Assembly (NCBI GenBank): GCA_005877815.1
Contig: VBOG01000028.1
Location: 4,803 to 68,802 of the forward strand
Direction: 5' to 3'
Origin: Nitrospirota bacterium
Lineage (GTDB): Bacteria; Nitrospirota; Nitrospiria; Nitrospirales; NS-4
DNA: 64,000 nt
Shown: positions 1-64,000 of the stretch, one piece after another
Layout of the letters: every line of letters starts with the position of its first letter
Position numbering within the stretch: position 1 is the stretch's first letter
Position numbers and translations under genes: made by a program
Notes under the pieces: model-generated
Told to the model about the DNA's origin: nothing
The model's database searches: none
The model's input: the letters and a program-made list of their open reading frames with translations, nothing else

Positions 1-143
1 CGAGAGGATTCAGGAAAGGCGTCATCGTTCTGCGCAAGATGATCCGCCCGCTCAAGTCCATCTTGAAGAGTTCCGCCTTCAGCGGGCGCACACACCATCG
101 CGAGGGCGATCAGACAACTTAGACCGTTGATCAGGCCGCGCAT
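1..143 (-). CDS. 5' end of an exported-protein gene that runs off the left edge
   Basis: ATG at 143 on the minus strand. My translation MRGLINGLSCLIALAMVCAPAEGGTLQDGLERADHLAQNDDAFPESS stays open to base 1 and has a signal-peptide-like N-terminus. There is no clear SD. Confidence 0.3.
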   Translation of the reverse strand, partial: MRGLINGLSCLIALAMVCAPAEGGTLQDGLERADHLAQNDDAFPESS

Positions 144-162
144 TCAAGACCCGCTGGTTGAA

Positions 163-417
163 CTATGTTCTGCGATGAGGGCGTCGGTCCCGGACCTTCC
201 TTGGAGGATGATGCTGCGCATCGAGACGCAGGAGCTCTTCATGAAGGAACGCCCGCGCCGCATTGACGATCCGATCGCGCAAGGCTCGATCCACCCCCGC
301 ATCAGCCAGCACCTTCTTCTTTTCGTGAGGAGAGCCACGCGCCATCAGCACCACTCGGACGATATCGGCGCGGAGGTTCAGTTGGGTCGCAATGTGCTTG
401 GCGAGATCGCCTTTCAT
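163..417 (-). CDS. hypothetical 84-aa protein
   Basis: Its ATG overlaps the dut stop (ATGA), which suggests translational coupling. The first ~65 codons look coding, the Arg-rich tail less so. No family recognised. Confidence 0.35.
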   Translation of the reverse strand: MKGDLAKHIATQLNLRADIVRVVLMARGSPHEKKKVLADAGVDRALRDRIVNAARAFLHEELLRLDAQHHPPRKVRDRRPHRRT

Positions 418-860
418 CGCATGCCGGTGGACCCGAACCCGCCCGCGCCGCGGGTGGACGGCGGCAGCGCGTTGGTCTCTTCCAGATCGGGCGTGGCGAC
501 AGACAGAATAAACAGCTGCGCGATTCGCGCGGCTGCATCCACGATAAAATCATGACTCGACAGATTCTTCAGCTCGACTTTGATTTCTCCCCGATAGTCG
601 CGGTCAATCCAACCGGCGCCGACTTCGATATTCTTCGCCACCGACAGTCCCGACCGAGACCCGATGCGTCCCACGTGTCCCTCCGGAAGGCAGATGGCGA
701 TGCCCGTCGGGACGAGCGCATGGCCGATGTCCACGCGGCCGTCCCGGACGACCGAGGCCGGAATAATCGTCCGCTCGTTGGCAAACAGATCGAATCCCGC
801 GGCGCCCTCCGAGCCCCTGACCGGCAGTTTGGCGGTGGCTGAAAGACGGGCGACCTTCAC
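414..860 (-). CDS. dut: dUTP diphosphatase
   Basis: 148 aa with dUTPase motifs AGFDL, GRIGSRSGL, IDRDYRGE and RGAGGFGSTG. Confidence 0.9.
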   Translation of the reverse strand: MKVARLSATAKLPVRGSEGAAGFDLFANERTIIPASVVRDGRVDIGHALVPTGIAICLPEGHVGRIGSRSGLSVAKNIEVGAGWIDRDYRGEIKVELKNLSSHDFIVDAAARIAQLFILSVATPDLEETNALPPSTRGAGGFGSTGMR

Positions 861-1549
861 GGCTGCAGGCGAGGGCGTTCGAGCGTCACGACGCCCTGCC
901 TCGTTCCGACGATCACCAGATCAGCGCGCCCCACGAAGAGCCCGGTGCAGACCACTCCCGGCGTTTTCTCAAGCTCGGTTTCCAGTTCGCCAGGAGCATC
1001 AATCCTGGGGAACCACAGGTCGATGATGTAATGGCCGGCCTCGGTCACGAACAATTGCCCGTCCTTCATGCGCGGCGCGACCCGGCAGCCACACGCCGCC
1101 ACCCGTTTCATGACCGTCCGCCAGCCGAATGGGATCACTTCGACCGGCACCTGAAACGTTCCACCGAGAACGGGCACCCGCTTCGATTCATCCACGAGCA
1201 CCACGAATCGCGAGGCGGCCGAGGCGACGATCTTTTCCTTTAACAGCGCCCCTCCCCCTCCCTTGATGAGGTTGAGTTGCGGGTCCACCTGGTCAGCTCC
1301 GTCCAGCGCGATGTCGATGGTCCACTCCGCATCGTCCGGCAAGAGGGGGATTCCTGCGTCGCGGGCGAGCCCTGCCGTCTCCAACGACGTCGCCACGCCC
1401 CGGATGCGCAATCCGCCCTTGATGCGCTCGGCAAGCTTCGCCATCACATGCCGGATCGTCGACCCCGTTCCCAGTCCGACGATCTGCCCATCGCGGATAT
1501 ATTCCACGGCCGCATCCGCCGCCATTTTTTTCAGCGCGTCCTGATCCAT
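857..1549 (-). CDS. rpiA: ribose-5-phosphate isomerase A
   Basis: 230 aa with motifs GLGTGST, DGADQVD and KGGGGALLKEK. It overlaps dut by 4 nt. Confidence 0.9.
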   Translation of the reverse strand: MDQDALKKMAADAAVEYIRDGQIVGLGTGSTIRHVMAKLAERIKGGLRIRGVATSLETAGLARDAGIPLLPDDAEWTIDIALDGADQVDPQLNLIKGGGGALLKEKIVASAASRFVVLVDESKRVPVLGGTFQVPVEVIPFGWRTVMKRVAACGCRVAPRMKDGQLFVTEAGHYIIDLWFPRIDAPGELETELEKTPGVVCTGLFVGRADLVIVGTRQGVVTLERPRLQP

Positions 1550-1554
1550 CGTAT

Positions 1555-1851
1555 TTAGCGCCCGGCGAGGACCTGAATCTGCGCGGCCAGGTCGAAGTCT
1601 TTTTGTGTGATCCCTCCGGCATCGTGGGTGCTGAGATGGACGATCACCACGTTATAGATGTTGGACCACTCCGGATGGTGTCCCATCGTCTCGGCCACTA
1701 ACGCCACGCGCGTCATGAAACCGAACGCCTCGATGAAATTTTTAAACTGGAATCGCGCATGCAGCTTGCCGGCTTCAAGCTTCCAACCCGGCAGGCTCCG
1801 GAGGGCATCATGGATGTCGGCGTCGGCAAGTTTTATGGGGGCGGCCATCAC
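1555..1851 (-). CDS. phhB: 4a-hydroxytetrahydrobiopterin (pterin-4a-carbinolamine) dehydratase
   Basis: 98 aa. The GHHPEW...HLSTHD core is typical of the PCD/DCoH family. Confidence 0.85.
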   Translation of the reverse strand: MMAAPIKLADADIHDALRSLPGWKLEAGKLHARFQFKNFIEAFGFMTRVALVAETMGHHPEWSNIYNVVIVHLSTHDAGGITQKDFDLAAQIQVLAGR

Positions 1852-1921
1852 ATTCCTTCCGATCCGTAGAATGCGCGCATCCTATATATTTTCCGCAGGC
1901 CTTGCAAGACGAAGGAGTTCA

Positions 1922-3718
1922 TTGATAGTCGGAGTCGGGCATTGCTACAATGATGCACGTGCAGACCACTTCGGAGAAGACACATTGGAAATCCCTGCGG
2001 CGCTCATCAAGACCTTCAACACGGCGCTGAACGAGATGAGCGCCGATCTGTCGTTGATCGCGCTGAAGGAAGACGGTTTCGGCCTCTTTCAGGCTCACGC
2101 TTATCGCGGATTTTCTCCTCGCGAAACGCAAGCCATCCTCCGGGCGCTCTCCTATCCCGAAATCGGGCTTGATGCGCGGGCTCATGAAGAAAACGGCGCC
2201 CCGAAGGTCCGCATCCGCATGACGGCCCCCGCTCACCGTTCGCTCCTCGGCACACCGCTTCGCGTCAATCAACGCGTCTGCGGAGCGCTGGTCATTGGAC
2301 GGAAGGATGTGGCGGCCTTCAGCGAACGAGATCGGCGGCAACTGGAGGAGACGAAAGAAGAGCTGGAAACGGCCATTGCAAAAGCCGATATCCTGCCGAC
2401 TCTCCCCACCTCGGCGCCGGTCTCCGAAGGTCGACAACTCCTGCCGCACGCGGCGTTGACGGAGATGGACAACCCGGCGATTGAGTCCCTCATGGCCGAT
2501 ATTCGCAATCAAATTCCCTATGACCGGGCGCTCCTTACCCGGTACGACCCAGAGAGTCAGCTGTTGACCGGTTTTATGTCGTGCGCGCCCGGGCACATCG
2601 AATGGCGTCATGGACAGACCTATACCCTCGATGCGTCCGCCGCCGGGTGGGTGCTGAGGCATATGAAGCCCCGGCTGGATCGGGACCTGGCGTCCACCCA
2701 AGGACGATTCCTGGATTATAAGGAACTATACAAGGATAAGTTCAAAACAGCCCTGGTGCTGCCGCTCCGGAGGGGAGCGGACATCATCGGCACCATCGCA
2801 TTGTCCTCACGCACGCCGAACTTATACAACATGGATATGCAGCGCGCCGCCGCCGGACGTCTCGAACAGCTCGCCAAAATGCTTCCTTCGATGGGCCCCC
2901 CATCGGGCGTGACGCCATCCGCCGCGCCTGCCACGATCGCGGATTCGACGGATGCGTTCGAAGCGCGTGAGATCATGTTGCGCCAGGAGCGGCAAGCGGC
3001 CATCCGGGAACTGACGGCGTTTCTCGAGCAGGACATCCAGCGGACGCTGACGAAAACACGGATGGAGCTTGAGGAGACACTCACCGACACCGCGTCGGGC
3101 GAAACATTGACCGTCGGAGGCATGGAACGCATCGAGCAGGCGTGCCGTGAGCTGACCGGTATTGAGGCCATCCTCAATGAAATTCTCGATCATGCCAAAC
3201 CCCTTGAACTCCACCCCCGCGTGGTTCGCATTCCAGACGTCATCGACAGCGCTCTCGCGGTGATCGCCAATGACATCGAGCCTCGACGCATCAAAGTCAC
3301 GCGGCAGTTCCCGGAGGACCTGCCGGCGATCAGGGCGGATGAAGGCAAGCTGCAGCAAGTTTTTCTCAGCATTCTGAAAAACGCCCTTGAGGCCATGTCG
3401 CCGGAGGGACACATTCATATTGAAGCGCTTCCCCATAAGGGCGCGCGCGGCCGGCATGAAGTGGCGCTGACGATCCAGAACGACGGCGCCCCGATCCCGA
3501 CCGAACATATCGGAAAGATCTTCGAACCGGGCTTTACGACGAAGGCCGCCGGCACGGGGCTCGGGCTCTCCTCGGTGAAAAAAATCATCGAAGAACACCG
3601 GGGGCAGATTTCAATTGCCAGCGGTCCAGGTCAAGGGACCGCCGTGATCATTCGCCTGCCGGCACATGCAGCCGCCCGCCACCCCGGACGAGGACGGCGG
3701 CGCCCACGAAGACGCTAG
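1922..3718 (+). CDS. cytoplasmic GAF-domain sensor histidine-kinase-like protein (intact HATPase_c, atypical H-box)
   Basis: The C-terminal N-box ILKNALEAM, G1 NDGAPIP, F-box FEPGFTTK and G2 GTGLGLS are all present. The ORF-track start 1658 overlaps the PCD gene, so I prefer TTG 1922 (AAGGAG at 1912-1917) or ATG 2036. Confidence 0.8.
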   Translation: MIVGVGHCYNDARADHFGEDTLEIPAALIKTFNTALNEMSADLSLIALKEDGFGLFQAHAYRGFSPRETQAILRALSYPEIGLDARAHEENGAPKVRIRMTAPAHRSLLGTPLRVNQRVCGALVIGRKDVAAFSERDRRQLEETKEELETAIAKADILPTLPTSAPVSEGRQLLPHAALTEMDNPAIESLMADIRNQIPYDRALLTRYDPESQLLTGFMSCAPGHIEWRHGQTYTLDASAAGWVLRHMKPRLDRDLASTQGRFLDYKELYKDKFKTALVLPLRRGADIIGTIALSSRTPNLYNMDMQRAAAGRLEQLAKMLPSMGPPSGVTPSAAPATIADSTDAFEAREIMLRQERQAAIRELTAFLEQDIQRTLTKTRMELEETLTDTASGETLTVGGMERIEQACRELTGIEAILNEILDHAKPLELHPRVVRIPDVIDSALAVIANDIEPRRIKVTRQFPEDLPAIRADEGKLQQVFLSILKNALEAMSPEGHIHIEALPHKGARGRHEVALTIQNDGAPIPTEHIGKIFEPGFTTKAAGTGLGLSSVKKIIEEHRGQISIASGPGQGTAVIIRLPAHAAARHPGRGRRRPRRR

Positions 3719-3746
3719 GAACAGTGAAAACAGGCGCCCGAACGGC

Positions 3747-3775
3747 TTGACAGCGGTGTCTTAATGAGGTATCGT
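3747..3775 (+). promoter_or_regulatory. sigma-70-type promoter candidate (TTGACA-17-TATCGT)
   Basis: TTGACA at 3747-3752, a 17-nt spacer, then TATCGT at 3770-3775. It lies about 70 nt upstream of the 3848 start. Confidence 0.5.
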
Positions 3776-3847
3776 CTGGTCCGTTTTCGAGTCCCCAGGA
3801 ATTCAGTATTTGAAAGCATTAGATCCTCTTTCATTAGGAGGTTTCAT

Positions 3848-4186
3848 ATGAAACGTGCCATGTTTGTTTTTGCATTAGTTTCAGGTTTTTTGTTTATGTC
3901 GGCTGCTGCCTTCGCCAATCCGGCCCTGCTGAAAAAGCATGACGGCTACCCGGATGAGACGAAGAAGGCAACCACGTCGGTTGGTGACGCAGCCGGCTTG
4001 AAAGGCGCGGAGGATGCCCCCAAGGTCCTGAAGGAACAACTCAAGTCTGCCGATTACGGCGACCGTGCCGGCAATGCCTTCAGCGACGATCCTCGGCAGC
4101 GCAAGCACCCGGGCTATCCGGAAGGCGGTGTGACCGAAAGCCACATCAAGAACGCCACCAAAGTCAACGCCGCTCCGAAGAAGTAA
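3848..4186 (+). CDS. small secreted protein with two KHxGYP(D/E) motifs
   Basis: AGGAGG lies 7 nt upstream of ATG 3848. Signal peptide is MKRAMFVFALVSGFLFMSAAAFA. The repeated motifs are KKHDGYPDE and RKHPGYPEG. No family recognised. Confidence 0.6.
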   Translation: MKRAMFVFALVSGFLFMSAAAFANPALLKKHDGYPDETKKATTSVGDAAGLKGAEDAPKVLKEQLKSADYGDRAGNAFSDDPRQRKHPGYPEGGVTESHIKNATKVNAAPKK

Positions 4187-4207
4187 ACGCAGCGGCGAGT
4201 GATCAAA

Positions 4208-4245
4208 GGGGGGAAGGTCCGATAGGGCCTTCCCCCCTTTTTTTT
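4208..4245 (+). terminator. rho-independent terminator
   Basis: 13-bp GC-rich stem GGGGGGAAGGTCC / GGGCCTTCCCCCC with loop GATA, followed by T8. Confidence 0.8.
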
Positions 4246-4276
4246 GACGGCATCGACCACGGGAGCAGGCCGCCGC

Positions 4277-5506
4277 ATGGGTCTCATTCTTCGCGCCTTC
4301 ACGACATGGCGGATGGCCGTCATCCTGTTACTGGGATTTTCTTCCGGGATCCCGCTCGCACTGACAGGCACAACGCTCCAGGCCTGGATGAAATCGGAAG
4401 GCGCCGATCTCACGGTCATCGGACTGTTCTCGCTGGTGGGGCTGCCGTACGTTTTGAAGTTCCTCTGGGCGCCGTTGATGGATCGCTATATCCCGCCGTT
4501 TCTGGGACGCCGGCTCGGATGGATTCTGCTCTCGCAGGTGGCGCTGGTCGTCGCCATTATCGCAATGGCTTTCACCAGCCCTGTGGCACTGCCGGTCGCC
4601 GCGGCCGTCATCGCCGTCTTGATCTCGTTTTTCAGCGCGAGCCAGGACATCGTCGTGGACGCCTATCGGACGGACCTGGCGGAAACAGATGAGGTCGGTC
4701 CCGCCGCCTCGCTGTATATCGCGGGATATCGGATCGCGTTGTTGGTGTCGGGAGCGTTGGCGCTGATCCTCGCCGATCACCTGCCGTGGCGCACCGTGTA
4801 TCTCTTGATGGCGGCGACGATGACCATCGGCATCCTCGCCACATTGTTCGCGCCCGAACCGAAAACGCCCGGCACCCCTCCGCAAAGCATCGCTGAAGCC
4901 GTGATGCTGCCGTTCATGGAATATTTCCACCGGAAAGGCGCGCTGGAAATCCTGGCCTTCATCGTCCTGTACAAGATTGATGTCGTGATTGCGATGGCGA
5001 TGACAACTCCATTCCTGCTGGAGATCGGCTTCAGTAAAACGGATATCGGCGCCGTCACAAAGGGCTTTGGGTTGATCGCCACTCTGCTTGGCACGCTCAC
5101 GGGCGGCGCACTGATGGTCAGGCTCGGGATGAAGCGCTCGCTGTGGGTCTTCGGCTTGAGTCAGGGGATTTCCGGTCTCTCGTTCACGGCGCTGGCGCAT
5201 GTCGGCCATCACTATCCCATGTTGGTCGCGGCCATCGCCGCCGAAAATTTCTGTAGCGGCATGGGCACCGCGGCGTTCACCGCCTTTCTCATGACGCTCT
5301 GCGACAAACGGTTCTCCGCCACCCAATACGCGCTGCTCACCAGCATGATGGGGCTCAGCCGGGTGGTCGGCGGCGCGCCGACCGGCTATCTCGCCAAAGC
5401 GGTGGGCTGGGAACTCTATTTCTTCATCAGCGTTCTGGCCATGATCCCCGGCCTATTGTTGCTCAGCCGCTATTCCAAATGGTCGCTCCCCGAGCCAGTC
5501 AAATAG
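4277..5506 (+). CDS. ampG: AmpG-family muropeptide/MFS permease
   Basis: Multi-pass membrane protein. The N-terminus LLGFSSGIPLALTGTTLQAWM...LKFLWAPLMDRY is typical of AmpG. ATG 4277 is preferred over the alternative start at 4244, which lies in the terminator T-tract. Confidence 0.8.
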   Translation: MGLILRAFTTWRMAVILLLGFSSGIPLALTGTTLQAWMKSEGADLTVIGLFSLVGLPYVLKFLWAPLMDRYIPPFLGRRLGWILLSQVALVVAIIAMAFTSPVALPVAAAVIAVLISFFSASQDIVVDAYRTDLAETDEVGPAASLYIAGYRIALLVSGALALILADHLPWRTVYLLMAATMTIGILATLFAPEPKTPGTPPQSIAEAVMLPFMEYFHRKGALEILAFIVLYKIDVVIAMAMTTPFLLEIGFSKTDIGAVTKGFGLIATLLGTLTGGALMVRLGMKRSLWVFGLSQGISGLSFTALAHVGHHYPMLVAAIAAENFCSGMGTAAFTAFLMTLCDKRFSATQYALLTSMMGLSRVVGGAPTGYLAKAVGWELYFFISVLAMIPGLLLLSRYSKWSLPEPVK

Positions 5507-5638
5507 CGCATCGTTCAAACGCGGGGGAAAACAGACCGCAGTTACACGAAAGAGTTTCCTGTCCTCAGGGATGAGAAGATGCGACGCGAGGTGAATCCAG
5601 CGAGTCGTGTTATACTCATGCGAACCACGGAGGTCACT

Positions 5639-5842
5639 ATGGCGCGTTTTACGATTACCGAAGTCAGCGAAGGCAATGGCCAACCCCACCCCACCTTTAC
5701 TCACAGCGCCACATACCCCGTGTTGAAAGTCCTCTGGCAGGGGGTCGGCAACTTGCCGGGATTTCTCGTCGCCGACGATCAAGGCCGCTTTCATTTGATC
5801 AGGATGGATCACTGCCGGCTGGGCAAGATCGAAGCTCCGTAA
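5639..5842 (+). CDS. hypothetical 67-aa protein
   Basis: GGAGG lies 5 nt upstream of ATG 5639. This is the first gene of a tight three-gene string. No family recognised. Confidence 0.4.
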   Translation: MARFTITEVSEGNGQPHPTFTHSATYPVLKVLWQGVGNLPGFLVADDQGRFHLIRMDHCRLGKIEAP

Positions 5843-5846
5843 TCCA

Positions 5847-6353
5847 ATGCCACAACTGCCCCCCGAAGAAGCGGGCCAAGAACTGTCCGATTTGGCCTTC
5901 GGCATCGTCGAACAGCATTGGCTGGAACAACACATCGGCAAGGTCATCGATCTCAAGACCCTTGAGAACCAGGACGCAGCCGAGTGGGAATTGACGTACC
6001 TCATTCTCTTCGCCATCACGCACGGCTGCGGGAGCTTCTCCACCCTGGACCCGCACCGGACCACCGCCATCCTGAAGTCCTTCCATTCGGTTCTCCTGCG
6101 TTCCATCGCCGACCAGGCCGGCCAGGAAATCGCGGAGGTGCATCAGAAAAACCTGCCGCCGCGGTACCGCCTGTACGGAGAGGCGGTCGCGGGGGAGGAG
6201 CAGAAGAGTTCCTATAAATTGCTTGGGGAAGCGGCCGCGATTCAGATCCTCGGCAAACCCCTTGAAGATCCTCAGACGGCCGATAATTTTCGCGAAACGA
6301 TCAAAGTGATTTTTACCGAGGTTCGAGAAGCGGCGATCAAAACAATGGGTTGA
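5847..6353 (+). CDS. hypothetical 168-aa protein
   Basis: Starts 4 nt after the previous stop. Predicted soluble and helical. No family recognised. Confidence 0.5.
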   Translation: MPQLPPEEAGQELSDLAFGIVEQHWLEQHIGKVIDLKTLENQDAAEWELTYLILFAITHGCGSFSTLDPHRTTAILKSFHSVLLRSIADQAGQEIAEVHQKNLPPRYRLYGEAVAGEEQKSSYKLLGEAAAIQILGKPLEDPQTADNFRETIKVIFTEVREAAIKTMG

Positions 6354-6847
6354 CATTCCGTCGCCCGCCCACCGATCATGACTTCTTCCAGTTTTTTGGT
6401 AAAGACGAGAAAGGACAGGCCATGCATTTTGACATCGGCGGGAACCAGTATCGGAACGCCTCCAACTCGATCGAGATCGACGGGATGGGGCACTTGTTGT
6501 TCGAGCACAACCGGCGCTACAACGACATGACGCTCAGGGGCATGCTCTTCGACCGAAACGGAAATCTCGTGGCTCGGATCTCGGAGAGCAGTCTGGCGTT
6601 GAACCTGCAGGGCGAATTCGACATCGACGTGGAAGCCTCGGTCGTACGCGTCGTCAGGCGCGAGAGCCGCGACATTTTGCTTGAAATCAAATTTCTCGAC
6701 AAGGAACACGTGCAGATCCACAAGGCGAAGCTCTACACCGGCAAAGGCCATCTCCTGGAGATCACGCCGACCTCATGGACGCTGGGGCACGACTCGCACA
6801 GCGGCGAGATCAAAGACTGTGTCGGCGAACCCGTGAGGCTATCGTGA
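6350..6847 (+). CDS. hypothetical 165-aa protein (or 141 aa from ATG 6422)
   Basis: TTG 6350 overlaps the upstream stop (TTGA). The sequence looks beta-rich. No family recognised. Confidence 0.5.
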   Translation: MTFRRPPTDHDFFQFFGKDEKGQAMHFDIGGNQYRNASNSIEIDGMGHLLFEHNRRYNDMTLRGMLFDRNGNLVARISESSLALNLQGEFDIDVEASVVRVVRRESRDILLEIKFLDKEHVQIHKAKLYTGKGHLLEITPTSWTLGHDSHSGEIKDCVGEPVRLS

Positions 6848-6849
6848 CC

Positions 6850-7674
6850 CTATTGAGCAGATTGCGCGCAGCGGAAGCCGATAAAGGCGTTGCGCGTGTC
6901 CGGCGGGACTTTCGTCGTACGGCTCGCCGAGAGCAGGTAGACCGGCATATCGGACCATGACCCTCCGCGAGTCATCTTGTACTGCCCGCGCGCCGGCCCG
7001 GGAGGATTTCGCGGAGGGCTGTCGGCATAGTACGAGCCGTCATACCAGTCCTGCACCCACTCGGCCACATTGCCAGCAAGATTGAAAGCACCGTACGGGC
7101 CCTGTCCCGTCGGATAGCTTTCCACCGACTTCAGCAAATCATACGAGAACCGCGTCATCTGCCCGAACAAGGCGAGCGACGGCTGCGGCCGTGTGTCGCC
7201 CCATGGAAATTTCTGTTCATTGCTATCCCGCGCGGCTTTTTCCCACTCAGCCTCCGTCGGCAATCGGCGCCCCGAGATTCGGCAATATGCATCGGCATCG
7301 CTCCAACTCACTCCGATGACCGGGCGATCGGCATGCTCGGGAAATTTGACGACATCCCAATTGACCGGCTTCTCCCAGCCCGTGGCGCCTAAGAACTTCG
7401 CGTAGCGGGCCGTCGTCACTTCGTATTTATCAATGTAAAAGGCATTGAGAAAGACCTGGTGGCGAGGCTGTTCATCGTCCAGCCCCTCGCCCTCCGGCAA
7501 CCCCATCCAAAAATCCCCCGCGGGCACAAGCACCATCGGGGCACCGTCCTTCCCTGTGATTTCTTTTGGGAGTGCGGGGCCGTCGGCGCCAAGACCGTCG
7601 GGGACCCGCACCGAGAGCAGCAAGAATCCGAGAATAACGAGTAGCGGCATCACCATTCGCCAACAGAAAGCCAA
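6850..7674 (-). CDS. secreted formylglycine-generating-enzyme (SUMF1/FGE-sulfatase) domain protein
   Basis: Signal peptide plus the family-typical segments RHQVFLNAFYIDKYEVT, GVSWSDADAYC, RLPTEAEWEKAAR, NVAEWVQDWY, RGGSW and GFRCA. Confidence 0.8.
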   Translation of the reverse strand: MAFCWRMVMPLLVILGFLLLSVRVPDGLGADGPALPKEITGKDGAPMVLVPAGDFWMGLPEGEGLDDEQPRHQVFLNAFYIDKYEVTTARYAKFLGATGWEKPVNWDVVKFPEHADRPVIGVSWSDADAYCRISGRRLPTEAEWEKAARDSNEQKFPWGDTRPQPSLALFGQMTRFSYDLLKSVESYPTGQGPYGAFNLAGNVAEWVQDWYDGSYYADSPPRNPPGPARGQYKMTRGGSWSDMPVYLLSASRTTKVPPDTRNAFIGFRCAQSAQ

Positions 7675-7693
7675 AGTCTAGCATACCGGTCCC

Positions 7694-7723
7694 TTGACTT
7701 CATTCTCGCTCCCTCCCTATAGT
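7694..7723 (+). promoter_or_regulatory. sigma-70-type promoter candidate (TTGACT-18-TATAGT)
   Basis: TTGACT at 7694-7699 and TATAGT at 7718-7723, about 40 nt upstream of ATG 7762. Confidence 0.4.
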
Positions 7724-7761
7724 GCCTTCACCTGCGCATGCGTTTCTGATATTCATCGTCG

Positions 7762-9738
7762 ATGATCTTCCGACTCCGTCCAGCACCCTCCACACGCCAT
7801 TCGCCCGCGATCGCATTCTGCGCGCTCTTGCTGATATGCGCAGGCGCGATCAACGCGTCGGCAGTGCCCGCTCCGCCCAAGATGGAGGACCAGGGCCGGG
7901 CTCAGAAAGCGCAGATTGATCTCGCGAAACGGCTGCTGGATGCGGGCGACCGCGAGGGATCGATTCAAACACTTCAAAAGCTGATTTCCGATTCCCCTGA
8001 AGGGTCGCATGTCCCTGAAGCGTACAGCCTGCTCGGTCGGCTCTTGACTGAAATGGGAAATACCGAAGAGGCGGCCGGCTATTACCGGCTCCTGCTGGAA
8101 GAATACCCGGCGTCGGAATTCGCGCCGGCCGCCCGTGTGGCGTTGGGTTTGGCTCTCTTGAGAGCGGGCCAGGTGGATGCCGCCCTTCCGTTACTCCAGG
8201 AAGCCAAGGGCCAAACGCCGGATGCCGCGTCCAGGCTGGCGGTCCTCGCCGGACTGGAGGAGGCCTATCTCGCCAAGGGTGATCATGCAAAAGCCATCGA
8301 AGCTGCCGCCGAAGCACGTGCCCTCTCTTCTGAAGAAAATGGACAACGGATCGAGGACCGCATCCGACAGATGTTGAGAAAGGCTGGCGAGCCGGACCTC
8401 CGCCGGATCGCCGAGCGCTATCTTCACGATTTCCCGGGCGATGCGGCACTGCTCCGCTTGCTGGAGCTGCATGTCGCGGCGGGCGATGACTTTAAGGTCA
8501 CACGGGACACGCGGCAGTTCCTGCAACGCTTTCCAAAACATCCGCTGGCCGGCATCGCCACGGATGCGTTGATCGCCCAGCGCAAGAAACTGAAAGGGAA
8601 GGATGTCATCATTGGTGCGTTGCTTCCCTTCACCGGCTCGCTGCAGTCCTACAGCCAGGACGTGCTCAACGGCGCCAGGGTCGCGCTGGACGAGGCCTTG
8701 GAAACATCGTCTCGCTTCTCGCTCGGCCTGGTCACCAAGGACACCGAAGGCGACGACAAGATGCTCGCGATCGAACTCGACGACTTGCTGGAGGGCTACC
8801 GGCCTGTCGCCGTCATCGGTCCTCTGTTGACGCGCAATGTCAAAGCAATCGCGCCTGCCGCCGACCTGCACCAGGTGCCGTTCCTGACCCCCACCGCCAC
8901 CCTGTCCGAGGTGCAGCGGCTCAGCCCGTACCTCTTCAACACCGGCGTGAACAATCGCGCCTTGGTCAGGGATCTCGCGGCCTACGCCATCGACGCGCTG
9001 GGTTGCAAGCGCGTGACGATCCTGGCGCCACAGGACGCCTATGGCGCGGAAATGGCGCAGACATTTACCGAAGAGATGCGCAGGCTGGGCGCGGAGATCA
9101 TCGTCTCGGAAACCTATGCCCTGGACGTGACCGATTTCGGACAGCCGATTAAGCGGATCAAAGACGTCGACCTCAAGCGATACGGCAAACTCGAGACCTC
9201 CCCCACCGTGATGAAGAAAGGCAAACCGGTGAAAATGTACGTGCCCGGTTTCGACGCGATTTTTTTGCCGGGCGACGCCGCCAAGGTGGGGCTGATTGCG
9301 GGCCAGTTGCAATTCCATGGAATGAAAGTGGTCCTGCTGGGCACCAACGGCATGAACTCCCCGGACCTGATCCGCATTGGCTCTCGCGCCGTCGAGGGCG
9401 CAGTCTTTGCCGATAGCTTTTTCGTGGACAGCCCCGAACCGGCCGTGCGAAACTTCGTCGAGCGCTACGTGAGGCGATTCAAGGAACCGCCGTCCCCGTT
9501 CGCCGCGCAAGCGTATGAGGCGATGCAACTGGCCCTGAGTGCTGTGCGCGGCGGCGCCCTGACCGGCAGGGCCGTGCGCGACCGTATTGCCAGTACCAGG
9601 AACGTCCCGGGTCTCGCAGGCCCGGTCAGCATGAACCCGACGGGCTATCTCGAGCGGCGGTACAGCATCATACAAGTCAAGGGCGGCAAGTTCGTGCCCG
9701 CTCCACCCGCCGCGTTCATCGGCCCGCAACTACCATGA
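7762..9738 (+). CDS. exported TPR-repeat / type-1 periplasmic-binding-fold protein (LpoA- or LivK-like architecture)
   Basis: 658 aa with a signal peptide, N-terminal TPR-like helices and a C-terminal PBP1 fold (IGALLPFTGSLQSYSQDVLNGARVAL ... IFLPGDAAKVGLIAGQLQFHG). Confidence 0.7.
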   Translation: MIFRLRPAPSTRHSPAIAFCALLLICAGAINASAVPAPPKMEDQGRAQKAQIDLAKRLLDAGDREGSIQTLQKLISDSPEGSHVPEAYSLLGRLLTEMGNTEEAAGYYRLLLEEYPASEFAPAARVALGLALLRAGQVDAALPLLQEAKGQTPDAASRLAVLAGLEEAYLAKGDHAKAIEAAAEARALSSEENGQRIEDRIRQMLRKAGEPDLRRIAERYLHDFPGDAALLRLLELHVAAGDDFKVTRDTRQFLQRFPKHPLAGIATDALIAQRKKLKGKDVIIGALLPFTGSLQSYSQDVLNGARVALDEALETSSRFSLGLVTKDTEGDDKMLAIELDDLLEGYRPVAVIGPLLTRNVKAIAPAADLHQVPFLTPTATLSEVQRLSPYLFNTGVNNRALVRDLAAYAIDALGCKRVTILAPQDAYGAEMAQTFTEEMRRLGAEIIVSETYALDVTDFGQPIKRIKDVDLKRYGKLETSPTVMKKGKPVKMYVPGFDAIFLPGDAAKVGLIAGQLQFHGMKVVLLGTNGMNSPDLIRIGSRAVEGAVFADSFFVDSPEPAVRNFVERYVRRFKEPPSPFAAQAYEAMQLALSAVRGGALTGRAVRDRIASTRNVPGLAGPVSMNPTGYLERRYSIIQVKGGKFVPAPPAAFIGPQLP

Positions 9739-9760
9739 TGGCTGTGATGGAAACGATCTG

Positions 9761-10741
9761 ATGTCCACACGCGTATTGAGCGGTATGCAGCCGAGCGGTC
9801 GGATGCACCTCGGCAATCTGCTCGGGGCGCTCGAGAACTTCAAGCGGCTGCAGGCCGAGTACGAATGCTTTTACTTCATCGCGGACTGGCACGCGCTGTC
9901 CACCAATTACGAGGACACATCCCACATCCGTGAATGGGTGCGTGACATGCTGATGGACTGGCTGGCCAGCGGCATTGACCCGGCGCGTGCGACGCTGTTC
10001 GTACAATCGCGGGTGCCGGAACATGCCGTGCTGCACCTCCTGCTGTCCATGATCACCCCGGTGCCGTGGCTAGAGCGGAATCCGACCTATAAGGAGAAGC
10101 AGGAAAACATCGACGGCCGGGACCTTTCAAGTTACGGATTCCTCGGCTACCCGATCCTCCAGGCCGCCGACATTTTGCTCTATAAGGGCAATCTCGTGCC
10201 GGTCGGGGTCGACCAACTTCCTCATCTCGAGTTGACCCGTGAGATCACCCGGCGATTCAACAGTCTCTATAAGCCCATCTTCCCGGAGCCGCAGGCTTTG
10301 CTGACTGCGATCCCCAAGGTCCCCGGCACGGACGGCCGCAAGATGAGCAAGAGCTACAACAATACGATCAACCTCTCTGATACTGAAGCGCAGGTCCGCG
10401 CCAAGCTGAAGACCATGGTGACGGACCCGGCTCGCGTCCGGCGGACGGACAAGGGCAATCCGGACGTCTGCCCGGTCTTTACCATCCACAAATCCGTCTC
10501 TGCGCCGGCGGTGATTGAACAGGTGAACAAGGAATGCCGGACCGCAGCCATCGGGTGCATTGACTGCAAAAAACTTTCAGCCGATGCGATCGTCGCCAAG
10601 CTAACGCCGATCTGGGAAAAGCGACGCGAACTGGAGCGCATGCCGAAGCGGGTGGACAAAGTGATCGCGGAGGGCACCACACGAGCCGGTTCGGTCGCCC
10701 GTCAAACGATCGCCGAAGTGAGCGAGGTCATGCATATCTAA
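9761..10741 (+). CDS. trpS: tryptophan--tRNA ligase
   Basis: 326 aa with the class I motifs GRMHLGN (HIGH-like) and KMSKS. Confidence 0.95.
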   Translation: MSTRVLSGMQPSGRMHLGNLLGALENFKRLQAEYECFYFIADWHALSTNYEDTSHIREWVRDMLMDWLASGIDPARATLFVQSRVPEHAVLHLLLSMITPVPWLERNPTYKEKQENIDGRDLSSYGFLGYPILQAADILLYKGNLVPVGVDQLPHLELTREITRRFNSLYKPIFPEPQALLTAIPKVPGTDGRKMSKSYNNTINLSDTEAQVRAKLKTMVTDPARVRRTDKGNPDVCPVFTIHKSVSAPAVIEQVNKECRTAAIGCIDCKKLSADAIVAKLTPIWEKRRELERMPKRVDKVIAEGTTRAGSVARQTIAEVSEVMHI

Positions 10742-10799
10742 CCCTCGCGTTTCGAGCCTCCCGGCTCAACGCGCGCTGTGAATTGAACGCTTAAGGTGA

Positions 10800-11891
<1,092 letters not shown>

Positions 11892-11903
11892 GCCGCCGTC
11901 CAT

Positions 11904-11933
11904 ATGAACCTCAACAAAATGAACCTCAACAAA
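11904..11933 (+). repeat. perfect 15-bp tandem duplication spanning the pgk start codon
   Basis: ATGAACCTCAACAAA occurs twice in a row (11904-11918 and 11919-11933), giving MNLNK-MNLNK. Confidence 0.95.
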
Positions 11934-13115
11934 GTCAGCATCGAGGACCTGAACCTCCAAGGGAAGCGGGTCATCATACGGGCGGATTTCAACGTCCCCC
12001 TCGATGAAACCGGCCACATTACGGACGATACCCGCATCCGCGGGACGCTCCCCACGATCAACTATGCGGTGGACGAGGGCGCGCGCGTCATTCTGTGCTC
12101 GCACCTCGACCGGCCGGAAGGGCGCGACCCGCGCCTGAGCCTCGCCCCTGTCGCCCGCCGTCTGCAACGCCTTCTCGGCAAGGAAGTCGGCTTCGCCGAG
12201 GACTGTATCGGACCCCAGACCGAGAAGCTCGTCAGCAAGATGAAGCCGGGGGATGTGCTGCTGCTTGAGAACTTGCGGTACCATGCCGGCGAGGAGCAGA
12301 ACGACGAGCAGTTCGCGAAGGCGCTCGCGTCTCTCGCCGATGTCTATGTCAACGACGCGTTCGGGGCGGCGCATCGCAACCACGCCTCCATTACCGGCAT
12401 CACGAAGTTTCTGCCGGACGCCGGCGCCGGCTTTCTCATGCGGAAGGAAATCGAGTACCTGGAGGGCGCCGTTGCGAACCCCATGCGCCCCTTTGTCGCC
12501 ATTTTGGGCGGCGCCAAAGTGTCCGGGAAGATCGGGGTCATCGAGAACCTGGGGAAAAAGGTCGACAAGGTCATCATCGGCGGCGGCATGGCGTTCACCT
12601 ATCTCAAAGCGCAGGGCTATGAAGTGGGCAATTCGGTCGTCGAAGAACGCATGCTCAAGTTCGCCAAGGAGATTCAGGAGCATGCGATCAGCCGGGACGT
12701 GAAATTCTACCTTCCCGTGGACTGCGTCGTCGCAGCCAGCCTCAACCCCGGCGCCGAGAGCAAGATCGTCACGTCGCAGGAGATCCCGAAAGGCTGGTAT
12801 GCGCTGGACATCGGTCCCGCTTCCGTCAAGCTCTTCACCGAGGCCCTCGGCAATGCCAAGACGATCCTCTGGAACGGCCCGATGGGCGTGTTCGAAAAGG
12901 ACGCCTATTCACGAGGTACACTGGCGGTTGCGCACGCCGTCGCGGACGCCTACGCCTTGACCATCGTCGGTGGAGCGGATACAGCGCTGGCGGTGCACCG
13001 GGCCGGCGTCTCGGAAAGCATGTCCTTCATATCCACGGGCGGCGGCGCGGCCCTGGAGCTGCTCGAAGGCAAGGAACTGCCGGGCATCGCCGCTCTTCCC
13101 GATCGGCGCGCCTAA
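11904..13115 (+). CDS. pgk: phosphoglycerate kinase
   Basis: 403 aa with GKRVIIRADFNVP and the rest PGK-like throughout. The start may be the second ATG at 11919. Confidence 0.95.
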   Translation: MNLNKMNLNKVSIEDLNLQGKRVIIRADFNVPLDETGHITDDTRIRGTLPTINYAVDEGARVILCSHLDRPEGRDPRLSLAPVARRLQRLLGKEVGFAEDCIGPQTEKLVSKMKPGDVLLLENLRYHAGEEQNDEQFAKALASLADVYVNDAFGAAHRNHASITGITKFLPDAGAGFLMRKEIEYLEGAVANPMRPFVAILGGAKVSGKIGVIENLGKKVDKVIIGGGMAFTYLKAQGYEVGNSVVEERMLKFAKEIQEHAISRDVKFYLPVDCVVAASLNPGAESKIVTSQEIPKGWYALDIGPASVKLFTEALGNAKTILWNGPMGVFEKDAYSRGTLAVAHAVADAYALTIVGGADTALAVHRAGVSESMSFISTGGGAALELLEGKELPGIAALPDRRA

Positions 13116-13147
13116 CCCTTGCGCGGCACCTAACCCTGGCTCACATC

Positions 13148-13930
13148 ATGCGACGGCATCGGCTGATCGTCGGGAACTGGAAAATGCACAAGACGATCCC
13201 GGAGGCCGTGGACTTCTTGGGTCAGCTCACCGAACTGCTTACGCGCGGCGAGTATGAGCCCTCCACGGGCGTCAAGGTCGTCATCGCGCCACCCTTCACC
13301 GCACTGTCTGCGGTGGCCGCGGCACTAGGGACTCTTCCCTTCCTGCTCGGCGCGCAAGACCTTCATTGGGAAGACCAGGGCGCGTTTACCGGCGAGATTT
13401 CCGGAGGGATGCTGGCCGACATCGGCTGCCGCTATGTCATCGTGGGCCATTCGGAACGGCGGCGGTACTTCGGGGACACCGATGGGATCGTGCAGAAGAA
13501 GGCCGCAGCGGCGCTCCGCCATGGATTGCATCCGATCGTATGCATCGGGGAATCGCTGGACCAGCGGCTGAGCGGGCAGACCGAGCACCTTCTTTCGACG
13601 CAACTCACCGAATCCTTGGCCGCGGTGTCGAAGGAACAGGCCCAGGATGTGGTGATCGCCTATGAGCCTGTCTGGGCCATTGGATCGGGGCATCCGGCAA
13701 CGCCGGAGCAGGCGCATGACGCCCACCGACACATCAGAACTCTGTTGATCGCGCTCTGGGGGGAAGACGCCGGAGAGCGGGTGCCGATCCTCTACGGCGG
13801 AAGCGTCGTGCCGGAGAACACTCGGAACCTGCTCGTGACTCCGTACATTGACGGCGCACTCGTGGGCGGCGCTTGCCTGAATCCCGTTCTCTTTGCTAAG
13901 ATACTCGCCGTTGCCGGATCGTTGAATTAG
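13148..13930 (+). CDS. tpiA: triose-phosphate isomerase
   Basis: 260 aa with GNWKMH, VIVGHSERR and AYEPVWAIG. Confidence 0.95.
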   Translation: MRRHRLIVGNWKMHKTIPEAVDFLGQLTELLTRGEYEPSTGVKVVIAPPFTALSAVAAALGTLPFLLGAQDLHWEDQGAFTGEISGGMLADIGCRYVIVGHSERRRYFGDTDGIVQKKAAAALRHGLHPIVCIGESLDQRLSGQTEHLLSTQLTESLAAVSKEQAQDVVIAYEPVWAIGSGHPATPEQAHDAHRHIRTLLIALWGEDAGERVPILYGGSVVPENTRNLLVTPYIDGALVGGACLNPVLFAKILAVAGSLN

Positions 13931-13941
13931 GAATCTCGCCC

Positions 13942-14301
13942 GTGTACACCGCATTGATCGTGCTTCATATTCTGGTGGCCTTCATCATGGTCGGGGTCAT
14001 CCTGCTGCAATCCGGGAAGGGCGCCGAGATCGGAGCCGCCTTCGGAGGCTCGAGCCAGACCGTCTTCGGGTCCCGCGGCGCAGGCACGTTTTTGAGCAAG
14101 ATGACCGCGGTAGCCGCCACGATCTTCATGTTGACGTCCCTCTCCCTGGCGATCATGTCCAAACGGGTGAATTACTCCTCGACCATCGGGCTCGACACGC
14201 CCGCCCCCACTGCGACGACTCCTCCAACTCCCGCGGAACCCGCCAAGGACCACGACACGCATGACGCGAACCCCGCATCTCCCGCACCAACCAAGCCGTA
14301 G
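13942..14301 (+). CDS. secG: preprotein translocase subunit SecG
   Basis: GTG start. The LLQSGKGAEIGAAFGG motif, two TM helices and the conserved tpiA-secG order support the call. Confidence 0.85.
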   Translation: MYTALIVLHILVAFIMVGVILLQSGKGAEIGAAFGGSSQTVFGSRGAGTFLSKMTAVAATIFMLTSLSLAIMSKRVNYSSTIGLDTPAPTATTPPTPAEPAKDHDTHDANPASPAPTKP

Positions 14302-14391
14302 CTCCGCCGGTCCTACTGCAGATCAGGAAAAATGCCAGTGAGCCCGAAGTATAAACGTGGGCGTAGAAGACGAGGGGGGTTTGGGCGAGGG

Positions 14392-14625
14392 TTAGCGTTC
14401 AGCTCGCGGCCGGATAAATCCCTGCATGATACATTCCTTCAAAAGCTGGGCGGTATTGGAAACCCGAAGCTTCTTCATAATGTTCGCCCGATGAGCTTCA
14501 ACGGTCTTCCGGCTGATCTTGAGCTGAGTGCCAACCTCGCGACTTTTCAAGCCGTTCCAGATCAGATGGATGATCTCTTGCTCCCGGTCTGTTAACCATA
14601 ATTTGCGTCGTTCGGCGATCGCCAT
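14392..14625 (-). CDS. stand-alone LuxR/GerE-type HTH transcriptional regulator (77 aa)
   Basis: LTDREQEIIHLIWNGLKSREVGTQLKISRKTVEAHRANIMKKL is a GerE HTH domain with no receiver or sensor domain. GGAGG lies 5 nt upstream of the ATG. Confidence 0.75.
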   Translation of the reverse strand: MAIAERRKLWLTDREQEIIHLIWNGLKSREVGTQLKISRKTVEAHRANIMKKLRVSNTAQLLKECIMQGFIRPRAER

Positions 14626-14670
14626 AATGCCTCCTCAGTTTTCAAGAACACGCCTTCACCGAACAATATT

Positions 14671-14686
14671 GGCAATTAGGATGCCA
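14671..14686 (-). promoter_or_regulatory. sigma-54 (-24/-12) promoter candidate TGGCAT-N5-TTGCC
   Basis: The minus strand reads TGGCATCCTAATTGCC. GG and GC are spaced exactly as in the consensus TGGCAC-N5-TTGCW. It lies about 45 nt upstream of the LuxR-type ATG. Confidence 0.5.
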
Positions 14687-14753
14687 AGGGCTAAGTCGCT
14701 GATATCGTTTTGTTCCCTCCCCATTGCACCATGCTCAATGTAAAATTTTCTGG

Positions 14754-14774
14754 CAGTTGTTCGTTGAACAATTG
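14754..14774. promoter_or_regulatory. 21-bp inverted repeat, candidate upstream activator site
   Basis: CAGTTGTTC-GTT-GAACAATTG has 8 of 9 arm positions matching. It lies 68-88 bp upstream of the -24 element on the minus strand. Confidence 0.3.
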
Positions 14775-15029
14775 ATGCTCTAAGTAATCTCACCTGCGTG
14801 AGCGGCGGTTCCCTAAGACTTTATAAAATTTCAGCCTTCTCGTCCAAGGCCAACCACTAACAGAAAATTTCACTAATATGTTCAACCTGAAGGTTTTCGG
14901 CACTAAGAGAAGAATCAAAAAGTTAGAAAAACAGTCACCCTACGGACGGGGGAAAGAAGGAACATCAGTAAACAGTAAGTGTAGACACGGATGAATTTCG
15001 ATGAATGGCGACGAACAAATCGGCGGAGA

Positions 15030-15944
15030 CTACAACGGCGAAATCCAGGAAGCGTGCTGATGGTCTTTGCCCCGGACAATGTCGAAAAACGCAGCCTGCA
15101 GGTCCTTGGTGATCGGTCCTGGTTTTCCTGAGCCGACCTGGCGGTCGTCCACTTCCCGAATCGGAGTCAGCTCAGCCGCCGTGCCGGTCATGAAGACTTC
15201 TTCCGCGATATAGAGTTCATCCCGGGTGAAGCGCTCCTCCACGACGGCAATTCCCCGTTCGCGGGCCAGCTCCATCATGGAGTTGCGCGTGATGCCTTCA
15301 AGGATTGAGGTCAACGGCGTGGTTTTCAGGACTCCACGGCGCACCATGAAGATGTTCTCCCCTGTTCCTTCGGACACGTATCCCTCGGGGTCGAGCAAGA
15401 TTGCCTCGTCATAGCCGCACGCTTTGACCTCACGCTTCGCCATGATGGAGTTGACATAATAGCCGGAGACCTTGGCGCGCGTCATACTCACATTGACGTG
15501 ATGCCGCGTGAAAGACGAGATCCTGGCCCGGATACCGTTCTTGAGTCCGTCTTCTCCAAGGTAGGCGCCCCACGGCCACGCGGCGATGGCAACACGAATG
15601 GGGTTGTCCGGGGTGTACAGGCCCATGTCGCCGTCGCCGACAAACACGATTGGCCGGATGTAGCACTCTTCAAGTTTGTTCGAGCGAACCGTCTCGCAGA
15701 TCGCGTCGGCGATTTGTTTTTTCGAAAAAGGGATTTTCATGAGCATGATGTGAGCCGACGAGAACAACCGATCCACATGCTCGTCCAGCCGAAAGATAGC
15801 GGACCCCCGCTCGCCCTTGTAGCACCGGATCCCTTCGAACGCGGCCAACCCGTAGTGAAGGCTGTGCGTCATCACATGGATCTGCGCATCCTTCCAGGGA
15901 ACCAGCCTGCCGTCCAACCAGATTTTTTCCGATTGCTTAATCAC
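15030..15944 (-). CDS. ilvE: branched-chain-amino-acid aminotransferase
   Basis: 304 aa of the class IV aminotransferase family (GLAAFEGIRCY, EGTGENIF, GITR). Confidence 0.9.
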   Translation of the reverse strand: MIKQSEKIWLDGRLVPWKDAQIHVMTHSLHYGLAAFEGIRCYKGERGSAIFRLDEHVDRLFSSAHIMLMKIPFSKKQIADAICETVRSNKLEECYIRPIVFVGDGDMGLYTPDNPIRVAIAAWPWGAYLGEDGLKNGIRARISSFTRHHVNVSMTRAKVSGYYVNSIMAKREVKACGYDEAILLDPEGYVSEGTGENIFMVRRGVLKTTPLTSILEGITRNSMMELARERGIAVVEERFTRDELYIAEEVFMTGTAAELTPIREVDDRQVGSGKPGPITKDLQAAFFDIVRGKDHQHASWISPL

Positions 15945-16010
15945 GGGGCATCCTGCCTTTTCGCGATAATATCAGTGGGTTCGGGAGGTGTCAACGCAGT
16001 GTGAGACGCC

Positions 16011-16039
16011 TTGCATACAATCCGTCGAGTCCGTACACT
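16011..16039 (+). promoter_or_regulatory. sigma-70-type promoter candidate (TTGCAT-17-TACACT)
   Basis: TTGCAT at 16011-16016 and TACACT at 16034-16039, upstream of ATG 16082. Confidence 0.35.
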
Positions 16040-16081
16040 TGGTTTTCGACATCATCGATGACCGGAGAATGGAGGCGTCTC

Positions 16082-16318
16082 ATGGCGACACACAAGAAGG
16101 CAGCCCGGAAGCCGGGCAAGGTGCGGGCCGCTAAAAAACCTGCTGGACATTCGAGGAAATCCGGCGGCACTGCAGAATTGAAGGAACTTAGGACTCGAGT
16201 GGCCGCCCTTGAACATATGCTCGTCAAGAAGGAGATCTGCGATCACGATGAGTTGATACGCACCCGCGACACCGCTGGCATGCCGCGCGGCGGCTTCTCC
16301 TGGAACGATCAGGAATAA
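16082..16318 (+). CDS. hypothetical 78-aa protein with Lys/Ala/Pro-rich basic N-terminal tail
   Basis: GGAGG lies upstream of ATG 16082. Sequence begins MATHKKAARKPGKVRAAKKPAGHSRK, followed by a short coiled-coil-like segment. Confidence 0.4.
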   Translation: MATHKKAARKPGKVRAAKKPAGHSRKSGGTAELKELRTRVAALEHMLVKKEICDHDELIRTRDTAGMPRGGFSWNDQE

Positions 16319-16340
16319 ACGACCAGAGGACACAGACACC

Positions 16341-16508
16341 ATGGAAGACGCGAACAAGATCATCGCAAATTTTATGAAAGCCAGCACCGCTCTTGAAACC
16401 TATCTCCATAAAGGCGGTGCGCTGACTGCGCTTCAAGAGCAAAGCGTGAACACGACCATCATCTCCCTCCGAACGCTGTTCGACTTATGGAAAATGCATC
16501 CGACCTGA
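16341..16508 (+). CDS. possible 55-aa small protein (below the ORF-track cutoff)
   Basis: My own translation gives MEDANKIIANFMKASTALETYLHKGGALTALQEQSVNTTIISLRTLFDLWKMHPT*. It fills the gap before rplU. No family recognised. Confidence 0.25.
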   Translation: MEDANKIIANFMKASTALETYLHKGGALTALQEQSVNTTIISLRTLFDLWKMHPT

Positions 16509-16601
16509 CCCGCGCCCGGATACCGGCATGTGATTGACTTCCAGCCAAGGGCTGTGTTAAAAATCTCACTCCCCATACATTTGAAGACGGAGATCAGGGC
16601 G

Positions 16602-16919
16602 ATGTACGCGATTGTCGAAACAGGCGGAAAACAGTATCGGGCCGCGCAAGGCGATATCCTTGAAGTCGAGAAGCTCGACGGTGAAGTCGGCAGCACGATT
16701 ACGCTGAACAAGGTCTTGATGATCTCGGGCGAGGGCGTGGAGCCGAAGATCGGCAGTCCCGCGATCGCCAATGCTACCGTCACCGGCGAAGTGCTCGAGC
16801 AAGGGCGCCACAAGACGGTTATTGTGTTTAAGAAGAAGCGCAGGAAGAACTACCGCCGGACCAAGGGGCACCGGCAGTCGTTTACAAAACTGAAAATCAC
16901 AGGCATCTCAGGAGTCTAG
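16602..16919 (+). CDS. rplU: 50S ribosomal protein L21
   Basis: [13 protein letters not shown]... is a typical L21 N-terminus. The upstream 24 codons of the track ORF are rejected. Confidence 0.95.
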
Positions 16920-16921
16920 TC

Positions 16922-17209
16922 ATGGCGCACAAAAAAGGCCAAGGATCGATTCGGAACGGCCGGGACAGCAATCCCCAGTACCTCGGCGTCAAAGCCTACG
17001 GCGGCGAGCACGTCACGGGCGGCAGTATCATCGTCCGCCAGCGTGGCACGAAGATTCACCCCGGATTCAACGTCGGCCGAGGCAAGGACGATACATTGTT
17101 CGCGAAGATCACGGGGATCGTGAAGTTCGAAGGCCCGAAGGACCGCCGCCGCGCCAGCATAATTCCGACGCCCGCCGAAGCAGACACCGCTGCTGCCGCG
17201 ACAAAGTAA
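16922..17209 (+). CDS. rpmA: 50S ribosomal protein L27
   Basis: [24 protein letters not shown]... is a typical L27. Confidence 0.95.
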
Positions 17210-17232
17210 CTTCAGTTTCAATGTGTGAACGA

Positions 17233-17260
17233 AAAGCCGGCCTAAGCCGGCTTTCTTGTT
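17233..17260 (+). terminator. rho-independent terminator after rpmA
   Basis: Perfect 9-bp stem AAAGCCGGC / GCCGGCTTT with loop CTAA, followed by a T-rich tail (CTTGTT). Confidence 0.7.
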
Positions 17261-17304
17261 CTCGCGAAGGCACCTCACCAAGACTTCAAAGGAGGGCGAC
17301 GATC

Positions 17305-17937
17305 GTGCCGCAACGCACAGCACTCAGCATGGGCATTGTCCTGGCCCTTACTCTGGCCTCAACATCCTGCAGCACACCAGAACGGAGGAACGCCATGGCA
17401 GATCTCAAGGAACGGCCTTCAACGGAGCTCGCCGCCACGTTCGACGCGCATGTGAAGCATGAATTTGTGGACCAGGATGTTGACGCTACGATGCGGACGA
17501 TGGTCGCTGAGCCCTACCTGCTCCATCTCCCGACCTTGACGGGCGGCGTCGGCGCGGCGGCAGTGCGGCGCTTCTACTCGCGCTATTTCATCGGGAAATG
17601 GCCGGCAGACACCAAGGTCGTGCCCGTCTCGCGCACGGTGGGACGCGACCAGGTCGTGGACGAGCTGATCGTGAGCTTCACGCACGACGTCCCGCTCGAG
17701 TTCGCGCTTCCCGGTATCAAGCCGACCGGCAAGCATGTGGAGCTTCCTCATGTCGTGGTGATGAAGTTCGAGAACGGCAAGATCGCCCACGAGCACATTT
17801 ATTGGGACCAGGCGTCGCTTCTCGTGCAGGTCGGTCTCCTCGACCCCAAGATGCTTCCAGCCGTCGGGGTGGAGCAGGCACGAACCCTGCTCGATAAGTC
17901 GCAGCCCTTGAACACCCTGATGAAAACGGAACATTGA
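17305..17937 (+). CDS. NTF2/SnoaL-like fold protein, possibly exported
   Basis: AGGAGG lies 7 nt upstream of GTG 17305, followed by a hydrophobic N-terminus (MGIVLALTLASTSC). The family call is by general resemblance only. Confidence 0.55.
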   Translation: MPQRTALSMGIVLALTLASTSCSTPERRNAMADLKERPSTELAATFDAHVKHEFVDQDVDATMRTMVAEPYLLHLPTLTGGVGAAAVRRFYSRYFIGKWPADTKVVPVSRTVGRDQVVDELIVSFTHDVPLEFALPGIKPTGKHVELPHVVVMKFENGKIAHEHIYWDQASLLVQVGLLDPKMLPAVGVEQARTLLDKSQPLNTLMKTEH

Positions 17938-17982
17938 AACGCGAAGAAGTCCTGGAAGATTCATGTCTTGGCCTTCGGCTCA

Positions 17983-18012
17983 TTGCTACTCCAACCGCCT
18001 GACATTTATACT
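17983..18012 (+). promoter_or_regulatory. sigma-70-type promoter candidate (TTGCTA-18-TATACT) for obg operon
   Basis: TTGCTA at 17983-17988 and TATACT at 18007-18012. Confidence 0.4.
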
Positions 18013-18050
18013 GTCTGCTTGGTAAGTAGCAAAATACAAGGTGCAAAATC

Positions 18051-19097
18051 GTGTTCGTGGACCAGGTCAAAATATTCGTGAAAGCCGGAGGCGGCGGGAA
18101 CGGCGTGCGGAGTTTTCGCCGCGAAAAGCATGTGCCCTACGGCGGGCCGGATGGCGGCGACGGCGGCAACGGCGGCGACGTGATCCTCAAAGCCTCGACG
18201 CGCCTGTCCACCCTGCTCGACCTGCAGTTCCAGCAGCACTATATCGCCAAGCCCGGCGGCAACGGCGCGGGCTCGAATTGCCATGGGCGGAATGCGTCGC
18301 CGGTCGTCATCCAGGTGCCGGTCGGCACAGTGGCCAAGGACACCGATACGGACGACCTCATCGCCGATCTCACCGAGGACGGCCAGGAGGCGATCGTCGC
18401 GCATGCGGGCCACGGCGGCCGCGGGAACGCGCGATTCGCCACATCTGTCAATCACGTCCCGACGAAATGCGAACCGGGCACACCGGGCGTAGAGCGCTGG
18501 CTCATGCTGGAACTCAAGCTGCTGGCGGATGTCGGGCTGGTTGGATTCCCGAATGCCGGCAAGTCCACCTTGATCAGCGTCATCTCGGCGGCACGCCCCA
18601 AAATCGCCGACTATCCATTTACGACGCTGGAGCCGAACCTTGGGGTGGTCGCCGTGGATCTCGACCATCACTTTGTGGTGGCCGATATTCCGGGACTGAT
18701 CGAAGGGGCGCATGAAGGACGCGGGCTCGGCTTTCAATTCCTCCGGCATCTGGAGCGCACCTCGTACCTCCTGCACTTGATTGACATCTCCGAAGGTGCG
18801 GCCGAAGAACCCGTGAAGGCGTTGAAGACCTTGCGCGGCGAGTTGGAACAGTACAATCCGGTGCTCGCCGAGAAACCGTACGCGGTCGCAGCCACCAAGC
18901 TTGACGCCGCCGGCGAGCGTGGTGAAGCGTGGAAGAACCTCGAGGCCTACTGCCGCAAGCAGAGGCTCAACGTGTTCCCGATTTCCGCGGTGGCTCGGGA
19001 AGGCCTGCAGCCGTTGATCCGCCATCTTGGCGAGCAGGTCAAGAAGATGAAGGAAGCCGCACGGCATGAGCGCGAACATGCGGAGGCCGCCGAATAA
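18051..19097 (+). CDS. obg: GTPase Obg/CgtA
   Basis: GTG start. Glycine-rich Obg fold GGGGNGVRSFRREK..GGPDGGDGGNGGDV plus G-motifs GFPNAGKST and DIPG. Confidence 0.95.
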   Translation: MFVDQVKIFVKAGGGGNGVRSFRREKHVPYGGPDGGDGGNGGDVILKASTRLSTLLDLQFQQHYIAKPGGNGAGSNCHGRNASPVVIQVPVGTVAKDTDTDDLIADLTEDGQEAIVAHAGHGGRGNARFATSVNHVPTKCEPGTPGVERWLMLELKLLADVGLVGFPNAGKSTLISVISAARPKIADYPFTTLEPNLGVVAVDLDHHFVVADIPGLIEGAHEGRGLGFQFLRHLERTSYLLHLIDISEGAAEEPVKALKTLRGELEQYNPVLAEKPYAVAATKLDAAGERGEAWKNLEAYCRKQRLNVFPISAVAREGLQPLIRHLGEQVKKMKEAARHEREHAEAAE

Positions 19098-20218
19098 TGC
19101 GGCATCGGATTCTCAAAGAAGCGCGCCGCGTCGTGCTGAAAGTCGGCAGCAGCCTAGTTGCCTCCAAGGGGCTCGGTCTGCACACGGAGCGGCTCGAGCG
19201 CTTGGCGGCGGAGCTGGCCGAATTGAAAACGCAGAACAGGGACATCCTGATGGTGTCTTCGGGGGCGATCATCTCCGGCATCGAAAAGCTCGGCCTCAAG
19301 GAATATCCCAAGAGCCTGCCGATCAAGCAGGCCGCGGCCGCCGTGGGCCAAAGCCGGCTGATGTGGGCATATGAAAAAGCGTTCGAGAAGGAAGGCGTGA
19401 AGGTCGCGCAGGTGCTGCTGACGCGCGAGGACCTGACAAACCGCGCGCGGTTTCTCAACTCGCGGCACACGCTGACGGCCCTGCTGGGATTCGGCGTCGT
19501 GCCGATCATCAATGAGAATGACACGGTCGCCGTGGAAGAGATCCGCTTCGGCGATAATGACAGCCTCGCCGGGATGGTCGCGCATCTCGTGGATGCGGAT
19601 CTGCTCGTGATCCTCTCGGATGTCGAAGGCCTGTACACCGAGGACCCGCGCAAGAATCCGAAGGCGACGCTCATCTCTGTGGTTGCCGAGGTGACCGACG
19701 AGATCGAGCGACGGGCCGGCGGGACCGCCAGCTTCGAGGGCACCGGCGGCATGCGGACGAAAGTGATGGCGGCGAAAACGGCGGCGAGCTATGGCGTCGC
19801 CACTGTGATCCTGAGCGGCGAGCGTACCGGTCAGTTGACGGCGTTGTTCGACGGCAAGGATGTCGGCACATTGTTCCTGCCGAAGGACCAGCAGCTCACG
19901 AGCCGCAAACACTGGATCGCCTACACGGTGAAGGCCAAAGGCCGGATCGCCTTGGATGCCGGCGCGGTGGACGCGCTCACGCGGCGCGGCAAGAGCCTGC
20001 TGCCTTCCGGCATTACAGCGGTGGACGGCGAATTCGAAGCCGGCGACAGTGTCGCCTGCACGGACGGTCAAGGGCGCGAGATCGCAAAGGGACTCGTAAA
20101 CTATTCGTCGGCGGCGATCTCAAAGATCAAGGGGCTCAAGAGCGCAGACATTCAGCAGACCCTGGGGTATAAGGATTACGACGAGGTGATCCATCGCGAC
20201 AATCTCGTGATCTTGTAG
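19097..20218 (+). CDS. proB: glutamate 5-kinase
   Basis: 373 aa with an amino-acid kinase domain and a PUA domain. It abuts obg. Confidence 0.95.
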   Translation: MRHRILKEARRVVLKVGSSLVASKGLGLHTERLERLAAELAELKTQNRDILMVSSGAIISGIEKLGLKEYPKSLPIKQAAAAVGQSRLMWAYEKAFEKEGVKVAQVLLTREDLTNRARFLNSRHTLTALLGFGVVPIINENDTVAVEEIRFGDNDSLAGMVAHLVDADLLVILSDVEGLYTEDPRKNPKATLISVVAEVTDEIERRAGGTASFEGTGGMRTKVMAAKTAASYGVATVILSGERTGQLTALFDGKDVGTLFLPKDQQLTSRKHWIAYTVKAKGRIALDAGAVDALTRRGKSLLPSGITAVDGEFEAGDSVACTDGQGREIAKGLVNYSSAAISKIKGLKSADIQQTLGYKDYDEVIHRDNLVIL

Positions 20219-20220
20219 CC

Positions 20221-21471
20221 ATGAATCTCACCGACTACGTCATCCAGAAGGCAAGCGAGGCGAAAACGGCCGCGCGCAAACTCGCCACCGTGCCGACGGC
20301 GGTAAAAAACGCGGCATTGTCGGCGATGGCCGATGCGCTCGAGCAGCGCGAAGCTGAACTGCTGGAAGCCAACACGCAAGATCTCGCCGCCGCCGACCGG
20401 CTCAGCGCCGCCGCCAAAGACCGGCTGACGCTGACTGCCAAGGGCATTCAAGAAATGGCGGCCGGGCTTCGCGACGTGGCCGCCCTTCCCGACCCGGTCG
20501 GCGAAGTCATCAAGAGCTGGAAACGCCCGAACGGCATGGAAGTCAAAAAGGTGCGCGTGCCGATCGGCGTCATCGGCATCATCTATGAATCACGCCCGAA
20601 TGTGACCGCCGACGCCGCCTCACTGTGCCTGAAATCCGGAAATGCGGTGGTCCTCCGCGGCGGCTCCGAGGCCATCCAGTCGAACGCCGCCATCGTCCGC
20701 GTGTTGATAGAGGCCGGCGAGAAAGCCGGCATACCCGCGGGCGCCATCACATTCATTGACAATCCCGACCGCCGCGTTTCTTCGCTGCTGCTCAAGCAGG
20801 ACCCGCTCATCGATGTGATCATTCCCCGAGGGGGCGAGGGCTTGATGCGCTTCGTCGCGAGCGAGTCCACCATTCCCGTCATCAAACACGATAAGGGTGT
20901 CTGCCACACCTATGTGGATGCGGATGCGGACTTGGCGATGGCGGCGGAGATCTGTTTCAACGCAAAGGTCCAGCGGCCGGGCACCTGCAACGCCATGGAG
21001 ACATTGCTGGTGCATGAGAAGATCGCTGCCTCGTTCCTGCCGCCCCTGCTCGCACGCTATGGCAAGGCGGGGGTGGAAATCCGCGGTTGCCCGAAGACCG
21101 CCGCGCTTGCGCCGGGCGTCTCGCCTGCCGCCGAATCGGATTGGGGGACGGAATTTTTGGACCTGATCCTTGCCGTGAAGGTGGTGGCAAACCTTGATGA
21201 GGCGCTCGACCACATCGCCCGGTACGGCTCGCAACACTCCGAGGCGATCATCACGAAGAACGAGGCGCACGCCGCGCAGTTCCTCCAGGACGTAGACGCC
21301 GCCGCGGTCTTTGTGAATGCGTCTACGCGACTCCACGACGGGTACCAGTTCGGGCTCGGCACCGAAATCGGCATCAGCACCTCCCGCATCCACGCGCGCG
21401 GCGCCATGGGTTTGGAGGAACTGACCAGCACGAAGTATATCGTGCTGGGCACCGGACAGCTCCGGGAATGA
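20221..21471 (+). CDS. proA: glutamate-5-semialdehyde dehydrogenase
   Basis: 416 aa of the aldehyde dehydrogenase family, in the conserved proB-proA order. Confidence 0.95.
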   Translation: MNLTDYVIQKASEAKTAARKLATVPTAVKNAALSAMADALEQREAELLEANTQDLAAADRLSAAAKDRLTLTAKGIQEMAAGLRDVAALPDPVGEVIKSWKRPNGMEVKKVRVPIGVIGIIYESRPNVTADAASLCLKSGNAVVLRGGSEAIQSNAAIVRVLIEAGEKAGIPAGAITFIDNPDRRVSSLLLKQDPLIDVIIPRGGEGLMRFVASESTIPVIKHDKGVCHTYVDADADLAMAAEICFNAKVQRPGTCNAMETLLVHEKIAASFLPPLLARYGKAGVEIRGCPKTAALAPGVSPAAESDWGTEFLDLILAVKVVANLDEALDHIARYGSQHSEAIITKNEAHAAQFLQDVDAAAVFVNASTRLHDGYQFGLGTEIGISTSRIHARGAMGLEELTSTKYIVLGTGQLRE

Positions 21472-22136
21472 AGGTCGGCTTCTATGGCGGCGCCTTCAAT
21501 CCCATCCATCGTTGCCATCTTGTGGTTGCCGAAACCGTGCAGAGCCGGATCGGCCTCGATACGGTCTTGTTTATCCCTACCGGCGACCCTCCGCACAAAC
21601 CGCCCGATGAATTCATCCCCGCCGCCCAACGCCTCGAGATGGTGCGGCTCGCAATCGCCGGCCATCCGTCGTTCGAGCTGTGCGACATCGAGACGCGACG
21701 AAGGAGCAAATCATACTCGATCGAGACGGTCCGCCAACTTCGCCGGAGCTATCCCGCCGGAACATCTCTGATCTTTATTATCGGGCTCGATGCCTTTCTG
21801 GATCTCCCGAGCTGGAAAGATCCCGAGGCGCTGCTCGCCGAATGCGACTTTGCGGTGGTCTCGCGACCCACCCATCGGTTCGCCTCCATCGCGTCGCTTT
21901 CCTTCCTCCATTCTGAGGACCTTCCGCTTTTACAACAGCTAGATGGACGGCAAAGAGACACAGAAAGTTTCCGGTTGCGCACCGGACGCACGCTCTGGGC
22001 GCTGTCCATTCCGCCTTGCGAGGTATCGTCACAAGACGTGCGAAAGCGGCTTAAGCATAAGGAAAGTATAGAAAATCTCTTGCCTCCATCAGTTGAATCT
22101 TATATAGTAAAAAATCATATTCTCGGAGGACGGTAA
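21468..22136 (+). CDS. nadD: nicotinate-nucleotide adenylyltransferase
   Basis: GGAFNPIHRCHL motif. It overlaps proA by 4 nt. Confidence 0.9.
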   Translation: MKVGFYGGAFNPIHRCHLVVAETVQSRIGLDTVLFIPTGDPPHKPPDEFIPAAQRLEMVRLAIAGHPSFELCDIETRRRSKSYSIETVRQLRRSYPAGTSLIFIIGLDAFLDLPSWKDPEALLAECDFAVVSRPTHRFASIASLSFLHSEDLPLLQQLDGRQRDTESFRLRTGRTLWALSIPPCEVSSQDVRKRLKHKESIENLLPPSVESYIVKNHILGGR

Positions 22137-22141
22137 CTATC

Positions 22142-22561
22142 ATTCGTGAGGCGCGGGCAAAGGCGCGACGAGCCGCTCTGGCGGCTAGTGAAAAGAAAGC
22201 TTCCGACGTTGTCATCTTGGACGTGTCGCAGGTCTCTTGGATGAACGATTGCCTTGTGATGTGCACGGCTGAATCCGAACGGCAGGTGTTGGCCGTAAAG
22301 GATAGCGTGGAGAAGGCGATGGACGAAAAAGGCTATCACCTGCTCGGACTCGAAGGGGTACAGGTCGGCTCCTGGATTCTGATGGATTATGACGATGTGG
22401 TGGTGCATGTCTTCAAGACCGGCGTGCGGGAAGCGTATGGCTTGGACCGGCTGTGGAGCGACGCGAAGCGCGTGCTGCTCTCTCGCGCTCAATCCGCCGA
22501 GTCCGCCGCGCCCACACGGCCGCGTGTCACGAAGGAGCATTCACTCAAGCAGCGGGGATAG
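22142..22561 (+). CDS. rsfS: ribosome silencing factor RsfS (Iojap), probable non-canonical AUU/AUC start
   Basis: The conserved segment KKASDVVILDVSQVSWMNDCLVMCTA begins upstream of the first canonical start (TTG 22217). GGAGGA lies at 22125-22130, with in-frame ATC at 22139 and ATT at 22142. Confidence 0.75.
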   Translation: MREARAKARRAALAASEKKASDVVILDVSQVSWMNDCLVMCTAESERQVLAVKDSVEKAMDEKGYHLLGLEGVQVGSWILMDYDDVVVHVFKTGVREAYGLDRLWSDAKRVLLSRAQSAESAAPTRPRVTKEHSLKQRG

Positions 22562-22564
22562 ACG

Positions 22565-23947
22565 ATGAAGTTCTTCTTCTGGTTGCTCACCGTCATTGTC
22601 GCCATCCTTGCGGGCATCTACTTCAGCGGGTTGAACCCCGATCCCATCAAGCTGCGGCTGTCACGCAATTACACGACCGAAATCATCCCGATCCATCTCC
22701 TGCTCGTGTGCATCGGCGCCGGCGCCATCGCCGTGCTCATGCTGCTGGGCGTACGCGAGGTCCGCGGAATCATTCTGAACTGGCGCAGCACCCGTCGGCG
22801 AAAGCGCGAGGAAAAGGTGCACGGCTACTATGTGGACGGCGCCCTGGCGTCACTGTCCCGCCGCACCGGGGAAGCCATCTCACTGCTCCAGAAGGTGCTG
22901 GCCCTCGAGCCGAACCATACCCGCGCGCTCATGTCGCTGGGGAATATCTTCCGCCGGGAGAAGCATTACACGGAGGCGATCCGGCTCCACCGCAAAGCCC
23001 GGCAATTGGAAGAAGGCAACCTCGAGGTCCTGCTGACGCTGGCGCGGGACTTGGAAGAGGCGAAACGGTTCGAGGAGGCGCTCCAGACGCTGGAGGAGGT
23101 CCTCCGCGTCGACGGCACGAATCCGACCGCCCTCTACCGCATCCGGGACATTCACATGCGCACCGAGAAATGGGCGGCCGCCCACGCGGTGCAGGAGAAG
23201 TTGCTGAAAGCCGGCCTGCCGGATCGTGAGCTGAGAATGGAGATTCAGAGGATGGCCGGCCTGAAATACGAGATCGGCCGCGAATACATGGAACGCGGGG
23301 AACGCGAGCATGCGCGGCGCTATTTCAAGGACGCGATCAAATTGGAGAAGACGTTCCTGCCGGCGAGAGTCGGATTTGGAGAGACACTGATCGGCGAAGG
23401 CAAGCTCCGCGAGGCCGCGGAGATGTGGGAGAAGTCATATCTCAAGACCGGCAATTCGATCTTTCTGTACCGTCTGGAAAACCTCTACCTCGAGATCGGC
23501 GAACCGGGCGAGATGATCCGCATCTACCAGCAGGCGCTGACCCGTCAGAGCCACGACGCACAGTTGAAGATGGCGCTGGGGAAGCTGTATTATCGGCTCG
23601 AGATGGTGGACGACGCCTTCGAATTGCTGTCGACTCTCGACAGCGTGCATGACCCGACCGGAGACGTCAGCAAGATCATGGCGAGTCTGTACATCCGGAA
23701 AGGGAACACGGAGGCGGCCCTCATGGAGGTCCTCGGCGACTCGCGGCCCGGTTTGCCGTTGCTGAATTGTGCAGCCTGCGATTATCACACCAGGGAGTGG
23801 AGCGGTCGTTGCCCGGCGTGCGGGCGTTGGAATACATTGGCGGTCATGGCTCCGCGGGCGGCCGGAGACCATTCACCGACAAAGGGCTCCGATCTGTCTC
23901 CGACCTCTTCGTACCCGGGTGTGCCCGCACCCTTCGAAATCGTCTAG
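22565..23947 (+). CDS. lapB: LapB/YciM-like TPR protein with C-terminal rubredoxin-type zinc ribbon
   Basis: N-terminal TM helix, TPR repeats and a C-terminal CAACDYHTREWSGRCPACGRWNT motif. Confidence 0.8.
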   Translation: MKFFFWLLTVIVAILAGIYFSGLNPDPIKLRLSRNYTTEIIPIHLLLVCIGAGAIAVLMLLGVREVRGIILNWRSTRRRKREEKVHGYYVDGALASLSRRTGEAISLLQKVLALEPNHTRALMSLGNIFRREKHYTEAIRLHRKARQLEEGNLEVLLTLARDLEEAKRFEEALQTLEEVLRVDGTNPTALYRIRDIHMRTEKWAAAHAVQEKLLKAGLPDRELRMEIQRMAGLKYEIGREYMERGEREHARRYFKDAIKLEKTFLPARVGFGETLIGEGKLREAAEMWEKSYLKTGNSIFLYRLENLYLEIGEPGEMIRIYQQALTRQSHDAQLKMALGKLYYRLEMVDDAFELLSTLDSVHDPTGDVSKIMASLYIRKGNTEAALMEVLGDSRPGLPLLNCAACDYHTREWSGRCPACGRWNTLAVMAPRAAGDHSPTKGSDLSPTSSYPGVPAPFEIV

Positions 23948-23982
23948 CGGTTCCATCACTCTCGGTTCAGGATCAGCCCAAC

Positions 23983-25548
23983 GTGGATTCTCAAACGCTT
24001 TCCAAGACCCGGACCAAACCGGTTGCGCTCATCATTCTTGATGGCTGGGGGGTCAACAACAACCCCAAAGCCAATGCGCTGGCGCTCGCCAAGCTTCCCT
24101 ACTACACATCGCTGCTGAAGGACCACGCACACTGCCTGTTGTCGGCATCCGGGGAGGATACGGGCCTGCCCGACAATCAGATGGGCAATTCCGAGGTCGG
24201 GCACATGAACCTCGGAGCGGGCCGTATTGTCTATCAGGACCTGACCCGGATCAATCGTGCCATTCGCGATGGCTCATTCGCCGCCAACCCCGTGCTGAAA
24301 GATGTTATCCGGAAGACCCAGACCACGGGCGGACGACTGCATCTGCTCGGCTTGCTGTCGGACGGCGGCGTCCACAGCCACATTGCGCATCTCGAAGCCA
24401 TTCTCGAAATGGTCAAGACGGAACAACGCCCGCCGGTCTTCGTTCACGCATTTCTCGATGGACGGGACACGCCGCCGCAGAGCGGCCTGGGGTACGTCAA
24501 GGCCGTCGAGGCGCGCATGCGCGCTCTTGGCGTGGGCACGTTCGCGACAATCATGGGCCGCTACTACGCGATGGACCGTGACAAGCGTTGGGATCGGGTC
24601 GCGAAAGCCTACGCCGCCATAGTGGACGGCGTCGGAGAACACCGGCGCTCCGCAGAAGAGGCCGTGATGAAAAGCTACGAGGCGAAGGTCACGGACGAAT
24701 TCGTCCTACCGGCCGTCATTGTAGGACAGTACAGCAACCCAGTGGGGACCATCGAGGACGGCGACGGTGTCATTTTTTACAATTTCCGGGCGGACCGCGC
24801 CAGGGAACTCACTCGCGCCTTCACGGACGTGCAGTTCGATGCATTCGAGCGGAAATCCGTGCCGAAGCTGGCCGCCTTCGCCAGCATGACGTGTTACGAT
24901 GACACCTTCTCACATCCGGTAGCCTTTGCGCCGATGCGCCTCACGCGCATTCTTCCGGAGCTCATCAGCGAGCTGGGGCTGAAACAGCTTCGTATCGCCG
25001 AGACGGAGAAATACGCTCATGTCACCTATTTCTTCAACGGCGGTGAGGAGCGCGAATATCCCGGCGAGGATCGGGTGCTGATCCCGTCCCCGCGGGACGT
25101 GGCCACCTACGACTTGAAGCCGCAAATGTCAGCAGCGGAAGTCGCCGATGAGGCCGCGCGCCGGATCGAATCCGGCCGGTACTCGTTGATCGTGCTGAAC
25201 TTCGCAAACCCGGACATGGTCGGACACACCGGCATTTTACCGGCGGCGATCAAGGCCGCCGAGGTCATTGACGACTGCCTGAAGAAGGTGGTCACCGCGG
25301 TCCGGCGCATCGGCGGCGCGGTCGTGTTGACGGCCGACCACGGCAATCTGGAGCAGATGGTGGACTACGAGACCGGCGAGCCGCATACGGCCCATACGTT
25401 GAACCCTGTGCCGTGCATCATCGTGGACGATCGGCCGCATGCGCTCCGGACGTCAGGCGTCCTCGCAGACATTGCCCCCACGATTCTCAGCCTCATGGGA
25501 CTTCCCAAGCCGCCGGAAATGACCGGCGTCTCTTTGATCAAGGAGTAA
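23983..25548 (+). CDS. gpmI: 2,3-bisphosphoglycerate-independent phosphoglycerate mutase
   Basis: PVALIILDGWG and NSEVGHMNLGAGR motifs. GTG 23983 is chosen because the track start 23767 overlaps lapB. Confidence 0.9.
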   Translation: MDSQTLSKTRTKPVALIILDGWGVNNNPKANALALAKLPYYTSLLKDHAHCLLSASGEDTGLPDNQMGNSEVGHMNLGAGRIVYQDLTRINRAIRDGSFAANPVLKDVIRKTQTTGGRLHLLGLLSDGGVHSHIAHLEAILEMVKTEQRPPVFVHAFLDGRDTPPQSGLGYVKAVEARMRALGVGTFATIMGRYYAMDRDKRWDRVAKAYAAIVDGVGEHRRSAEEAVMKSYEAKVTDEFVLPAVIVGQYSNPVGTIEDGDGVIFYNFRADRARELTRAFTDVQFDAFERKSVPKLAAFASMTCYDDTFSHPVAFAPMRLTRILPELISELGLKQLRIAETEKYAHVTYFFNGGEEREYPGEDRVLIPSPRDVATYDLKPQMSAAEVADEAARRIESGRYSLIVLNFANPDMVGHTGILPAAIKAAEVIDDCLKKVVTAVRRIGGAVVLTADHGNLEQMVDYETGEPHTAHTLNPVPCIIVDDRPHALRTSGVLADIAPTILSLMGLPKPPEMTGVSLIKE

Positions 25549-25555
25549 CGCCAGC

Positions 25556-26545
25556 ATGAACTACCGGACACTCAGTGAAAAATCGATCGCGGGCGAAGCG
25601 CTCTCCCGTCCCGAAGCTCGCGCGGTGCTGGCCACTCCCGACGAAGCGCTTCTCGCATTGCTGGATGCCGCATTTCAAGTGCGACGGAAGTTCTTCGGAC
25701 GCAAGGTCCGGTTGCAGATGCTGCAAAACGCCAAGAGCGGCGCCTGCCAGGAAGATTGCGGCTACTGCTCCCAATCGGCGGTCTCCACGGCCGACATTTC
25801 TCAGTACGGGCTCCTGTCAAAAACCGAAATGGTCGCGGGCGCGAAGCAGGCCGCGGCATCCAAGGCCGTGCGCTACTGCATCGTGATCAGCGGGCGGGCA
25901 CCCCTCGAACGCGAGATTACCGCCATCAGCGAGGCAGTGCGTGACATTAAGCACGACGTGCCCGTCCAGGTGTGCTGCTCGCTGGGGCTCTTGACGGAAG
26001 AACACGCCGCCCGACTGAAGCAAGCCGGCGTGGATCGCATCAACCACAACCTGAACAGCTCAGAACGCTTTCATCCTGACATCGTCAGCACGCATACCTA
26101 TGAGGACCGGCTCTCCACGATCCGGAACGCGCGGGCCGTCGGCCTTGAAATCTGTTCGGGCGGCATCGCGGGCATGGGGGAAACGGATGAGGACGTGATC
26201 GACCTGGCATTTGCGTTGCGCGACGTACGGCCGGATTCGATCCCGATGAATTTTCTTCATCCGGTCGACGGCACGCCGATGCAGGGCCGGAAACATCTGA
26301 CGCCGCACAAATGCCTGAAGATCCTTTGCCTGTTCCGGTTCCTTCACCCAAAAACAGAACTGCGTGTCGCCGGCGGCCGCGAGTTCAACCTGCGCTCGAT
26401 GCAGGCTCTGGCGCTCTACCCTGCCGACTCGCTCTTCGTCGGCGGATACCTCACCACGCCGGGGATGCCGGCGGCGGAAGCCTGGAAGATGATCGAAGAC
26501 CTGGGCTTCGAGGTGGATGCCATCGGCGCGCCGGTCACAACTTAA
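25556..26545 (+). CDS. bioB: biotin synthase
   Basis: Radical SAM motif CQEDCGYCSQ in a BioB-like protein of 329 aa. Confidence 0.9.
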   Translation: MNYRTLSEKSIAGEALSRPEARAVLATPDEALLALLDAAFQVRRKFFGRKVRLQMLQNAKSGACQEDCGYCSQSAVSTADISQYGLLSKTEMVAGAKQAAASKAVRYCIVISGRAPLEREITAISEAVRDIKHDVPVQVCCSLGLLTEEHAARLKQAGVDRINHNLNSSERFHPDIVSTHTYEDRLSTIRNARAVGLEICSGGIAGMGETDEDVIDLAFALRDVRPDSIPMNFLHPVDGTPMQGRKHLTPHKCLKILCLFRFLHPKTELRVAGGREFNLRSMQALALYPADSLFVGGYLTTPGMPAAEAWKMIEDLGFEVDAIGAPVTT

Positions 26546-26580
26546 CCTTACGCGAGGCATGCCGTCGAGTCACCGAGGGT

Positions 26581-26725
26581 ACCCGTTGCTCTTTGCGCGG
26601 GTCCTGTCGGCGCATCACCCGAACGTGCTCAGGCCCTTTCGCCTTCGAGGCCCCGCAGATCAGGCTGTAGTGCCCTCCGCTCCGCTCGGGTCCCATGCGG
26701 CGCCACCCGCACGATTGCAACGGGT
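26581..26725 (+). repeat. 145-nt long-hairpin repeat, copy 1 (full core)
   Basis: Aligns without gaps to the reverse complement of 61758-61902, with 24 mismatches in 145 nt by my hand count. Terminal inverted repeats are ACCCGTTGC and GCAACGGGT. Confidence 0.85.
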
Positions 26726-26744
26726 CGTGTCGTTACGCTATCGC

Positions 26745-26824
26745 GGCCGTCGAAGATCCGGCTCCACGACCCTGCGCTCCGCCCGGGTCCCACTCGACGT
26801 CACCCGCGCCATTTCAACATCTGC
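26745..26824 (+). repeat. degenerate partial direct copy of the right half of the hairpin repeat
   Basis: GCCGTCGAAG...CGCTCCGCCCGGGTCCCA...CACCCGCGCCATTTCAAC parallels 26642-26725. Confidence 0.55.
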
Positions 26825-26859
26825 TGAGAGTCTGCGGCGCGCACAATGTCCAATCATTT

Positions 26860-27010
26860 GGGAACGGGTGGCGCGTAGCTGGGCTCATTGCACCCAACCA
26901 CCCCTCGCCGGCCAAGACTGGCTTTTGTCCCGTGGCCATCGCCCGCCGCCGCATTCGCGAAGCGGCCTGGGATAGCACGGCGGGATGCTGAGCTGACAGG
27001 ACCCGTTCCC
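26860..27010 (+). repeat. 151-bp segment sharing both termini with the 61677-61931 element
   Basis: The left end GGGAACGGGTGGCGCGTAGC is identical over 20 nt to 61677-61696. The right end GCTGAGCTGACAGGACCCGTTCCC is nearly identical to 61909-61931. The ends are inverted repeats (GGGAACGGGT / ACCCGTTCCC). The interior is unrelated. Confidence 0.7.
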
Positions 27011-27031
27011 AGGATGATGCGAAAACTTGAT

Positions 27032-27829
27032 TTAAGGAGCGGCGGCGCCTTTTTTAAGAGAGGGCGCAAGCAGCGCGCGGAATGCCTCGGAATCCTTCCT
27101 CTCCACGTCCGGCAACGCGTCGGCCTCGCGGTACACCCGTTCAGGGTCTGCGGCAATCGTCTCACACAGGCGGTGAACGGCGAGCACGGCGCTGGTCAAT
27201 CGGTTATTGACGGCGCGCTGCAGGATCGGCCGCAGGACCTGCACCAACATCGCCACATAGGGGTTCTCGAGCTTCGAGTAGATGATGATCCGCGTCTCCA
27301 CCAGCTCCCGCCCGTCAGGCGCCGCTTTCGGATGGTAGTTCAGCATGACGACGGCAGCGCCCGCAATCATCGGGAAAAGAGACGACCGCTGACTTCCCTT
27401 GATGTGATACACCCGCCTCTGTCCGTCCTGATATAGCACCGTGACCAGCCCTTCGCCTCCCTGTCCATCGTCTCCCTGGTAGGCGTCTGCGCCGACCTGG
27501 CTGATGCGTGTCGCCGCGAGTGAGAGCTGCCTGACCAATGTGGCCGTCAAGACCGGATGGTCGAGCAGAAAGTCATAGATGCTCTTCGGAATCGGCACGC
27601 TAGCCGGCGGATCGATGCGGTGCGTGGTATAGCCATTGACGACGGCCGCCATGCGGCAGACCGCTTCAGGCGCCATCTTGTCGACGGGAAACAGGACATC
27701 CGGCTGTTCGACCCGGATGGGGCAGGGAACGTCGGCAGCGGCCAGGTCGAACACGCAGACGACGACCGCCACGCCCAGCACATAGGCGATCCCCTTCGAT
27801 CCCGGCGGTGACGTCGTGGCGATCTTCAC
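27032..27829 (-). CDS. hypothetical exported or membrane-anchored protein (265 aa)
   Basis: GTG 27829 lies 11 nt after the yjbQ stop, and the hydrophobic N-terminus is GIAYVLGVAVVVCVF. The track start 28066 overlaps yjbQ. No family recognised. Confidence 0.5.
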   Translation of the reverse strand: MKIATTSPPGSKGIAYVLGVAVVVCVFDLAAADVPCPIRVEQPDVLFPVDKMAPEAVCRMAAVVNGYTTHRIDPPASVPIPKSIYDFLLDHPVLTATLVRQLSLAATRISQVGADAYQGDDGQGGEGLVTVLYQDGQRRVYHIKGSQRSSLFPMIAGAAVVMLNYHPKAAPDGRELVETRIIIYSKLENPYVAMLVQVLRPILQRAVNNRLTSAVLAVHRLCETIAADPERVYREADALPDVERKDSEAFRALLAPSLKKGAAAP

Positions 27830-27840
27830 TCGATGTCGAG

Positions 27841-28263
27841 CTAATCGCCGATCATCTGGATGATGAGCTCGCGCTTGCGGGCGCACGTATCGAAATCCAC
27901 GACCACGACCTGCTGCCAGGTGCCGAGCAGCAGCGCGCCATCCGCAAAAGGGATCGTGACAGAAGGGCCTTGGAGGTGTCCCCGAAGATGGCTGTGGCCG
28001 TTGGTCTCGCCGGCATTGCGCGTATTGTGCTGCCATTGAGGATCCGGCGGCACGAGCCGATCCCACATCACCTTCGTATCGGCGCGGATCCCCGGTTCAT
28101 CCTCGATGATCATCACACTGGCAGTGGTGTGCCGAATGAAAATGGTAACGATGCCCGCATGCAGGCGAGCGCCGCCGACCATCTCCTGGACACGCTTCGT
28201 GATATTTTCGATCTGCGTGTCGCCTTTCATATCGAGCTGCAACCGCGCGGTTTTGACGCTCAT
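27841..28263 (-). CDS. yjbQ: YjbQ/UPF0047 family protein (secondary thiamine-phosphate synthase family)
   Basis: 140 aa with the family-typical segments GIVTIFIRHTTASV, NGHSHLR and LLLGTWQ. Confidence 0.8.
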   Translation of the reverse strand: MSVKTARLQLDMKGDTQIENITKRVQEMVGGARLHAGIVTIFIRHTTASVMIIEDEPGIRADTKVMWDRLVPPDPQWQHNTRNAGETNGHSHLRGHLQGPSVTIPFADGALLLGTWQQVVVVDFDTCARKRELIIQMIGD

Positions 28264-28284
28264 GACGCCCTCATATGTGCCACA

Positions 28285-29154
28285 TCAACGTGCCGCATTC
28301 CGGAGATACCGGATCTCCGCCCTGGACAAGGACCGGCCTCGCGCTTGTTCGAGAAGACGATCGAACGCGCCTTCAGCCACCAATTCGCGGACGGCGCGCA
28401 CGACCTCGTCACTCAAAATGCCTTCCAGGCGTAATTTTTCCAGATAGCCGAATGCATCGGAGAACACCTCCTTGCTGCGGGTATAGTAGTCGCGCCCACG
28501 GGTCCGATTGCTATAGGCTTCGAACTGCTCGCAGGCGACCAACACCTCGGCCAATTCTTGCACCCACGCAGGCGAACCCTGTAGTTTCTCAGGATAGTAG
28601 TAATACAACATCACCCGCTCCATCCACGAGGCCCACCTCACGCCCATGCGAGCAAGTTTCGGTTTCACCGACCGAAGGACCCGCGAGAGACGACGGGCGT
28701 ACCCCAGACGCATTTCAACTTGTTCGTGTGTCCACCGATCGAACGGCACCCCGAGTGTGGCGAGTTCGGGACCGTGCCACGCCAAAAAGGCCTCGGTTTC
28801 TCGCCCGTATGTCGTCTGGGGATGCACGGCCCGCCATTCCCGCGGCCGGGTCGGTATGCCTTGCGTCCGGGCCCATGACCAGATCTTGCCGAAGAGCTTC
28901 TGATCGAGCCCCGCTCGTCCGAGATCGTGCAGCAGGCATGCGATCTGATAGGTCTTCACGCGCTCGTGCGGATGTCCGAGCCGCAGAGCCACCGCCGCGC
29001 ACATTTTTGCCGTGCGAACGGCATGCGGCCGATCGTAGCCGCGGATGATTCTGCCGGGTTTTCGAGGGTCCGGACAATCATATAAACGCATCAGCCCCGA
29101 CGCGAGCGCGCGCGGAACGATCAACGGAGCGCGATCGGATGTTCGCTTCATCAC
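28285..29154 (-). CDS. HD-domain protein (putative metal-dependent phosphohydrolase), long unknown C-terminal region
   Basis: H...HD signature (HAVRTAKMCAAVALRLGH...ACLLHDLGR). The remaining ~200 aa are not recognised. Confidence 0.6.
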   Translation of the reverse strand: MMKRTSDRAPLIVPRALASGLMRLYDCPDPRKPGRIIRGYDRPHAVRTAKMCAAVALRLGHPHERVKTYQIACLLHDLGRAGLDQKLFGKIWSWARTQGIPTRPREWRAVHPQTTYGRETEAFLAWHGPELATLGVPFDRWTHEQVEMRLGYARRLSRVLRSVKPKLARMGVRWASWMERVMLYYYYPEKLQGSPAWVQELAEVLVACEQFEAYSNRTRGRDYYTRSKEVFSDAFGYLEKLRLEGILSDEVVRAVRELVAEGAFDRLLEQARGRSLSRAEIRYLRNAAR

Positions 29155-29168
29155 GAGATTTTACACCA

Positions 29169-29816
29169 TCATTTATTGCGCACGTAATAGAGTTCCAAGG
29201 CGTCGCGGTAGCCCGCGACGCGCCCCTCTTCCCAGGCGTGCTCCAGCCGGCGCTTGAGACGTTCCACATCATGGTCACGCTTAGAATCGGCGGCATTCTG
29301 TCTGAGCAGGTTGAAGAGCGCAACGTGGATGATCTTGCTTCGACGAACTTCCATGTCTTCGCTGATCCAGGAGGCAAATGCGTCAGGGGCATGGTCCATC
29401 ACGATCTGGGGCTTCCAGGCGTCATACCCGAGTTTTTCCTTGATGATCTTTCGGACCGTCTCAATCTCTTCTCGTAGTTTCTTGATATCGTTCAGCAAGT
29501 ACCCGCGAATGTCGTCGTGCCCGGCCTCATAGAGCTTCTCGAGCATCTGGGCGACATAGATCTCCGGGTTGACAGGCTTCTCCTTGAACCCATACGTACC
29601 GTGTGACCCGAACCGCAGCCGGTCATATTCTTCCTTCGCCCCCGCATCGCCGACGACTCCATACGCTTCGCTGGCTTCCTTGAAACGGGCCTCCGCCTTC
29701 TTGTCCCCCGGGTGATGATCCGGGTGATTCTCCTTGGCGAGCTTCCGGAAGGCGGCCTTGATTGCCGCCGCCGTTGCGTCCTTCTCGACCTCGAGAACCT
29801 TGTAATAATCCTTCAT
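29169..29816 (-). CDS. J-domain (DnaJ-like) protein with unknown C-terminal domain
   Basis: [10 protein letters not shown]...[17 protein letters not shown] contains the HPD motif. It has no Gly/Phe or zinc-finger region. The track start 29987 lies inside the repeat and is rejected. Confidence 0.8.
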
Positions 29817-29854
29817 GGCGAGGGCGACTATAACATATCTCGATCGGAACGAGA

Positions 29855-29968
29855 GCGGGTGGCGCCGCATGGGACCGGGCGGAGCGGAAGAGCCTACAGC
29901 CGAGTGGACGGGGCTGCGACGGCGATTCGACCCGTCGCACGTCCGGGTCATGCGCCGACAGGACCCGC
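29855..29968 (-). repeat. hairpin repeat, copy 3 (truncated core, about 114 nt)
   Basis: GCGGGTGGCGCCGCATGGGACC...GACAGGACCCGC matches 61774-61887 on the same strand and the reverse complement of copy 1. It lacks the outermost ACCCGTTGC arms. Confidence 0.75.
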
Positions 29969-29975
29969 TCTGGCA

Positions 29976-30005
29976 TTGCGAAATCAACTCCTAAGCTTGT
30001 ACGAT
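29976..30005 (+). promoter_or_regulatory. sigma-70-type promoter candidate (TTGCGA-18-TACGAT) placed for a leaderless transcript
   Basis: The -10 element ends 6 nt before ATG 30012, and there is no SD in between. Confidence 0.3.
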
Positions 30006-30011
30006 GACCTC

Positions 30012-32063
30012 ATGAGTGAATATACGAATCGGCTGGTGCACGAAACCAGCCCCTACCTCCAACAGCACGCGCACAACCCGGTGGACTGGTATCCCTGGGG
30101 CGAGGAAGCGCTGTCACGGGCAAAGGCGGCAAACAAACCAATCCTGTTGTCCATCGGTTACTCCGCGTGCCATTGGTGCCATGTCATGGAGCGGGAATCG
30201 TTCGAGAATACGGACATCGCCAAGGTCATGAACGACCACTTCATCAACATCAAAGTGGATCGTGAAGAGCGCCCGGATCTTGACGACATCTATCAAAAAT
30301 CGGCGCAGGCGTTCATGCGCCGCGGCGGTGGATGGCCGCTGACGGTGTTTTTGACGCCGGCGCAGGAGCCGTTCTGGGGAGGCACCTACTTTCCCCCTGT
30401 GCCGCGTCATGGCTTGCCTGGCTTTACGGAGGTGTTGCTTGGAGTGGCCGACGCCTATCACAAGGAACAGGGGCAAGTGCAGGAGAACATCCAGCGGGTG
30501 AAAGCGGGACTGCGGCAGATCAGCTCCCCACGGCCTTCCGACGTCCCGCTGGCGATGGACCTTCTAGACGATGCGGTCCGGGACCTCAGCTCATTTTACG
30601 AGCCGGTCAACGGCGGGTTCGGAGATGCGCCGAAGTTCCCCACTTGTCCGCCGTTCCAGGTCCTGCTGCGCCAGTACCATCGCACCAAGGACCAGAAGAC
30701 CCTCGACATGGTCCTTCACTCGTTGTGGAAGATGGCGTCGGGCGGCATGTACGACCATATCGGCGGAGGTTTTCACCGGTACTCCACCGACAGCCAGTGG
30801 CTGGTCCCCCACTTTGAAAAGATGCTGTACGACAACGCGCAGCTCGTGCGCTTATATCTCGATGGCTGGCGGCTTTCTCGCGAGCTACGATTCAAACACG
30901 TCGTTGAGGAAACGGTGGAATACGTGCGACGCGAGATGATCCATCCCGATGGCGGCATCTATACCGCGCAGGACGCCGACAGCGAAGGGCACGAAGGCAA
31001 GCACTTCGTCTGGGACCCGTGGGAGGTCAAGGCAATTCTCGGCCAGAAAATTGGCGACGTCTTCTGCCGGGTCTACGACATCACCGAGCAGGGAAATTTC
31101 GAAGGCAAGAACATCCCCAATCTGATCCGCAGTAACGGGCGCATCGAAGCCGATGACCTTCCGGATGCCGGGCAGGCGATGGCTGCGGCGAGGCGCAAGC
31201 TGCTGGAAACACGGGAACGCCGGATCAAGCCGCTGCGGGATGACAAGATTCTGACAGGCTGGAACGGCCTGATGGTCTCCGGGCTCCTGGACGCATACCA
31301 GACATTCGGCGAGGCGGATTACCTGGCGATCGCCGAAAAAGCACTGGCCTTCCTGCTTGGGCGTGCGTATCGAAACGGGCGATTGTTCCGGACGGTGACG
31401 GAAGGACGAGGCCGCCTGAACGGCTACCTTGACGATTACGCATTTTTGTCGGCGGCCCTCCTCGACGCCTTCGAAACCACCTCGCGCCCGGCCTATCTTG
31501 AACGAGCCCGCGAGCTGACGGCCGTCATGCTGGAGCAGTTTTGGGATCCGCAGGACGGCGGTTGCTTCTTCACGGGAAAAGACCATGAGCCCCTGTTGCA
31601 GCGCATGAAGACGTGTGAAGATTCCGCAATTCCAAACGGCAATGCGGTGGCCGCCATGAATTTTCTCCGGCTCTTCTCATACACGGGCGAACAAATTTAC
31701 GCGGACCGCGCGGAGCAGACGTTTCGCCTGTTCAGAACGCAGATGGACCAAAATCCATTCGGAACCTCGTCATTACTATGCGCCCTCGATTTCTATCTCT
31801 CAAAGCCGAAGGAACTGGTCCTGGTCGGCTCGCGCCAAAAGCCGGACATGAAAGAACTGCTGGCGAAGATCCACGGACGCTACCTGCCGAACAAGACCCT
31901 CATCGTTGCGCAGGAGGACAACGACGCCGCGTTGATTCCCGTGGCGCGCGGCAAAATCGCGCTCGGGGGCAAAGCCACAGCCTATGTCTGCCACAACTTC
32001 ACCTGCTCGCAGCCAGTCACGAAGTGGTCTGATCTGGAAACATTGCTTGAGGCAATCACCTAA
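30012..32063 (+). CDS. thioredoxin-domain protein of the DUF255/YyaL type (N-terminal Trx-like domain plus alpha/alpha-toroid domain)
   Basis: [29 protein letters not shown]...[14 protein letters not shown] is the characteristic N-terminus. 683 aa. Confidence 0.85.
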
Positions 32064-32155
32064 GGCTTTCATTGACTCCGTCTGCCCTCTAGTATATCTT
32101 TCACGACGATGAACGCTTTATCACACATCTCTGATCCACGGGCGCTCAACCGAGG

Positions 32156-33991
32156 TTGGAGCTCAGTCCTGCCATCGTGAACTTCGCCGTCCCGACGCTC
32201 TTCGCGCTGGGGCTGTTCGGCTCGCTTCTGTATCTCATCCGCCGCGATCTCAAAAAGCGTGACGCGGCGGACGGCGCGCTTCGAAAAAGCGCGCAGCGGT
32301 TTCTCGTCCAACAGTCGGCGCTGATCGGCCTCACGCGAAGCAATACGGTCCAGGCCTCGGATCCGGCCACCATCTTACGCCAGATCACCGAAACGGCTGC
32401 GAGTACACTGAGGGTGGAGCGCGTCAGCATCTGGCGGTATTCCGAAAGCCGCCAGAAAATCTTTTGCGTGGACCTGTACGAACTGAATGCGAATCGCCAT
32501 TCTGCCGGCATGGAGCTACACGCCGCGAACTATCCCTCCTATTTTCAGGCGCTGTCTACGAGCGAGATCATCGCCGCCGCCGACGCTCGTCATGATCCGC
32601 GGACACGCGAATTCTCCAAGGATTATCTCCAGCCTCTTGGCATCACCTCCATGATGGATGTGCCGACGTTTCTGTTCGGAAAGCTCGACGGCGTACTCTG
32701 CCATGAACACGTGGGCCCGCTGCGGACATGGCTCGATGACGAGCGGATGTTCGCCATCGCTCTGTCGAACCTGATTTCACTGGCCTATGAGCAAGGGGAA
32801 CGAAAACGCGGCGAGGAAGCGCTGCGACGGAGTGAGCAGCAGTTGCGCCAGGCTCAAAAAATGGAAGTCGTGGGAAAGCTTGCGGGCGGCATCGCGCATG
32901 ACTTCAACAATCTGCTGACCGTCATCACGGGATATTCGGAGATCTTGCTGTCGAATATGAGCGAAGCCGATCCGATTCGCCGGGAACTGAATGCCATCAA
33001 GCAGGCCGGTGAAAAGGCCGGCGCACTGACCCGACAGCTTCTGGCGTTCAGCCGGCGTCAGATGCTGCAGCCGAAAGTGATCGACCTGAATGCCGTCGTG
33101 GACAATCTGGGACAAATGCTCAGACGTCTCGTCGGAGAGGATATCGATCTCGTCGCCGTCCTTGATAAGAAGCTGTGGCGGTTGAAGGCCGATCCCGGAC
33201 AGATCGAGCAGGTCTTGATGAACCTCGTCGTCAATGCCCGCGACGCCATGCCGAAAGGGGGCAAGCTCACCATCGAGACGGCGAATGTGGAACTGGACGA
33301 AAACTACGCGCGCCAGCATGTCACGGTCAAGAGCGGGCAGTACGTCATGCTGGCCGTCAGCGACACGGGCTGCGGCATGGACGCCGAGACGCAAAGCCAT
33401 CTTTTCGAACCGTTCTTCACCACCAAGGAACACGGCAAAGGCACCGGCCTTGGACTGTCCACTGTATACGGCATCATCAAACAGAGCGGCGGGACTGTCT
33501 GGGTGTACAGTGAACCCGGCCAGGGGGCGACGTTCAAGATCTACCTGCCACGCTTGGAAGAAGACGGCGAGATGATTGAATCCAGCGCCATCCTGACTCC
33601 GAAGCGTCGTGGATCCGAGACGGTCTTGCTGGTGGAGGATGAGGAGATCGTCCGCACCCTGGTCCGCACGATTCTCACGGACAATAGCTACATCGTGCTA
33701 GAGGCCCAGAACGGGCGGGAAGCGATACGGATTTGCGAGGAGTTTACGGGTCAGATTCACATTCTGATGACCGACATCGTCATGCCGGAGATGAGCGGGA
33801 GGGAACTCGCCGAACGGCTCGCGATTTCCCGACCTCATGTAAAGGTCCTGTATACGTCGGGATATACCGATGACGCCGTCGTGCGTCATGGCGTGCTCGC
33901 CGCCGACACCGCCTTCCTTCAAAAGCCGTTCACGCCGGACGTCCTGCTGAACAAGATGCGTGAAGTGCTGGAAGCCCCCCAGAGACTGTAG
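32156..33991 (+). CDS. hybrid sensor histidine kinase/response regulator (TM-GAF-HisKA-HATPase-REC)
   Basis: H-box GGIAHDFNNLLTVI, N-box NLVVNARDAM, DTGCGM, GTGLGLS, and a C-terminal receiver VLLVEDEE...LMTDIVMPEMSG. The exact start (TTG 32156 or GTG 32177) is uncertain. Confidence 0.85.
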   Translation: MELSPAIVNFAVPTLFALGLFGSLLYLIRRDLKKRDAADGALRKSAQRFLVQQSALIGLTRSNTVQASDPATILRQITETAASTLRVERVSIWRYSESRQKIFCVDLYELNANRHSAGMELHAANYPSYFQALSTSEIIAAADARHDPRTREFSKDYLQPLGITSMMDVPTFLFGKLDGVLCHEHVGPLRTWLDDERMFAIALSNLISLAYEQGERKRGEEALRRSEQQLRQAQKMEVVGKLAGGIAHDFNNLLTVITGYSEILLSNMSEADPIRRELNAIKQAGEKAGALTRQLLAFSRRQMLQPKVIDLNAVVDNLGQMLRRLVGEDIDLVAVLDKKLWRLKADPGQIEQVLMNLVVNARDAMPKGGKLTIETANVELDENYARQHVTVKSGQYVMLAVSDTGCGMDAETQSHLFEPFFTTKEHGKGTGLGLSTVYGIIKQSGGTVWVYSEPGQGATFKIYLPRLEEDGEMIESSAILTPKRRGSETVLLVEDEEIVRTLVRTILTDNSYIVLEAQNGREAIRICEEFTGQIHILMTDIVMPEMSGRELAERLAISRPHVKVLYTSGYTDDAVVRHGVLAADTAFLQKPFTPDVLLNKMREVLEAPQRL

Positions 33992-34004
33992 TTCCGAAAA
34001 CGCG

Positions 34005-34664
34005 CTAGGCCGACCCATTGCCGCCGTGCCGGGCGAGCAGCGTCATGATGGTCGGCGAATGGCTCGTTTGCGGCGCTTCGTCCTGAATACGCTGGTAGAT
34101 GATCCTCAGGCGATGCGCGTCATTCTTCAGACGGCTCGAGCGATTGACGATCTTCGGAATCGTCTTTTTCTTTGTCGCCGTCTTTCCCGCATCCTGCGCG
34201 ATTTCGAGAAAGCGCACCACTTCTTCCCACGCGATATACCCCGTCTTGCGGCTGTCGGTCCGCTCCGAGTGCTTGAAGAACGGAGCGACATTCCAGACAA
34301 TCTGCTGCAAAGGGCTCAGCCGGCCACGCGAGCGGGAGAGACTCAGCACCTGTTTCGACCGCGAGGAGAGACGCTCGGCCACAAAGTTTTGCAGGACGCG
34401 GCAGGTGTTCCGGGAAAGCAAAAACTGCTGGCACATTAATTTTAACCGCTTGAGCCGTCTCTGGTTGATCTCATACGCCGCATCGGCGATAGAGGACTTG
34501 GTGGTCGGCGGTATTAGGGTCGCCTGTGGAGGGCTCCCCGCGGCCAGTTCCCGTAACTGGGCCATCCGTTTTTCTGCGGGCAACCGGTCCATGGCTCTGA
34601 GAATCTTCTCAAGTTCCATGAACACATTTTCCCGGCGCGTCTCTTCAGTTTGTTTGGCCAGCAT
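34005..34664 (-). CDS. hypothetical 219-aa protein, last gene of the arg/lys/dap string
   Basis: ATG 34664 lies 41 nt after the dapB stop. The track start 34766 overlaps dapB. No family recognised. Confidence 0.45.
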   Translation of the reverse strand: MLAKQTEETRRENVFMELEKILRAMDRLPAEKRMAQLRELAAGSPPQATLIPPTTKSSIADAAYEINQRRLKRLKLMCQQFLLSRNTCRVLQNFVAERLSSRSKQVLSLSRSRGRLSPLQQIVWNVAPFFKHSERTDSRKTGYIAWEEVVRFLEIAQDAGKTATKKKTIPKIVNRSSRLKNDAHRLRIIYQRIQDEAPQTSHSPTIMTLLARHGGNGSA

Positions 34665-34705
34665 CGCATGCTCCTTAAAAGAGGAATGTATCCCCCCATG
34701 AATAA

Positions 34706-35548
34706 TTATTTCAGCCCTAGCACATCTTGCATGTCGTACAGCCCTGGAGACTGCTTCACCACCCACGCGGCGGCGCGCAGCGCGCCGCGCGCGAAGGTAT
34801 CGCGGCTGGTCGCGCGGTGCGTGACTTCAATGCGTTCTCCCATCCCGCCGAACAGAACCGTATGGTCGCCGACAATGTCGCCGGCGCGAATGACCTGCAT
34901 CCCGATTTCTCCCTGTTTCCGCTCGCCGACGATCCCCTTGCGCCCGTAGGTCGCCACCGAGTCGAAGTCCTTTCCGGTGGCTTCCGCCAGCACCTTGGCG
35001 AGCTTCAGCGCCGTGCCGCTCGGCGCGTCTTTCTTCAGCCGGTGATGGGCCTCGGTGACTTCGATATCGTAATCATCTTTGAAGGTCCGGGCCATCTCCG
35101 CGACAACTTTGAGGAGCACATTGACGCCGACACTCATGTTCGGAGAAAAGACGCACGGAACGCTCCGGGCGATGGTGACCAGTTCGGCAAGTTGCGGCGT
35201 GGAGAGGCCGGTGGTGCCGATGACCATTGCCTTGCGATGCAGGGCCATGGCGTGCAGGTTCGCCAGCACCGCCTCCGGAGCGGTGAAATCTATGAGCACA
35301 TCGGCCGCACCCGCGATGGCGGTCACATCATCGCTCAGCGAGATTCCGAGCCTCGCGCAGCCTGCCAGTTCTCCGACGTCCTGCCCAATAGCGTCATGCC
35401 CCTTCCTCTCGACGGCGCCTGTCAGCTGAAACGTTTTCGATTCATCGATGAGGCTGATCAGACGCGCGCCCATGCGGCCGGCAGCTCCGGCCACAATGAC
35501 CTTGATCGCTTTAGACTCTTTATTTTGATGCCGTGCCACCAACGCCAT
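34706..35548 (-). CDS. dapB: 4-hydroxy-tetrahydrodipicolinate reductase
   Basis: N-terminal IKVIVAGAAGRMG, then EAHHRLKKDAPSGTA. Confidence 0.9.
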   Translation of the reverse strand: MALVARHQNKESKAIKVIVAGAAGRMGARLISLIDESKTFQLTGAVERKGHDAIGQDVGELAGCARLGISLSDDVTAIAGAADVLIDFTAPEAVLANLHAMALHRKAMVIGTTGLSTPQLAELVTIARSVPCVFSPNMSVGVNVLLKVVAEMARTFKDDYDIEVTEAHHRLKKDAPSGTALKLAKVLAEATGKDFDSVATYGRKGIVGERKQGEIGMQVIRAGDIVGDHTVLFGGMGERIEVTHRATSRDTFARGALRAAAWVVKQSPGLYDMQDVLGLK

Positions 35549-35631
35549 CCACCTCTTCGCATCAATACCAACGCCCTGCACAACTCTCCTGCTTTGTCGC
35601 TGTTACAGATCGAAGTGAGAGGCGAGGTCGC

Positions 35632-36507
35632 CTAAATCAGCTTCAAATCCTTCATGGTCTGGGTGAGCTTGTCCAGATTCTCATTCGACATCGCACACAG
35701 CGGCAACCGAAGCTCCGGCGCGCACTTTCCCATTAAGGCCACGGCGTGCTTCACCGGAATGGGATTGGTCTCCAAAAACAGCGCGTTGAAGAGCGGGTAC
35801 AGTTTGTAATGCAACGCCCGCGCCTTGGCCGTGTTGTCCGCCTCCCAGGCATGCACCATGGCCGACATGTCGGCCGGCGCCACGTTTGCGGTGACCGTGA
35901 TGACCCCCTTCGCGCCGACCGCCAGCATCGGCAGGGTGAGCGCGTCGTCTCCCGACAAGACGGTAAAGTCCTCATCGCATAAGCGGACGATGTCGCACAC
36001 CTGCTGGAGAGACCCGGCGCCCTCCTTGATGCCGACGATGTTCCGGATCTTCGCGAGTCGCGCCACCGTCTGAGGCATGACATTCACGGACGTGCGGCCG
36101 GGAATGTTATACAGGATCTGTGGAAGATCGACCGCCTCGGCAATCGCCTTGTGGTGCTGATAGAGGCCCTCCTGGGTCGGTTTGTTGTAATACGGAGAAA
36201 TCAGCAGCGCCGCGTCGGCGCCCGCTTTTTGTGCATGCCGCGTCAGGGCAATCGCTTCTTCCGTGGAATTCGAGCCGGTGCCGGCGATGACCGGGATGCG
36301 CCGTTTGACGGTTTGTACCGTGAACTCGATGACCCGACTATGCTCCTCATAGGTCAGCGTGGCCGACTCGCCGCTGGTGCCGCACGGGACGATCCCATCC
36401 GTCCCATTCGCAATCTGCCACTCAATCAGGTCGCGGAGCGCAGGCTCGTCTACTTTACCGTTCCGAAACGGCGTGATGACCGCGACAATGGACCCTCTGA
36501 ATCTCAT
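35632..36507 (-). CDS. dapA: 4-hydroxy-tetrahydrodipicolinate synthase
   Basis: 291 aa with GTTGES-like GTSGESATL and YNIPGRT, typical of DapA. Confidence 0.95.
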   Translation of the reverse strand: MRFRGSIVAVITPFRNGKVDEPALRDLIEWQIANGTDGIVPCGTSGESATLTYEEHSRVIEFTVQTVKRRIPVIAGTGSNSTEEAIALTRHAQKAGADAALLISPYYNKPTQEGLYQHHKAIAEAVDLPQILYNIPGRTSVNVMPQTVARLAKIRNIVGIKEGAGSLQQVCDIVRLCDEDFTVLSGDDALTLPMLAVGAKGVITVTANVAPADMSAMVHAWEADNTAKARALHYKLYPLFNALFLETNPIPVKHAVALMGKCAPELRLPLCAMSNENLDKLTQTMKDLKLI

Positions 36508-37397
36508 CGTAACGAATACTCCCAGGCTTCCGGCCTCATCAGCCCCTCATAGACTGCGCGGGCTTCTCCGGTCAACGTCAGGTTTGTGAAACTGTCCTTC
36601 TTTCGCTCAAAGGTCACCGTGAGCGGCATGCGGCTCAGCGGAATGACCGTCACCGGCGATTCGACCTTGTGGACCAATGCGGCAAGGAGCGCAGCGGCCA
36701 GCGATCCGCTCCCGCAGGCCAAGGTTTCATCCTCGACGCCCCGTTCATAGGTCCGCACTTCAATGGTGTTGCGATCAATGACCTGCGCAAAGTTCACGTT
36801 GGTACCGGCCGGCTTGAACAATTCGTGGTAGCGCGTGGGGCGGCCGATGCCGATGACTTCTGCCGTCCCCGTATTCGGCACGAAATACACGAGATGCGGT
36901 ACCCCCGTATGAATGACGTGTCCCTCCAAGACCATGCCATGCTCGCCGACCGTGGGTGCCGCCCCGGGAACATCCGTTTTTCGCCTCATCGTACTGGCGA
37001 TCGGAACCCGCAGATGCAGCCCGATCGCAGTGGGGTCCGGCACCCGGACCGTGACCTGTTCCTGGTTGACTTCGGCCTCCATCACCCCGGACGATCCCTC
37101 GAAGCGCATGGACTTCGGCGCAATGCGCTTCAGCAGCGCAAAGCGCGCGGCGCACCGCGCTCCGTTGCCGCAAAAGCTCGCCTCGCCGCCGTCGTTGTTG
37201 TAGAAGCGCCAGCGGAAATCATACTTTCGCGACTTTTCGATGAAGATGATGCCGTCGGCGCCGACCGAAAGATGGCGGCGGCAGACGGCGCTGACGAACG
37301 TCATCATCCTTTTCGAGTCCACCACACGCTCGCGGTTGTCTACGACGATGAAGTCGTTGCCGGCCCCGGAGAATTTCATGAAGGCGATCTTTTTCAT
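36504..37397 (-). CDS. dapF: diaminopimelate epimerase
   Basis: N-terminal FMKFSGAGNDFIVVD, with both catalytic-Cys regions SFCGNGARC and LACGSGS. Confidence 0.9.
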   Translation of the reverse strand: MKKIAFMKFSGAGNDFIVVDNRERVVDSKRMMTFVSAVCRRHLSVGADGIIFIEKSRKYDFRWRFYNNDGGEASFCGNGARCAARFALLKRIAPKSMRFEGSSGVMEAEVNQEQVTVRVPDPTAIGLHLRVPIASTMRRKTDVPGAAPTVGEHGMVLEGHVIHTGVPHLVYFVPNTGTAEVIGIGRPTRYHELFKPAGTNVNFAQVIDRNTIEVRTYERGVEDETLACGSGSLAAALLAALVHKVESPVTVIPLSRMPLTVTFERKKDSFTNLTLTGEARAVYEGLMRPEAWEYSLR

Positions 37398-37401
37398 CGT
37401 C

Positions 37402-38667
37402 TCACTCAAGAAATGCCGGAATCGTTTCCCCGCGCACGAGATCGTCGTAGTTCTCGCGGGCCCGGACCACATGGAACTCCTTCTCACTGACCAGGACTTC
37501 CGGGACGCGGGGCCGTGAATTATAGTTGGAAGCCATGCTGAAACCATAGGCCCCGGCGCTCATGACAGCGAGCAACTCGCCTGGATCCACCAACGGCATC
37601 ATCCGGTCCTTGGCCAGAAAATCGCCCGATTCACAGATCGGGCCTACGACATCCGCCAGGACGTGCTTTCTGAATTTGTCCCGCATCTCCCGCACCGGCT
37701 TGATCTCATGATACGCCCCATAGAGGGACGGCCTGATCAGGTCGTTCATGGCGGCATCCACGATGATGAAGGTCTTGTCGGGATTGGCCTTGTGATAGAG
37801 CACCTTGGTCATTAACACCCCCGCATTGCCGACGATGGAGCGTCCAGGCTCAAATAGCAGGGTACATTTCAGATCTTTGACCAGCGGGGCGAGGGCCTGA
37901 GACAGGTCCTCTGGTTGCGGAGGCGTCTCGTCCTGATAGGTGATGCCAAGGCCGCCACCCACATTGAGATAGCGGATTTCGACCCTGATCTCCTTGAGCT
38001 GTTCGATCAATTCGAGCATTTTCCGCAGGGCTTCCACGTATGGACTCAGCTGTGTCAATTGGGAGCCGATGTGTTTGTGGACGCCCACAATCTCGATATG
38101 ACGCAGCGTGGACGCGAGCTTGAACTCTTCGAGCGCGCGCTCAGCGCTGATGCCGAACTTGCTCTTCTTGAGACCCGTCGAGATGTAGGGATGGGTCTTC
38201 GGATCAATGTCCGGGTTGATGCGCAGCGCCACGCGGGCTTTCGTTTTGAGGTCACCAGCGACACGATCGATCGCGCGAAGCTCCGCCGACGACTCCACGT
38301 TGAACATGAGGATTCCGGTCTGCAGCGCGTAGCGAATCTCATCATCCGTCTTGCCGACTCCCGCAAACACGATCCGTTGCGGTTCGATGCCGGCCTTCAG
38401 CGCTCGGTACAGTTCCCCGCCAGAGACGATGTCGCCGCCGGCGCCTTCCTTGGCCAGGACCCGCAGAATGGCGAGATTGGAGTTCGCCTTGATTGCATAG
38501 GCCATGATATGGGGGACATCTTTGAACGCCGAGTCGAAGGCTCGGTACTGCCGAATGACACGGGCGCGGCTGTACACATAGCAGGGCGTACCGACCGCTT
38601 CGGCGATCTTCCGAAACGGCACGTCCTCGCAGTAGAATTCGCCGTCCTGGTAGCGGAAATCAGGCAT
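37402..38667 (-). CDS. lysA: diaminopimelate decarboxylase
   Basis: Alanine-racemase-fold PLP decarboxylase (YAIKAN, GGGLGI, CESGD). ATG 38667 overlaps the upstream gene's stop by 8 nt. Confidence 0.9.
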   Translation of the reverse strand: MPDFRYQDGEFYCEDVPFRKIAEAVGTPCYVYSRARVIRQYRAFDSAFKDVPHIMAYAIKANSNLAILRVLAKEGAGGDIVSGGELYRALKAGIEPQRIVFAGVGKTDDEIRYALQTGILMFNVESSAELRAIDRVAGDLKTKARVALRINPDIDPKTHPYISTGLKKSKFGISAERALEEFKLASTLRHIEIVGVHKHIGSQLTQLSPYVEALRKMLELIEQLKEIRVEIRYLNVGGGLGITYQDETPPQPEDLSQALAPLVKDLKCTLLFEPGRSIVGNAGVLMTKVLYHKANPDKTFIIVDAAMNDLIRPSLYGAYHEIKPVREMRDKFRKHVLADVVGPICESGDFLAKDRMMPLVDPGELLAVMSAGAYGFSMASNYNSRPRVPEVLVSEKEFHVVRARENYDDLVRGETIPAFLE

Positions 38668-40531
38668 TCTGCAGTTCCTCTTCCACAAGGTCCGCGTGAA
38701 AGTTCTGCCCGCTCAAGGTATTGCCGAACGTTTCGCTCAGTTTCTGATACCGCACGCGCACCGACGGCGCCGCCTTCTTAAAGAACTCCCCGTCAAGCAA
38801 CGTATGCAGCGCCTGCGGGGTCGCATGGCGCAGGTGCTCGAAGTTCAGGATGATGTCCACTTTGGCTTGGTTCGCAGCAGCGGCAATACGGGTCTTCAGC
38901 TCCGCGGCATTCAAGTGATCGAGCGCGCCTTCAAGCTCGACCATGAGCGCCGTGAGCTTCTCGTGCTTGCGCGTCTTAATGCTGAGGAACTGGTCCACCT
39001 GTCCGGACATCTTCTTGAGCGTCAGGAGTGCGTTCGGAACCGGGTTTTCCATCCGGACCGACGGCAGCTTGGCCTGCAGCGTTTTAATCACCGAGGCGAC
39101 TGGAGTCAGCTCGCCTTTCGGACAGGCCCGGCGGATCACCCGCCGAAACTCCCAATTCATCACGAACCGTGGCACCAACCGCTGGCTGGTATGGGCCAGC
39201 CGCCGGTAAATGTTCGGCAAGGAATAGAAGTGATGCTGCGCCCAGTAGAACCCGTTCTGAAGCTGATCGGCCGTCATGCGGGTCGGCGTGAACGTGACGT
39301 GTTTCCCGTCGTAATGGGACCAGTCGCGGTCGAAAATCCGCCCCCCCGCTTCGTACCGGGCGTGCAGCGGAGTGCCGGGAAGCGGCGTCAGCACGTTGAA
39401 GTAGGCAAGCTCGCAGTGATTGCGAATGAGGAACTCGACCGTCCGCTCGAACACCGATTCGTCGTCGTTGTCGAATCCGAACACGATGCCGGGATTCACC
39501 ATGATCCCATATTTGTGAAACATCTGGATCTCTTCTTCGAACTTCTTCACCTTGTTGAAGGGCTTGTGCGTTTCGCCGAGGCTTTCCTCGAAAATGGACT
39601 CCATGCCGACGAAGACCGACACGCAGCCGCTCTCGGCCGCCAACTTGACCATCTCCTCGTCGTCGCCCAGGAACAACGTGCTCTGGCAGCCCCACTTGAT
39701 GTTGAGCGGCTTGAGCGCGGCCCAGAGTTCACGGCAGTAGGCGCGATTGCTGTTGTGCAGGTCATCCACGAATGCGAAGATCCCGCCATCCTCCACACCA
39801 AACCTGATTTTGGCCGCAATCTTGACCGCTTCAAGCATCGAACCGCGCCCGATCCGCCCCACCAGTTCGTCGCAGACGAAACCTTTGACGCGTTTGATCT
39901 CGGCTATCACCTCTGAAACCGGGCGACGCCGCGTGCTTTTGCCGTTGAAGGGAGAGACGCTGCAGAACTCGCAATCGAAGTGGCACCCGCGGGTCGTGAA
40001 GGTACATTCGCGGGTCATATACGCGTCGTTGGCCAACAAGTCCACCCTCGGGTTCTTGAAATTCTCAAGCGACGGGAAACTCTCCATCTTGTAATGACGC
40101 TGCATCTGGCCCTTTTCAAAGTCTGCGATCACCCGAGGCCAGGAGTCTTCAGCTTCCCCCGTCACGATCGCATCCGCGTGCTGCAACGCCTCGTCAGCGC
40201 AGTACGTCGGATGCACGCCGCCCAGGACAACCTTCACGCCACGCTTGCGAAATTCCGCGGCCAGCTCATAGGCCCGCGGGGCGTAACAGATCATGATCGA
40301 AATACCGACAAGATCGGCGGGATAATCCAGATCGATGTCTCGGACCGCCTCGTCCTGGATTTCGATGTCCCAGTTTTCCGGGGTGTACGCGGCAATCACC
40401 GGAAGACTCAGCTTGGGGAACCAGATCGCTTTCCGCTCGCTCGAGCTCAGATGATACGGGTTGTTCCGCGGATAGGGATCCAGCAGCAATAATTTTCTTC
40501 GCTTCTGCTGCGAGAGTCGCACAAGCTGCAT
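38660..40531 (-). CDS. B12-binding-domain radical SAM enzyme with STAS-like C-terminal tail
   Basis: 623 aa. N-terminal cobalamin-binding-like Rossmann domain, CxxxCxxC motif CHFDCEFC at 39962-39985, and a C-terminal 113 aa (38663-39001) that resemble an anti-sigma-antagonist/STAS pattern. Confidence 0.85.
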   Translation of the reverse strand: MQLVRLSQQKRRKLLLLDPYPRNNPYHLSSSERKAIWFPKLSLPVIAAYTPENWDIEIQDEAVRDIDLDYPADLVGISIMICYAPRAYELAAEFRKRGVKVVLGGVHPTYCADEALQHADAIVTGEAEDSWPRVIADFEKGQMQRHYKMESFPSLENFKNPRVDLLANDAYMTRECTFTTRGCHFDCEFCSVSPFNGKSTRRRPVSEVIAEIKRVKGFVCDELVGRIGRGSMLEAVKIAAKIRFGVEDGGIFAFVDDLHNSNRAYCRELWAALKPLNIKWGCQSTLFLGDDEEMVKLAAESGCVSVFVGMESIFEESLGETHKPFNKVKKFEEEIQMFHKYGIMVNPGIVFGFDNDDESVFERTVEFLIRNHCELAYFNVLTPLPGTPLHARYEAGGRIFDRDWSHYDGKHVTFTPTRMTADQLQNGFYWAQHHFYSLPNIYRRLAHTSQRLVPRFVMNWEFRRVIRRACPKGELTPVASVIKTLQAKLPSVRMENPVPNALLTLKKMSGQVDQFLSIKTRKHEKLTALMVELEGALDHLNAAELKTRIAAAANQAKVDIILNFEHLRHATPQALHTLLDGEFFKKAAPSVRVRYQKLSETFGNTLSGQNFHADLVEEELQNA

Positions 40532-40593
40532 GTCGTCACCTCACCCTGTCATTAGAAATGCGGTTCACTGTGTACGCATCCGGCGTCGAACGC

Positions 40594-40746
40594 TCATTTT
40601 TTATCCGACTGCGCGGGCGCATTTTCGGGAGGCACCGGATTTCCTTTCTTTCCGCAACCCAGAGGACCGACGAGAAAGATTCCCACCGTAAGACATCCGA
40701 CCAGTGCTGTCATCATCAAGCGATCGCCCTTCAGATGTCTGTTCAT
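40594..40746 (-). CDS. 50-aa LptM/YifL-like micro-lipoprotein (not in ORF track)
   Basis: My translation gives [50 protein letters not shown]. The ATG overlaps the argH stop (ATGA). The CG-KKG-P pattern after the Cys and the position upstream of lysA/dapF fit the family. The lipobox is imperfect. Confidence 0.45.
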   Translation of the reverse strand: MNRHLKGDRLMMTALVGCLTVGIFLVGPLGCGKKGNPVPPENAPAQSDKK

Positions 40747-42146
40747 GCTTCGGCCCGCAATTCTCTTTCCAATACCTTGAGTCGCGCCACAACGCGCGTT
40801 CGCGCAGTCCCTCCAATTTGGGATTTTCGCTCGAGCGCGCCTTCCACCGTCAACATATCCAGCGCATCCTTTTCAAAAGCCTTGGAGAACGTGCGTAATT
40901 CCTCCAGCGTGATGCCCATCAGGTCTTCGCCTTGATCCAATCGTGCGCGCACGAGCCGTCCCACGATCGCGTGGGCCGTACGGAAGGCGACGCCTTTCAA
41001 CACTAGATAATCGGCCAGTTCTGTGGCCAGCATGAATCCCGACGCCGCGGCTCGGGCTAGCTCCTCTCGGCGAACGGTCATCTCAGCCACGATCACTGCA
41101 AGCAGTTCCAGGGAGTCAGATGCCGTATCAATCGCGTCGAAAAGCGGCTCCTTATCTTCCTGCAAATCGCGATTGTAACTCAAGGGCAACCCCTTGAGAA
41201 GAGTGAGCACGGCCATCAAATGACCGTAGACGCGCCCCGTCTTTCCCCTGATCAACTCAGGGACGTCGGGATTCTTCTTCTGCGGCATCATACTGCTGCC
41301 GGTACAGACCGAATCCGGAAGGTCCACGAAACCGAACTCCTGGGACGACCACAGGACCAGTTCCTCGGCAAACCGCGAGGCGTGCATCATGACCAGCGAC
41401 AACGCCGATAGTGTCTCCACGACGAAATCGCGGTCGGACACCGTATCGAGACTATTGGCGCTGACCATCGGGAAGTTCAGTAAGCGCGCCGTATATTCGC
41501 GGTCTACGGGATAGTTCGTGCCTGCCAAAGCCCCTGCGCCAAGCGGCAGGACATTGATGCGTCGCAGCGCGTCACGGAGCCGTCCTTTGTCGCGCTCGGC
41601 CATCTCGACATACGCGAGCAGGTGGTGCGCAAAAAGGACCGGCTGGGCCCGCTGCAGATGCGTATACCCTGGCATCACCGTTCCGGCTTCGCGGCGGGCC
41701 AGGCTGACGAGGCTCAGTTCCCACTGCCGCAGAAGCCCAAGCAGTTCGACGACCGCTTCGCGCAGGTACAACCTGAGATCGAGAACGACCTGATCGTTGC
41801 GGCTCCGCCCGGTGTGCAGCTTCCCGCCGACCTCTCCGACCAGTTCTGTTAAGCGCGCTTCAATTGCCATGTGAATGTCTTCATATTCTGGCCGGAACTT
41901 GAATCGTCCGCCACGGATTTCCGCCTCCACCTGCTGAAGCCCTGTGATCAGCTTCGAGGTCTCTTTCGCGCTCAAGACGCCGGCGCGCTGGAGTGCCCGG
42001 CAATGGGCCATACTACCGGCGATGTCATGCCGATACAGCCGGCGGTCGATCGCGACCGAAGAGGTAAAGGCCTCCACGCGGGGATCCGTCCCGGCCTTAA
42101 AGCGGCCGGCCCATGGCTTTTTGGGAACGATCTTGCGCACCGTCAT
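40743..42146 (-). CDS. argH: argininosuccinate lyase
   Basis: 467 aa of the fumarate-lyase family, with signature [12 protein letters not shown]. Confidence 0.95.
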
Positions 42147-43375
42147 CCCCGCCCTATGCCCTTGGTCTTCGTGCGGGCCGCCCTGATCGCCAGGCGCAGT
42201 CCATTGAGACGGATAAAGCCTTCCGCGTCCTTCTGCCGATAGACGTCATCCTCCTCGAAGGTCGCCATATCGAGACGGTACAGCGACCGCGGCGACCGGC
42301 GGCCGACAACACTGCAGGAGCCCTTGTAGAGCTTGAGGCGCGCCGTACCGGTGACGTCCCGTTGCGCCTCGTCCATCGCAGCCTGAAGCATTTCGCGCTC
42401 CGGGGCGTTCCAATATCCGTAGTAAATCATCTCGGCGTACCGCGGGATGAGAGACTCGCGCAGGTGCAGAACCTCCCGGTCGAGCGTGAGCGATTCCACC
42501 GCCCGGTGCGCGACATGCAGTATCGTCCCGCCGGGCGTCTCGTACACCCCGCGTGATTTCATGCCCACATAGCGATTTTCGACCAGATCCACCCGTCCCA
42601 CTCCGTGGGCTCCGCCCACATCATTGAGATGCGACAGCAAGGCAGCCGGCGACAACAGCTTGCCGTTGACCGCTACTGGATCGCCCTGTTCGTAATCAAT
42701 TTCGAGGTAGACAGGTTTTGCCGGAGCCTTGTCGGGGGAGACGGTCATTTGAAAAATTTCCTCCGGCGCCTCCTCCCATGGGTCCTCCAGAATGCCCCCC
42801 TCATAGCTCACATGGAAGTGATTGCGGTCCGTGCTGTAAGGCTTGTCCTTCGTCGCCGTCACGGGGATGCCATGGCGCTTGGCATATTCGATGAGATCGC
42901 GCCGGGAACGAAAGGTCCATTCCCGCCACGGGGCAATGATCTTGATCGAAGGATTCAGGGCCAGATACGTCAACTCGAACCGCATCTGATCGTTGCCCTT
43001 GCCCGTGGCTCCGTGTGCGACGGCGTCGGTCCCTTCCCGTTCGGCGATTTCAATCTGGCGACGGGCGATCAGCGGCCGAGCGATGGAAGTGCCGAGCAGA
43101 TACGTACCTTCGTAGACGACATTGGCGCGAAGCATCGGGAAAATATAGTCGCGGACGAAGGTTTCGCGAAGGTCCTCGATGTACACCTTACTGGCGCCCA
43201 TTTTCATCGCCTTGGCCTTCACGGCCCTCATGTCCTCACCTTGACCGAGGTCGGCACAGAACGCGATCACCTGGTAGCCGAGGGTCTCGCGCATCCACTT
43301 TAGGATGACGGAGGTGTCGAGGCCGCCGGAATACGCCAGCACAACTTTTTTGACGGGAGCGTCTCCGTGGGACAT
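42143..43375 (-). CDS. argG: argininosuccinate synthase
   Basis: 410 aa with AYSGGLDTS and GATGKGNDQ. Confidence 0.95.
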
Positions 43376-43379
43376 GGGG

Positions 43380-44315
43380 TCAGCGATCCTTCAGAAGCCG
43401 GATAAGAATGGCCTTCTGCACATGCAGCCGATTTTCAGCCTGATCGAGGATCACGGAGTGAGGGCCATCCAGGACAGCGGTCGTGATTTCCTGCCCACGA
43501 TGGGCCGGCAAGCAATGCATGACGATGGCATCGGGTTTGGCGGAGGCCAATAGCCGCTCATTCAACTGATAGGGATTCAACACCTTGACTCGTCGTGCCT
43601 GTTCTTTCTCCTGCCCCATGCTGGTCCAGACATCTGTATACAAGACGTCGGCACCTTTTACCGCCACAAACGGGTCGCGGAGAATCTCAATCGCGGCGCC
43701 GGTCCGATGCGCGCGTTCACGCGCCCAGTCCACAATTGAGGCATCCGGTTCATAGCCCGAGGGACAGGCGACGCTGATGGCCATCCCCATGATCGCCGCG
43801 CCCTCGAGAAGCGAATTCGCCACGTTGTTGCCGTCCCCCACGTAGGCGATCTTGACGCCTTTCAGCCACCGCTTTTTCTCACGCACCGTGAACAGATCCG
43901 CCAGGACCTGACAGGGATGGTGAAGATCGGTCAGTCCATTAATCACAGGGATCGTCGCGTTTCGGGCCCATTCTTCAACGGTATGATGCTCGTAGGAGCG
44001 TATGACCAATCCGTCGAGGTAGCGGGACAGCACCTTCGCCGTATCCGAAATGCTTTCCCCGCGGCGCATTTGAATGTCGCTGACTGAAAGAAACAACGAT
44101 TGACCGCCGAGTTGGTTCATCCCCGTTTCGAACGACACACGGGTACGCGTCGATGGCTTTTCGAAGAACAGACCAAGCGTTTTCCCGCTCAGTCTCTGCG
44201 TCGGGAGGGCGCGCCGGCGCATGGCCTTCAACTGGGCCGCTTCCCGAAAGATCGACTGCATCACCTCGCGCGAAAGATCGTGGACCGTCAATAGATGGGT
44301 CTGGTGCGGGGTCAT
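43380..44315 (-). CDS. argF: ornithine carbamoyltransferase
   Basis: 311 aa with the [13 protein letters not shown] and DVWTSMG motifs. Confidence 0.95.
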
Positions 44316-45508
44316 CGGCTCGCCTGAATCACGTCACCGAGCGTAGCGACGACCCGATCTATCTCAGACTGGCTCACGATAAGCGGGGGGACAAAACGCA
44401 GGACACGATCACTTGTCGCATTCGCCAGCACACCGCGCTTACGAAGACCCTCCACCAATTCCCGTGCATCGCAGGAAACCTCGATGCCGATCAACAGTCC
44501 CATCCCGCGAATCTCCTTGATGGTCGGACATCCGCCTTGAAGATCTTCAAGCGATTTTCGGAAGTGCTCACCCATCCGGGCGCAGTGTCCAAGGATATCC
44601 TGGTCCTCCAGGATGACCTCCAGCACCGCCACTGCCGCCGCGCAGGCTAACGGGTTGCCTCCGAACGTGGATGCATGGCTGCCCGGCACAAATACTTTCG
44701 CCACAGCATCGGTAGCAAGACAGGCGCCGATCGCGACCCCGCCGCCCAATCCTTTGGCTAGCGTCATGACGTCGGGCGCGAGGCCGAAGTGCTCATAGGC
44801 GAAGAGCCGGCCCGTACGGCCAATGCCGGTCTGGACTTCATCGAACATGAGCAGCGCGCCGCGTTCCGAACAAATGTCCCGACAGGCCTTGAGATAACCC
44901 TGCGTCGCAACCCATACCCCGCCCTCACCTTGGACGGGTTCTAGAAGCACCGCCGCTGTTTTCGTCGTCACGGCCTGACTGAGTGCCTCCACATCATTGA
45001 ACGGAACGTACCGGAACCCCTCCGGCAATGGTTCATACCCTTTTTGCACCTTGTCCTGACCGGTCGCCGTCAGCGTGGCAAGCGTCCGGCCGTGAAAAGA
45101 ATTCACCATGGAGACAATTTCAAACCGTCCCGCTCCATCACGCTCATGCGCCCAACGACGCGCGAGCTTGATCGCCGCCTCGTTAGCTTCGGCGCCGCTA
45201 TTGCAAAAGAACACTTTGTCGGCAAACGAATGGTCAACGAGCACACGAGCCAGGCTTATTTGTGGCTCTGTGTAGAACAAATTCGACGCATGCAACAAGC
45301 TCTGCGCCTGCTTCTGGATCGCGAGAGTCACTTTGGGATGGCAATGCCCAAGCGCGTTAACAGCGATACCCGCGAGAAAATCGAGGTATTCCCGGCCTTC
45401 CATGTCATAGACGCGAGTGCCGTGCCCACGGGAAATTCCGACAGGGTACCGGGTATAGGTGTTCATCAAGTACTGGCGGGCGCCTTGTACCAGTTCTTCG
45501 GTCAGCAT
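44312..45508 (-). CDS. argD: acetylornithine aminotransferase
   Basis: 398-aa class III aminotransferase (FDEVQTGIGRTG, LAKGLGGG). First gene of the arg string. Confidence 0.9.
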   Translation of the reverse strand: MLTEELVQGARQYLMNTYTRYPVGISRGHGTRVYDMEGREYLDFLAGIAVNALGHCHPKVTLAIQKQAQSLLHASNLFYTEPQISLARVLVDHSFADKVFFCNSGAEANEAAIKLARRWAHERDGAGRFEIVSMVNSFHGRTLATLTATGQDKVQKGYEPLPEGFRYVPFNDVEALSQAVTTKTAAVLLEPVQGEGGVWVATQGYLKACRDICSERGALLMFDEVQTGIGRTGRLFAYEHFGLAPDVMTLAKGLGGGVAIGACLATDAVAKVFVPGSHASTFGGNPLACAAAVAVLEVILEDQDILGHCARMGEHFRKSLEDLQGGCPTIKEIRGMGLLIGIEVSCDARELVEGLRKRGVLANATSDRVLRFVPPLIVSQSEIDRVVATLGDVIQASR

Positions 45509-45603
45509 GGTTGTGCCTGGAGTTAAGGTCTAGAGGTTAGCATAAAAACCGTCCCCAACGCAACATAAGACCAAGAAAAATAAAGCCTTTGACCCGTCAC
45601 GTC

Positions 45604-45644
45604 GAAAATGAAAGGGGCTCACGGCCATACAGTCGTGAGCCCCT
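45604..45644 (-). terminator. rho-independent terminator after grxD
   Basis: 11-bp stem AGGGGCTCACG / CGTGAGCCCCT (45613-45644), followed on the minus strand by TTTCATTTTC. Confidence 0.6.
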
Positions 45645-45671
45645 GAAATCGTTTGTGAGAGACGATTACGG

Positions 45672-45995
45672 CTACTTGAATGCTTCCTTGAGCAGGGGCT
45701 CAATCTCTCCCTTTTTCTCCATCGGATCAAGGATGTCCGTATCGCCATAGAACTTTCCATTGATGAACACCTTCGGTAACGTGGGCCAGTTGGTCATTTT
45801 GGTCAGGGCTTCTCGTTTGGCCGGGTTCGGAAGGGCGTCGATCAATTCATAGGGATAGCCATATTTGTCGAAGAACTGCATCGTTTCCCTGGTGAATCCG
45901 CACATAGGCGCTGCTTTGGTCCCCTTACCATAAATTAAAATTTTATGGGTTTTAATTTCTCGCTCGATCTCCTCAATGATCGGATCTGCCGCCAT
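45672..45995 (-). CDS. grxD: monothiol glutaredoxin (Grx4 family)
   Basis: 107 aa with CGFT active site, WPTLPKVFINGKFYGDTDI. Confidence 0.85.
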   Translation of the reverse strand: MAADPIIEEIEREIKTHKILIYGKGTKAAPMCGFTRETMQFFDKYGYPYELIDALPNPAKREALTKMTNWPTLPKVFINGKFYGDTDILDPMEKKGEIEPLLKEAFK

Positions 45996-46011
45996 GACAA
46001 CCTCCCTCTAG

Positions 46012-46251
46012 CTATACGCCGTCTGTTGTTTCTGCTTTGATTTCAAGCGCGTGAATGCGGCCGTCTTTCATTGGTTCGGCCAACGCGCTATAGACGAGTC
46101 GGTGCCGGTCAAGCAGGTTTTTCCCTTTGAATGCGTCCGACACCACTCGAATGTTGAAGTGGTCCATTGTCCCTGTCCGGTCCGTGACCGAGACCGACGC
46201 GTCAGGCATAGCCTGTTGGATATATTTTGTGAGCGTTTCCGTGGTGATCAT
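46012..46251 (-). CDS. BolA family protein
   Basis: 79 aa with HFNIRVVSDAFKGK...HRLVY. The bolA-grx pairing is conserved. Confidence 0.8.
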   Translation of the reverse strand: MITTETLTKYIQQAMPDASVSVTDRTGTMDHFNIRVVSDAFKGKNLLDRHRLVYSALAEPMKDGRIHALEIKAETTDGV

Positions 46252-46319
46252 GGAATCTCAGTTTAAGAGAAGTATCCCCTCGGCCCCGATATCAAGCGGC
46301 CAGCACCGCTCGCAAGCTT

Positions 46320-46395
46320 TGGTGGAGGGTAGGGGATTTGAACCCCCGACCCCGACGTTGCGAACGTCGTGCTCTCCCAGCTGAGCTAACCCCCC
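46320..46395 (-). tRNA. tRNA-Ala (anticodon CGC), CCA encoded
   Basis: Cloverleaf folded by hand: acceptor GGGGGGT/ACCCTCC with G3:U70, D-arm GCTC/GAGC, anticodon stem CGACG/CGTCG with loop TTCGCAA, and T-arm GGGGG-TTCAAAT-CCCCT. Confidence 0.9.
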
Positions 46396-46457
46396 ATCCC
46401 CGCCGATTTCGAATATGGAGTATACAACAGTCGTAGAGACGGCACCAAGAGCGTCGT

Positions 46458-47066
46458 TTAACGAATTCGTACGCGTCGTCCCTCGACCAGGAGACGGTTT
46501 TCCGCATACAATTGAATAGCCTCCGGATAGAGCCGGTGCTCTTCCAGGAGGATGCGGGCAGATAAGGATTCTTCCGTATCGTCCTCATATACAGGCACAG
46601 TCGCTTGGCGAATGATCGGCCCCGCGTCCACTCCCTCCGTGACGAAGTGCACGGTGCAGCCGGCCATTTTCACCCCCCACTCAAGGGCCTGGCGCTGCGC
46701 CGCCAACCCAGGAAATGAGGGGAGCAAGGAAGGATGAATATTCATCATCCGATTAGAATAGGCGTCAAGGAGTATCGGCGTTACGATCTTCATGTAACCG
46801 GCTAACACAACCAGTTCCACATCATGCTTTCGCAAGCACTCCAAGATGGCGCCATCGTAAGCTTCCCGGCCGGAGGTGGCTTTGGGATCGAGAAATATCG
46901 CCGGCGTGCCACAGCGCCTGGCTCTTTCGAGGGCTGGCGCGTCAGCTTTATTGCTGATGACTACTGCCAGAACGGCATTGAGCCGCCTCTGGTCAATCGC
47001 ATCAATGATGGCTTGAAGATTGGACCCTCGTCCTGAGGCCAGGACGCCGAGCCGGAGATTAGACAT
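46458..47066 (-). CDS. purN: phosphoribosylglycinamide formyltransferase
   Basis: N-terminal [19 protein letters not shown], then [12 protein letters not shown] 47066 overlaps the purM end by 8 nt. Confidence 0.9.
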
Positions 47067-48117
47067 ACCGGACAGCGCGTTCACCCTTTTCAATCTCGCC
47101 GATTCTGTAGGCCGTATCCCCTGAGTCATGCGCAAGCCGGATGACATCGGAGGCGGCTTGCGGGGGAACAATGAGGACTAAGCCAATGCCAAGGTTAAAC
47201 ACACGAGCCATTTCCTCCGGCTCGACTTTTCCCCGCCCCTGGATGAGGTCGAAGATTGCCGGCCGTGGCCATGCGGCCCTGGTAATGGTCGCCGAGCAGC
47301 CCTCTGGAAGAACACGAGGCACATTCTCCGTCAAGCCGCCGCCCGTGATATGGGCCATGCCATGAATTTCAAAAGATCGCACAAGGGCAAGAATCGTTCT
47401 AACATAAATCCTTGTCGGCTGGAGTAGGACATCTCCCAGCGCGTCACCCAGCCCCTGGGGCTGCTCATCGAGGGCCATCCCGCCTTCGTCCAGCAATACG
47501 CGGCGGGCAAGCGAGTACCCATTGCTGTGCAATCCACTGGATGCAAGGCCGATGACAATATCGCCGTGCTCCACGCGGCTACCATCGATCATGCGATCCC
47601 GTTCAACGACCCCGACCGCGAAGCCGGCCAGGTCATATTCTCCTGCGGCATAGAACCCCGGCATCTCGGCAGTCTCCCCCCCGATGAGTGCGCAGCCCGC
47701 CTGGCGACAGCCGTCGGCAATGCCGGAAATGATGGTCTCCGCTTGACCGACCACCAATTTTCCGACCGCCAGGTAGTCCAAAAAAAACAATGGCTCGGCT
47801 CCGCACACAGCCACATCGTTCGCACACATGGCAACAAGGTCGATTCCCACGGTTCCATGTCGTCCGGTGAGAAAGGCAATTTTTAGCTTTGTGCCGACAC
47901 CGTCGGTTCCCGACACTAAAACCGGATCACGATAGGCTTTGGAATCAAAGCGGAACAATCCCCCGAAGCCTCCGATATCAGTGAGGACTTCACGCCGGAA
48001 GGTCGAGCGGACGATAGGTCGAATCCGCCGGACCACCTCATTGCCGGCTTCGATATCAACCCCTGATTTTTTATAATCCATCGAATCAATGACACTCTTT
48101 GGCGAATCGGACGGCAT
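47059..48117 (-). CDS. purM: phosphoribosylformylglycinamidine cyclo-ligase
   Basis: [19 protein letters not shown] and other PurM-typical segments. The start could also be ATG 48081. Confidence 0.9.
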
Positions 48118-48340
48118 CTTATCGGAAGAGTCCGGAACAGGTCAAACGCGGGAATTGAGTACCATGCTTCATGGATTTCCACCCAAGATGAGAAGTTCCC
48201 TGCCACCTTTTCTTCTCTGCTACCAACTTACGACATCGCTAAGAATATTCAACACATGGAAGAGTACTGCGATGTCTTAGGGAATATCTGTACTTCCAGG
48301 GTCTGTTTCTAGTCGAATGAAAAATCTAAGTATTTGTATA

Positions 48341-48356
48341 TGGCATCTGCCTTGCT
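48341..48356 (+). promoter_or_regulatory. sigma-54 (-24/-12) promoter candidate TGGCAT-N5-TTGCT
   Basis: TGGCATCTGCCTTGCT has GG and GC at the consensus spacing. It lies 53 nt upstream of ATG 48409. Confidence 0.5.
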
Positions 48357-48408
48357 CACTTTTACCATCGTCACCAGCGTTTTCTACACACAATATGGAG
48401 GGCAGGCA

Positions 48409-48627
48409 ATGTTAATGGAAAAACAGGAAGAGCTGAAGAATCAACTCTTGACCGTGAAAGAGGTCGCCACCTACCTGGTCGTGACCGAAAGGACCGTTTA
48501 TCGGTTAGTGAAGGACCGCCGCTTTCCTGCATTCAAGGTCGGAGGACAGTGGCGTTTCAAAGTTGATCTGATCGAGGCATGGATGCGCAGGGATCGGTCG
48601 TTCGAGTACGAAGAGGCCAATGCCTAA
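48409..48627 (+). CDS. excisionase-family (MerR-superfamily) helix-turn-helix DNA-binding protein, 72 aa
   Basis: LLTVKEVATYLVVTERTVYRLVKDRRFPAFKVGGQWRFKVDLIEAWM is the typical HTH_17 pattern. GGAGGG lies 6 nt upstream of the ATG. Confidence 0.7.
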   Translation: MLMEKQEELKNQLLTVKEVATYLVVTERTVYRLVKDRRFPAFKVGGQWRFKVDLIEAWMRRDRSFEYEEANA

Positions 48628-48628
48628 A

Positions 48629-49960
48629 TTAGACACGGCCGGTCAACTCGACAAGTGTTTCGACGTGCATGGTTTGCGGGAACATGTCGAACCCTTGAAT
48701 CCGACTTACGTGGTATCCGGCCGTTCGCATTCCCCGGACATCTCGGGCCACCGTCGGCGGATCGCATGAGAGATAGAGGATCCACCGCGGCCGTAAGCGG
48801 AGAAGCTCCGCCAGACCTTCTTTACTAAGACCGCTTCGCGGTGGATCGAGTACGATTACATCGTACTCTTCTGGTTTGCTGATTCGCATGATCGCTTCCG
48901 CAGAGTCCGAGCGAAATCGGCAATTCCTAATGCGGTTGAGTTTGGCCGTCTCGCGCGCATTCGTCAGCGCCGTGCGGTGCCCCTCGACCAGAGTGACCAG
49001 GGCTCCTTCCCGAGCAATCGGCAGTCCGAAATTGCCGACTCCCGCGTAGAGCTCCAGAACACGAAGGGGCTCAGAACCGCGCATCGCCGTTACCCAATCC
49101 ATGACCGTCCGGACCAACGTCTCGTTCAGTTTAAAATTTGCCTGCGTAAAAGAGCGCTCGCCGAACAAGAATGTCACTCCGGCCACGGCCTCGGCCAGAG
49201 TCAAATTCCCATCCGTCCATCGGCGTGAATGCTCCCCTCGCCCGACGATCAAGCTTTGCCCTTTGAGGTTTGGGATATTGCTCCGAACAGCCGCGAACCA
49301 CGCCTCGGCTTGACGGCGAGTGGCGTGTTCTCCCAGGTATTGGACCACGAGTTCACCAGACGTAAAGGACATGCCAAGGCGAACTTCACGCAAGTTACTC
49401 GCAATAGCGCCTCCCACCGCCAATAGATCGTTAATGGCGCGCACGGCATCATTCAGTGCCGGTGGGAGCAGGAGGCACGTCTCGATGCGTACAGGCCGAT
49501 GACTTTTTTCTTCGTAATAAGCCAACTCTGGCGGCTGACCGGCCACCGCAGCCACCGCGAATCTCGCACGATTTCGATAACCAAAGACCTCGGGAGAAGG
49601 CACGAGTGGCGGCACGATGAGGTCCGTGAGCCCCCCGACCCTCGCCAAGGTCTCTGCAAGAACGTTCCGTTTGAGCGTCAGCTGCGCTGCCGCAGTCGCA
49701 TGCTGGAGCTGGCACCCTCCGCACTGTCCATATACAGGGCAGGGCGCTTCGACACGATCGGAAGAAGGTGAAACGACATCCAGCAACCGTCCTTCGGCAA
49801 AGCCTTTGCGTTGGCGTTCAAGATGAACGCTCACTGACTCCCCTGGGAGCACACCGGGAACAAAGACCGCTAATGATCCATCATGCGCGAGGCCCGCACC
49901 GCCATGGATGAGTTTCTCAATCTGGACGAGTACGGTTTTGTCGGCTACCGGGGCAGGCAT
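48629..49960 (-). CDS. rlmD: TRAM-domain 23S rRNA (uracil-C5)-methyltransferase (RlmD/RumA family)
   Basis: 443 aa with Fe-S Cys cluster CPVYGQCGGCQLQH, SAM-binding LELYAGVGNFG, and VLDPPRSG. Confidence 0.85.
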   Translation of the reverse strand: MPAPVADKTVLVQIEKLIHGGAGLAHDGSLAVFVPGVLPGESVSVHLERQRKGFAEGRLLDVVSPSSDRVEAPCPVYGQCGGCQLQHATAAAQLTLKRNVLAETLARVGGLTDLIVPPLVPSPEVFGYRNRARFAVAAVAGQPPELAYYEEKSHRPVRIETCLLLPPALNDAVRAINDLLAVGGAIASNLREVRLGMSFTSGELVVQYLGEHATRRQAEAWFAAVRSNIPNLKGQSLIVGRGEHSRRWTDGNLTLAEAVAGVTFLFGERSFTQANFKLNETLVRTVMDWVTAMRGSEPLRVLELYAGVGNFGLPIAREGALVTLVEGHRTALTNARETAKLNRIRNCRFRSDSAEAIMRISKPEEYDVIVLDPPRSGLSKEGLAELLRLRPRWILYLSCDPPTVARDVRGMRTAGYHVSRIQGFDMFPQTMHVETLVELTGRV

Positions 49961-50032
49961 GGCAAGAGCAGTGTAACATGAACATAGCCGTCAGGACCCC
50001 TGAGCGGAAATCCGAAAAGGGCGCAATGGGTG

Positions 50033-51403
50033 TTAGCTTTCCGGGCGGACTTCGATACCGAGCAATTTAATCTTTCGGTGCAGGTGGCTACGCTCGATCT
50101 TCAGGTCATCGGCCGTCTTGGAAACGTTCCACGCCCGCTCCCTCAATTTGCGTCCGATGTATTCACGCTCAAAGGCCGCACGCGCCTCACGAAGAGAGGC
50201 GTAATCGAATGCGGAAGGCACCTGCGGGACATGGAACACGACCTGGCGGACAAGCGGTTCCACGTCGGCAGCCTCGATGTCCGGCCCGCGCGCCATGATC
50301 ATCACCCGCTCCACGAGATTCCGCAGCTCCCGCACATTGCCCGGCCAATCGTGCCTCGACAGGACATCGAGAGCCTCCTGCGTAATCGCACGCGGGCGCA
50401 GTCCCTGCTCCTCCACGTTCACCTGAATGAAATGCCGCACGAGCGCGGGAATATCCTCGCGACGATCACGAAGCGCCGGCACGTCAAGCGGGAGGACAGC
50501 CAGCCTGAAATAAAGATCCTCCCGGAAGGCACCTTTACGGATCTCATCGACCAGGGTCTTGTTCGAGGCGGCAATCACCCGGACATCGACTTTGATCAAC
50601 TTGGTGCCCCCAAGACGCTGAAAACGCTGTTCCTGCAGGACCCGGAGCACCTTCGCCTGGGTTGCGACACTCATGTCCCCCACTTCGTCCAAGAAGAGTG
50701 TGCCGCCATCGGCCAGTTCGAACTGTCCGCGGCGGGTACTGGTGGCCCCTGTGAAGGCCCCTCGTTCGTGGCCGAACAGTTCGCTTTCGATCAATGTTTC
50801 GGGAATGGCTGCGCAGTTGACTTCGATGAAAGGGCGATCGGCGCGAGGACTTTGAAGATGGATGGCGCGGGCGACGAGTTCTTTCCCCGTTCCATTTTCG
50901 CCGGAGATCAACACGCGGCTGGGCGCTGGACCTGCGGTCGCAATCTGGCGGCGCAGCTCGACCATGACCACGCTGTCTCCCACCATCTTGACTCGTCGGG
51001 TCGTCTGTTCTTTGAGCGCCTGATTCTCCTGTTCAAGCTTCAACTCATGCAGCGCATGGTGAACGAGCAGGGTGACTTTTTCGAGTGACAGGGGCTTCTC
51101 GATGTAATCGTACGCACCCATCTTGATCGCTTTGACGGCCGATTCGATCGACCCATGGCCCGACATCATCACGACGAGCAGGCGCGGGTTGATCTCCAAG
51201 GCGCGCCGTAGCGTTTCGATACCGTCGAGTTCAGGCATCCAAATGTCGAGAAGGACGAGGTCCGGCGGATCGGATTTGAGAAGTTTCAACGCGTCCTGGC
51301 CGCTTTTGGCGACCGCGATATCGTACCCCTCATCTTCCAGGATGCCGGTGAGGGCATTCAGGATGGCCGGTTCGTCGTCAACGAGCAGAATCCGCGTGTT
51401 CAT
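50033..51403 (-). CDS. sigma-54-dependent response regulator (NtrC/NtrX-type bEBP)
   Basis: Receiver ILLVDDEPAI...LLDIWMPELDG, AAA+ domain with GENGTGKE and an intact ESELFGHERGAFTGA loop, and a C-terminal Fis-type HTH. Start set at MNTRILLVDD. Confidence 0.9.
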   Translation of the reverse strand: MNTRILLVDDEPAILNALTGILEDEGYDIAVAKSGQDALKLLKSDPPDLVLLDIWMPELDGIETLRRALEINPRLLVVMMSGHGSIESAVKAIKMGAYDYIEKPLSLEKVTLLVHHALHELKLEQENQALKEQTTRRVKMVGDSVVMVELRRQIATAGPAPSRVLISGENGTGKELVARAIHLQSPRADRPFIEVNCAAIPETLIESELFGHERGAFTGATSTRRGQFELADGGTLFLDEVGDMSVATQAKVLRVLQEQRFQRLGGTKLIKVDVRVIAASNKTLVDEIRKGAFREDLYFRLAVLPLDVPALRDRREDIPALVRHFIQVNVEEQGLRPRAITQEALDVLSRHDWPGNVRELRNLVERVMIMARGPDIEAADVEPLVRQVVFHVPQVPSAFDYASLREARAAFEREYIGRKLRERAWNVSKTADDLKIERSHLHRKIKLLGIEVRPES

Positions 51404-51416
51404 CGGCTCGGATCCA

Positions 51417-53645
51417 TCATGCCGGCAACTCGATGGTGAAAATCGCGCCCTCGGGGGGGTGGTTCGCAGCTCGGATACGGCCGTCATGGTCGGAGATGAT
51501 GCGATGCACAATCGCCAGCCCGAGGCCCGTGCCCGTCTTCTTCTTCGAAAAATAGGGCAGGAAAAGATTGTCCTGGTCACCGGGTTGGATCCCGACGCCT
51601 TCATCGGCGATCTCGATGATGACCTTTCGATCCCGGGCTTCATGTCGGGTCGTGACCCAAAGCCGCCCGCTTCCATTCATGGCCTGGATAGCATTGTCGA
51701 ACACATTGACGAAGACACGCTTGAGCTGCTCGCGGTCGATCATGATCGCGGGCACCTGTTCATCCAACTGCGTGACGAATTGAATGTCGCGATGTGCGCT
51801 CTTATACAAGAGGATCACGTCCCGCAAGACCGGATGCAAGGATTGCCGTTCCATCACGCAGGCGGGCATACGTGCGAAGTTTGAGAACTCGTCCACCATA
51901 CGCTTCAGGCTGTTGACTTCGTTCACGATCGTCAGGGTGGATTGGTCGAAAATGTCATTGAAGTCGGCGGCTTTCTCGAAAAACTTCTTCCGCAGACGCT
52001 GCGCGGAGAGTTGAATCGGCGTGAGGGGATTCTTGATTTCGTGCGCGATGCGCTGCGCGACCTCCTGCCAGGCCGCGGCCTTTTGGGCTTTGATCAATGC
52101 CGAGAGGTCTTCGAACACGATCACGACGCCAAGGTCCCGCCCCTGCTCGTTCCGCAGTCTCGAGGCGTTCAGACCCAGCACCAGCAGGCTTCCTCGCAGT
52201 TCCGCCTGCCCTTCCCATGCCACCGTTTCGCGCGTCCCGGCGCGCAGTCGTTCGACAAGGTCCGTGAACATCTCCAACCCCAGCGGCTTGAACACGTCGC
52301 TCAGCGAGACGCCGCGGATGTCCTCAGCCTTCAGACTCAGGATCCGTTCGGCGGAGCGATTGACCGTCGTCAGGCGGCTTTCCGAATCCACCGAAATGAC
52401 GCCGCTGCCGATATTGTCGAGCACCGTCTCGATGTAGGCCCGGCGACGCTCCAGTTCAAGGTTGGAGTTCTGCAGGGAAAGGTTGACATGCTCCAACTGC
52501 GCTTTGCTGACTTGCAGGTCCTGAGTCATGCGATTGAACGATTCGACCAGAACCCCGATTTCATCGTTCGCTCTCGCGGTAATCCGAAAACTGAGATCGC
52601 CGGCGGCGACCGCCTTGGTACCTTCCGCAAGCTTCTTGATCGGTACGGTGATGCCCTTGGCGATCTGAAACCCAAACCAGGTGCCGGAGAGGATGATGAC
52701 CAGCGCGATGCCGATGACCAGGGCAATGTACTGTGCTTTGATCGGATTCTTGTAGGATTTGGCCTCTTTGAAGTTTCTGTAGGTTTTCAGCACACGATCC
52801 ATCTTCGCCACGAGGGCTTCCGACAAATACGTGTCCACCACCACCACGCCCGCCGCTTCGCCGGGCGCTTTGACCGATGGAATCGTCACTGCTGAGCGGA
52901 TCAGATCGCCGTTCTCCGTGAATTGGAAGGAGTTGATCTCTCCGCTGGCCAAGGCCTTTTCGACGATGCGATTTTCAGGATCGTACAGGATGTTCAACGG
53001 GATTCGGCGATCCACGGAGCGGGTCAGCAGCTCCTGACTGGCGGAATATACTTCGACGCCTCCCACCCCATACTCCATGCGCTTACGTTGCATAGTCAGG
53101 ACCAGCGTCTCTTGGTGCTCGGTCGCCAGCAACCCATCGGCATAGATTTCCCGACTGATGGCACGCGCGGAGTTCAACGCCACCGTTTCGTGCCCTCGAC
53201 GGTGAGCCAGCGCGACATCTTCCGAATCCTTGAGCGCGTGTTCCACTTCCTGGCCGAACCAGTTATCGATGCTTTTCGAAAGCAGACCGCCGGCAAGACC
53301 AACCAGCAGCACAGAAGGGATCAGCGTGAAGCCGACGAAGGCGGCGATCAATTTATTGCGGAAGCCGGATCCCAGCAGCCGCTGCCGGCGCTCGAAATAG
53401 GCCTTGACCAGGTTGCGTGACAGAAGAAGCAGCAACACCACGAGAAGGATGATGTCGACGTTTAGGAGCGCCAGGACCAGGATATTACTGGGGACGAACG
53501 GAGTCGGTTGCGTCTGGTCGGAGAAGTAGACGGTCAGAATGACCATGGGGAGGAGGAAAGACAGGACAATCAAAACCGGACGCAGGTAATGACTCGGACG
53601 CTCGGCGTCCGGCTTGGCATGGGTGACCATTGGGCCGTGCTTCAC
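51417..53645 (-). CDS. membrane sensor histidine kinase (NtrY-like: TM-HAMP-PAS-HisKA-HATPase)
   Basis: H-box RIAHEIKNPLTPI, N-box NVFDNAIQAM, DEGVGI and GTGLGLAIV. The start is either GTG 53645 or ATG 53630. Confidence 0.85.
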   Translation of the reverse strand: MKHGPMVTHAKPDAERPSHYLRPVLIVLSFLLPMVILTVYFSDQTQPTPFVPSNILVLALLNVDIILLVVLLLLLSRNLVKAYFERRQRLLGSGFRNKLIAAFVGFTLIPSVLLVGLAGGLLSKSIDNWFGQEVEHALKDSEDVALAHRRGHETVALNSARAISREIYADGLLATEHQETLVLTMQRKRMEYGVGGVEVYSASQELLTRSVDRRIPLNILYDPENRIVEKALASGEINSFQFTENGDLIRSAVTIPSVKAPGEAAGVVVVDTYLSEALVAKMDRVLKTYRNFKEAKSYKNPIKAQYIALVIGIALVIILSGTWFGFQIAKGITVPIKKLAEGTKAVAAGDLSFRITARANDEIGVLVESFNRMTQDLQVSKAQLEHVNLSLQNSNLELERRRAYIETVLDNIGSGVISVDSESRLTTVNRSAERILSLKAEDIRGVSLSDVFKPLGLEMFTDLVERLRAGTRETVAWEGQAELRGSLLVLGLNASRLRNEQGRDLGVVIVFEDLSALIKAQKAAAWQEVAQRIAHEIKNPLTPIQLSAQRLRKKFFEKAADFNDIFDQSTLTIVNEVNSLKRMVDEFSNFARMPACVMERQSLHPVLRDVILLYKSAHRDIQFVTQLDEQVPAIMIDREQLKRVFVNVFDNAIQAMNGSGRLWVTTRHEARDRKVIIEIADEGVGIQPGDQDNLFLPYFSKKKTGTGLGLAIVHRIISDHDGRIRAANHPPEGAIFTIELPA

Positions 53646-53651
53646 AGGCGC

Positions 53652-53680
53652 ATTCTAACCGGGGCACCTGCCGACGTCAA
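53652..53680 (-). promoter_or_regulatory. sigma-70-type promoter candidate (TTGACG-17-TAGAAT)
   Basis: On the minus strand, TTGACG at 53680-53675 and TAGAAT at 53657-53652. The -10 element ends 6 nt before GTG 53645. Confidence 0.4.
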
Positions 53681-53752
53681 TGAAATCGACGTCGATGAGA
53701 CATCGTAACTTAAGTATAAAAACGTAGAGAAAAAAGAATTGGGGGACGCGGC

Positions 53753-54142
53753 TCAGGGCTTCGAAGCCTTCTCGACATATTTGATCCGGAGGGTATAGAG
53801 CATTTCTTCGAGAATCGTTTCTTCGTCTTTGTTGAGGTTGCCTTTGGTTTTGCCTTCCAACATCGTGAGGATGTCGATGATCTCCTGCGCGTGGCCGAGG
53901 TTAGGAGCGGTCGCGGAGGCGCCCGCATTCGGATTCTCGCCTAACAGCATGAGCGCAGAGGTCCCCAGCGAGTAGACGAAGGTCAGAAAATTCATGGGCG
54001 GAACTGCCTTCCCGTGCGGGTCTGGTGCCGTCTCACTTTTAAGAGTGGATGCCGGCTCCGCCGATTCGGTTGGTTTGGTTTCGGACTCCGCCCCTCGGCC
54101 GCGCCGGTCTCGAATGACAAAGCCTCGTTCCTCTTCCGCCAT
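53753..54142 (-). CDS. DUF1844-family protein
   Basis: MAEEERGFVIRDRR..., then MNFLTFVYSLGTSALMLLG and IDILTMLEGKTKGNL..EE...L..LRIKYV, matching my recollection of DUF1844. Confidence 0.7.
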   Translation of the reverse strand: MAEEERGFVIRDRRGRGAESETKPTESAEPASTLKSETAPDPHGKAVPPMNFLTFVYSLGTSALMLLGENPNAGASATAPNLGHAQEIIDILTMLEGKTKGNLNKDEETILEEMLYTLRIKYVEKASKP

Positions 54143-54260
54143 GGTCACCTCCTGTGGGACGCATAAAAATACCATAGCGCCGGAATGGTACTCAAGCCGC
54201 CTCAGGGCCCTCCCAAATCAGTCCTTGTTCTCTTATAATAGCGAATTTGGAGGGGCGACG

Positions 54261-55085
54261 ATGTCGGCACAGTTCGACGAAGTTGTGAAGATCATGGCGA
54301 CCCTTCGGGACGAAGGCGGATGCCCCTGGGACCGCAAACAGACGCCCCAGTCGTTAGCCCCCTATCTCATCGAAGAGGCCTATGAGGTCCTGGAGACCAT
54401 TGACGCACAAGACGATTCCAAGCTGAAGGAAGAATTGGGCGATGTCCTTTTGCAGGTTCTTTTCCATGCGCAGATCGGCCGGGAGCGCCAAACCTTCACC
54501 ATCGAGGATGTCTTACGAACCTTGGCCGACAAGCTGGTCCGGCGCCATCCGCACGTCTTTGGAGAGACGACGGTCAAGGATGCCGCGGAGGTGGTGCACC
54601 GCTGGGAGGAAATCAAGCGACAGGAAAAGGCGGACAATGGGGATGAAGAATCGGCCCTAGACGGAGTGCCGAAAGCTCTCCCCGCGCTTCTGAGAGCCTA
54701 TCAGCTCCAGGTGCGGGCGGCACGAGTTGGATTCGATTGGCGGCAGGACGAAAGCGGCTATGCGCAAGTCGTGGCAAAAGTGCAGGAGGAATTGCGGGAG
54801 CTGGACGCGGCGCGCAGCGGCGCCGCGCGTCAGGCCGGCGATGCCGGACGGCAACGGCTCGAGGAGGAAGTCGGGGACGTTCTTTTTTCACTCGTCAATC
54901 TGGCCCGAACATTGAAGATCAATCCCGAAGAGGCGTTGCGCAAGGCGGACAATCGGTTTGCCGCGCGGTTTCAGCATATGGAGCGAATGGCCAAGACCGA
55001 TGGCCGCACCCTCGCTGAAATGACCCTCCCAGAAAAGGACCTCCTTTGGGAACAAGCCAAGGCGGCCGAGCGCGAAGGATTGTGA
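54261..55085 (+). CDS. mazG: nucleoside triphosphate pyrophosphohydrolase MazG
   Basis: Tandem MazG domains (GGCPWDRKQT, EEAYEVLETI, EELGDVLLQV, EEVGDVLFSLVNLAR). Confidence 0.9.
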   Translation: MSAQFDEVVKIMATLRDEGGCPWDRKQTPQSLAPYLIEEAYEVLETIDAQDDSKLKEELGDVLLQVLFHAQIGRERQTFTIEDVLRTLADKLVRRHPHVFGETTVKDAAEVVHRWEEIKRQEKADNGDEESALDGVPKALPALLRAYQLQVRAARVGFDWRQDESGYAQVVAKVQEELRELDAARSGAARQAGDAGRQRLEEEVGDVLFSLVNLARTLKINPEEALRKADNRFAARFQHMERMAKTDGRTLAEMTLPEKDLLWEQAKAAEREGL

Positions 55086-55087
55086 TC

Positions 55088-55753
55088 ATGGCGGATGATC
55101 AGGCACAAGGTGGTCCTGCATCGTATCGGGCTCCCGGAGGTCCGGCGCCGGATGAGCCTACCCGGGGGCACCCCGTCAAAGCCATGTTGGGAGGCATTCT
55201 TGTTCTGTGGCTGTTCCTGTGGATCATCATTCCGAATCCCAAGGATCAGCCGATAGATCCGACCACAGGTGCGACGAAAACGACGCCGGGCATGACGACC
55301 GGCACCCCGAATGTCCCGCACGTCACCTCGCGTACGGTCGCAGAACTCCAGGACTTCAATGTCGTTGCGGTCCTCGTACCGCCGGACACGACGGACGAGC
55401 AGGTAGGGCATCTGCTGAGCCGCCTCAAAACGGCCCGCATCGACGGTACGTTGGGGCAGTATATTCCGGCGACCAGCAGGGGCAACAAGCTCGGCCCTCA
55501 TGCCATTGCCGACATTTATGTATTTTCTGACGGCAAATGGGCCACAGCCACCGCCCTACGAGCCGTCGTCGAAGGCCGTCATAACGCCGCGGACGCAAAG
55601 ATAGGCGGCATGACGTTCGATGAAGTGGCCCCGCATGTCCGGGGACATTACATGATCAACTTGCACGAGCCCGATCACCGCGACCGCGCTTCCGTCGGCT
55701 ATGCCGACGAGGAAGCCGGCTACCACGGCCCGGGCTATCGGGAACTATTTTGA
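55088..55753 (+). CDS. hypothetical single-pass membrane protein (221 aa)
   Basis: The ATG lies 2 nt after the mazG stop. It has one TM helix (MLGGILVLWLFLWIII) and a Thr/Pro-rich linker. No family recognised. Confidence 0.5.
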   Translation: MADDQAQGGPASYRAPGGPAPDEPTRGHPVKAMLGGILVLWLFLWIIIPNPKDQPIDPTTGATKTTPGMTTGTPNVPHVTSRTVAELQDFNVVAVLVPPDTTDEQVGHLLSRLKTARIDGTLGQYIPATSRGNKLGPHAIADIYVFSDGKWATATALRAVVEGRHNAADAKIGGMTFDEVAPHVRGHYMINLHEPDHRDRASVGYADEEAGYHGPGYRELF

Positions 55754-55872
55754 CTTAAATCGGCCCTCCTCAAAAGTTACCACGCTGCCCCCCTAAAGAT
55801 TCTTCTCTTTGAAACTGAATTGTGTATCGTTAGAGGGTGTTTTTACGGGCAACCGCACCAGGAACAAGCGAT

Positions 55873-56697
55873 ATGGCAACATTTGCCAAAAAAATCGCGA
55901 CAGCCAAACACATCTTTGACAGTGATGGTTTCGGAGGCTTGGCCGCGACGCTGCGGCACAAACTGACGGAACCTATCTTGAACTATTGGGGACAGGACCA
56001 TTGGTGGGCGGGAAGGCTCGTCGAATTGACCGGCAATAGGGTCCATATTGACGGCTGTCGGTTTAGCGTCAACAGTTTCGCCATCAAGACGGAAATCAAA
56101 AGTCGCTTTCTGCTGGGAACCTACGAAGAAGCGGAACGGAATGCGATCAGGCGCTTCCTCGATCCCAGCTTGCCGGTGGTCGAGTTTGGTGCCAGCGTCG
56201 GGGTCATCGCATGTCTGACCAATCACATGCTCAAAGATCCCAGGCGACATGTCGTGGTGGAAGCCAACCCCGCGCTCTTACCTTTGCTGAAGGCGAATTG
56301 CGAGCGCAACGATTGTCGGTTCACCGTTCTACATAGCGCTGTGGCGTATGGCAGTGATGAGGTGCTCTTTTATCAGAATGAAGAAGATTATTTGGCGAGC
56401 AGCGTTCAGCTGCCCTCCCACAAACCCGTGTGCATCCCGACCATCAATTTGAAGCAGGTGCTGGATCGATTTGCATTCGAACACTGCACGCTGGTCTGCG
56501 ATATCGAGGGAGGAGAGCGGGATGTCATTTTCCGGGAAACGGCGGTCCTGCGTGATCGCGTTGCGATGATTATCGTGGAAGTCCATGAAAAAGTGCTCGG
56601 AGCCGAGGTCGTCCATGCCCTGTTTTCCACGCTCCAAGAGATTGGATTTCACGCTCTCTATGCCGAGCGTGAGACCTACGTCTTTCAAAAGGCCTGA
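55873..56697 (+). CDS. FkbM-family SAM-dependent methyltransferase
   Basis: VVEFGASVGV (SAM motif I-like) and the FkbM-like segments EANP..., LVCDIEGGE and VEVH. Confidence 0.65.
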   Translation: MATFAKKIATAKHIFDSDGFGGLAATLRHKLTEPILNYWGQDHWWAGRLVELTGNRVHIDGCRFSVNSFAIKTEIKSRFLLGTYEEAERNAIRRFLDPSLPVVEFGASVGVIACLTNHMLKDPRRHVVVEANPALLPLLKANCERNDCRFTVLHSAVAYGSDEVLFYQNEEDYLASSVQLPSHKPVCIPTINLKQVLDRFAFEHCTLVCDIEGGERDVIFRETAVLRDRVAMIIVEVHEKVLGAEVVHALFSTLQEIGFHALYAERETYVFQKA

Positions 56698-56703
56698 ACT
56701 CTC

Positions 56704-58455
56704 CTACACCTGGAACTGGGCGTCGTAGAGCGTGCGATAGATGCCGCCGCGGGCGAGCAAGACCTCGTGCGTGCCCTCTTCCACCAGACGGCCGCCGTCC
56801 ACGACGAAGATCCGGTCCACGTGGCGCAACGTGGACAGCCGATGAGCAATGATGAAGGTCGTGCGGTTGCGGGTCAGCTCTTCGAGAGCCTCCCTGATCT
56901 TCACCTCGGTCTCGGTATCGATGTTGGAGGTCGCTTCATCGAAGATGATGATCGGAGGGTCCTTCAAGAGCACCCGTGCAATCGAGATGCGCTGCTTCTG
57001 CCCGACGGAGAGCTTGACGCCCCGCTCCCCGATCCATGTGTCGTACTTCTCCGGAAGTTCGTCCACGAATTCGTGGGCGCGGGCCGCGCGCGCGACTTCC
57101 TCGATGCGGGAAGATGACGACGAGAGGTCGCCGTATGCGATATTTTCCAGCACGGTTCCATTGAAGAGAAACGGCTCTTGCTGGACGAGCCCGATCTGCT
57201 CTCGAACGTAGGCCAGCGGCAGGTCACGGAGATCGTAACCGTCCAGCAGGATGGCCCCCTCCGTGACGTCGTAGAAGCGCATCACGAGTTTGATCAGCGT
57301 GCTCTTGCCGGCGCCTGATGGTCCCACCAGTGCCACCCGCTCCCCCGCCTTCACCTCAAAATTGACGTCCTTGAGCACAGGAATATCCGGCCGGTAATGA
57401 AAGGACACGTGGCGCGCGGCGACGTCGCCCCGTAGTCTGCCGGCGGGACGGACGACTCCGGGCCGATCCGTCACTTCCGGTGGAGTGTCCAGAACTTCGA
57501 AGACACGCTCTCCGGCCGCCAAGGCGTGCTGGAGCATATGGTTCACTGAATGGATCTGATTGATCGGCACATAGAACAGCGCCAGATAGCTCAGAAAGGC
57601 GACCAGTTCGCCCACGGTCAGCGCCCCCTTCATGACCTCGCCGGTTCCATACCAGAGGATGATCACGCTGCCGAGACTGCCGACGAAGATCATGCTGGGG
57701 GAATACATGGACCACAGCGTCATCACGCGGAGGTTGCTGTCGGAATAGGCGCGGCTGCGCTCGTTAAACCGTTGTTGCTCGTGCGTCTCCCGGTTGAAGC
57801 CCATGATTTCGCGAATCCCAGACAGCGCATCCTGAAGATAGGCGTTCAGTTCGGCGGTGCTCTCGCGGACGCCGCGGTAGAAGCCGTGGACCTTGCCGGT
57901 GAAATAGGACGCGGAGTAGACGAGCACCGGAATCGGCAGCAAGGACAGGACCGCGAGCTTCCAATTGAGGGAGAACAGGATGATCGAGATGCCGATCAGC
58001 GTCAGCGACGACATGAGCAGCGATTCCAGACCGTCGATGAAGATGCGTTCCACGTGCTCCACATCGTTATTGATGCGGCTCATGATCTCGCCGGTGGAAC
58101 GATTTTCGTAGTAACTGACGGACAGGCGCTGGAGGGCGGCATAGACTTCCGATCGCAGGTCATAGACCACCTGCTGCTCCAGCGTGTTGTTGAAGCGGAT
58201 GCGGAGCGACGCCGCGACATTTTTCCCGGCGTGCGCCAGCAGCAGCGCGCCGATGATCAGCGGCAGGAGAGCGGGGCGATGGTCTCCGATCACATCATCA
58301 ATGATGATCTTGACCAGCCAGGGAGGAAGGAGTTCCACGGCGGCGGCGACCGCCGCAGCGCCGAACGTGAGCGCGGCGAGCCGCCAGTACGGCCGGATGT
58401 ACCTGAGAACGCGAAGCAGGGATTTCAGATGACTTCCACCGAGTCGGTCCGCCAA
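56704..58455 (-). CDS. ABC exporter, fused permease/ATPase (MsbA-like)
   Basis: Six-TM domain plus Walker A GPSGAGKST, signature LSVGQKQR and Walker B IIIFDEATS. Confidence 0.9.
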   Translation of the reverse strand: MADRLGGSHLKSLLRVLRYIRPYWRLAALTFGAAAVAAAVELLPPWLVKIIIDDVIGDHRPALLPLIIGALLLAHAGKNVAASLRIRFNNTLEQQVVYDLRSEVYAALQRLSVSYYENRSTGEIMSRINNDVEHVERIFIDGLESLLMSSLTLIGISIILFSLNWKLAVLSLLPIPVLVYSASYFTGKVHGFYRGVRESTAELNAYLQDALSGIREIMGFNRETHEQQRFNERSRAYSDSNLRVMTLWSMYSPSMIFVGSLGSVIILWYGTGEVMKGALTVGELVAFLSYLALFYVPINQIHSVNHMLQHALAAGERVFEVLDTPPEVTDRPGVVRPAGRLRGDVAARHVSFHYRPDIPVLKDVNFEVKAGERVALVGPSGAGKSTLIKLVMRFYDVTEGAILLDGYDLRDLPLAYVREQIGLVQQEPFLFNGTVLENIAYGDLSSSSSRIEEVARAARAHEFVDELPEKYDTWIGERGVKLSVGQKQRISIARVLLKDPPIIIFDEATSNIDTETEVKIREALEELTRNRTTFIIAHRLSTLRHVDRIFVVDGGRLVEEGTHEVLLARGGIYRTLYDAQFQV

Positions 58456-58958
58456 TACTGGTCGAACTCTTCGATTTGGGTGAGGGTGGACAAATCTGTC
58501 ATCCGATCCAGGAAGAGCTTCCCTTGGAGGTGATCGATCTCATGTTGAACGCAGATGGCGTAGAGGCCGGAGGCGTCAAGTTCCACGGGTTTGCCGTCTC
58601 GATCCAGAAATTTCACGCGCACTCCCACCGCGCGTTTGACCTTCCCGCGCAGGCCGTCCACGCTCAGACACCCCTCCCATCCTTCCGCCGTCACGGGAGA
58701 CAACCCGACAATCGTCGGGTTGATCATGATGGTCTGGGGAAACCCATGCTCCTCACCCTTGCACTCCATCACTAACACCTGCTCGGAATGAGAGACCTGA
58801 GGCGCGGCGAGACCGATGCCATCGGCCGCCACCATCGTCTCAAGCATGTCGTCCAGGAATTGCTGGAAGGCTCGCGTGCCGATCGTGTCGGGTGGCACGG
58901 ATTCGGCAATCTGCCGAAGAACCGGGGCACCTAATTTGACGATTTTCAGGACGGCCAT
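58425..58958 (-). CDS. def: peptide deformylase
   Basis: GIGLAAPQ, EGCLSV and QHEIDHL motifs. Confidence 0.9.
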   Translation of the reverse strand: MAVLKIVKLGAPVLRQIAESVPPDTIGTRAFQQFLDDMLETMVAADGIGLAAPQVSHSEQVLVMECKGEEHGFPQTIMINPTIVGLSPVTAEGWEGCLSVDGLRGKVKRAVGVRVKFLDRDGKPVELDASGLYAICVQHEIDHLQGKLFLDRMTDLSTLTQIEEFDQYWRTDSVEVI

Positions 58959-59038
58959 TTCGACGCGTCTACAATCCTCTTGGGTGTAGAACTATGGTAA
59001 CACGGGGACTTCAATGACGACAAGGGCCGGCGCGATTC

Positions 59039-59800
59039 CTACTTGTCGGCCCCGCCGCCTTGAATCGCAGGTTGGTCCGGGACCGGTGGCATGGGAAAGC
59101 CTCCAGGCGGCATGTTGGGTTCGGGGGGGCGGCTGACGCGATCGGGAGCGAATTGGTAACTCTCCCGAACCCCGCTCCACCACTGCGCCCACTCCTTCGA
59201 CCATGCGACGCGTTCCTCCTTGGTCGATTGAACGAAATCCTGCCGCTCCACCAGCCGCCCGGTGAATCCCCACAGCGTGCGAAGGGCGCCGTCAGCCACG
59301 CTCTTGGAGTCATCCGCCAACAGGCCAATCAAGAGATCAATGACCGCCTTGTCCTTGACGTTGCGCGCTTCATACGCCACCGCATTGCGAATCGCCTCAT
59401 TCGGATCACGCGCCATCGCCTGCAGCGCCGGCACGGCATTCACGGGATCCAGCCGGATCGCGGTTCGAAGCGCTTTCTCCCGTACGGCGGGAATTTCCTC
59501 AATGTTCGAGGCGAGGGCGTTGAGGAACGGCACCGCCGACTTGTCCTTGGTCAAGTACAGCGATTCGATGGCATTCATGCGCACGCGCCGGCTTGGATGT
59601 TTCAGGGCCTCCGCCAGAACCGGCACGGCCGGCGGTCCCATATGCACAAACTCGCTGATCGCCCAAAATTCCTGCTTGCCTTCCAAGAGGGGGATCAGCG
59701 CTTCGGCGCGTTTGGTCTCCTCCTCGGTGAGTGCGAAAGAGGTCTCGCCTCCCCCCATCATCAGGCCCAGACCGAGTACGACCACAGCTAATCGCAGCAT
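59039..59800 (-). CDS. exported HEAT/PBS-lyase-like repeat protein with Pro-rich C-terminus
   Basis: Signal peptide MLRLAVVVLGLGLMMG and repeated ...AVPVLAEALKHPSRRVRMNAIESL.../...AVPALQAMARDPNEAIRNAVAYE... units. Confidence 0.6.
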   Translation of the reverse strand: MLRLAVVVLGLGLMMGGGETSFALTEEETKRAEALIPLLEGKQEFWAISEFVHMGPPAVPVLAEALKHPSRRVRMNAIESLYLTKDKSAVPFLNALASNIEEIPAVREKALRTAIRLDPVNAVPALQAMARDPNEAIRNAVAYEARNVKDKAVIDLLIGLLADDSKSVADGALRTLWGFTGRLVERQDFVQSTKEERVAWSKEWAQWWSGVRESYQFAPDRVSRPPEPNMPPGGFPMPPVPDQPAIQGGGADK

Positions 59801-59810
59801 TGAGACCCCG

Positions 59811-60530
59811 CTATTTTTTGATGATCGTGGATTCCGTGCCGCCCAGCGGCGTGCTGCCCGTGCCGCCGTCCATGGAACTGTAGCGGACGTCATCGAAATG
59901 AGTCGCGGCCGGCCCGCGCGCCCACAACCCCACCTTGCCCTGTTTGTAGCGTCCGAACTCCCACGCGCCTTCGTGAGCCGCGATGATCTGCCGGTTATCG
60001 AAAAGCGCCTCCATTTCCGAGCCGCGGATCGTCAGGCGCAAAGAATGCCACTTGCCGGTTTCCATGGACTCCACGCTCAGGTCTCCAAGCGTCTTCGCTT
60101 CTCCGTTGACGACTTTATCGATGCGGACGAGCTTTTCCTGAGGGCTGAGCCACACCACGTAGTAATTGCGCTCGTCGTCCGCGCGGAACACGACGCCGCC
60201 GCCCTGGCCGTCTCCTCCGGCCGCCGCCTTGATGCGCACCGTCAGGTCCAGATTCATCGCTTCGACGCCATCGAGAAAGATCACCTGGGACGCGGAACTG
60301 GTCTTGCCGGAAGGGATTCGATCGAGTACGTTCGGACGAGAGACCGCCTTGGCATCCGAGGCGACTTCCCACCGTCCCGCCTCACCGTCCGTCTTGCCGA
60401 TGACGAACCCGGTCGGCGGATTTCCCGGCGCATCTTTGTCGAAGGACCATTCCAGAATTGTGAAATCGGCCCATGCCGGACTTCCGCAAACCAGCGCCAC
60501 CAACGCAACTATACATATTCGTCGTAACAC
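59811..60530 (-). CDS. secreted concanavalin/LamG-like jelly-roll protein (DUF1080-like)
   Basis: Signal peptide ending AWA, then a beta-rich domain (GGVVFRADDERNYYVVWL..., GKVGLWARG...HFDDVRY). The family call is by resemblance only. Confidence 0.5.
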   Translation of the reverse strand: MLRRICIVALVALVCGSPAWADFTILEWSFDKDAPGNPPTGFVIGKTDGEAGRWEVASDAKAVSRPNVLDRIPSGKTSSASQVIFLDGVEAMNLDLTVRIKAAAGGDGQGGGVVFRADDERNYYVVWLSPQEKLVRIDKVVNGEAKTLGDLSVESMETGKWHSLRLTIRGSEMEALFDNRQIIAAHEGAWEFGRYKQGKVGLWARGPAATHFDDVRYSSMDGGTGSTPLGGTESTIIKK

Positions 60531-60601
60531 CGATGTCTCCTATAGATTCTGTATGCGGAAGCCTCAGTATACCGTAGCGCGTTTCAGCAAATCGAGAGAG
60601 G

Positions 60602-61660
60602 TTATTTGACTTTGAGCTCGGTCCAGGCCCGATCGTAGGCTTTAATGGTCTCGCCCACATCCTTGATCCACTCCAGCCTGGCGACGGTGTCCTGAGACGG
60701 ATAGATGGCGGGGTTCTGGGCAATCTCTTTCGGCAGCAACACACGCGCCGCCTCATTGGCACTGGCATATTTCACTTTGGTCGTGATCTGGGCCGCCATC
60801 TGCGGCTCGAGGAGAAAGTTCACGAATGCCATGGCTTCATGCTTGTGAGCCGAGGTCTTCAGGATGCAGAGATTATCCTGCCAGATGGTGCCGCCCTCCT
60901 GGGGAATCACATATTTGATGGACGGTTTCTCGGCCGCCGCGCGCACGATCGTCCCGCTCCACCCATGCGCGAGCGCCACCTCGCCAGAGATCAGGAGCTG
61001 ATCGTAATTCTCGCTGGTATACGCTTTGACTAGCGGTTTTTGCGCCATCAGACGCACCTTGGCCGCCTCAAGCTTCACCAGATCCACGGTATTCAGCGAC
61101 TCGCCCGCCGAGCGAAGCGCCATGCTAAAGACTTCGCGCTCGTCATTCAGGAGACTAATCTTGCCCTTGTACCGTTCGTCCCAGAGCGCCTGCCAGCTTT
61201 GCGGCGGTGACGACACCATCTCTGCATTGTACCCGATGCCCGTCGTGCCCCAGAGATACGGAATCGAATAGGTATTCTGCGGATCGTAGTAGAGGCCTTT
61301 GAGATGCGCGTACACCTGCGCAAGGTTCGGGACCTTCGACCGATCCAGTTCGGCCAGCAACCCCTGCTTGATCATGATGGAGACCATGTAATCGGACGGC
61401 ACGACCACGTCGTAGCCTGAAGCGCCTCCCTGCAGCTTCGCGAGCAATTCCTCATTCGACCCGAACGTATCCGTCATGACATGGATGCCGAACCGCCGCT
61501 CGAACTCCTTGACGACTGTCTCCTCCGTATAGTCCGACCACGTAAACAGATGAAGCGTGACCTTCTTGGCATTGCCGTTATCCGACGATGGCGAACAGGC
61601 GGCAAGAATTAGCAGGAATGCAAAGGCGATGACGAGAACTGGCGAGCAGAGGAGGACCTT
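60602..61660 (-). CDS. potD: spermidine/putrescine ABC transporter substrate-binding lipoprotein (PotD/PotF-like), start codon unresolved
   Basis: PotD-like throughout. The lipoprotein signal ...KVLLCSPVLVIAFAFLLILAAC is present, but no in-frame ATG, GTG or TTG lies immediately upstream of or within it. The upper boundary is nominal. Confidence 0.75.
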   Translation of the reverse strand, partial: KVLLCSPVLVIAFAFLLILAACSPSSDNGNAKKVTLHLFTWSDYTEETVVKEFERRFGIHVMTDTFGSNEELLAKLQGGASGYDVVVPSDYMVSIMIKQGLLAELDRSKVPNLAQVYAHLKGLYYDPQNTYSIPYLWGTTGIGYNAEMVSSPPQSWQALWDERYKGKISLLNDEREVFSMALRSAGESLNTVDLVKLEAAKVRLMAQKPLVKAYTSENYDQLLISGEVALAHGWSGTIVRAAAEKPSIKYVIPQEGGTIWQDNLCILKTSAHKHEAMAFVNFLLEPQMAAQITTKVKYASANEAARVLLPKEIAQNPAIYPSQDTVARLEWIKDVGETIKAYDRAWTELKVK

Positions 61661-61676
61661 TTCTTGCGGGTGAGTC

Positions 61677-61931
61677 GGGAACGGGTGGCGCGTAGCGGGC
61701 GCCCTGAGCCCGGCGTGAGTAAGTCCGCGCGAGGCTTTGCGACGAACGACCGGATTGACCCGTTGCAGTCGCGCGGGTGGTGCCGCATGGGACCCAGGCG
61801 GAGCGGAGTAGCGTACAGCCGAGTCTGCGGGGCTTCGACGGCGAAACGCCGCGAGCACGTCTGGGTGATGCGGCGACACGACCCGCGCAAAGAGCAATGG
61901 GTTCCCCGGCTGAGCGACAGGACCCGTTCCC
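61677..61931 (-). repeat. hairpin repeat, copy 2 (145-nt core 61758-61902 nested in a 255-bp unit with GGGAACGGGT/ACCCGTTCCC termini)
   Basis: The core is about 83% identical to the reverse complement of 26581-26725. The outer termini are shared with 26860-27010. It occupies the potC-potD spacer. Confidence 0.85.
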
Positions 61932-61971
61932 GTGTGCGCCGACAGGCCCTGCTCCTTGATTGCAGCTTGAT

Positions 61972-62736
61972 TCATTTCCTCTGCACCCACGTCGCCACCG
62001 CCACCAGCCCCATCGAGATCACCACCAGCACCGCCGATAACGCATTCACCTCCGGCGTCACCGCCGTCTTCAGCATGCCATACACCTTGATCGGCAAAGT
62101 GGTCGAACCGACCCCGGCCAGAAAGAAGCTGATGATGAAGTCGTCCAGCGACAGCGTGAACGCCATGAGCAGCGCGCCGATGATGCCGGGCATGAGCAGC
62201 GGCAGCGTGACCCGTCGGAATGCGGTCCACGGCGTCGCGCCCAGGTCCAACGCGGCCTCTTCAAGCTGCGGGTCCAGCTTTCGCAGGCGCGCACGCACGA
62301 TCAGCGCCACGACCGGAAAGTTAAACATCGTGTGGGCAATGATGATCGTCACCAGCGAAAGCTTGACGCCGATCATGACGAAGAACAGCAGCATCGCCAC
62401 GCCCATCATGATCTCGGGGATAATGATCGGCAGCAGCAGCACGCCTTCACATGCATGAAGACCAGGGAATGCCTGGCGCTCCAAGGCCACGGCCGTCAGC
62501 ACGCCGAGCATGCCGGCGAGAATCGTCGACACCACGGCGACGATGAGGCTGTTCCAGGTTGACGATAACAACGCCTCATGGGTGAACAGCTTCGCATACC
62601 ACTGGAGCGAGAACCCCTGCCAGCGCGCGGAAAACTTTGACGCGTTGAATGAGAACACGATGAGGATCGCGATCGGGAGGTACAGGAACAGCAGGTCCGT
62701 GATGCTTGCCGCGACGATCCAATGACGGGTTTTCAT
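61972..62736 (-). CDS. potC: spermidine/putrescine ABC transporter permease PotC
   Basis: Six-TM permease with an EAA-loop-like LEEAALDLGATPWTAFRRVTLP. ATG 62736 is preferred (10 nt after the potB stop). Confidence 0.85.
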   Translation of the reverse strand: MKTRHWIVAASITDLLFLYLPIAILIVFSFNASKFSARWQGFSLQWYAKLFTHEALLSSTWNSLIVAVVSTILAGMLGVLTAVALERQAFPGLHACEGVLLLPIIIPEIMMGVAMLLFFVMIGVKLSLVTIIIAHTMFNFPVVALIVRARLRKLDPQLEEAALDLGATPWTAFRRVTLPLLMPGIIGALLMAFTLSLDDFIISFFLAGVGSTTLPIKVYGMLKTAVTPEVNALSAVLVVISMGLVAVATWVQRK

Positions 62737-62746
62737 GGTGTCTGGT

Positions 62747-63616
62747 TTACGCGAGATTTTTGGGGCCGCCTGCACGCAGATATGACATCACGGCCAGCAG
62801 CACGCCGACCATCAGGATGAAGGAGAGCGCCGACCCGAAGGGCCAGTCGCGGACCACCAGGTACTGATGTTGGATCAGATTCCCGATCATGAGCGTTCTC
62901 GCCCCCCCCAGGAGATCCGGAGTGACATACGCCCCGAGCGATGGAATGAAGACCAGGAGACAGCCCGCGATGATGCCCGGCTTGCTCAAAGGCAGAATGA
63001 TGCGCGTGAAAATTCTGACCGGGCTCGCGTAGAGATCCCACGCCGCCTCGATCAATGCAGGGTCGAGACGCTCGAGGGCCGCATACAGCGGCAAGACCAT
63101 GAACGGCAGATAGCCATAGACCAGCCCGAGCAGGACCGCACCGTCGGTGTAGAGCAGGTTCAGCGGTTGGTCAATGAGACCGGCGGAGATCAGCGCCGTA
63201 TTCAGCAACCCTTCGGTCCGCAGAATGAACATCCAGGCGTAGGTCCGCACCAGAAAGTTCGTCCAGAAGGGGATGATGACCAGCAGCAGCAGCGCGCCCT
63301 GCCAGCGTTTCGGGGCGCCCGCAATCGCATAGGCGAGCGGAAACCCGATCACAAGACAGATGGCGGAGCTGGCGACGGCGATCCAGAGCGACCGCCAGAA
63401 AATGCGCAGGTAGAGCGGATCGAGGATGCTCGTATAGTTCGAGACGGTCAGCGTCCATTCAATGCCGCCGTAGGTGCCGCGGGACGCGAAGCTGACGGCG
63501 AGGACCACGAGGAGCGGCATCAGGAAGAAGACCAGAAGGGCAGCGGCGGGCGGGACGATCAGCCAGGGAACGGTCAGTCGGCCTCGCGCGTTGAGAACGG
63601 AGTCAGCGGTCTTCAC
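62747..63616 (-). CDS. potB: spermidine/putrescine ABC transporter permease PotB
   Basis: Permease with EAA loop IEAAWDLYASPVRIFTRIILP. It overlaps potA by 4 nt. Confidence 0.85.
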   Translation of the reverse strand: MKTADSVLNARGRLTVPWLIVPPAAALLVFFLMPLLVVLAVSFASRGTYGGIEWTLTVSNYTSILDPLYLRIFWRSLWIAVASSAICLVIGFPLAYAIAGAPKRWQGALLLLVIIPFWTNFLVRTYAWMFILRTEGLLNTALISAGLIDQPLNLLYTDGAVLLGLVYGYLPFMVLPLYAALERLDPALIEAAWDLYASPVRIFTRIILPLSKPGIIAGCLLVFIPSLGAYVTPDLLGGARTLMIGNLIQHQYLVVRDWPFGSALSFILMVGVLLAVMSYLRAGGPKNLA

Positions 63617-64000
63617 TCCGTCAGGACCACGGCGTCCGCCGGGGACCAGGTCAGGGAGGCGGGTTCGCCGGCGCTAAACCGTTTGCCGGGACTCTCGCTG
63701 TTCTGCACCGCCGCTTTCCACACCTGGTTGTTCGGCAAGGTCAGCAGATAATGCGTGTCGCTTCCCGAATAGATCGCCTTGGCCACGCGCACGATCAGAT
63801 GGTTGCGACGATCGTTGGGATCCTCATGGCCGGTGTCATGGGCAAGCCGCAAACGTTCCGGCCTGATCGTCATCACGACGGATCGTCCGACGTCCAAGCC
63901 GGGAGGAGCGATCGACCGGACGACGCCGATTCCGTCCACCGCGATCGAGACGGTCTCACCGTACAATTCCTGGACTCGCCCGGACAGGCTGTTTGAGACG
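63613..64000 (-). CDS. potA: 3' part of ABC transporter ATPase PotA (gene continues beyond the right edge)
   Basis: The frame is open to base 64000 (...VSNSLSGRVQELYGETVSIAVDG...). It has a C-terminal TOBE-like regulatory tail and follows the potA-potB-potC-potD order. Confidence 0.75.
   Translation of the reverse strand, partial: VSNSLSGRVQELYGETVSIAVDGIGVVRSIAPPGLDVGRSVVMTIRPERLRLAHDTGHEDPNDRRNHLIVRVAKAIYSGSDTHYLLTLPNNQVWKAAVQNSESPGKRFSAGEPASLTWSPADAVVLTE

Follow-up and report, generated by a model that had tools for sequence, protein, structure and literature searches.

The window, by which we mean the whole stretch of 64,000 nucleotides analysed here, carries the biotin synthase gene bioB on the plus strand (25556..26545; TIGR00433, E 1e-117) and, facing it on the minus strand, a convergent gene encoding 265 aa (27032..27829). 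The convergent gene belongs to no Pfam family, was called in L001-L010 and has a codon score of +0.21. Between the stop of bioB (26545) and the stop of the convergent gene (27032) lies a spacer of 486 nt (26546-27031), for which the first-pass annotation had given 485 bp (26546-27030). The same annotation had described the spacer as derived almost entirely from a repeat. Similarities far above chance were found where it had placed them, and two blocks of repeat-derived sequence, 26552-26822 and 26860-27010, account for 422 of the 486 bases (87%). The blocks are separated by 37 nt assigned to no module (26823-26859) and set off from the genes by linkers of 6 nt (26546-26551) and 21 nt (27011-27031), so that the bioB stop codon lies 6 nt ahead of the first repeat end. 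The first block is a composite in minus orientation, in which three elements that we call A2, B and A are nested (A2 > B > A), and the second is a C-type unit of 151 bp on the plus strand. This module alignment of the spacer bears out the earlier proposal of a mosaic of one interspersed repeat family. TRF detected no tandem array and, besides the relatives of the core element described below, the only other interspersed repeat in the 64-kb window is one small palindrome at 4205-4240.

The full core of the repeat, annotated at 26581-26725, was recovered as 26577-26726 and matched at 61906-61757 (150 nt, 83%, E 9e-41) and at 29968-29855 (115 nt, 79%, E 3e-21). It consists of a 114-nt element A in the loop of hairpin B, which is ~40 nt long. 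On the minus strand, the right arm of B (26577..26596) reads GCAAAGAGCAACGGGTACCC and its left arm (26711..26726) reads GACCCGTTGCAATCGT. The right arm recurs at 13 positions among the loci, in some cases with an A element in the loop and in others with none. The inner A (26597..26710, minus strand, GCGGGTGGCGCCGCATGGGACC...GACAGGACCCGC) is full length, covering model positions 1-114 in nhmmer (E 4e-26), and scores 118 bits with the covariance model (E 1e-18).

The core itself splits an outer hairpin element of ~114 nt, A2. What had been annotated here was a degenerate partial direct copy of the right half of the core. The similarity is real (26751-26818 is 76% identical to 26654-26721), but the segment is not a separate half-unit; it is the larger part of the element that the core has split. 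The A profile (nhmmer) matches 26725-26807 on the minus strand at model positions 1-82 (E 7e-7; covariance model E 4e-4) and stops exactly at the B arm of the core, which identifies this stretch as the 5' two-thirds of an element. Together with a terminal extension, GATGTTG...GGC, the 5' part of A2 spans 26727..26822 on the minus strand; the extension recurs in four other loci (L024, L028, L029 and L034). The 3' arm lies across the core at 26552..26576, where the minus strand reads TCGGTGACTCGACGGCATGCCTCGC in the layout of an A 3' arm. Within this arm, ACTCGACG is exactly complementary to the CGTCGAGT of the 5' arm (in the 26790s), at the position of helix 2 in the family. This 8-bp stem of the outer element is fully compensated across the 150-nt core (CGTCGAGT/ACTCGACG vs the consensus CGCCGCAT/ATGCGGCG), and in a fold of 26548-26812 the two ends pair around the inner hairpin. 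The nested insertions suggested by the first-pass annotation therefore hold up: the composite folds with its ends paired, and nesting recurs in L036 (twice), L094, L104, L148 and at 61677-61931.

The 151-bp unit (26860..27010, plus strand) has A-like ends (GGGAACGGGTGGCGCG...GACAGGACCCGTTCCC), a terminal stem 5 bp longer than that of A and an unrelated interior of ~85 nt. It lies opposite in orientation to the core (plus vs minus strand) and its ends are near-identical to those of the unit at 61677-61931 (23 nt and 24 nt, both ~96%), both as originally noted. Only the ends are common to the two units because most of the interior of 61677-61931 is nested B+A. The claim that the interior of the 151-bp unit is unrelated is only partly true, as the final 32 nt match the A 3' arm at 78% identity. 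Formal membership of the unit in A was rejected, since the A profile gave no nhmmer match to 26860-27010 at E < 0.01 and the covariance model found only 26980-27006 (E 9). The shared ends, and intermediates among shorter C relatives of ~75 nt (L062) and ~100 nt (L112), suggest that the unit is related to A. An inversion after insertion, as had been considered, is unnecessary: the 151-bp unit stands as an element in its own right, complete at both ends, and insertion in the other orientation is enough.

Aligned copies define A as a long imperfect hairpin of ~114 nt, GCGGGTGGCGCCGCATGGGACCC...GAGCACGTCCGGGTGATGCGGCGACAGGACCCGC, with ends GCGGGT...ACCCGC. Its arms of ~30 nt each are conserved and mutually paired; the tip is variable and can hold cargo. 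Lengths peak at 114 nt (50 of 96 measured copies), with minor classes at 95-98 nt, at 127-128 nt (a GTAG-headed REP doublet in A), at 144 nt (a solo B in A) and at 152-218 nt (nested copies). Interiors are also replaced by other unrelated cargo, and it is the ends that define the unit. The ~40-nt hairpin B, TGACCCGTTGCA-N4-6-AAGAGCAACGGGTRCCCC, occurs solo (L038, L040), solo within an A element (L014, L028, L033, L089, L097) or with an A in its own loop (26577-26726 and 61757-61906 in the window; L026, L029, L036, L094). A2, with termini GGGGTGAC/GCGGGTGAC and the GATGTTG... extension, and C, with the longer terminal stem GGGAACGGGT/ACCCGTTCCC, are subfamilies of A with A-like ends. Modules sit within the loops of other modules up to three levels deep, as in the A > B > A composites of L036 (twice), L094 and L096. 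A copies also house unrelated elements: some contain GTAG REP doublets, and a copy in L127 contains an element bounded by terminal inverted repeats of its own.

Elsewhere in the window, a solitary A (29855..29968, plus strand) occupies the divergent promoter region of dnaJ-like and thioredoxin-domain genes. The orthologous site holds other A subtypes in L025 and L030. That three lineages retain A at a single promoter site may point to a function for the host instead of selfish spread. A C > B > A composite (61677..61931, plus strand; fold z = -4.0) comprises the left part of C (61677-61756), the left arm of B (61757-61772), A (61773-61886), the right arm of B (61887-61906) and the right end of C (61907-61931). 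B+A enters this composite at the same place as it enters the outer element of the spacer, between ...GAGC and GG(Y)TGA.... The composite at 61677 is found with different flanks in L104 (95%) and in L148, L075 and L070 (84%). Its in-frame status was considered as a sign of translation and carries less weight since open frames through A are common (63 read through A elements).

We found the spacer, together with both flanking genes, at 99.9-100% identity in at least eight assemblies (L001-L005, L007, L008 and L010), which are independent soil assemblies in ENA and JGI that differ in sample and pipeline. Its length is 486-487 nt across the eight, and at least 23 contigs encode BioB of exactly identical sequence. 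None of the eight assemblies lacks the spacer, which is thus fixed among them, and they showed no recent movement within the species. Of two further contigs, L006 terminates within the core, and L009 leaves the window sequence directly after the core (26726) and runs on into another locus.

The long ORFs of the spacer had been dismissed as artefacts of the repeat, and our results agree. Neither Pfam nor NCBIfam yielded a match for them, they score below zero for codon usage (-0.14 to -0.21 per codon, vs +0.09 to +0.26 in neighbouring genes), and the relatives that lack the spacer, L038 and L039, can have no spacer protein. A protein-coding spacer was rejected on the family searches and codon scores. 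The spacer contains no promoter-like site and one terminator-like site, which is within chance expectation. Rfam returned a tRNA elsewhere as the sole match in the window at gathering thresholds, and relaxing the search to E <= 10 added only chance-level matches. A plasmid origin was rejected, as neither the core nor the 151-bp unit had a BLAST match in PLSDB ('distant' mode).

The first-pass annotation had proposed comparing the region downstream of bioB in related genomes, and this comparison revealed relatives with no spacer. In L039 (BioB 82% identical) bioB and the orthologous convergent gene overlap by 14 nt, and in L038 (80%) the gap between them is 4 nt. The convergent gene is thus kept beside bioB in relatives. 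The closest named BioB proteins are those of Nitrospirota MAGs (81%), and BioB of the named genus Nitrospira is ~70% identical. The insertion left the BioB C-terminus unchanged, as both protein length and C-terminal motif are those of L040. We conclude that the spacer is almost certainly a repeat cluster acquired by insertion. Other palindromic repeats, of the GTAG type, lie 3' of bioB in L040 and L041, showing that the bioB 3' end is a recurrent landing place.

The hairpin formed by A is under selection. RNAalifold on 31 copies yielded a hairpin of 25 pairs with 94.9% of cells paired, and 13 of the 25 pairs had changes on both sides. None of 500 shuffles reached the paired or covarying values, and controls with slid partners were 33-41% paired. 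Evidence for mobility came from site comparisons. The window is empty at ~6832-6857 and at 35507-35631, where L011, L018, L019, L031 and L013 have A at the orthologous sites. Within one MAG, two copies that occupy different loci (L026 and L030) are near-identical, with a single difference in 114 positions. A 25-nt footprint in L086, at a site with full copies in L017 and L022, is explained by a deletion between two GGACCC direct repeats. No target-site duplication of at least 3 nt was found at any of 84 distinct sites, duplications of 2 nt numbered 14 vs 9.4 by chance, and the flank preference is weak (GA on the left, GC on the right). The elements are very probably mobile and non-autonomous.

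Element orientation was compared with that of the surrounding genes. Of 41 site clusters with a single element orientation, 23 lie in tandem, 12 in convergent and 6 in divergent contexts, which shows that the elements are not bound to gene ends; convergent contexts make up 18% of all intergenic spaces, vs the 12 of 41 seen here. Counted on the forward strand in 79 distinct copies, G.T pairs (47) are more frequent than A.C pairs (21). Between co-directional genes, this strand is antisense to the genes at 17 site clusters vs 6 (27 vs 9 with looser de-replication), though these orientation and wobble counts are small, depend on rough gene calling and lack phylogenetic independence. Should both trends hold, the strand selected for folding would mostly not be the mRNA strand, which would favour single-stranded DNA over mRNA as the folded form.

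An exact 22-mer from the conserved left arm (GCGGGTGGYGCCGCATGGGACC) occurs on 27 contigs in GTDB, with one genome per species. All are labelled as Nitrospirales, Nitrospirae or Nitrospiria MAGs, bar one contig of a 'Desulfomonile' MAG. That contig is probably mis-binned, since its flank is orthologous to a Nitrospiria contig. The 22-mer is also present in more than 119 soil and groundwater metagenome contigs. It matched no contig in IMG/VR, and a phage origin was rejected on that ground. The A family is thus confined to uncultured soil and groundwater Nitrospirales. Our literature search found no published description of such repeats in Nitrospira or Nitrospirales, and we regard the family as a previously undescribed one of a known kind of bacterial repeat.

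Selection on a hairpin raises the question of whether A is a structured RNA, either a multi-copy sRNA or an element acting in cis on mRNA (as a 3' stabiliser, an attenuator or an RNase target); the spacer would then have several copies because they act on both convergent transcripts. Such a role would fit the strong covariation of the 25-pair hairpin, its conserved 17-nt apical loop sequence, the excess of G.U wobble over A.C on one strand, the enrichment in convergent spacers and the retention of A at one orthologous site in three lineages. It is nevertheless unlikely. The wobble-tolerant strand is mostly antisense to the genes in tandem contexts, and copies lie in tandem, convergent and divergent contexts in both orientations. 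No Rfam family matched even at E <= 10, the spacer has no promoter-like site, and its lone terminator-like site is at chance level. Copies are present or absent between relatives, nested, truncated and filled with unrelated cargo, and a function purely at the RNA level leaves the copying of composites to new loci unexplained. Somewhat less probable still is a conventional MITE, that is, a deletion derivative of an insertion sequence with a DDE transposase, moved as double-stranded DNA through its terminal inverted repeats. DDE transposition nearly always leaves a target-site duplication, which is absent at the 84 distinct sites. The imperfect terminal inverted repeats of ~30 nt, lengths of 95-255 nt, lack of coding capacity, many copies and variable interior all resemble a MITE, but compensatory changes extend beyond the ends through the interior, and no full-length insertion sequence with A ends was seen among the more than 140 (about 150) loci examined.

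The first-pass annotation had likened the spacer to a BIME/REP cluster. As a matter of membership, meaning GTAG-type REP units moved by a RAYT in a mosaic like that of E. coli, this is very improbable, for it fails on size, on head sequence and on arrangement. The unit is 114 nt rather than 20-40 nt, with only B (~40 nt) in that range. Neither A (GCGGGT...ACCCGC), B (TGACCCGTTGCA) nor C (GGGAACGGGT) has a GTAG or CGTC head, and the window has no REP of the GTAGGGGC type. In place of an alternating array with linker motifs, we found nested A2 > B > A and C > B > A. The elements do share with REP/BIME clusters that they are palindromic, extragenic, clustered and without target duplication, and genuine GTAG-headed REP doublets exist in related genomes, but there they are separate modules carried in A. 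An assembly artefact or chimeric join in this palindromic region, which L006 and L009 might bring to mind, has a negligible probability, since the same spacer of 486-487 nt continues into both flanking genes in eight independent assemblies. Our preferred reading, which we consider probable, is that small, non-coding, non-autonomous mobile elements have piled up in the spacer in this lineage; they may move as single-stranded hairpins like REPINs.

REPINs and the TIR repeats linked to TIRYT genes are closest to the A family in behaviour. REPINs are doublets of REPs that form hairpins and are moved by RAYT tyrosine transposases (Bertels and Rainey 2011, PMC3116915). Like REPINs (PMC3116915), A elements are extragenic hairpins of ~100 nt with two inverted arms, in many copies and without target duplication. 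Inverted arms, a long hairpin and a compensated stem, the marks of a REPIN, are all present in A, with 94.9% paired and two-sided changes at 13 of 25 pairs. The two also share a mostly vertical inheritance within a lineage, long site persistence and compensatory stem evolution. A REPIN/RAYT way of life fits the family because of the lack of target duplication, the dependence on the hairpin and the restriction to one lineage with persistence at sites. Unlike REPINs, the arms of A are not short GTAG-headed palindromes, no RAYT was found in ~1 Mb around the copies, and the family has variable tip cargo and nests at defined positions.

RAYT-like TIRYT genes are flanked by longer inverted repeats with a GGGGWSAS motif, and these repeats form dispersed families, the TIR repeats of 'TIRtrons' (Di Nocera et al. 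2013, PMC3733652; Quentin et al. 2018, PMC6006769). Similarly, A elements are longer inverted-repeat units unrelated to GTAG REPs that occur singly, as dimers or in clusters in soil bacteria. Of the termini, those of A2 (GGGGTGAC) conform to the GGGGWSAS motif (PMC3733652), and the canonical ones of A, GCGGGTGG (CGGGTGGC), agree with it at just 6 of 8 positions. None of the examined loci had a TIRYT gene between A ends, as would be expected of a TIRtron, and we treat the link to TIRYT as a lead from the literature.

The family has more distant parallels. ERIC/IRU and YPAL repeats of enterobacteria (~127 nt) are likewise intergenic imperfect palindromes with hairpin-preserving substitutions and no known transposase, and have longer variants that arose by insertion at fixed internal sites. 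A shares no sequence similarity with ERIC (0 matches to the ERIC consensus primer) and belongs to a different phylum. ERICs are reported to lie mainly in transcribed regions, and A occurs in divergent promoter regions as well. E. coli BIMEs and the BOX elements of Streptococcus pneumoniae resemble the family in forming clusters of few module types in varied combinations at gene 3' ends, but their modules stand side by side, while those of A, B and C are nested in loops, up to three levels. Correia/NEMIS elements of Neisseria (100-155 bp) have terminal inverted repeats, form hairpins and occur in many intergenic copies, as A does. Unlike A, for which no target duplication was seen, Correia elements duplicate a TA target; they also have an IHF site and no sequence similarity to A. 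Integron attC sites were rejected on inspection by eye, since neither B nor A fits the RYYYAAC/GTTRRRY core sites and cassettes are not separated by the copies.

A plausible course of events at the locus begins with bioB and the convergent gene adjoining each other. A2 would then have inserted 6 nt past the bioB stop codon, and a B+A unit would later have entered A2 close to its 3' arm. In a separate event, a C-type element may have inserted the other way round, leaving 21 nt between itself and the stop codon of the convergent gene. We propose that the elements move as folded single strands, which a trans-acting enzyme would cut and rejoin without target duplication. This single-strand, HUH-type mechanism as a whole is a tentative suggestion, somewhat on the doubtful side; the likeliest candidate enzyme would be a Y1 HUH tyrosine transposase of the RAYT/TIRYT type. 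Composites appear to spread whole, and an element would remain mobile even after the insertion of another, since only the terminal arms should be needed.

The ~1 Mb surrounding 190 copies, a sample of a kind in which a single-copy enzyme gene is rarely caught, yielded neither a Y1/HUH or IS110 transposase nor a long autonomous copy. The search combined tblastn, using approximate RayT-like and IS608-like queries as well as IS110 fragments from L038, with a regular-expression scan for HUH/Y motifs and a scan for pairs of inverted A termini spaced 0.45-2.6 kb. Only ordinary-looking or spurious ORFs lay between the paired copies of L015, L029, L033, L036 and L037.

Nesting may reflect either the targeting of hairpin loops or the retention of insertions that are harmless because they land within an existing repeat. 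The latter gains some weight from the unrelated elements that also lie within A copies. A more specific and rather improbable version of targeting is that A, B and C are single-stranded-DNA hairpins that nest in one another, with one trans-acting HUH enzyme, TIRYT-like, recognising the folded arms and inserting elements specifically into the loops of family members. In that case A would target the B loop and B would target two fixed positions in A, and composites would keep their mobility, with the outermost arms alone mattering. If true, this would be a repeat family whose preferred target is itself, with nests formed by targeting and not by selection. The recurring entry of B+A, after model positions ~78 and ~88, could also be descent from one A::B subfamily, not targeting.

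A role of the elements for the flanking genes is neither evident nor required, and stabilising or ending both convergent transcripts is one possible function. Our results leave the understanding of bioB and its neighbours unchanged and demonstrate no new kind of system. What the spacer offers is a clear case, in uncultured soil Nitrospirales, of long-persisting hairpin repeats that compensate their stems and leave no target duplication. The exact nested architectures and the empty sites provide material on REPIN-like movement and on whether nesting arises by targeting or by safe landing. There are also practical consequences for the handling of these genomes. The repeats cause assembly breaks or mis-joins, as in L006 and L009, and gene callers report false ORFs in and across them, such as an ORF of 98 aa in L008.

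The C > B > A composite at 61677-61931 nests a roughly 40-nt B hairpin and the roughly 114-nt hairpin repeat element A within C, an A subfamily, and lies ahead of the signal peptide of a solute-binding protein. We compared the composite and its flank (61677-61975) with two other loci, L156 (11890-12060) and L157 (3495-4650). At 255 nt, the composite corresponds to 85 codons without an in-frame stop. On one side of it is an ATG at 61975, which shares bases with the stop codon of an ABC permease gene ("ATGA"); on the other is the signal peptide, of lipoprotein type, belonging to the SBP_bac_8 protein encoded downstream. Between the composite and this signal peptide there is no ATG, GTG or TTG. 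The orthologue in L156 is 78% identical and has an equivalent arrangement, but its composite differs. The L157 strain is 99.8% identical, yet it has its own GTG start, another signal peptide and 1.1 kb of additional DNA. The 61677 composite could represent an in-frame insertion of an RPE-like kind; alternatively, the start site here may be unusual. Frames that stay open across A elements are frequent (63 cases), and the open frame of the composite is therefore by itself weak evidence.

The solitary A element at 29855-29968 lies in the promoter region between two divergent genes: the start codon of the dnaJ-like gene is 38 nt away and that of the thioredoxin-domain gene 44 nt away. The orthologous site (L025 3759-3853, L030 2271-2427) is filled in three lineages, with flanks that are 72-75% identical, and the three carry three different A subtypes. 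The presence of three subtypes at one site suggests either hot-spot replacement or a conserved role.

A decayed copy was found on the minus strand of L086, where a 25-nt remnant, GCGGGTGGCGCCGCATGGGACCCGC, forms a footprint at a site that holds full copies of 113-116 nt in L017 and L022. The exact 22-mer from the conserved left arm of A, used to find copies, is listed at 1317-1338 in L086. The remnant is consistent with loss of the DNA between the hairpin's two GGACCC direct repeats.

Some A copies also carry cargo. Related Nitrospirales have classic GTAG-headed REP doublets, GTAGGGGCAACCC...GGTTGCCC and GGGCGGAC...GTCCGCCCCTAC, which follow bioB in L040 (9340-9430) and lie within A copies in L045, L057, L059, L133 and L138; a RAYT is therefore likely to be present in some of those genomes. 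The window itself contained no such doublets. In L127, an unrelated element bounded by 25-nt terminal inverted repeats (GGGAATAATGTTCAAAAGGTATTGG) has inserted into the interior of an A copy. In L038 (3008-4300), a frameshifted transposase of the IS110 family (Transposase_20) lies between proB and proA, two genes that are direct neighbours in the species of the window. Next to it are a B hairpin and what is left of an A 3' arm; a link between this transposase and the A family is hypothetical. IS110/IS1111 elements are known to target REP-like hairpins.

Two contigs break at the core in the spacer after bioB (26577-26726), in which an A element lies inside B. L009, whose BioB is 100% identical, diverges from the window sequence directly after the core (L009 2412-2510) and continues into the outer element and flank belonging to a different locus, whose composite is also present in L096 and L062. 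L009 is probably a chimeric assembler join at the repeat. The end of the L006 contig falls within the core. The only genome match labelled as non-Nitrospirales, L021 (JACRDG010000013.1, a "Desulfomonile tiedjei" MAG), is probably a mis-binned contig, since it shares an orthologous flank with L020, which comes from a Nitrospiria MAG.

The only other repeat detected by comparing the window with itself was a 36-nt palindrome at 4205-4240, which is 89% self-complementary.

Follow-up and report, generated by a model that had tools for sequence, protein, structure and literature searches.

ERIC elements (IRU) of the Enterobacteriaceae are reportedly imperfect palindromes of about 127 bp. Their longer variants arise by insertions at fixed internal sites, their hairpin is kept by paired changes, and no transposase is known to move them. 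They are reported to occur in transcribed regions, and most discussion of them concerns structure at the RNA level. The Correia elements (CREE/NEMIS) of Neisseria are intergenic repeats of 100-155 bp with inverted termini, often located beside genes. Internal deletions or insertions generate their length variants; they are flanked by a duplicated TA target and contain promoter, IHF and RNase III sites. The REP-like hairpins of E. coli affect mRNA decay, and elements of the IS200/IS605 group are said to move by replication-coupled single-strand transposition.

REPINs, described in Pseudomonas fluorescens and other RAYT carriers, consist of two inverted REPs and a spacer, form hairpins and commonly carry compensatory changes (Bertels and Rainey 2011, PMC3116915). 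The REP/BIME repeats of E. coli, associated with TnpA-REP in the REPtron, are intergenic mosaics, mostly located after genes, in which palindromic units alternate in orientation; for them, a single-stranded DNA (ssDNA) HUH mechanism without target duplication has been proposed. The individual E. coli REPs are 29-37 nt long, are preceded by GTAG and are joined via fixed linker motifs (PMC8266576).

Here we analyze a repeat family present in a 64,000-nt stretch of Nitrospirota DNA, hereafter the window. We place at roughly 70% the probability that this is a lineage-specific, interspersed family of extragenic DNA palindromes of the REP/BIME/REPIN kind, which spread as ssDNA hairpins. Good evidence supports its nature as a mobile or amplifying DNA repeat. 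The initial annotation of the window saw no ORF in the element and no resemblance to any known ncRNA. The element indeed has no ORF, and Rfam, searched at gathering and permissive thresholds, gave no match to it and only a tRNA elsewhere in the window plus chance hits, but as a kind its anatomy is that of REP doublets (REPINs). The tRNA gene, at 46323-46395(-), is the window's only Rfam match at the gathering threshold and is unrelated to the repeat.

Two of the copies had been aligned over 145 nt at about 83% identity with 24 mismatches, and our recomputation agrees: an ungapped 145-nt alignment of 26581-26725(+) with the reverse complement of 61758-61902 has 83.4% identity and 24 mismatches. 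A third copy exists, as proposed, at 29855-29968(-). Arm motifs of 22 nt and 24 nt occur three times each in the window, against about 0.01 occurrences expected from shuffles. The boundaries of the unit had to be redrawn. Iterated nhmmer searches combined with a covariance model delimit a palindromic repeat unit of 114 nt with sharp ends, GCGGGTCCTGTC...CCACCCGC (the 114-nt core was also delimited by this route as GCGGGTCCTGTCGCCGCAT...ATGCGGCGCCACCCGC), at window positions 26597-26710, 29855-29968 and 61773-61886. In the two copies of the 145-nt match, the 15-16 nt that flank the core to either side form the stem of a 28-nt mini-hairpin. Since the core has sharp ends and unrelated flanks at 108 distinct sites, the copy at 29855-29968, which had been called truncated, is the full-length canonical form.

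The 145-nt match is thus a core lying inside the loop of a mini-hairpin, which itself lies inside a second family member. Core copy 1 (26597-26710, +), a full-length match to nhmmer and the covariance model at 120.9 bits, has the ends GCGGGT...ACCCGC. It separates the left half of the mini-hairpin (26581-26596, +), composed of ACCCGTTGC and the loop remnant TCTTTGC, from the right half (26711-26725, +), composed of ACGATT and GCAACGGGT. This stem is the host element's and not the core's: the same stem is found in 24 uninterrupted, or empty, mini-hairpins with a loop of 9-10 nt in related loci. All helices listed by the initial annotation are present, but the outermost one, ACCCGTTGC/GCAACGGGT, is part of the host element that encloses the nested core. 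The whole forms a 256-nt composite (26552-26807, +), in which a degenerate outer family member (26552-26580 and 26726-26807) is split by the mini-hairpin and the inner core. This composite aligns to composites in the related loci L026 (two), L010 and L019; its outer part aligns to the canonical core, with an nhmmer match at 26723-26807, and its outer arms pair in a DNA fold.

Core copy 3 (61773-61886, -; 127.5 bits) also occupies a mini-hairpin loop, within a 255-nt composite (61677-61931, -) in the spacer between a permease gene and a solute-binding-protein gene. Here the outer element is of the GGGAACGGGT type (61903-61931 plus 61677-61757), and the mini-hairpin halves are at 61887-61902 and 61758-61772. 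The same 16-nt termini as in this outer element (GGGAACGGGTGGCGCG / GACAGGACCCGTTCCC) are found in a sister-subfamily member of 151 nt (26860-27010, -), which has the termini GGGAACGGGT...ACCCGTTCCC, has an arm matching the family arms and lies in the bioB intergenic region. The 486 nt of that region are largely occupied by family members. Core copy 2 (29855-29968, -; 93.2 bits) is a plain canonical core of 114 nt. The window therefore holds two three-level composites, one plain core and one further 151-nt element; both outer hosts and the 151-nt element had been overlooked. The host element around the mini-hairpin is the older family member, which gives three levels of nesting. In the 144-nt form of the element, a mini-hairpin of 27-28 nt, ACC(C/T)GTTGC-loop-GCAACGGGT, is present at a fixed position of the left arm. 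The inner cores found in mini-hairpin loops come from several different subfamilies, suggesting that the loop was struck repeatedly rather than copied once.

Relatives of the host genome had been named as a place to look for further copies, and the family proved to be present in many copies in Nitrospirales-type MAGs. Exact-match searches with arm motifs found it in 27 contigs of a genome collection (right arm), all from soil or groundwater MAGs, and in at least 120 metagenome contigs (left arm). The 27 contigs are labeled Nitrospirales, Nitrospirae or Nitrospiria, with one exception, labeled Desulfomonile. This exception, L011 (JACRDG010000013.1, labeled as a Desulfomonile tiedjei MAG), has a core element of the typical form; it is syntenic with L010 and L022 (Nitrospirae/Nitrospiria), with about 80% identity over more than 800 nt, and so was probably mis-binned. 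Within the 965 kb around about 170 copies, those outside ascertainment amount to about 33 per Mb, and the copy number extrapolates to the order of a hundred per genome.

In each unit, a pair of conserved inverted arms (5'-GCGGGTCCTGTCGCCGCATCACCCGGACGTGC...GCTCCGCCCGGGTCCCATGCGGCGCCACCCGC-3'), each about 33 nt long, encloses a variable self-complementary interior, so that either DNA strand can fold as one long hairpin. The interiors are interchangeable modules, giving element lengths of 92-98, 111-116, 128, 144 and 189-198 nt with nearly constant arms. In the chimeric copies of L001, L006 and L009, the left arm belongs to the AGCCCA/TGGGCG subfamily and the right arm to the CACCCG/CGGGTC subfamily, which suggests recombination among family members; the left arm of these copies forms a local stem of its own (GCCCAGC-GCA-GCTGGGC). 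In L026, a TatD-family hydrolase gene is flanked by two similar 259-nt composites in the same orientation (2928-3186 and 4025-4283), which looks like a local duplication or two parallel insertions.

This anatomy resembles that of REPINs in its conserved inverted arms and less conserved spacer, in the long hairpin predicted as ssDNA or RNA, and in the compensatory changes of the spacer. Other shared features are the extragenic location, the order of 100 copies per genome (here by extrapolation), singlets as decay products, and clusters and higher-order arrangements. Unlike in REPINs, no cognate RAYT was found in the 965 kb and there is no GTAG-type end motif; the unit is longer (114 nt), has several interior modules and is frequently nested in hairpin loops, and the host is a clade of uncultured Nitrospirales. 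With the E. coli REP/BIME repeats, the family shares mosaic palindromic units, alternating orientation, an intergenic location mostly after genes, and the kind of mechanism proposed; it differs in that its arms belong to one long covarying hairpin without GTAG. A distinct GTAGGGGC...GCCCCTAC family of the same genomes resembles the canonical E. coli REP type. The ERIC elements are alike in being imperfect palindromes with internal-insertion length variants, paired changes and no known transposase, and differ in that orientation here is independent of transcription; compared by description, the two show no apparent sequence similarity. The Correia elements are comparable in size, inverted termini, intergenic location, length variants and gene-adjacent copies, and differ in that no target duplication and no promoter or terminator consensus was found here.

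The genomic contexts of the copies bear directly on whether the element acts as RNA. Pfam and gene calls on population contigs agree with the gene identities guessed initially and confirm that all three copies are intergenic. Copy 1 lies between a radical-SAM/BATS BioB gene (25556-26545, +) and a gene of 265 aa, in a convergent context. Copy 2 lies in the divergent spacer between a DnaJ-domain gene (29169-29816, -) and a DUF255/thioredoxin-like gene (+, start near 30016). Copy 3 is in tandem between two ABC permease genes (61972-62775 and 62747-63616, -) and a solute-binding-protein gene (from 60602, -). A structured ncRNA or a cis-acting mRNA element (stabilizer, processing site or attenuator) under RNA-level selection would be expected to keep a fixed sense. 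In favor of this possibility, each window copy can be read as sense to one neighboring gene, and many copies lie just 3' of stop codons. However, the common sense relative to transcription on which the initial annotation remarked carries no weight, as the three copies occupy convergent, divergent and tandem contexts. The same is seen across the family: among 64 classifiable sites, 17 are tandem sense and 10 tandem antisense, with 37 more that are convergent (26) or divergent (11), and gene direction does not correlate with element orientation (rho 0.09). All 108 sites lie outside the genes called with a simple GC3-based caller, which was checked on the window's Pfam-supported genes, and many are about 2-50 nt from a gene end. 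Consensus scans for promoters and terminators at the three window sites gave nothing above shuffles that involves the elements, and the elements lack a terminator-like T tract.

Site turnover also argues against an RNA function, since orthologous sites may be empty, flipped or replaced. Two gene junctions are empty in the window and filled in other MAGs: the junction at about 6832-6857 carries a core element in L001, L008, L009 and L021, and the one at approximately 35580-35615 carries a 116-nt element in L003. At one orthologous convergent junction we observed, depending on the genome, a 189-nt variant, a 114-nt variant, a reversed 115-nt copy or the unrelated GTAGGGGC...GCCCCTAC palindrome. 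The spacer holding copy 2 is also occupied in L015 (by a 95-nt variant) and in L020. Among the orthologous sites compared, a precise filled/empty junction could not be recovered because the intergenic flanks are too diverged. The bioB intergenic region shows no strain-level variation in five metagenome contigs from the same population, which are identical across it.

At about 4480-4520 of L072, only GCGGGTCCTGTCGCCGCATCACCGGGGCACCCGC is left, a 34-nt remnant of what is a 144-nt element at the same site in L018 and L023. This is consistent with an in-situ deletion between short GGCACC direct repeats, and shows a route to REP-like singlets. Apparent insertions of 100-120 nt in L008 and L009 relative to L021 were rejected as candidates, since they reflect gaps within coding sequence and have nothing to do with the repeat. 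About 102 nt (near 2825) and about 123 nt (near 3900) of coding sequence that the close relatives L008 and L009 have are missing from L021, through either real deletions or assembly artefacts.

A further argument in favor of an RNA is covariation, which is indeed strong in every helix. In a MAFFT alignment of 29 copies, both sides change in 17 of 30 pairs, and none of 500 shuffles reaches the observed values. When 80 copies were aligned to the model, 94% of the cells were paired across the five helices, against 35-45% with partners slid; double-sided changes occurred in 20 of 30 pairs and in 220 cells, against 67 in shuffles. The 80-copy alignment was fitted to the model and so leans to structure, and the MAFFT result agrees with it. 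The innermost pairs ACCCGA/TCGGGT, ACCCAG/CTGGGT and ACCCGG/CC-GGT, singled out initially in the three window copies, are confirmed, and the position covaries family-wide (GC 23, UA 19, AU 12). In contrast, the change from C:G to A:T reported for AGAGCGGGT/ACCCGCTCT has to be discarded, as it compares non-homologous flanks and not homologous positions. The arms are more conserved than the spacer, and compensatory changes lie within the spacer.

The kind of change bears on which molecule folds. Few changes are one-sided (wobble), and many are GC-to-CG swaps. The 144 cells that are not Watson-Crick comprise 17 G.T, 38 A.C and 89 other mismatches, with no excess of wobble pairs, and the RNAalifold consensus energies of the two strands are practically equal (-28.63 vs -28.61 kcal/mol). 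Thus, selection or a templated process maintains Watson-Crick complementarity on both strands, as expected of a DNA palindrome and not of an RNA made from one strand. In each window copy, folding is somewhat better for the complement of the 5'-GCGGGTCCTGTC strand; this is not the strand enriched on the G-rich strand. The covariation is therefore real but of the DNA type: the initial proposal of selection on the fold stands as regards compensatory changes, which go well beyond shuffled and slid controls, and its lean toward RNA is unsupported. Taking together the shortage of G.T cells, the equal folding of both strands, the site turnover, the interchangeable interiors, the mixed gene contexts and the absence of an Rfam match or T tract, we consider it very unlikely that the family is an RNA element.

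Element orientation appears to follow a replication proxy, GC skew, and not transcription (p about 0.01-0.02). Orientation was associated with local GC skew over all sites (Fisher p 5e-4) and with third-codon-position GC skew (rho 0.34, p 0.005). With orthologous sites merged into 43 clusters, 29 had the 5'-GCGGGTCCTGTC strand on the G-rich strand and 13 had it on the other (binomial p 0.02, Wilcoxon p 0.009), in a test that is post hoc and moderately significant, takes skew as a proxy for fork direction and relies on the simple gene caller. A cruder grouping of whole loci on the basis of any homology, which lumps 57 loci into 17 groups, removes the significance; we set it aside, site orthology being the appropriate unit. 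If the bias holds, it is what replication-coupled single-strand transposition of the IS200/IS605 sort would be expected to leave.

A different kind of mobility would be that of a classical MITE, a deletion derivative of an insertion sequence with a DDE transposase, mobilized in trans through its terminal inverted repeats. The family does have terminal inverted repeats, small size, noncoding sequence, an intergenic location and presence/absence polymorphism. It differs from a MITE in that its covarying hairpin spans the whole length and not the termini alone. Target-site duplication, one of the MITE hallmarks raised initially, was absent as well: for lengths of 2-6, direct repeats were as frequent as in shuffled pairings. 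Nor did the palindrome extend into the flanks more than in shuffled controls, and the flanks show only a mild preference, for [G/T][A/C] to the left and TC to the right. The 965 kb contained no longer element with the same termini that could be a parent insertion sequence, and a blastn search of a plasmid collection with the 257-nt composite gave no match. With no transposase found either, as described next, a MITE origin appears quite unlikely.

No RAYT/IS200-type gene or other transposase was found in the 965 kb around the roughly 170 copies. Searches of this sequence by tblastn with E. coli RayT (a query 99% identical to the database RayT) and with a putative IS608 TnpA sequence were negative, as were a profile HMM of 120 RayT proteins run against six-frame ORFs and a scan for HUH plus Y-x-x-N-P motifs. 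ORFs bracketed by two elements were considered as transposases and rejected, being ordinary genes (TatD, hydrolases, Tag glycosylase, an MBL-fold protein and a HAD protein). Neither GTAG, the tetranucleotide usually located 5' of RAYT-type REPs, nor CTAC is present at the element ends. The same Nitrospirales contigs carry a separate, canonical-looking GTAG-type REP family, GTAG-GGGC...GCCC-CTAC, of 28-58 nt, single or doublet, at L002 2158, L018 1038, L044 3010, L070 3390 and the L072 junction (near 3840-3900). The GTAG-type palindrome also makes up the interior module of the main family's 128-nt variant (L035, L061, L099 and L106), as its cargo. The presence of this family suggests that a GTAG-recognizing RAYT is encoded somewhere in these genomes.

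Palindromes could also be kept without transposition. In that case, the element would be a structural DNA motif maintained by the host, such as a site for gyrase, a nucleoid protein or similar, spread and homogenized mainly by recombination or gene conversion, with its palindromy kept by templated repair within the hairpin. E. coli BIMEs bind gyrase and IHF (PMC8266576). At the copy-2 site in three genomes, the arms are far more conserved than the flanking genes (88-97% invariant vs 72-75% identical), and the chimeric copies with arms from different subfamilies would fit this reading too. Against it, sharp ends at more than 100 unrelated sites and insertion into the loops of other elements require insertion events, and the strand bias with GC skew is not predicted. 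We therefore regard a purely host-maintained motif as unlikely.

Our preferred reading remains a REPIN-like family spreading as ssDNA. We infer movement as ssDNA by a Y1/HUH enzyme from the absence of target duplication, the complementarity on two strands, the targeting of loops and the skew bias. In our model, the host would encode an HUH/Y1 enzyme of the RAYT or IS200/IS605 type that acts, at or near the replication fork, on hairpins of ssDNA, the form in which the non-autonomous copies would spread. This would explain both the Watson-Crick pairing on both strands and the orientation with respect to GC skew. Units are gained, lost, flipped and replaced at intergenic sites without target-site duplication, and often land in the apical loop of another hairpin, producing the nested composites of the window. 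Any effects on neighboring transcripts, for example 3'-end stabilization, would be secondary. Counting against this reading are the negative searches for RAYT or IS200-type genes in the 965 kb, the lack of GTAG at the ends, the failure to recover a precise filled/empty junction, the moderate significance of the post hoc skew association, and the slightly better folding of the strand that is not favored on the G-rich strand.

We also entertain, as a possible though doubtful variant, that the family is a hairpin-loop-seeking, replication-strand-biased ssDNA element that uses no canonical GTAG-recognizing RAYT and depends on a hitherto undescribed nuclease, HUH or other, of soil Nitrospirales. 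Its nearly invariant arms have persisted in at least 10 species whose genes are about 70-75% identical. If the enzyme is indeed an undescribed one, the family would be a long-lived, vertically inherited replicator comparable to the REPIN-RAYT systems, with different recognition rules and interchangeable cargo modules.

A literature search for Nitrospira with REP, RAYT or MITE returned no description of the family or of such repeats in the phylum. What is new under the preferred REPIN-like reading is a well-delimited family from an uncultured soil Nitrospirales clade; compensatory changes were already known for REPINs. For genome scans, the lesson is that strong covariation alone is not enough to identify a repeat family as RNA, and that wobble asymmetry, orientation relative to genes and site turnover tell a DNA palindrome from an RNA. 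For MAGs of this clade, the repeats are a probable cause of fragmented assemblies and a potential lineage marker. In the search for the enzyme that mobilizes the family, both the nested composites and the GC-skew bias provide handles.

Follow-up and report, generated by a model that had tools for sequence, protein, structure and literature searches.

B12-dependent radical SAM enzymes catalyse some of the hardest reactions in biology, and substrates are known for only a few dozen of them. The best match to the protein described here, by sequence (E 4e-8) as well as by fold (Foldseek E 2e-20, TM 0.74 on target), is AprD4 (PDB 6fd2), a radical SAM 1,2-diol dehydratase. In both proteins a B12-like Rossmann domain at the N-terminus is followed by a radical SAM barrel and, towards the C-terminus, by a helical region, but they are only 17% identical, and AprD4 lacks a STAS domain and comes from an aminoglycoside biosynthetic cluster. 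Despite its B12-like domain, AprD4 is not known to use cobalamin. The same order of B12-binding domain and radical SAM core is found in MgmA (9ccb), TsrM, TokK, CysS and OxsB, and in the BchE, HpnJ, HpnR and PhpK models, and none of these cobalamin-dependent enzymes carries a STAS domain.

The STAS domain is normally a switchable protein-binding module. SpoIIAA, RsbV and RsbS are free proteins of ~110 aa, whereas in YchM/DauA (STAS-ACP structure 3ny7) and the SLC26 family STAS is a fused or accessory, non-phosphorylated protein-binding module whose partner is a transporter. MlaB is likewise a STAS protein that acts as a non-phosphorylated docking module. Here we describe a gene of Nitrospirota in which a STAS domain is fused to a radical SAM enzyme, and in which it would work in the non-phosphorylated mode of YchM and SLC26; its fold matches SpoIIAA more closely than these. 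The gene lies in the window, that is, the whole stretch of 64,000 nucleotides that was analysed.

Domain organization of the fusion protein

The encoded protein is identical to NCBI TLY38002.1, for which the record name reads only 'radical SAM protein', and its reading frame is preceded by a Shine-Dalgarno-like GGTGAGGTG. The sequence-only reading had divided it into a cobalamin-binding-type domain, a radical SAM core and a 113-aa tail (residues 511-623; 38663-39001), of which it quoted residues 526-579. The reading frame, the CHFDCEFC motif and the tail coordinates all proved accurate, and this three-part architecture was right, with a DUF4070-like region additionally recognized between core and tail (Table 1). 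The AlphaFold model of the full-length protein has a pLDDT of 84.7 and a pTM of 0.85.

Table 1. Positions of the radical SAM-STAS gene, its parts and its neighbours in the window
Feature	Position	Strand	Basis and remarks
argH	40743..42146	-	Upstream cluster member; Pfam domains in orthologous clusters
Small LptM-like lipoprotein gene	40594..40746	-	50 aa; lipobox, motif ...LGCGKKGNPVPPE; overlaps argH stop by 4 nt
Radical SAM-STAS gene, whole ORF	38660..40531	-	623 aa, ATG start
N-terminal Rossmann-type B12-binding-like domain	40082..40498	-	Residues ~12-150; PF02310; conserved GGVHPT motif
Radical SAM core	39332..40009	-	Residues ~175-400; PF04055 and Foldseek
CX3CX2C cluster motif CHFDCEFC	39962..39985	-	Residues 183-190; C183, C187, C190
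Lineage-specific helical insertion in the core	39779..39877	-	Residues 219-251
DUF4070-like C-terminal helical region	39077..39331	-	Residues 401-485; PF13282 sub-threshold; helices 421-485 in model
Linker with conserved IPNAL motif	38993..39076	-	Residues 486-513; alignment; pLDDT drops at ~500-513
STAS (SpoIIAA-like) domain	38714..38992	-	Residues 514-606; strand-strand-helix-strand-helix-strand-helix
T571-P572 codons	38816..38821	-	N-cap and first residue of STAS helix 2
Disordered C-terminal end and stop codon	38660..38713	-	Residues 607-623; pLDDT <50; contains lysA start
GAGGA, Shine-Dalgarno-like sequence	38676-38680	-	Inside the 3' end of the radical SAM gene
8-nt overlap ATGCCTGA	38660..38667	-	lysA start codon 38665-38667; radical SAM stop codon 38660-38662
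lysA (diaminopimelate decarboxylase)	37402..38667	-	ORF; orthologues with Orn_DAP_Arg_deC Pfam domains; synteny

Both catalytic domains exceed their Pfam gathering cut-offs, with 48.8 bits against 29.5 for Radical_SAM (PF04055) and 43.7 bits against 32.1 for B12-binding (PF02310). In Foldseek searches the radical SAM barrel matched many radical SAM structures at probability 1.00, and the top matches of the full-length model were AprD4, MgmA, TsrM, CysS, TokK and OxsB; the N-terminal domain, in which strands and helices alternate, matched AprD4, MgmA, TsrM, TokK and OxsB. The three cysteines of the CX3CX2C motif are invariant in 45 sequences spanning all clades of the family. C303 is the only other invariant cysteine, so nothing points to an auxiliary Fe-S cluster. 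We rejected assignment as a MiaB/RimO-like methylthiotransferase, for which fold matches exist but the second-cluster cysteines are not conserved. Cobalamin is the most likely, though putative, cofactor, with the reservation that AprD4, the best structural match, has this type of domain too. The helical insertion, modelled as helices 205-229 and 232-243, is only 20% identical to other clades and is absent from P0122, P0123 and P0126.

None of the characterized B12-type radical SAM equivalogs in NCBIfam (BchE, HpnJ, HpnR, PhpK, MgmA/TIGR04014, AprD4, ApyD, BzaD and others) covers the protein. Its top matches, TIGR04013 (83.6 bits against a cut-off of 251), BchE (72.5 against 481), HpnJ (61 against 578) and PhpK, all lie far below threshold, as does AprD4 (39 against 500), and the same holds for its relatives.

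The tail is a STAS domain. In the window protein PF01740 scores just below its cut-off (21.8 bits against 22.6, E 1.7e-4; residues 522-579, profile positions 6-62 of 106) and TIGR00377 reaches 20-24 bits against 53, while several members of the STAS clade have precomputed PF01740 or PF13466 matches. A profile built from the family's tails matched SpoIIAA (1auz/1th8) at E 4e-6, with a G.LDH..A..L motif common to both. The tail modelled alone by AlphaFold (pLDDT 80) matched SpoIIAA (1tid_B) at E 3.8e-6 and a TM-score of 0.67 over 114 columns, with further matches to TM1442, RsbV and RsbS. The STAS domains of SLC26 and YchM matched less well (E 0.004-0.03; 3ny7 at E 0.016). An ordinary radical SAM extension of the DUF4070 type is ruled out as the identity of the tail, since the PF13282 match (20 bits against 22; residues 387-454, profile positions 1-67 of 144) lies N-terminal to it and the tail alone matches no Pfam models other than STAS. 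The tail is conserved both inside the family and between clades, where it retains 36% identity (the catalytic domains retain ~50%) and an invariant G535; the last residues (607-623) fall to 10%.

The earlier reading had likened the tail to anti-sigma-factor antagonists. The fold bears this out, but the canonical phospho-serine is missing. In the HMMER alignment, T571 is paired with D57 of SpoIIAA and P572 with the phospho-acceptor S58; position 571 is Thr or Ser in 43 of the 45 sequences and position 572 is Pro in 37, and the DSSG motif is absent. Helix 2 of the modelled domain begins at residue 572. No gene for an anti-sigma kinase or PP2C phosphatase was found among ten of the larger ORFs that lie between ~28.3 and ~53.6 kb in the window (~15 kb around the gene), or in 12 sampled contexts of family members.

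Phylogeny and gene neighbourhoods

In a neighbour-joining tree of 191 catalytic-core sequences, midpoint-rooted and without support values, all 49 STAS-bearing proteins formed one clade. None of 141 tail-less relatives fell inside it, and the one member without a tail is a partial sequence that has been truncated. The STAS domain was apparently gained once by this B12-type radical SAM lineage, which now includes members from Nitrospirota, NC10, Thermodesulfobacteriota, Deltaproteobacteria, KSB3 and metagenome-assembled Alpha- and Gammaproteobacteria. Tail-less relatives of ~440 aa from Atribacterota, Moorellales (including Thermanaeromonas toyohensis) and Acidobacteria share 38-45% identity over the Rossmann domain, the radical SAM core and the helical region, but have neither the STAS domain nor the 219-251 insertion; they are equally uncharacterized. 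Among the closest tail-less relatives, P0139 joins the core to a PLD/cardiolipin-synthase domain and P0245 joins it to an MMPL transporter. A literature search on radical SAM or cobalamin enzymes with STAS or anti-sigma-antagonist domains, and on radical SAM proteins of Nitrospira moscoviensis, returned no description of such a fusion. The sequence-only reading had known of no such fusion among characterized B12-type enzymes; the fusion proteins make up a coherent, previously uncharacterized subfamily within a known enzyme class.

One 720-aa entry carrying a LysA Pfam domain (P0104) appeared to be a natural fusion of the radical SAM protein to LysA. Its radical SAM part runs at residue 537 directly into LysA residue 8 at a common 'DGEF', and most of the STAS domain is missing. 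The entry comes from a catalogue that records no contig for it, and we therefore take it to be a probable chimera of assembly.

Nearly all Nitrospirales carry the fusion gene, in single copy. It belongs to a conserved cluster with the order argD-argF-argG-argH-lipoprotein-rSAM-lysA-dapF-dapA-dapB, and the arrangement argG-argH-lipoprotein-rSAM-lysA was present in 78 of the 80 species loci from this order. The 8-nt overlap with the lysA start, noted earlier for the window alone, occurred in every lysA-carrying Nitrospirales locus (78/78; 77/77 in a stricter re-count), irrespective of whether the radical SAM stop codon was TGA, TAA or TAG. Other junctions of the same cluster vary from -4 to +867 nt, leaving this as the sole invariant one. 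In addition, an AGGA is kept 10-13 nt upstream of the lysA ATG in most loci. These sequence features give good support for translational coupling of lysA to the radical SAM gene in Nitrospirales. Three deeper Nitrospirota-type clades (40-50% identity) keep the order argH-lipoprotein-rSAM-lysA with gaps of 43-134 nt and no overlap. The gene had been described as inserted between the lipoprotein gene and lysA, but a recent insertion is ruled out by its native composition, with a G+C content equal to that of adjoining genes, and by an arrangement that is ancient in the phylum. Scanned against Rfam, the whole window yielded a single tRNA and no lysine riboswitch, and promoter and terminator scans gave chance-level results.

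A lipoprotein gene stands between argH and the radical SAM gene in nearly all Nitrospirota loci, and its lipobox and CGKKGNPVPPE motif are conserved. In LptM itself the lipobox precedes a motif of the CG.KGPL type. Pfam does not confirm an LptM identity for the window lipoprotein, which has no match at E <= 0.01; its counterpart in locus L089 matches PF13627 weakly (E 0.05). In L089 the radical SAM gene follows argH and the lipoprotein gene, and lysA does not adjoin it.

Linkage to lysA and dap genes extends throughout Nitrospirota. In the 12 sampled contexts, which include Nitrospirota, neighbourhoods outside this phylum were heterogeneous, unrelated and mostly housekeeping. Genes of the lys, dap or arg pathways do not adjoin the members from KSB3, Proteobacteria, Thermodesulfobacteriota and Deltaproteobacteria, and the Nitrospirales paralogues L020 and L061 are located elsewhere. 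Clades beyond Nitrospirota also lack the lipoprotein gene upstream. The L061 paralogue lies directly 3' of an MlaC gene.

Proposed function and its alternatives

We favour, with a probability of roughly 55%, the reading that these proteins form an uncharacterized B12-type (class-B-like) radical SAM subfamily which acts on a general substrate, carries a SpoIIAA-like STAS domain that works without phosphorylation, and is translationally coupled to lysA in Nitrospirales. The intact CX3CX2C motif would hold a [4Fe-4S]/SAM cluster and the enzyme would generate a 5'-deoxyadenosyl radical and, most likely with the help of cobalamin, would methylate an unactivated carbon or alter it in some other way. 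Its substrate would be a common cellular compound, a pathway-specific metabolite being less likely. The STAS domain would serve as a protein-docking or regulatory module that binds a partner or gates the enzyme, presumably not through the classical serine switch, because the acceptor position is Pro. Ribosomes finishing the radical SAM gene would go on to translate lysA by termination-reinitiation; the two proteins would therefore be co-produced, which does not by itself prove a common pathway. Cluster membership also says little about pathway, because the Nitrospirota cluster includes the lipoprotein, folK and panC. Two features qualify this reading. The depth of the lysA adjacency and the invariant overlap could mean a functional tie to LysA, which would run counter to a general substrate, and the conserved Thr/Ser one residue before the canonical phospho-site leaves some chance of phosphorylation-based regulation.

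The sequence-only reading suggested a part in the metabolism of lysine, diaminopimelate (DAP) or arginine, or in its regulation, such as the methylation or rearrangement of an intermediate or a peptidoglycan precursor. In this type of reading the enzyme might also modify or bind LysA, with the STAS domain as docking module. The linkage behind this proposal holds within the phylum: the argH-lysA position is kept in 78 of 80 Nitrospirales loci and in the three deeper clades, and an invariant junction with lysA and with no other gene is what selection for LysA co-production would be expected to leave. The step from linkage to pathway is weak, however, since members of the same STAS clade in KSB3, Proteobacteria, Thermodesulfobacteriota and Deltaproteobacteria have unrelated neighbours, L089 has no adjoining lysA, both paralogues lie elsewhere, and the cluster itself contains genes as unrelated as those for the lipoprotein, an aminotransferase, folK and panC. 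We regard this alternative as rather improbable, and any part in the chemistry of lysine, DAP or arginine as speculation. A still less probable, more specific version takes the coupling to reflect a physical or enzymatic partnership: the STAS domain would dock onto LysA or a different protein of the DAP pathway, and the core would modify that protein, its substrate or its product, for instance by C-methylation of a residue, DAP or lysine.

An alternative in which the enzyme is paired with the LptM-like lipoprotein, not with lysA, and modifies a membrane lipid or envelope component, its STAS domain acting like MlaB or like the ACP-binding domain of YchM, strikes us as quite unlikely. Lipoprotein-rSAM adjacency is found in all Nitrospirota arg/lys contexts and also in L089 without lysA, and the fusions to PLD/cardiolipin-synthase and MMPL domains, the MlaC gene beside L061 and the 3ny7 fold match (E 0.016) would all fit. 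These items are anecdotal, however: other clades lack the upstream lipoprotein gene, the two fusions occur in relatives of ~40% identity beyond the STAS clade, and the tail is far closer to SpoIIAA-type proteins than to transporter-type STAS domains.

There is a similarly slim chance that the tail is a true anti-sigma antagonist phosphorylated on Thr/Ser571 by an RsbW/SpoIIAB-type kinase, so that a stress cascade switches the enzyme on and off or the state of the enzyme is relayed to a sigma factor: SpoIIAA, RsbV and RsbS are indeed the best sequence and fold matches, with the common G.LDH..A..L motif, and a hydroxyl residue sits at the helix 2 N-cap in 43 of 45 sequences, but helix capping alone would also account for that residue, it aligns with D57 next to a proline at the S58 position, DSSG is missing, and neither a GHKL anti-sigma kinase nor a PP2C gene was found within ~15 kb in the window or in the sampled contexts.

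Implications for Nitrospirales and the enzyme class

Taken together, these comparisons define a widespread and coherent subfamily of radical SAM enzymes whose STAS fusion partner is not known from any characterized member of the class. If the STAS domain controls or targets the radical enzyme, this would be a new mode of regulation for these enzymes. In addition, the invariant 8-nt overlap offers a clean natural case for selection on translational coupling.

In soils, waters and wastewater plants, the Nitrospirales are the main nitrite oxidizers and comammox bacteria. The gene is near-universal in this order, and because it is hard-wired to lysA expression there, its product probably belongs to their core physiology. 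Should the partnership with LysA or a different protein of the DAP pathway be real, the enzyme would be the first radical SAM enzyme to be targeted by STAS, and would link a hitherto unrecognized step to lysine biosynthesis in nitrite-oxidizing Nitrospira.

The radical SAM gene and its protein

Re-examination of the open reading frame, its tail and its overlap with lysA bore out all of the coordinates in the sequence-only reading. The radical SAM (rSAM) gene is a real ORF that starts with ATG, is preceded by a Shine-Dalgarno-like GGTGAGGTG and has the same G+C content as its neighbours, with which it forms a same-strand run. The exact database match of its product is NCBI TLY38002.1, named there just 'radical SAM protein'.

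Genes of the same-strand run and segments of the AlphaFold model of the rSAM protein
Feature	Position	Strand	Remark
argD	44312-45508	minus	same-strand run
argF	43380-44315	minus	same-strand run
argG	42143-43375	minus	same-strand run
argH	40743-42146	minus	same-strand run
lipoprotein ORF	40594-40746	minus	50 aa; between argH and rSAM gene
rSAM gene	38660-40531	minus	623 aa; between lipoprotein ORF and lysA
lysA	37402-38667	minus	directly 3' of rSAM gene
dapF, dapA, dapB		minus	after lysA; end of listed run
Rossmann domain	residues about 12-150		model
rSAM barrel incl. helical hairpin	hairpin residues 205-243		model
helical region	residues 421-485		model
linker			model; between helical region and STAS domain
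strand-strand-helix-strand-helix-strand-helix domain	residues 515-606		model
disordered end	residues 607-623		model

Pfam placed a B12-binding domain at residues 53-132 (43.7 bits) and a Radical_SAM domain at residues 179-368 (48.8 bits), both above cut-off, together with a sub-threshold match to DUF4070 (residues 387-454) and a STAS match that fell just short (residues 522-579, 21.8 bits versus 22.6). No NCBIfam equivalog came near its cut-off, the best scores being 83.6 bits versus 251 for TIGR04013, 72 versus 481 for BchE and 61 versus 578 for HpnJ. An AlphaFold model built on 45 diverse homologues was confident (mean pLDDT 84.7, pTM 0.85). AprD4 was the top match of the whole protein, both in fold (E 2e-20) and in sequence among solved structures, and further best fold matches were MgmA, TsrM, CysS, TokK and OxsB. 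The radical SAM site is intact and a B12-type domain is present. Since the only cysteines invariant across all clades are C183, C187, C190 and C303, the protein is predicted to lack a second Fe-S cluster.

Elsewhere in this region, a putative 253-aa ORF (34005-34766, minus strand) directly 3' of dapB is overlapped by a long opposite-strand ORF and gave zero Pfam matches at E <= 1e-4. Just 5' of argD, a 107-aa ORF with a CGF motif (45672-45995, minus strand) by eye resembles a monothiol glutaredoxin and is a candidate for one. The sole Rfam match in the 64-kb window is a tRNA gene (46323-46395, minus strand), and G+C falls to 0.52 in the region of these two features.

The STAS domain and the origin of the fusion

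The STAS-like nature of the tail (residues 511-623), proposed from the sequence alone, was upheld by three independent lines of evidence, which agree that the tail is a complete STAS fold. When the tail was scanned by itself, STAS-type models were the sole Pfam and NCBIfam matches. A profile of 16 tails matched the SpoIIAA structures 1auz and 1th8 (E about 4e-6), with which it has the motif L.G.LDH..A..L in common, and P0123, a distant family member, spans nearly the whole TIGR00377 model (positions 9-105 of 108). Finally, an AlphaFold model of the isolated tail (pLDDT 80) matched SpoIIAA 1tid_B with E 3.8e-6 and TM 0.67 over 114 columns; TM1442, RsbV and RsbS also matched, and transporter STAS domains matched more weakly than these four. 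Because HMMER places the tail motif NFEHLRHATPQAL on NLEDLSFMDSSGL of SpoIIAA, Thr/Ser571, kept in 43/45 sequences, aligns with D57, and the position of the acceptor S58 is proline in 37/45. In the model, helix 2 of the domain begins at P572 and is capped by T571. As aligned, the domain is predicted not to be a canonical phospho-switch. Between the window protein and other clades, identity is 48-51% in the catalytic domains, 36% in the STAS domain and 10% in the last 17 residues.

Over 100 clusters of Nitrospirota MAG proteins share 66-100% identity; all are about 625 aa long, and some carry the automatic JGI label 'YgiQ / anti-anti-sigma regulatory factor'. When 1.8 billion representatives were searched exhaustively, the matches extended into the tail in only four other clusters at the 50%-identity level. 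Beyond these lay a very large group of relatives that have no tail, are about 440 aa long and about 40% identical, and are missing residues 219-251 as well. Using distant tailed members as queries, we found further proteins with the STAS tail, 562-601 aa in length, in other Nitrospirota, NC10, Thermodesulfobacteriota, Deltaproteobacteria, candidate division KSB3 and alpha- and gammaproteobacterial MAGs. In a neighbour-joining tree built from the catalytic core alone (191 sequences, no support values), all 49 STAS-bearing proteins formed one clade that contained none of the 141 tail-less relatives, its sole tail-less protein being a truncated 'partial' entry. This tree is therefore consistent with a single origin of the fusion.

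Some Nitrospirales carry extra, non-syntenic STAS-tailed copies at 64-65% identity. One (locus L020, 6001-7911) is flanked by genes for a Crp-like regulator and a BrkB/YihY-family protein; another (L061, about 797-2719) lies directly 3' of an MlaC gene, and its MAG holds a syntenic copy too (L067). In a 720-aa database protein, P0104 (source 'src'), the rSAM sequence up to residue 537 runs straight into LysA from residue 8 at a common 'DGEF'; this is probably a chimera produced in assembly and not a natural rSAM-LysA fusion.

The lysA junction and gene neighbourhoods

We compared 80 species-representative loci, all from Nitrospirales or Nitrospiraceae and including cultured Nitrospira moscoviensis. 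lysA lies directly 3' of the rSAM gene in 78/80, within a cluster argG-argH-...-rSAM-lysA-(dapF)-dapA-dapB, and the two exceptions are additional copies at other sites. The 8-nt overlap reported for the window (ATGCCTGA, 38660-38667) was found again there and in every locus of this set with lysA next to the gene: in 78/78, the first 8 nt of lysA are also the last 8 nt of the rSAM gene, stop codon included. This overlap reads ATGC[CA]T[GA][AG], and the stop codon alternates between TGA, TAA and TAG. As a control, we measured the spacing at other gene junctions in the cluster, which drifts (argG to argH, -4 to +143 nt; dapF to dapA, -4 to +109 nt; lysA to the next gene, +1 to +867 nt), whereas the rSAM-lysA spacing is fixed at -8 nt (77/77 in a stricter re-count). 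Because the compared loci contain no nonsense mutation in the disordered last 17 rSAM codons, any of which would destroy the overlap, we infer that selection maintains termination-reinitiation coupling from the rSAM gene to lysA.

Within the Nitrospirales clade alone, the C-terminal peptide EE(E/D).Q(D/N)A is conserved (window 38660-38713, minus strand). In the form EED.Q[DN]A it is coded by GAGGAy...CAnGATGCnTGA, a stretch that holds AGGA 10-13 nt 5' of the lysA ATG as well as the ATG itself. Since these codons carry the Shine-Dalgarno-like AGGA and start codon of lysA, conservation of the disordered end probably reflects constraint at the nucleotide rather than the protein level. dapF is retained in the cluster of the window and its closer relatives and is absent from it in many Nitrospiraceae loci (L017, L019, L021, L023, L027, L031 and others); in N. 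moscoviensis, which has no dapF in the cluster, dapA directly follows lysA.

The synteny is phylum-deep in Nitrospirota. The order argD-argF-argG-argH-lipoprotein-rSAM-lysA-dapF-dapA-dapB-aminotransferase-folK(-panC) is retained in three deeper clades of Nitrospirota type, which are 40-50% identical; there lysA follows after a gap of 43-134 nt, with no overlap. At locus L089, argH is followed by a larger LptM-like/fn3 lipoprotein, the rSAM gene and dnaA, and lysA does not adjoin.

The sampled contexts outside Nitrospirota have nothing in common with this arrangement. KSB3-type loci place the gene divergent from truB-rpsO-pnp; one locus places it beside surA-like genes and an NfnAB-like pair, another near rpsL-rpsG-fusA, again with such a pair, and a further one after moaC. 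The gene for a Thermanaeromonas tail-less relative stands alone. In the proteobacterial clade the gene follows a sigma-54 two-component system. The conserved operon there (L081, 7001-15749; L091, 2680-11425) comprises, in order, the sigma-54 activator, the rSAM-STAS gene, and genes for a 617-aa protein without a Pfam match, a BcrAD_BadFG + DUF2229 protein of about 1176-1178 aa, a protein of 93 aa and another radical SAM protein, this one bearing a Zn_ribbon_HMPTM domain. The NfnAB-like pair (NAD_binding_1/DHODB_Fe-S_bind and Fer4_20/Pyr_redox_2) adjoins the rSAM-STAS gene at the unrelated loci L092 (4654-6904) and L093 (9540-11788) and could be its electron-supply partner.

Possible roles of the fusion enzyme

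The enzyme would generate a 5'-deoxyadenosyl radical and is likely to use cobalamin, its STAS domain may serve as a docking or regulatory module without the classical phospho-serine, and LysA synthesis would be coupled to translation of the rSAM gene. We favour a general cellular substrate, because the clade is coherent and yet, outside Nitrospirota, its members lie beside unrelated genes, most of them with housekeeping functions. These neighbours weigh against a lysine-pathway intermediate as the substrate, but this remains a live rival because conservation beside lysA is exceptional.

Hints of a lipid or envelope role are anecdotal. Between argH and the rSAM gene, a small lipoprotein is conserved in L001-L080, L085-L087 and L090 as well as in the window; it has a lipobox, and its motif CG(K/T/V)xG.P(I/V)(P/A)PE(D/N) resembles the one at the N-terminus of LptM. 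The window lipoprotein has zero Pfam matches and its fn3-containing L089 counterpart a weak one, at E 0.05 only. lptM-like genes are reported to be virtually absent outside Proteobacteria (PMC10567701). Two of the nearest relatives without the tail, at 38-40% identity, have the B12-rSAM core joined to another domain: P0139 (671 aa) to a PLD/cardiolipin-synthase-like domain and P0245 (1210 aa) to an MMPL/RND transporter. These fusions suggest that some branches of the wider clade have roles related to lipids. In addition, MlaC adjoins the L061 paralogue. Two observations weaken the case for true partner-switching by the STAS domain: the acceptor position holds a proline, and kinase or phosphatase genes were found neither among ten of the larger ORFs scanned between about 28.3 and 53.6 kb of the window nor in the 12 sampled contexts.

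Automated COG labels had already recognised both halves of the fusion, and no radical SAM-STAS fusion was present among curated models, solved structures or the papers found by literature search. Among B12-type radical SAM enzymes, the proteins thus make up a widespread, uncharacterised subfamily that bears a domain of regulatory type. The fusion would be of greater interest should its STAS domain turn out to target or switch the enzyme, or should a link to LysA be established.

Follow-up and report, generated by a model that had tools for sequence, protein, structure and literature searches.

A palindromic repeat within the leader of a potD-like lipoprotein gene of a Nitrospirota bacterium, with a probable start codon at the potC stop

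We analysed a 64-kb window of DNA from a Nitrospirota bacterium, near one end of which lies a gene for a spermidine/putrescine SBP, as the product is named in public records. PotC-like (252.7 bits) and PotB-like (288.2 bits) ORFs sit directly upstream on the same strand, and the best NCBIfam match of the product is PotD (NF007048, 251 bits, under the equivalog cut-off of 582 bits). Pfam families SBP_bac_8, 6, 1 and 11 cover residues 153-429, well above threshold. The features of the potC–potD junction, all on the minus strand, are as follows.

61972-62775, minus strand: potC (ABC permease), taken from the ORF list, with its stop TGA at 61974-61972 (PotC NF007047, 252.7 bits; equivalog cut-off 326)
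61973-61975, minus strand: proposed potD start ATG, overlapping the potC stop (ATGA) with GAGG ahead; sequence AGAGGAAATGA
60602-61975, minus strand: full potD ORF of 457 aa plus stop codon, a 126-residue leader followed by the mature lipoprotein
61856-61858, minus strand: GTG singled out by the initial annotation, an in-frame alternative start within a repeat, 87 residues before Cys and without conservation in relatives
61595-61660, minus strand: classical signal-peptide part, with K106, hydrophobic core VLLCSPVLVIAFAFLLIL, lipobox L-A-A-C and Cys127 at 61597-61595, from translation and Kyte-Doolittle analysis
61475-61477, minus strand: downstream ATG (in HVMTDT), used by one public gene caller (P0121) to give a truncated 291-aa product with no signal peptide

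The initial annotation had drawn attention to this gene as one whose signal peptide lacks a canonical start codon, and the start-free stretch is real. Read on the minus strand in the frame of the lipobox Cys codon (61597-61595; ...FPTHPQEKVLLCSPVLVIAFAFLLILAAC), there is no ATG, GTG or TTG from the GTG at 61858 to that Cys, and the first canonical in-frame start 3′ of the signal peptide is indeed the ATG at 61477. Some 30 codons without a start codon are not in themselves improbable; what is anomalous is the structure, in which no start adjoins the signal peptide. The GTG at 61858 is, as had been stated, the nearest start upstream, but a conserved ATG beyond it was overlooked: the potD frame remains open past 61858, through a GTG at 61879 and a TTG at 61897, to an ATG at 61975-61973 that shares bases with the potC stop TGA (61974-61972), with no stop codon in between. 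The GAGG ahead of this ATG lies only 2 nt 5′ of it, which counts against its use. Neither stops nor frameshifts occur within the 457 codons. A PotC–PotD fusion or frameshift was considered and rejected, as the potC stop lies in another frame.

The leader so delimited consists of about 105 repeat-encoded residues rich in Arg, Pro and Ala, followed by the hydrophobic core and LAAC. Mean Kyte-Doolittle hydropathy peaks at 3.45 over residues 113-123 of the 457-aa product, the lipobox at residues 124-127 (61606-61595) fits [LVI][ASTVI][GAS]C before the mature protein and has an equivalent in PotD orthologues, and a positive n-region precedes the h-region, with K106 and R96 just upstream and a net leader charge of +11. 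A Tat signal was rejected: over 25 residues separate the RR motifs from the hydrophobic core, and there is no S/T-R-R-x-F-L-K motif. SPII signal peptides usually span about 15-35 residues from start codon to Cys, a length exceeded here from either the ATG at 61975 (126 residues) or the GTG at 61858 (87 residues), whereas element-free relatives have 15-20 residues over the same interval. Extended autotransporter signals run to about 50-60 residues, and to our knowledge no well-studied bacterial signal peptide comes close to the 126 residues of this lipoprotein leader. Profile searches of Pfam and NCBIfam returned no family match to the leader. By sequence, it would release tryptic peptides such as SPADSAVR and YSAPPGSHAAPPAR.

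The excess length is repeat DNA, which recurs elsewhere in the window.

61682-61935, minus strand: composite (nested) palindromic repeat in the leader-coding region, boundaries approximate, aligning over about 250 nt with the bioB-downstream copy, likewise composite
61773-61886, minus strand: core repeat element (about 114 nt); terminal inverted repeats GCGGGTCGTGTCGCCGCATCACCC ... CCCATGCGGCACCACCCGC
26570-26726, plus strand: second copy, intergenic, 3′ of a bioB-like ORF (25556-26545)
29855-29968, minus strand: third copy, intergenic between divergent genes, upstream of a J-domain gene

The window thus holds three copies, and more were found in relatives; in public data, spurious ORFs span other copies. 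Motif searches returned three and two matches where none was expected, and 61757-61913 and 26570-26726 are 82% complementary. Folded, the composite repeat forms an extended nested hairpin (z = -4.1 versus shuffles). When 12 copies are aligned, the terminal stem of about 14 pairs proves to be conserved, and a few of its pairs carry compensatory changes. Dispersed short copies, terminal inverted repeats and hairpin potential would together make the element MITE-like, and CACCCGC repeats flanking the extra segment are only suggestive of a target-site duplication; no pair of empty and filled sites with cleanly duplicated flanks emerged. An Rfam scan of 61400-62100 (E ≤ 1) found no family for the repeat, a literature search on repeat families in Nitrospira yielded nothing specific to it, and a promoter and terminator scan of 61400-62200 found neither, which leaves the element without any indication of a promoter of its own. 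When the repeat-encoded peptide was searched against a protein database, only 17 short domain-less ORFs matched; this search gives no evidence that in-frame capture of the repeat by real genes is common.

We then compared 20 related loci with fewer than 400 nt between potC and potD. Measured from the potC stop to the lipobox Cys, the distance takes 12 values (41, 44, 56, 152, 164, 167, 173, 182, 194, 218, 314 and 374 nt), yet it equals 2 mod 3, that is, in frame with the overlapping ATG, at 19 of the 20 junctions, and the frame is free of stops in all 19. An ATGA overlap is present at 18 of the 20 loci (L102 has TAATG, with the ATG one codon later, and L111 has no junction ATG), and 17 of the 19 in-frame loci have ATG as the overlapping codon. 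The sole out-of-frame junction, L008, carries an ATG inside its element. Loci that carry the element show nine different lengths in frame and one out of frame, giving a binomial P of ~1e-3 if net indels were neutral, a value to be read in light of the common descent of these loci, which makes independent indel events fewer than the loci counted. Only net leader lengths were used, as pairwise leader alignments are gappy and ambiguous; individual gaps in them were often not multiples of three, but the totals were.

This pattern carries most of the argument. An open frame is weak evidence of translation here, since at most loci the GC-rich repeat lacks stops in another frame as well, and the case for the start therefore rests on the mod-3 pattern. 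The 5′ and 3′ terminal inverted repeats and the CAAGAAA junction motif fall in frames 0, 1 or 2 depending on lineage while the total is always in frame, which places the constraint on continuity of the frame rather than on the peptide. The element lies within the ORF, without stops and at a length of 0 mod 3, at 19 of 20 junctions, as in RPE-type insertions; no conserved peptide with one constant frame was found, the motifs being read in all three frames across lineages. Because distances stay in frame while repeat motifs shift frames, selection appears to have kept a single ORF from the ATGA through the palindromic repeat of some 120 nt. In relatives whose potC and potD are split by a cassette, and whose potD is provided with a start of its own, the ORF that leads on from the potC stop ends early, sometimes inside or just after the element.

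Comparison with orthologous potD 5′ ends, put forward in the initial annotation as a way to decide, likewise points to the junction. In relatives without the element, potD begins at this same ATGA and its signal peptide is short and normal (L103, MRAATIAILLLMLAAC; L014 and L117, MSRILCAIVLLALLAAC; L005, MKASPLQW...), and in seven loci (L087, L002, L020, L089, L096, L106 and L004) the ATGA ATG is the sole canonical in-frame start before the hydrophobic core.

These comparisons also bear on whether translation is instead initiated within the repeat, at a canonical codon, which would leave the ATGA ORF incidental and give a leader of 87-100 residues. The TTG at 61897 and the GTGs at 61879 and 61858 are all in the potD frame, and elements do seem to provide starts in some relatives: an ATG in the element, at its edge, is the sole usable start in L008 and P0079, and a GTG in its 3′ end yields a normal 23-residue signal peptide in L101 and L111. 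The earlier suggestion that the element supplies the initiation region seems to hold for those loci, but it is not needed here. None of the three codons is preceded by a recognisable SD, such repeat-internal starts are absent from the same seven loci, and frame is likewise preserved, from lineage to lineage, in the stretch that separates the ATGA from the element, something that a start within the repeat would not require. We therefore regard this alternative as unlikely, though it is the strongest of those considered.

Initiation at a near-cognate codon just ahead of the signal peptide, also proposed initially, fares worse. An SD-like AAGAAAAGG lies at about 61665-61657, and ATC 61630, CTG 61615 and ATT 61609 are in frame, but these codons stand only 11, 6 and 4 residues before Cys, too late for the hydrophobic core, and would leave no n-region and a shortened core. 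There are no in-frame near-cognates between CTG 61768 and ATC 61630; the CTG at the right spacing from the SD-like sequence is out of frame, in a frame that ends at TAA. None of the near-cognate codons is conserved in orthologues, and a start at any of them would leave the mod-3 conservation back to the ATGA unexplained. We consider it very improbable.

A sequencing or assembly error that removed the true start has a negligible chance of being correct. Repeats can cause misassembly, but beyond this only the anomaly itself speaks for an error, and independent assemblies agree with the window: L084, from another metagenome record, differs at 4 positions in 3,996 nt (99.9% identity) and is identical at 106 of 106 positions over 61595-61700, and leader and signal peptide alike recur unchanged in P0124 (six contigs), P0130 and P0132.

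Within the species, the junction is polymorphic at one segment.

61609-61681, minus strand: within-species polymorphic segment, replaced in L083 and L001 by a 1,154-nt low-GC cassette, as delimited by blastn breakpoints

The cassette encodes a hypothetical protein, a possible antitoxin and HicA (HicA_toxin PF07927, E = 4.8e-18), followed by a different signal peptide with its own GTG start. This raises the question of whether the hicA-cassette allele is the working version and the window allele a young pseudogene, unexpressed or poorly expressed. At 99.9% identity, the cassette allele of L083 and L001 has its signal peptide replaced and a potD GTG that overlaps the hicA stop, and the leader RNA of the window allele is predicted to be highly structured, a feature that also counts against a start at the ATGA. 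Set against this, the window allele is present on many independent contigs, its 457 codons are free of stops and frameshifts, and several species about 80% identical in PotD share the start-less arrangement, all with intact mature PotD and in-frame leaders. Across these species mature PotD has stayed intact, at 77-85% identity, which would not be expected of a gene that had long lost its start. A pseudogene is thus distinctly improbable, more so than a repeat-internal start, and the initial proposal that the repeat had displaced the start is correct only in part: start and signal peptide have been separated, but the ATG was kept in frame, which makes this an in-frame fusion.

Taken together, the sequence comparisons favour an account in which no exotic start codon is needed, and potD most likely has a long cleavable leader read from an ordinary ATG. 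We think it probable, with good though incomplete confidence, that potD is read from the ATG at 61975-61973 through an in-frame repeat insertion, a start inferred from comparison of loci. Under this account, potD would be the last gene of a potABCD-like operon, translated from that ATG in an ATGA translational-coupling arrangement. A MITE-like palindromic repeat would have inserted just after the start, in the code for the positively charged n-region, the insert here being a nested composite of ~250 nt, in frame and stop-free, and the primary product would be a 457-residue pre-lipoprotein with a 126-residue leader. The extension would remain cytoplasmic while the hydrophobic core engages Sec, Lgt would lipidate Cys127, and signal peptidase II would cut off the whole leader, leaving mature PotD unchanged. 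With the leader fully removed, the insertion would be tolerated, and frame continuity rather than peptide sequence would be conserved.

There is precedent for such an extension in EspP, whose 55-residue signal has an N-terminal extension compatible with export and in which residues 23-55 suffice (PMC2805444). Signals of EspP-type autotransporters and TPS proteins resemble the potD leader in placing a positive N-terminal extension before a classical n-h-c Sec signal, with the C-terminal part alone a sufficient targeting signal (PMC2805444). ESPR extensions, however, are ~25 residues long, with a conserved motif and a proposed function, whereas the potD extension is ~105 residues, repeat-derived, not conserved as a peptide, and placed ahead of a lipobox (SPII) rather than an SPI signal.

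Among repeats, published accounts describe RPEs, Coxiella QMITEs and RU/ERIC as multi-copy palindromic repeats of ~100-170 nt that are mostly intergenic, with some intragenic RPE/MITE copies in frame, where they leave the gene intact but lengthen its product by a peptide segment (PMC10969869, PMC5896051, PMC2759123). The potD insertion is likewise an in-frame copy of a small palindromic multi-copy repeat. RPEs keep to one frame and encode a conserved peptide; the DNA of the potD insertion is instead read in all three frames depending on lineage, and it sits in a cleaved signal-peptide n-region rather than in the mature protein; the family also differs from RPE, QMITE, RU and ERIC in being GC-rich and coming from Nitrospirales. 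REP/BIME elements, as at malE–malF, similarly place a GC-rich palindrome with a predicted stable mRNA hairpin between ABC-transporter cistrons, but REPs are 20-40 nt of untranslated intercistronic RNA, whereas the potD element is at least 114 nt and lies inside the downstream ORF. ATGA coupling is itself standard in ABC-transporter operons, as in the 4-nt overlap of potC and potD; the unusual part is what follows the start.

On this account, an apparently start-less or non-canonically initiated gene is removed from consideration in favour of a normal ATG coupled to the upstream cistron. potD is an ordinary gene with an unusual yet explicable in-frame repeat insertion, and opens no new mechanism. 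Its value is comparative, as a clear case in which coding sequence tolerates a mobile palindromic repeat because the landing site is a part of the protein that is discarded, and it suggests that lipoprotein signal peptides may bear N-terminal extensions of more than 100 residues. A broader proposal, about which our judgement is evenly divided, is that the PotD signal-peptide n-region in this soil Nitrospirales clade acts as a 'safe harbour' for palindromic mobile repeats, in which insertions, nestings and indels would generate translated leaders of 50-126 residues with the frame kept and the sequence ignored. More speculatively, PotD output relative to PotABC could be tuned by the RNA structure or by the Arg-rich extension that the precursor would carry on its cytoplasmic side, an idea raised by the E. 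coli PotD precursor, which feeds back on transcription of the pot operon.

The proposed start also explains why gene callers disagree at potD. For the same architecture, public calls give products of 457, 338 and 291 residues, some callers having picked other starts, and repeats near 5′ ends can in this way lead to truncated calls that lack signal peptides. The exact 457-aa product is already annotated at NCBI (TLY38020.1).

Re-reading the minus strand between 60300 and 62400 with an ORF listing bore out the sequence and frame of the lipoprotein gene potD reported in the initial annotation: the translated frame is ...FPTHPQEKVLLCSPVLVIAFAFLLILAAC/SPSSDNGN..., and codon 61597-61595 encodes the lipobox Cys. 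Listing the frame codon by codon likewise showed that no in-frame ATG, GTG or TTG lies between GTG 61858 and the Cys, and that ATG 61477 is the first canonical in-frame start downstream. What had been overlooked is that the frame stays open further upstream, through GTG 61879 and TTG 61897 to an ATG at 61975-61973. This codon, 378 nt upstream of the Cys codon, is ordinary and conserved and overlaps the stop of the preceding gene (AGAGGAAATGA; TGA at 61974-61972). The missing start is thus a real anomaly locally, yet one resolved by the conserved upstream ATG. The ORFs upstream encode PotC-like and PotB-like permeases, and the potD product is a PotD/PotF-type solute-binding protein that matches Pfam SBP families well above threshold; PotC, PotB and PotD are the best NCBIfam matches of the three ORFs, each under its equivalog cut-off, and the nearest public relatives are uncultured Nitrospirales. 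We consider it likely that potD is translated from ATG 61975, through an in-frame repeat insert, as a lipoprotein with an overlong leader, a reading that rests on direct observations: the structure of the ORF, its conserved coupled start, the inserted repeat and the retention of frame across relatives.

A sequencing error, raised earlier as a possible cause of the missing start, is contradicted by independent records. L084, a contig from a different metagenome record, shares 3992 of 3996 positions with the window, and all 106 over 61595-61700. An exact-sequence look-up found the 457-aa product from ATG 61975 in NCBI as TLY38020.1; six contigs encode a variant differing at two residues (public protein P0124), and the same leader is also present in two partial proteins, P0130 and P0132. 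It is the annotation of the potC-potD junction that is inconsistent, while the sequence is not in doubt: the ENA call here (P0121, 291 aa) starts at ATG 61477, and the NCBI potD of the related contig L004 (P0022, 338 aa) starts MFAALVAC. Such truncated calls delete the signal peptide. Several other database proteins begin at or just before the lipobox, including P0037 (VACS...) and P0039 (MACS...).

A repeat, with two further copies in the window, separates the ATG from the signal peptide:

26570-26726, plus strand, repeat copy, intergenic
29855-29968, minus strand, repeat copy, intergenic
61886-61773, repeat core of ~114 nt in potD, with terminal inverted repeats (TIRs) GCGGGTCSTGTCGSCGCATSACCC ... 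CCCATGCGGCRCCACCCGC

In an alignment of 12 copies from the window and relatives, the terminal stem is conserved, with a few compensatory pairs. The whole 386-nt region is predicted to fold as a nested hairpin of greater stability than any of 100 shuffles (z = -4.1), and in this genome the insert is composite, its core nested in a second, outer copy, as is also the case downstream of bioB. No Rfam family matches the repeat region, and a scan of it for promoter-like or terminator-like sites found none. The potD insert looks like a palindromic repeat of the MITE type. The copies elsewhere also touch on gene calling. The composite repeat at 26570-26830, downstream of the bioB-like gene (25556-26545), contains several spurious plus-strand ORFs of 98-152 aa. 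Another copy (29855-29987) lies directly upstream of a J-domain gene, where a longest-ORF rule adds ~57 residues through the repeat (from TTG 29987), and a divergent plus-strand ORF from 29712 is likewise extended; both calls are probably too long owing to the stop-poor repeat.

We then compared potD neighbourhoods from 80 genome and 80 metagenome contigs, locating the potC end and lipobox Cys in each, with a junction set of 20 loci whose potC-potD gap is below 400 nt. The element is absent from four of these junctions; there potD starts at an ATG overlapping the potC stop and encodes short, ordinary signal peptides (MRAATIAILLLMLAAC, MSRILCAIVLLALLAAC, MKASPLQWLFVCVLMTCLAAC), a pattern that marks the overlapping ATG as the presumptive ancestral start. 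The other 16 carry one or more repeat copies or fragments between the ATG and the hydrophobic core. Distances from the potC stop to the Cys included the 12 values 41, 44, 56, 152, 164, 167, 173, 182, 194, 218, 314 and 374 nt, and at 19 of 20 loci the distance is 2 mod 3, in frame with the overlapping ATG and stop-free in every case. Seventeen of these 19 have an ATG exactly at the overlap; in L102 the overlap is TAATG, with the ATG one codon later, and the L111 junction lacks an ATG, its candidate start being a GTG inside the element. L008 is the sole out-of-frame junction (268 nt). Its ATGA frame is broken, and both L008 and P0079 have gained an ATG at the element edge, which looks like a compensatory new start provided by the element. 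Their N-termini read MTFRRRSPADS... (L008, ATG 2368-2370) and MAFRRRSPADS... (P0079), with the ATG at the same repeat edge.

Openness of the frame is unconvincing by itself, since most loci have a second frame free of stops. Among element-bearing junctions, however, nine distinct lengths preserve the frame and one does not (P ~1e-3 if net indels were neutral). The 5′ TIR, the 3′ TIR and the CAAGAAA junction immediately preceding the hydrophobic core occupy frame 0, 1 or 2, counted from the ATG, depending on lineage, and motif distances up- and downstream vary mod 3 while their sum is always 0. This pattern is a signature of selection on reading-frame continuity rather than on the peptide. In contrast, at loci with a 0.7-1.4-kb cassette between potC and potD and a separate potD start, the ORF that begins at the potC stop soon terminates, at some loci inside the element or just past it. 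Mature PotD is intact and 77-85% identical between these species, which means that the arrangement is old and that potD has remained under purifying selection. Internal TTG 61897, GTG 61879 and GTG 61858 are in frame and might also initiate in this genome, though we regard this as unlikely; in L087, L002, L020, L089, L096, L106 and L004 no canonical in-frame start other than the potC-overlapping ATG precedes the hydrophobic core.

Initiation at a non-canonical CTG, ATC or ATT, another explanation offered earlier, fares poorly on position and conservation. The codons named (ATC 61630, CTG 61615, ATT 61609) lie 11, 6 and 4 residues before the Cys, so that usable near-cognates would give leaders of at most 11 residues with no n-region; the frame contains no CTG, ATT, ATC or ATA between CTG 61768 and ATC 61630. 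A CTG does follow the SD-like AAGAAAAGG by ~7 nt, but it lies in another frame, which ends at a TAA. Orthologue n-regions (ARKFLAT, TRKKIFAT, AKKILAT, ARNFLAT) contain no conserved near-cognate. Near-cognate initiation is also superfluous, and it leaves frame conservation unexplained.

Translation from ATG 61975 would yield a leader of 126 residues rich in Arg, Pro and Ala (net charge +11), with no family match in NCBIfam or Pfam. This leader would act as an over-long n-region that stays cytoplasmic while the hydrophobic core VLLCSPVLVIAFAFLLIL enters Sec; lipidation of Cys127 and removal of the entire leader by signal peptidase II would follow. Because the leader would be discarded, insertions within it may be cheap provided the frame is kept. 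N-terminal extensions before a self-sufficient Sec signal are documented in autotransporters (EspP, 55 residues; PMC2805444), although these are ~4-fold shorter than that of potD. ORFs are known to have captured palindromic repeats in frame in the case of Rickettsia RPEs, Coxiella QMITEs and enterobacterial RU/ERIC elements (PMC10969869, PMC5896051; see also PMC2759123). Unlike these, the potD repeat is read in different frames lineage by lineage and is located in a signal peptide that is presumably cleaved; a database search with its peptide in the correct frame returned only short, domain-less ORFs, with no sign of common capture of this repeat family by genes. The remaining interest, a palindromic repeat translated within an exceptionally long lipoprotein leader, is modest.

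The junction also varies within the species. A second allele on two contigs (L083, 338-1491; L001, 1-395), with flanks 99.7-99.9% identical to the window, has, instead of the 73-nt segment 61681-61609, a low-GC cassette of 1154 nt together with another signal peptide, a strain-level allelic replacement. The cassette encodes a HicA toxin (PF07927) and a hypothetical secreted protein, and has a small ORF where the antitoxin gene would be expected; the potD signal peptide is VSVNTLRSIAVIASFLFFAAC, and its GTG overlaps the hicA stop. In many related Nitrospirales, potC and potD are separated by an additional 0.7-1.4 kb, in front of which the repeat is often retained (L007, L011, L016-L018, L091, L093, L100, L104, L105, L113, L114, L124, L133, L136, L137, L140, L144 and L160). 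Given this allele and the similar cassettes in many relatives, the junction looks like a recombination and insertion hotspot in the clade. In L137 the ATGA is separated from the element by a hicA/hicB pair; the only possible potD start there is a TTG adjoining the hicB stop, and translation from it would again pass through the element. At the same junction, L111 (446-500) carries a different, unrelated palindromic repeat, CCCCTCTCCCCTGGCGGGAGAGGGTTAGGGTGAGGGG (read as ...PLPWRERVRVRG...), which also occurs just after the potC stop in L011, L104, L091 and L144; the GTG of the L111 copy follows GGAGAGGG and is a candidate start for potD.
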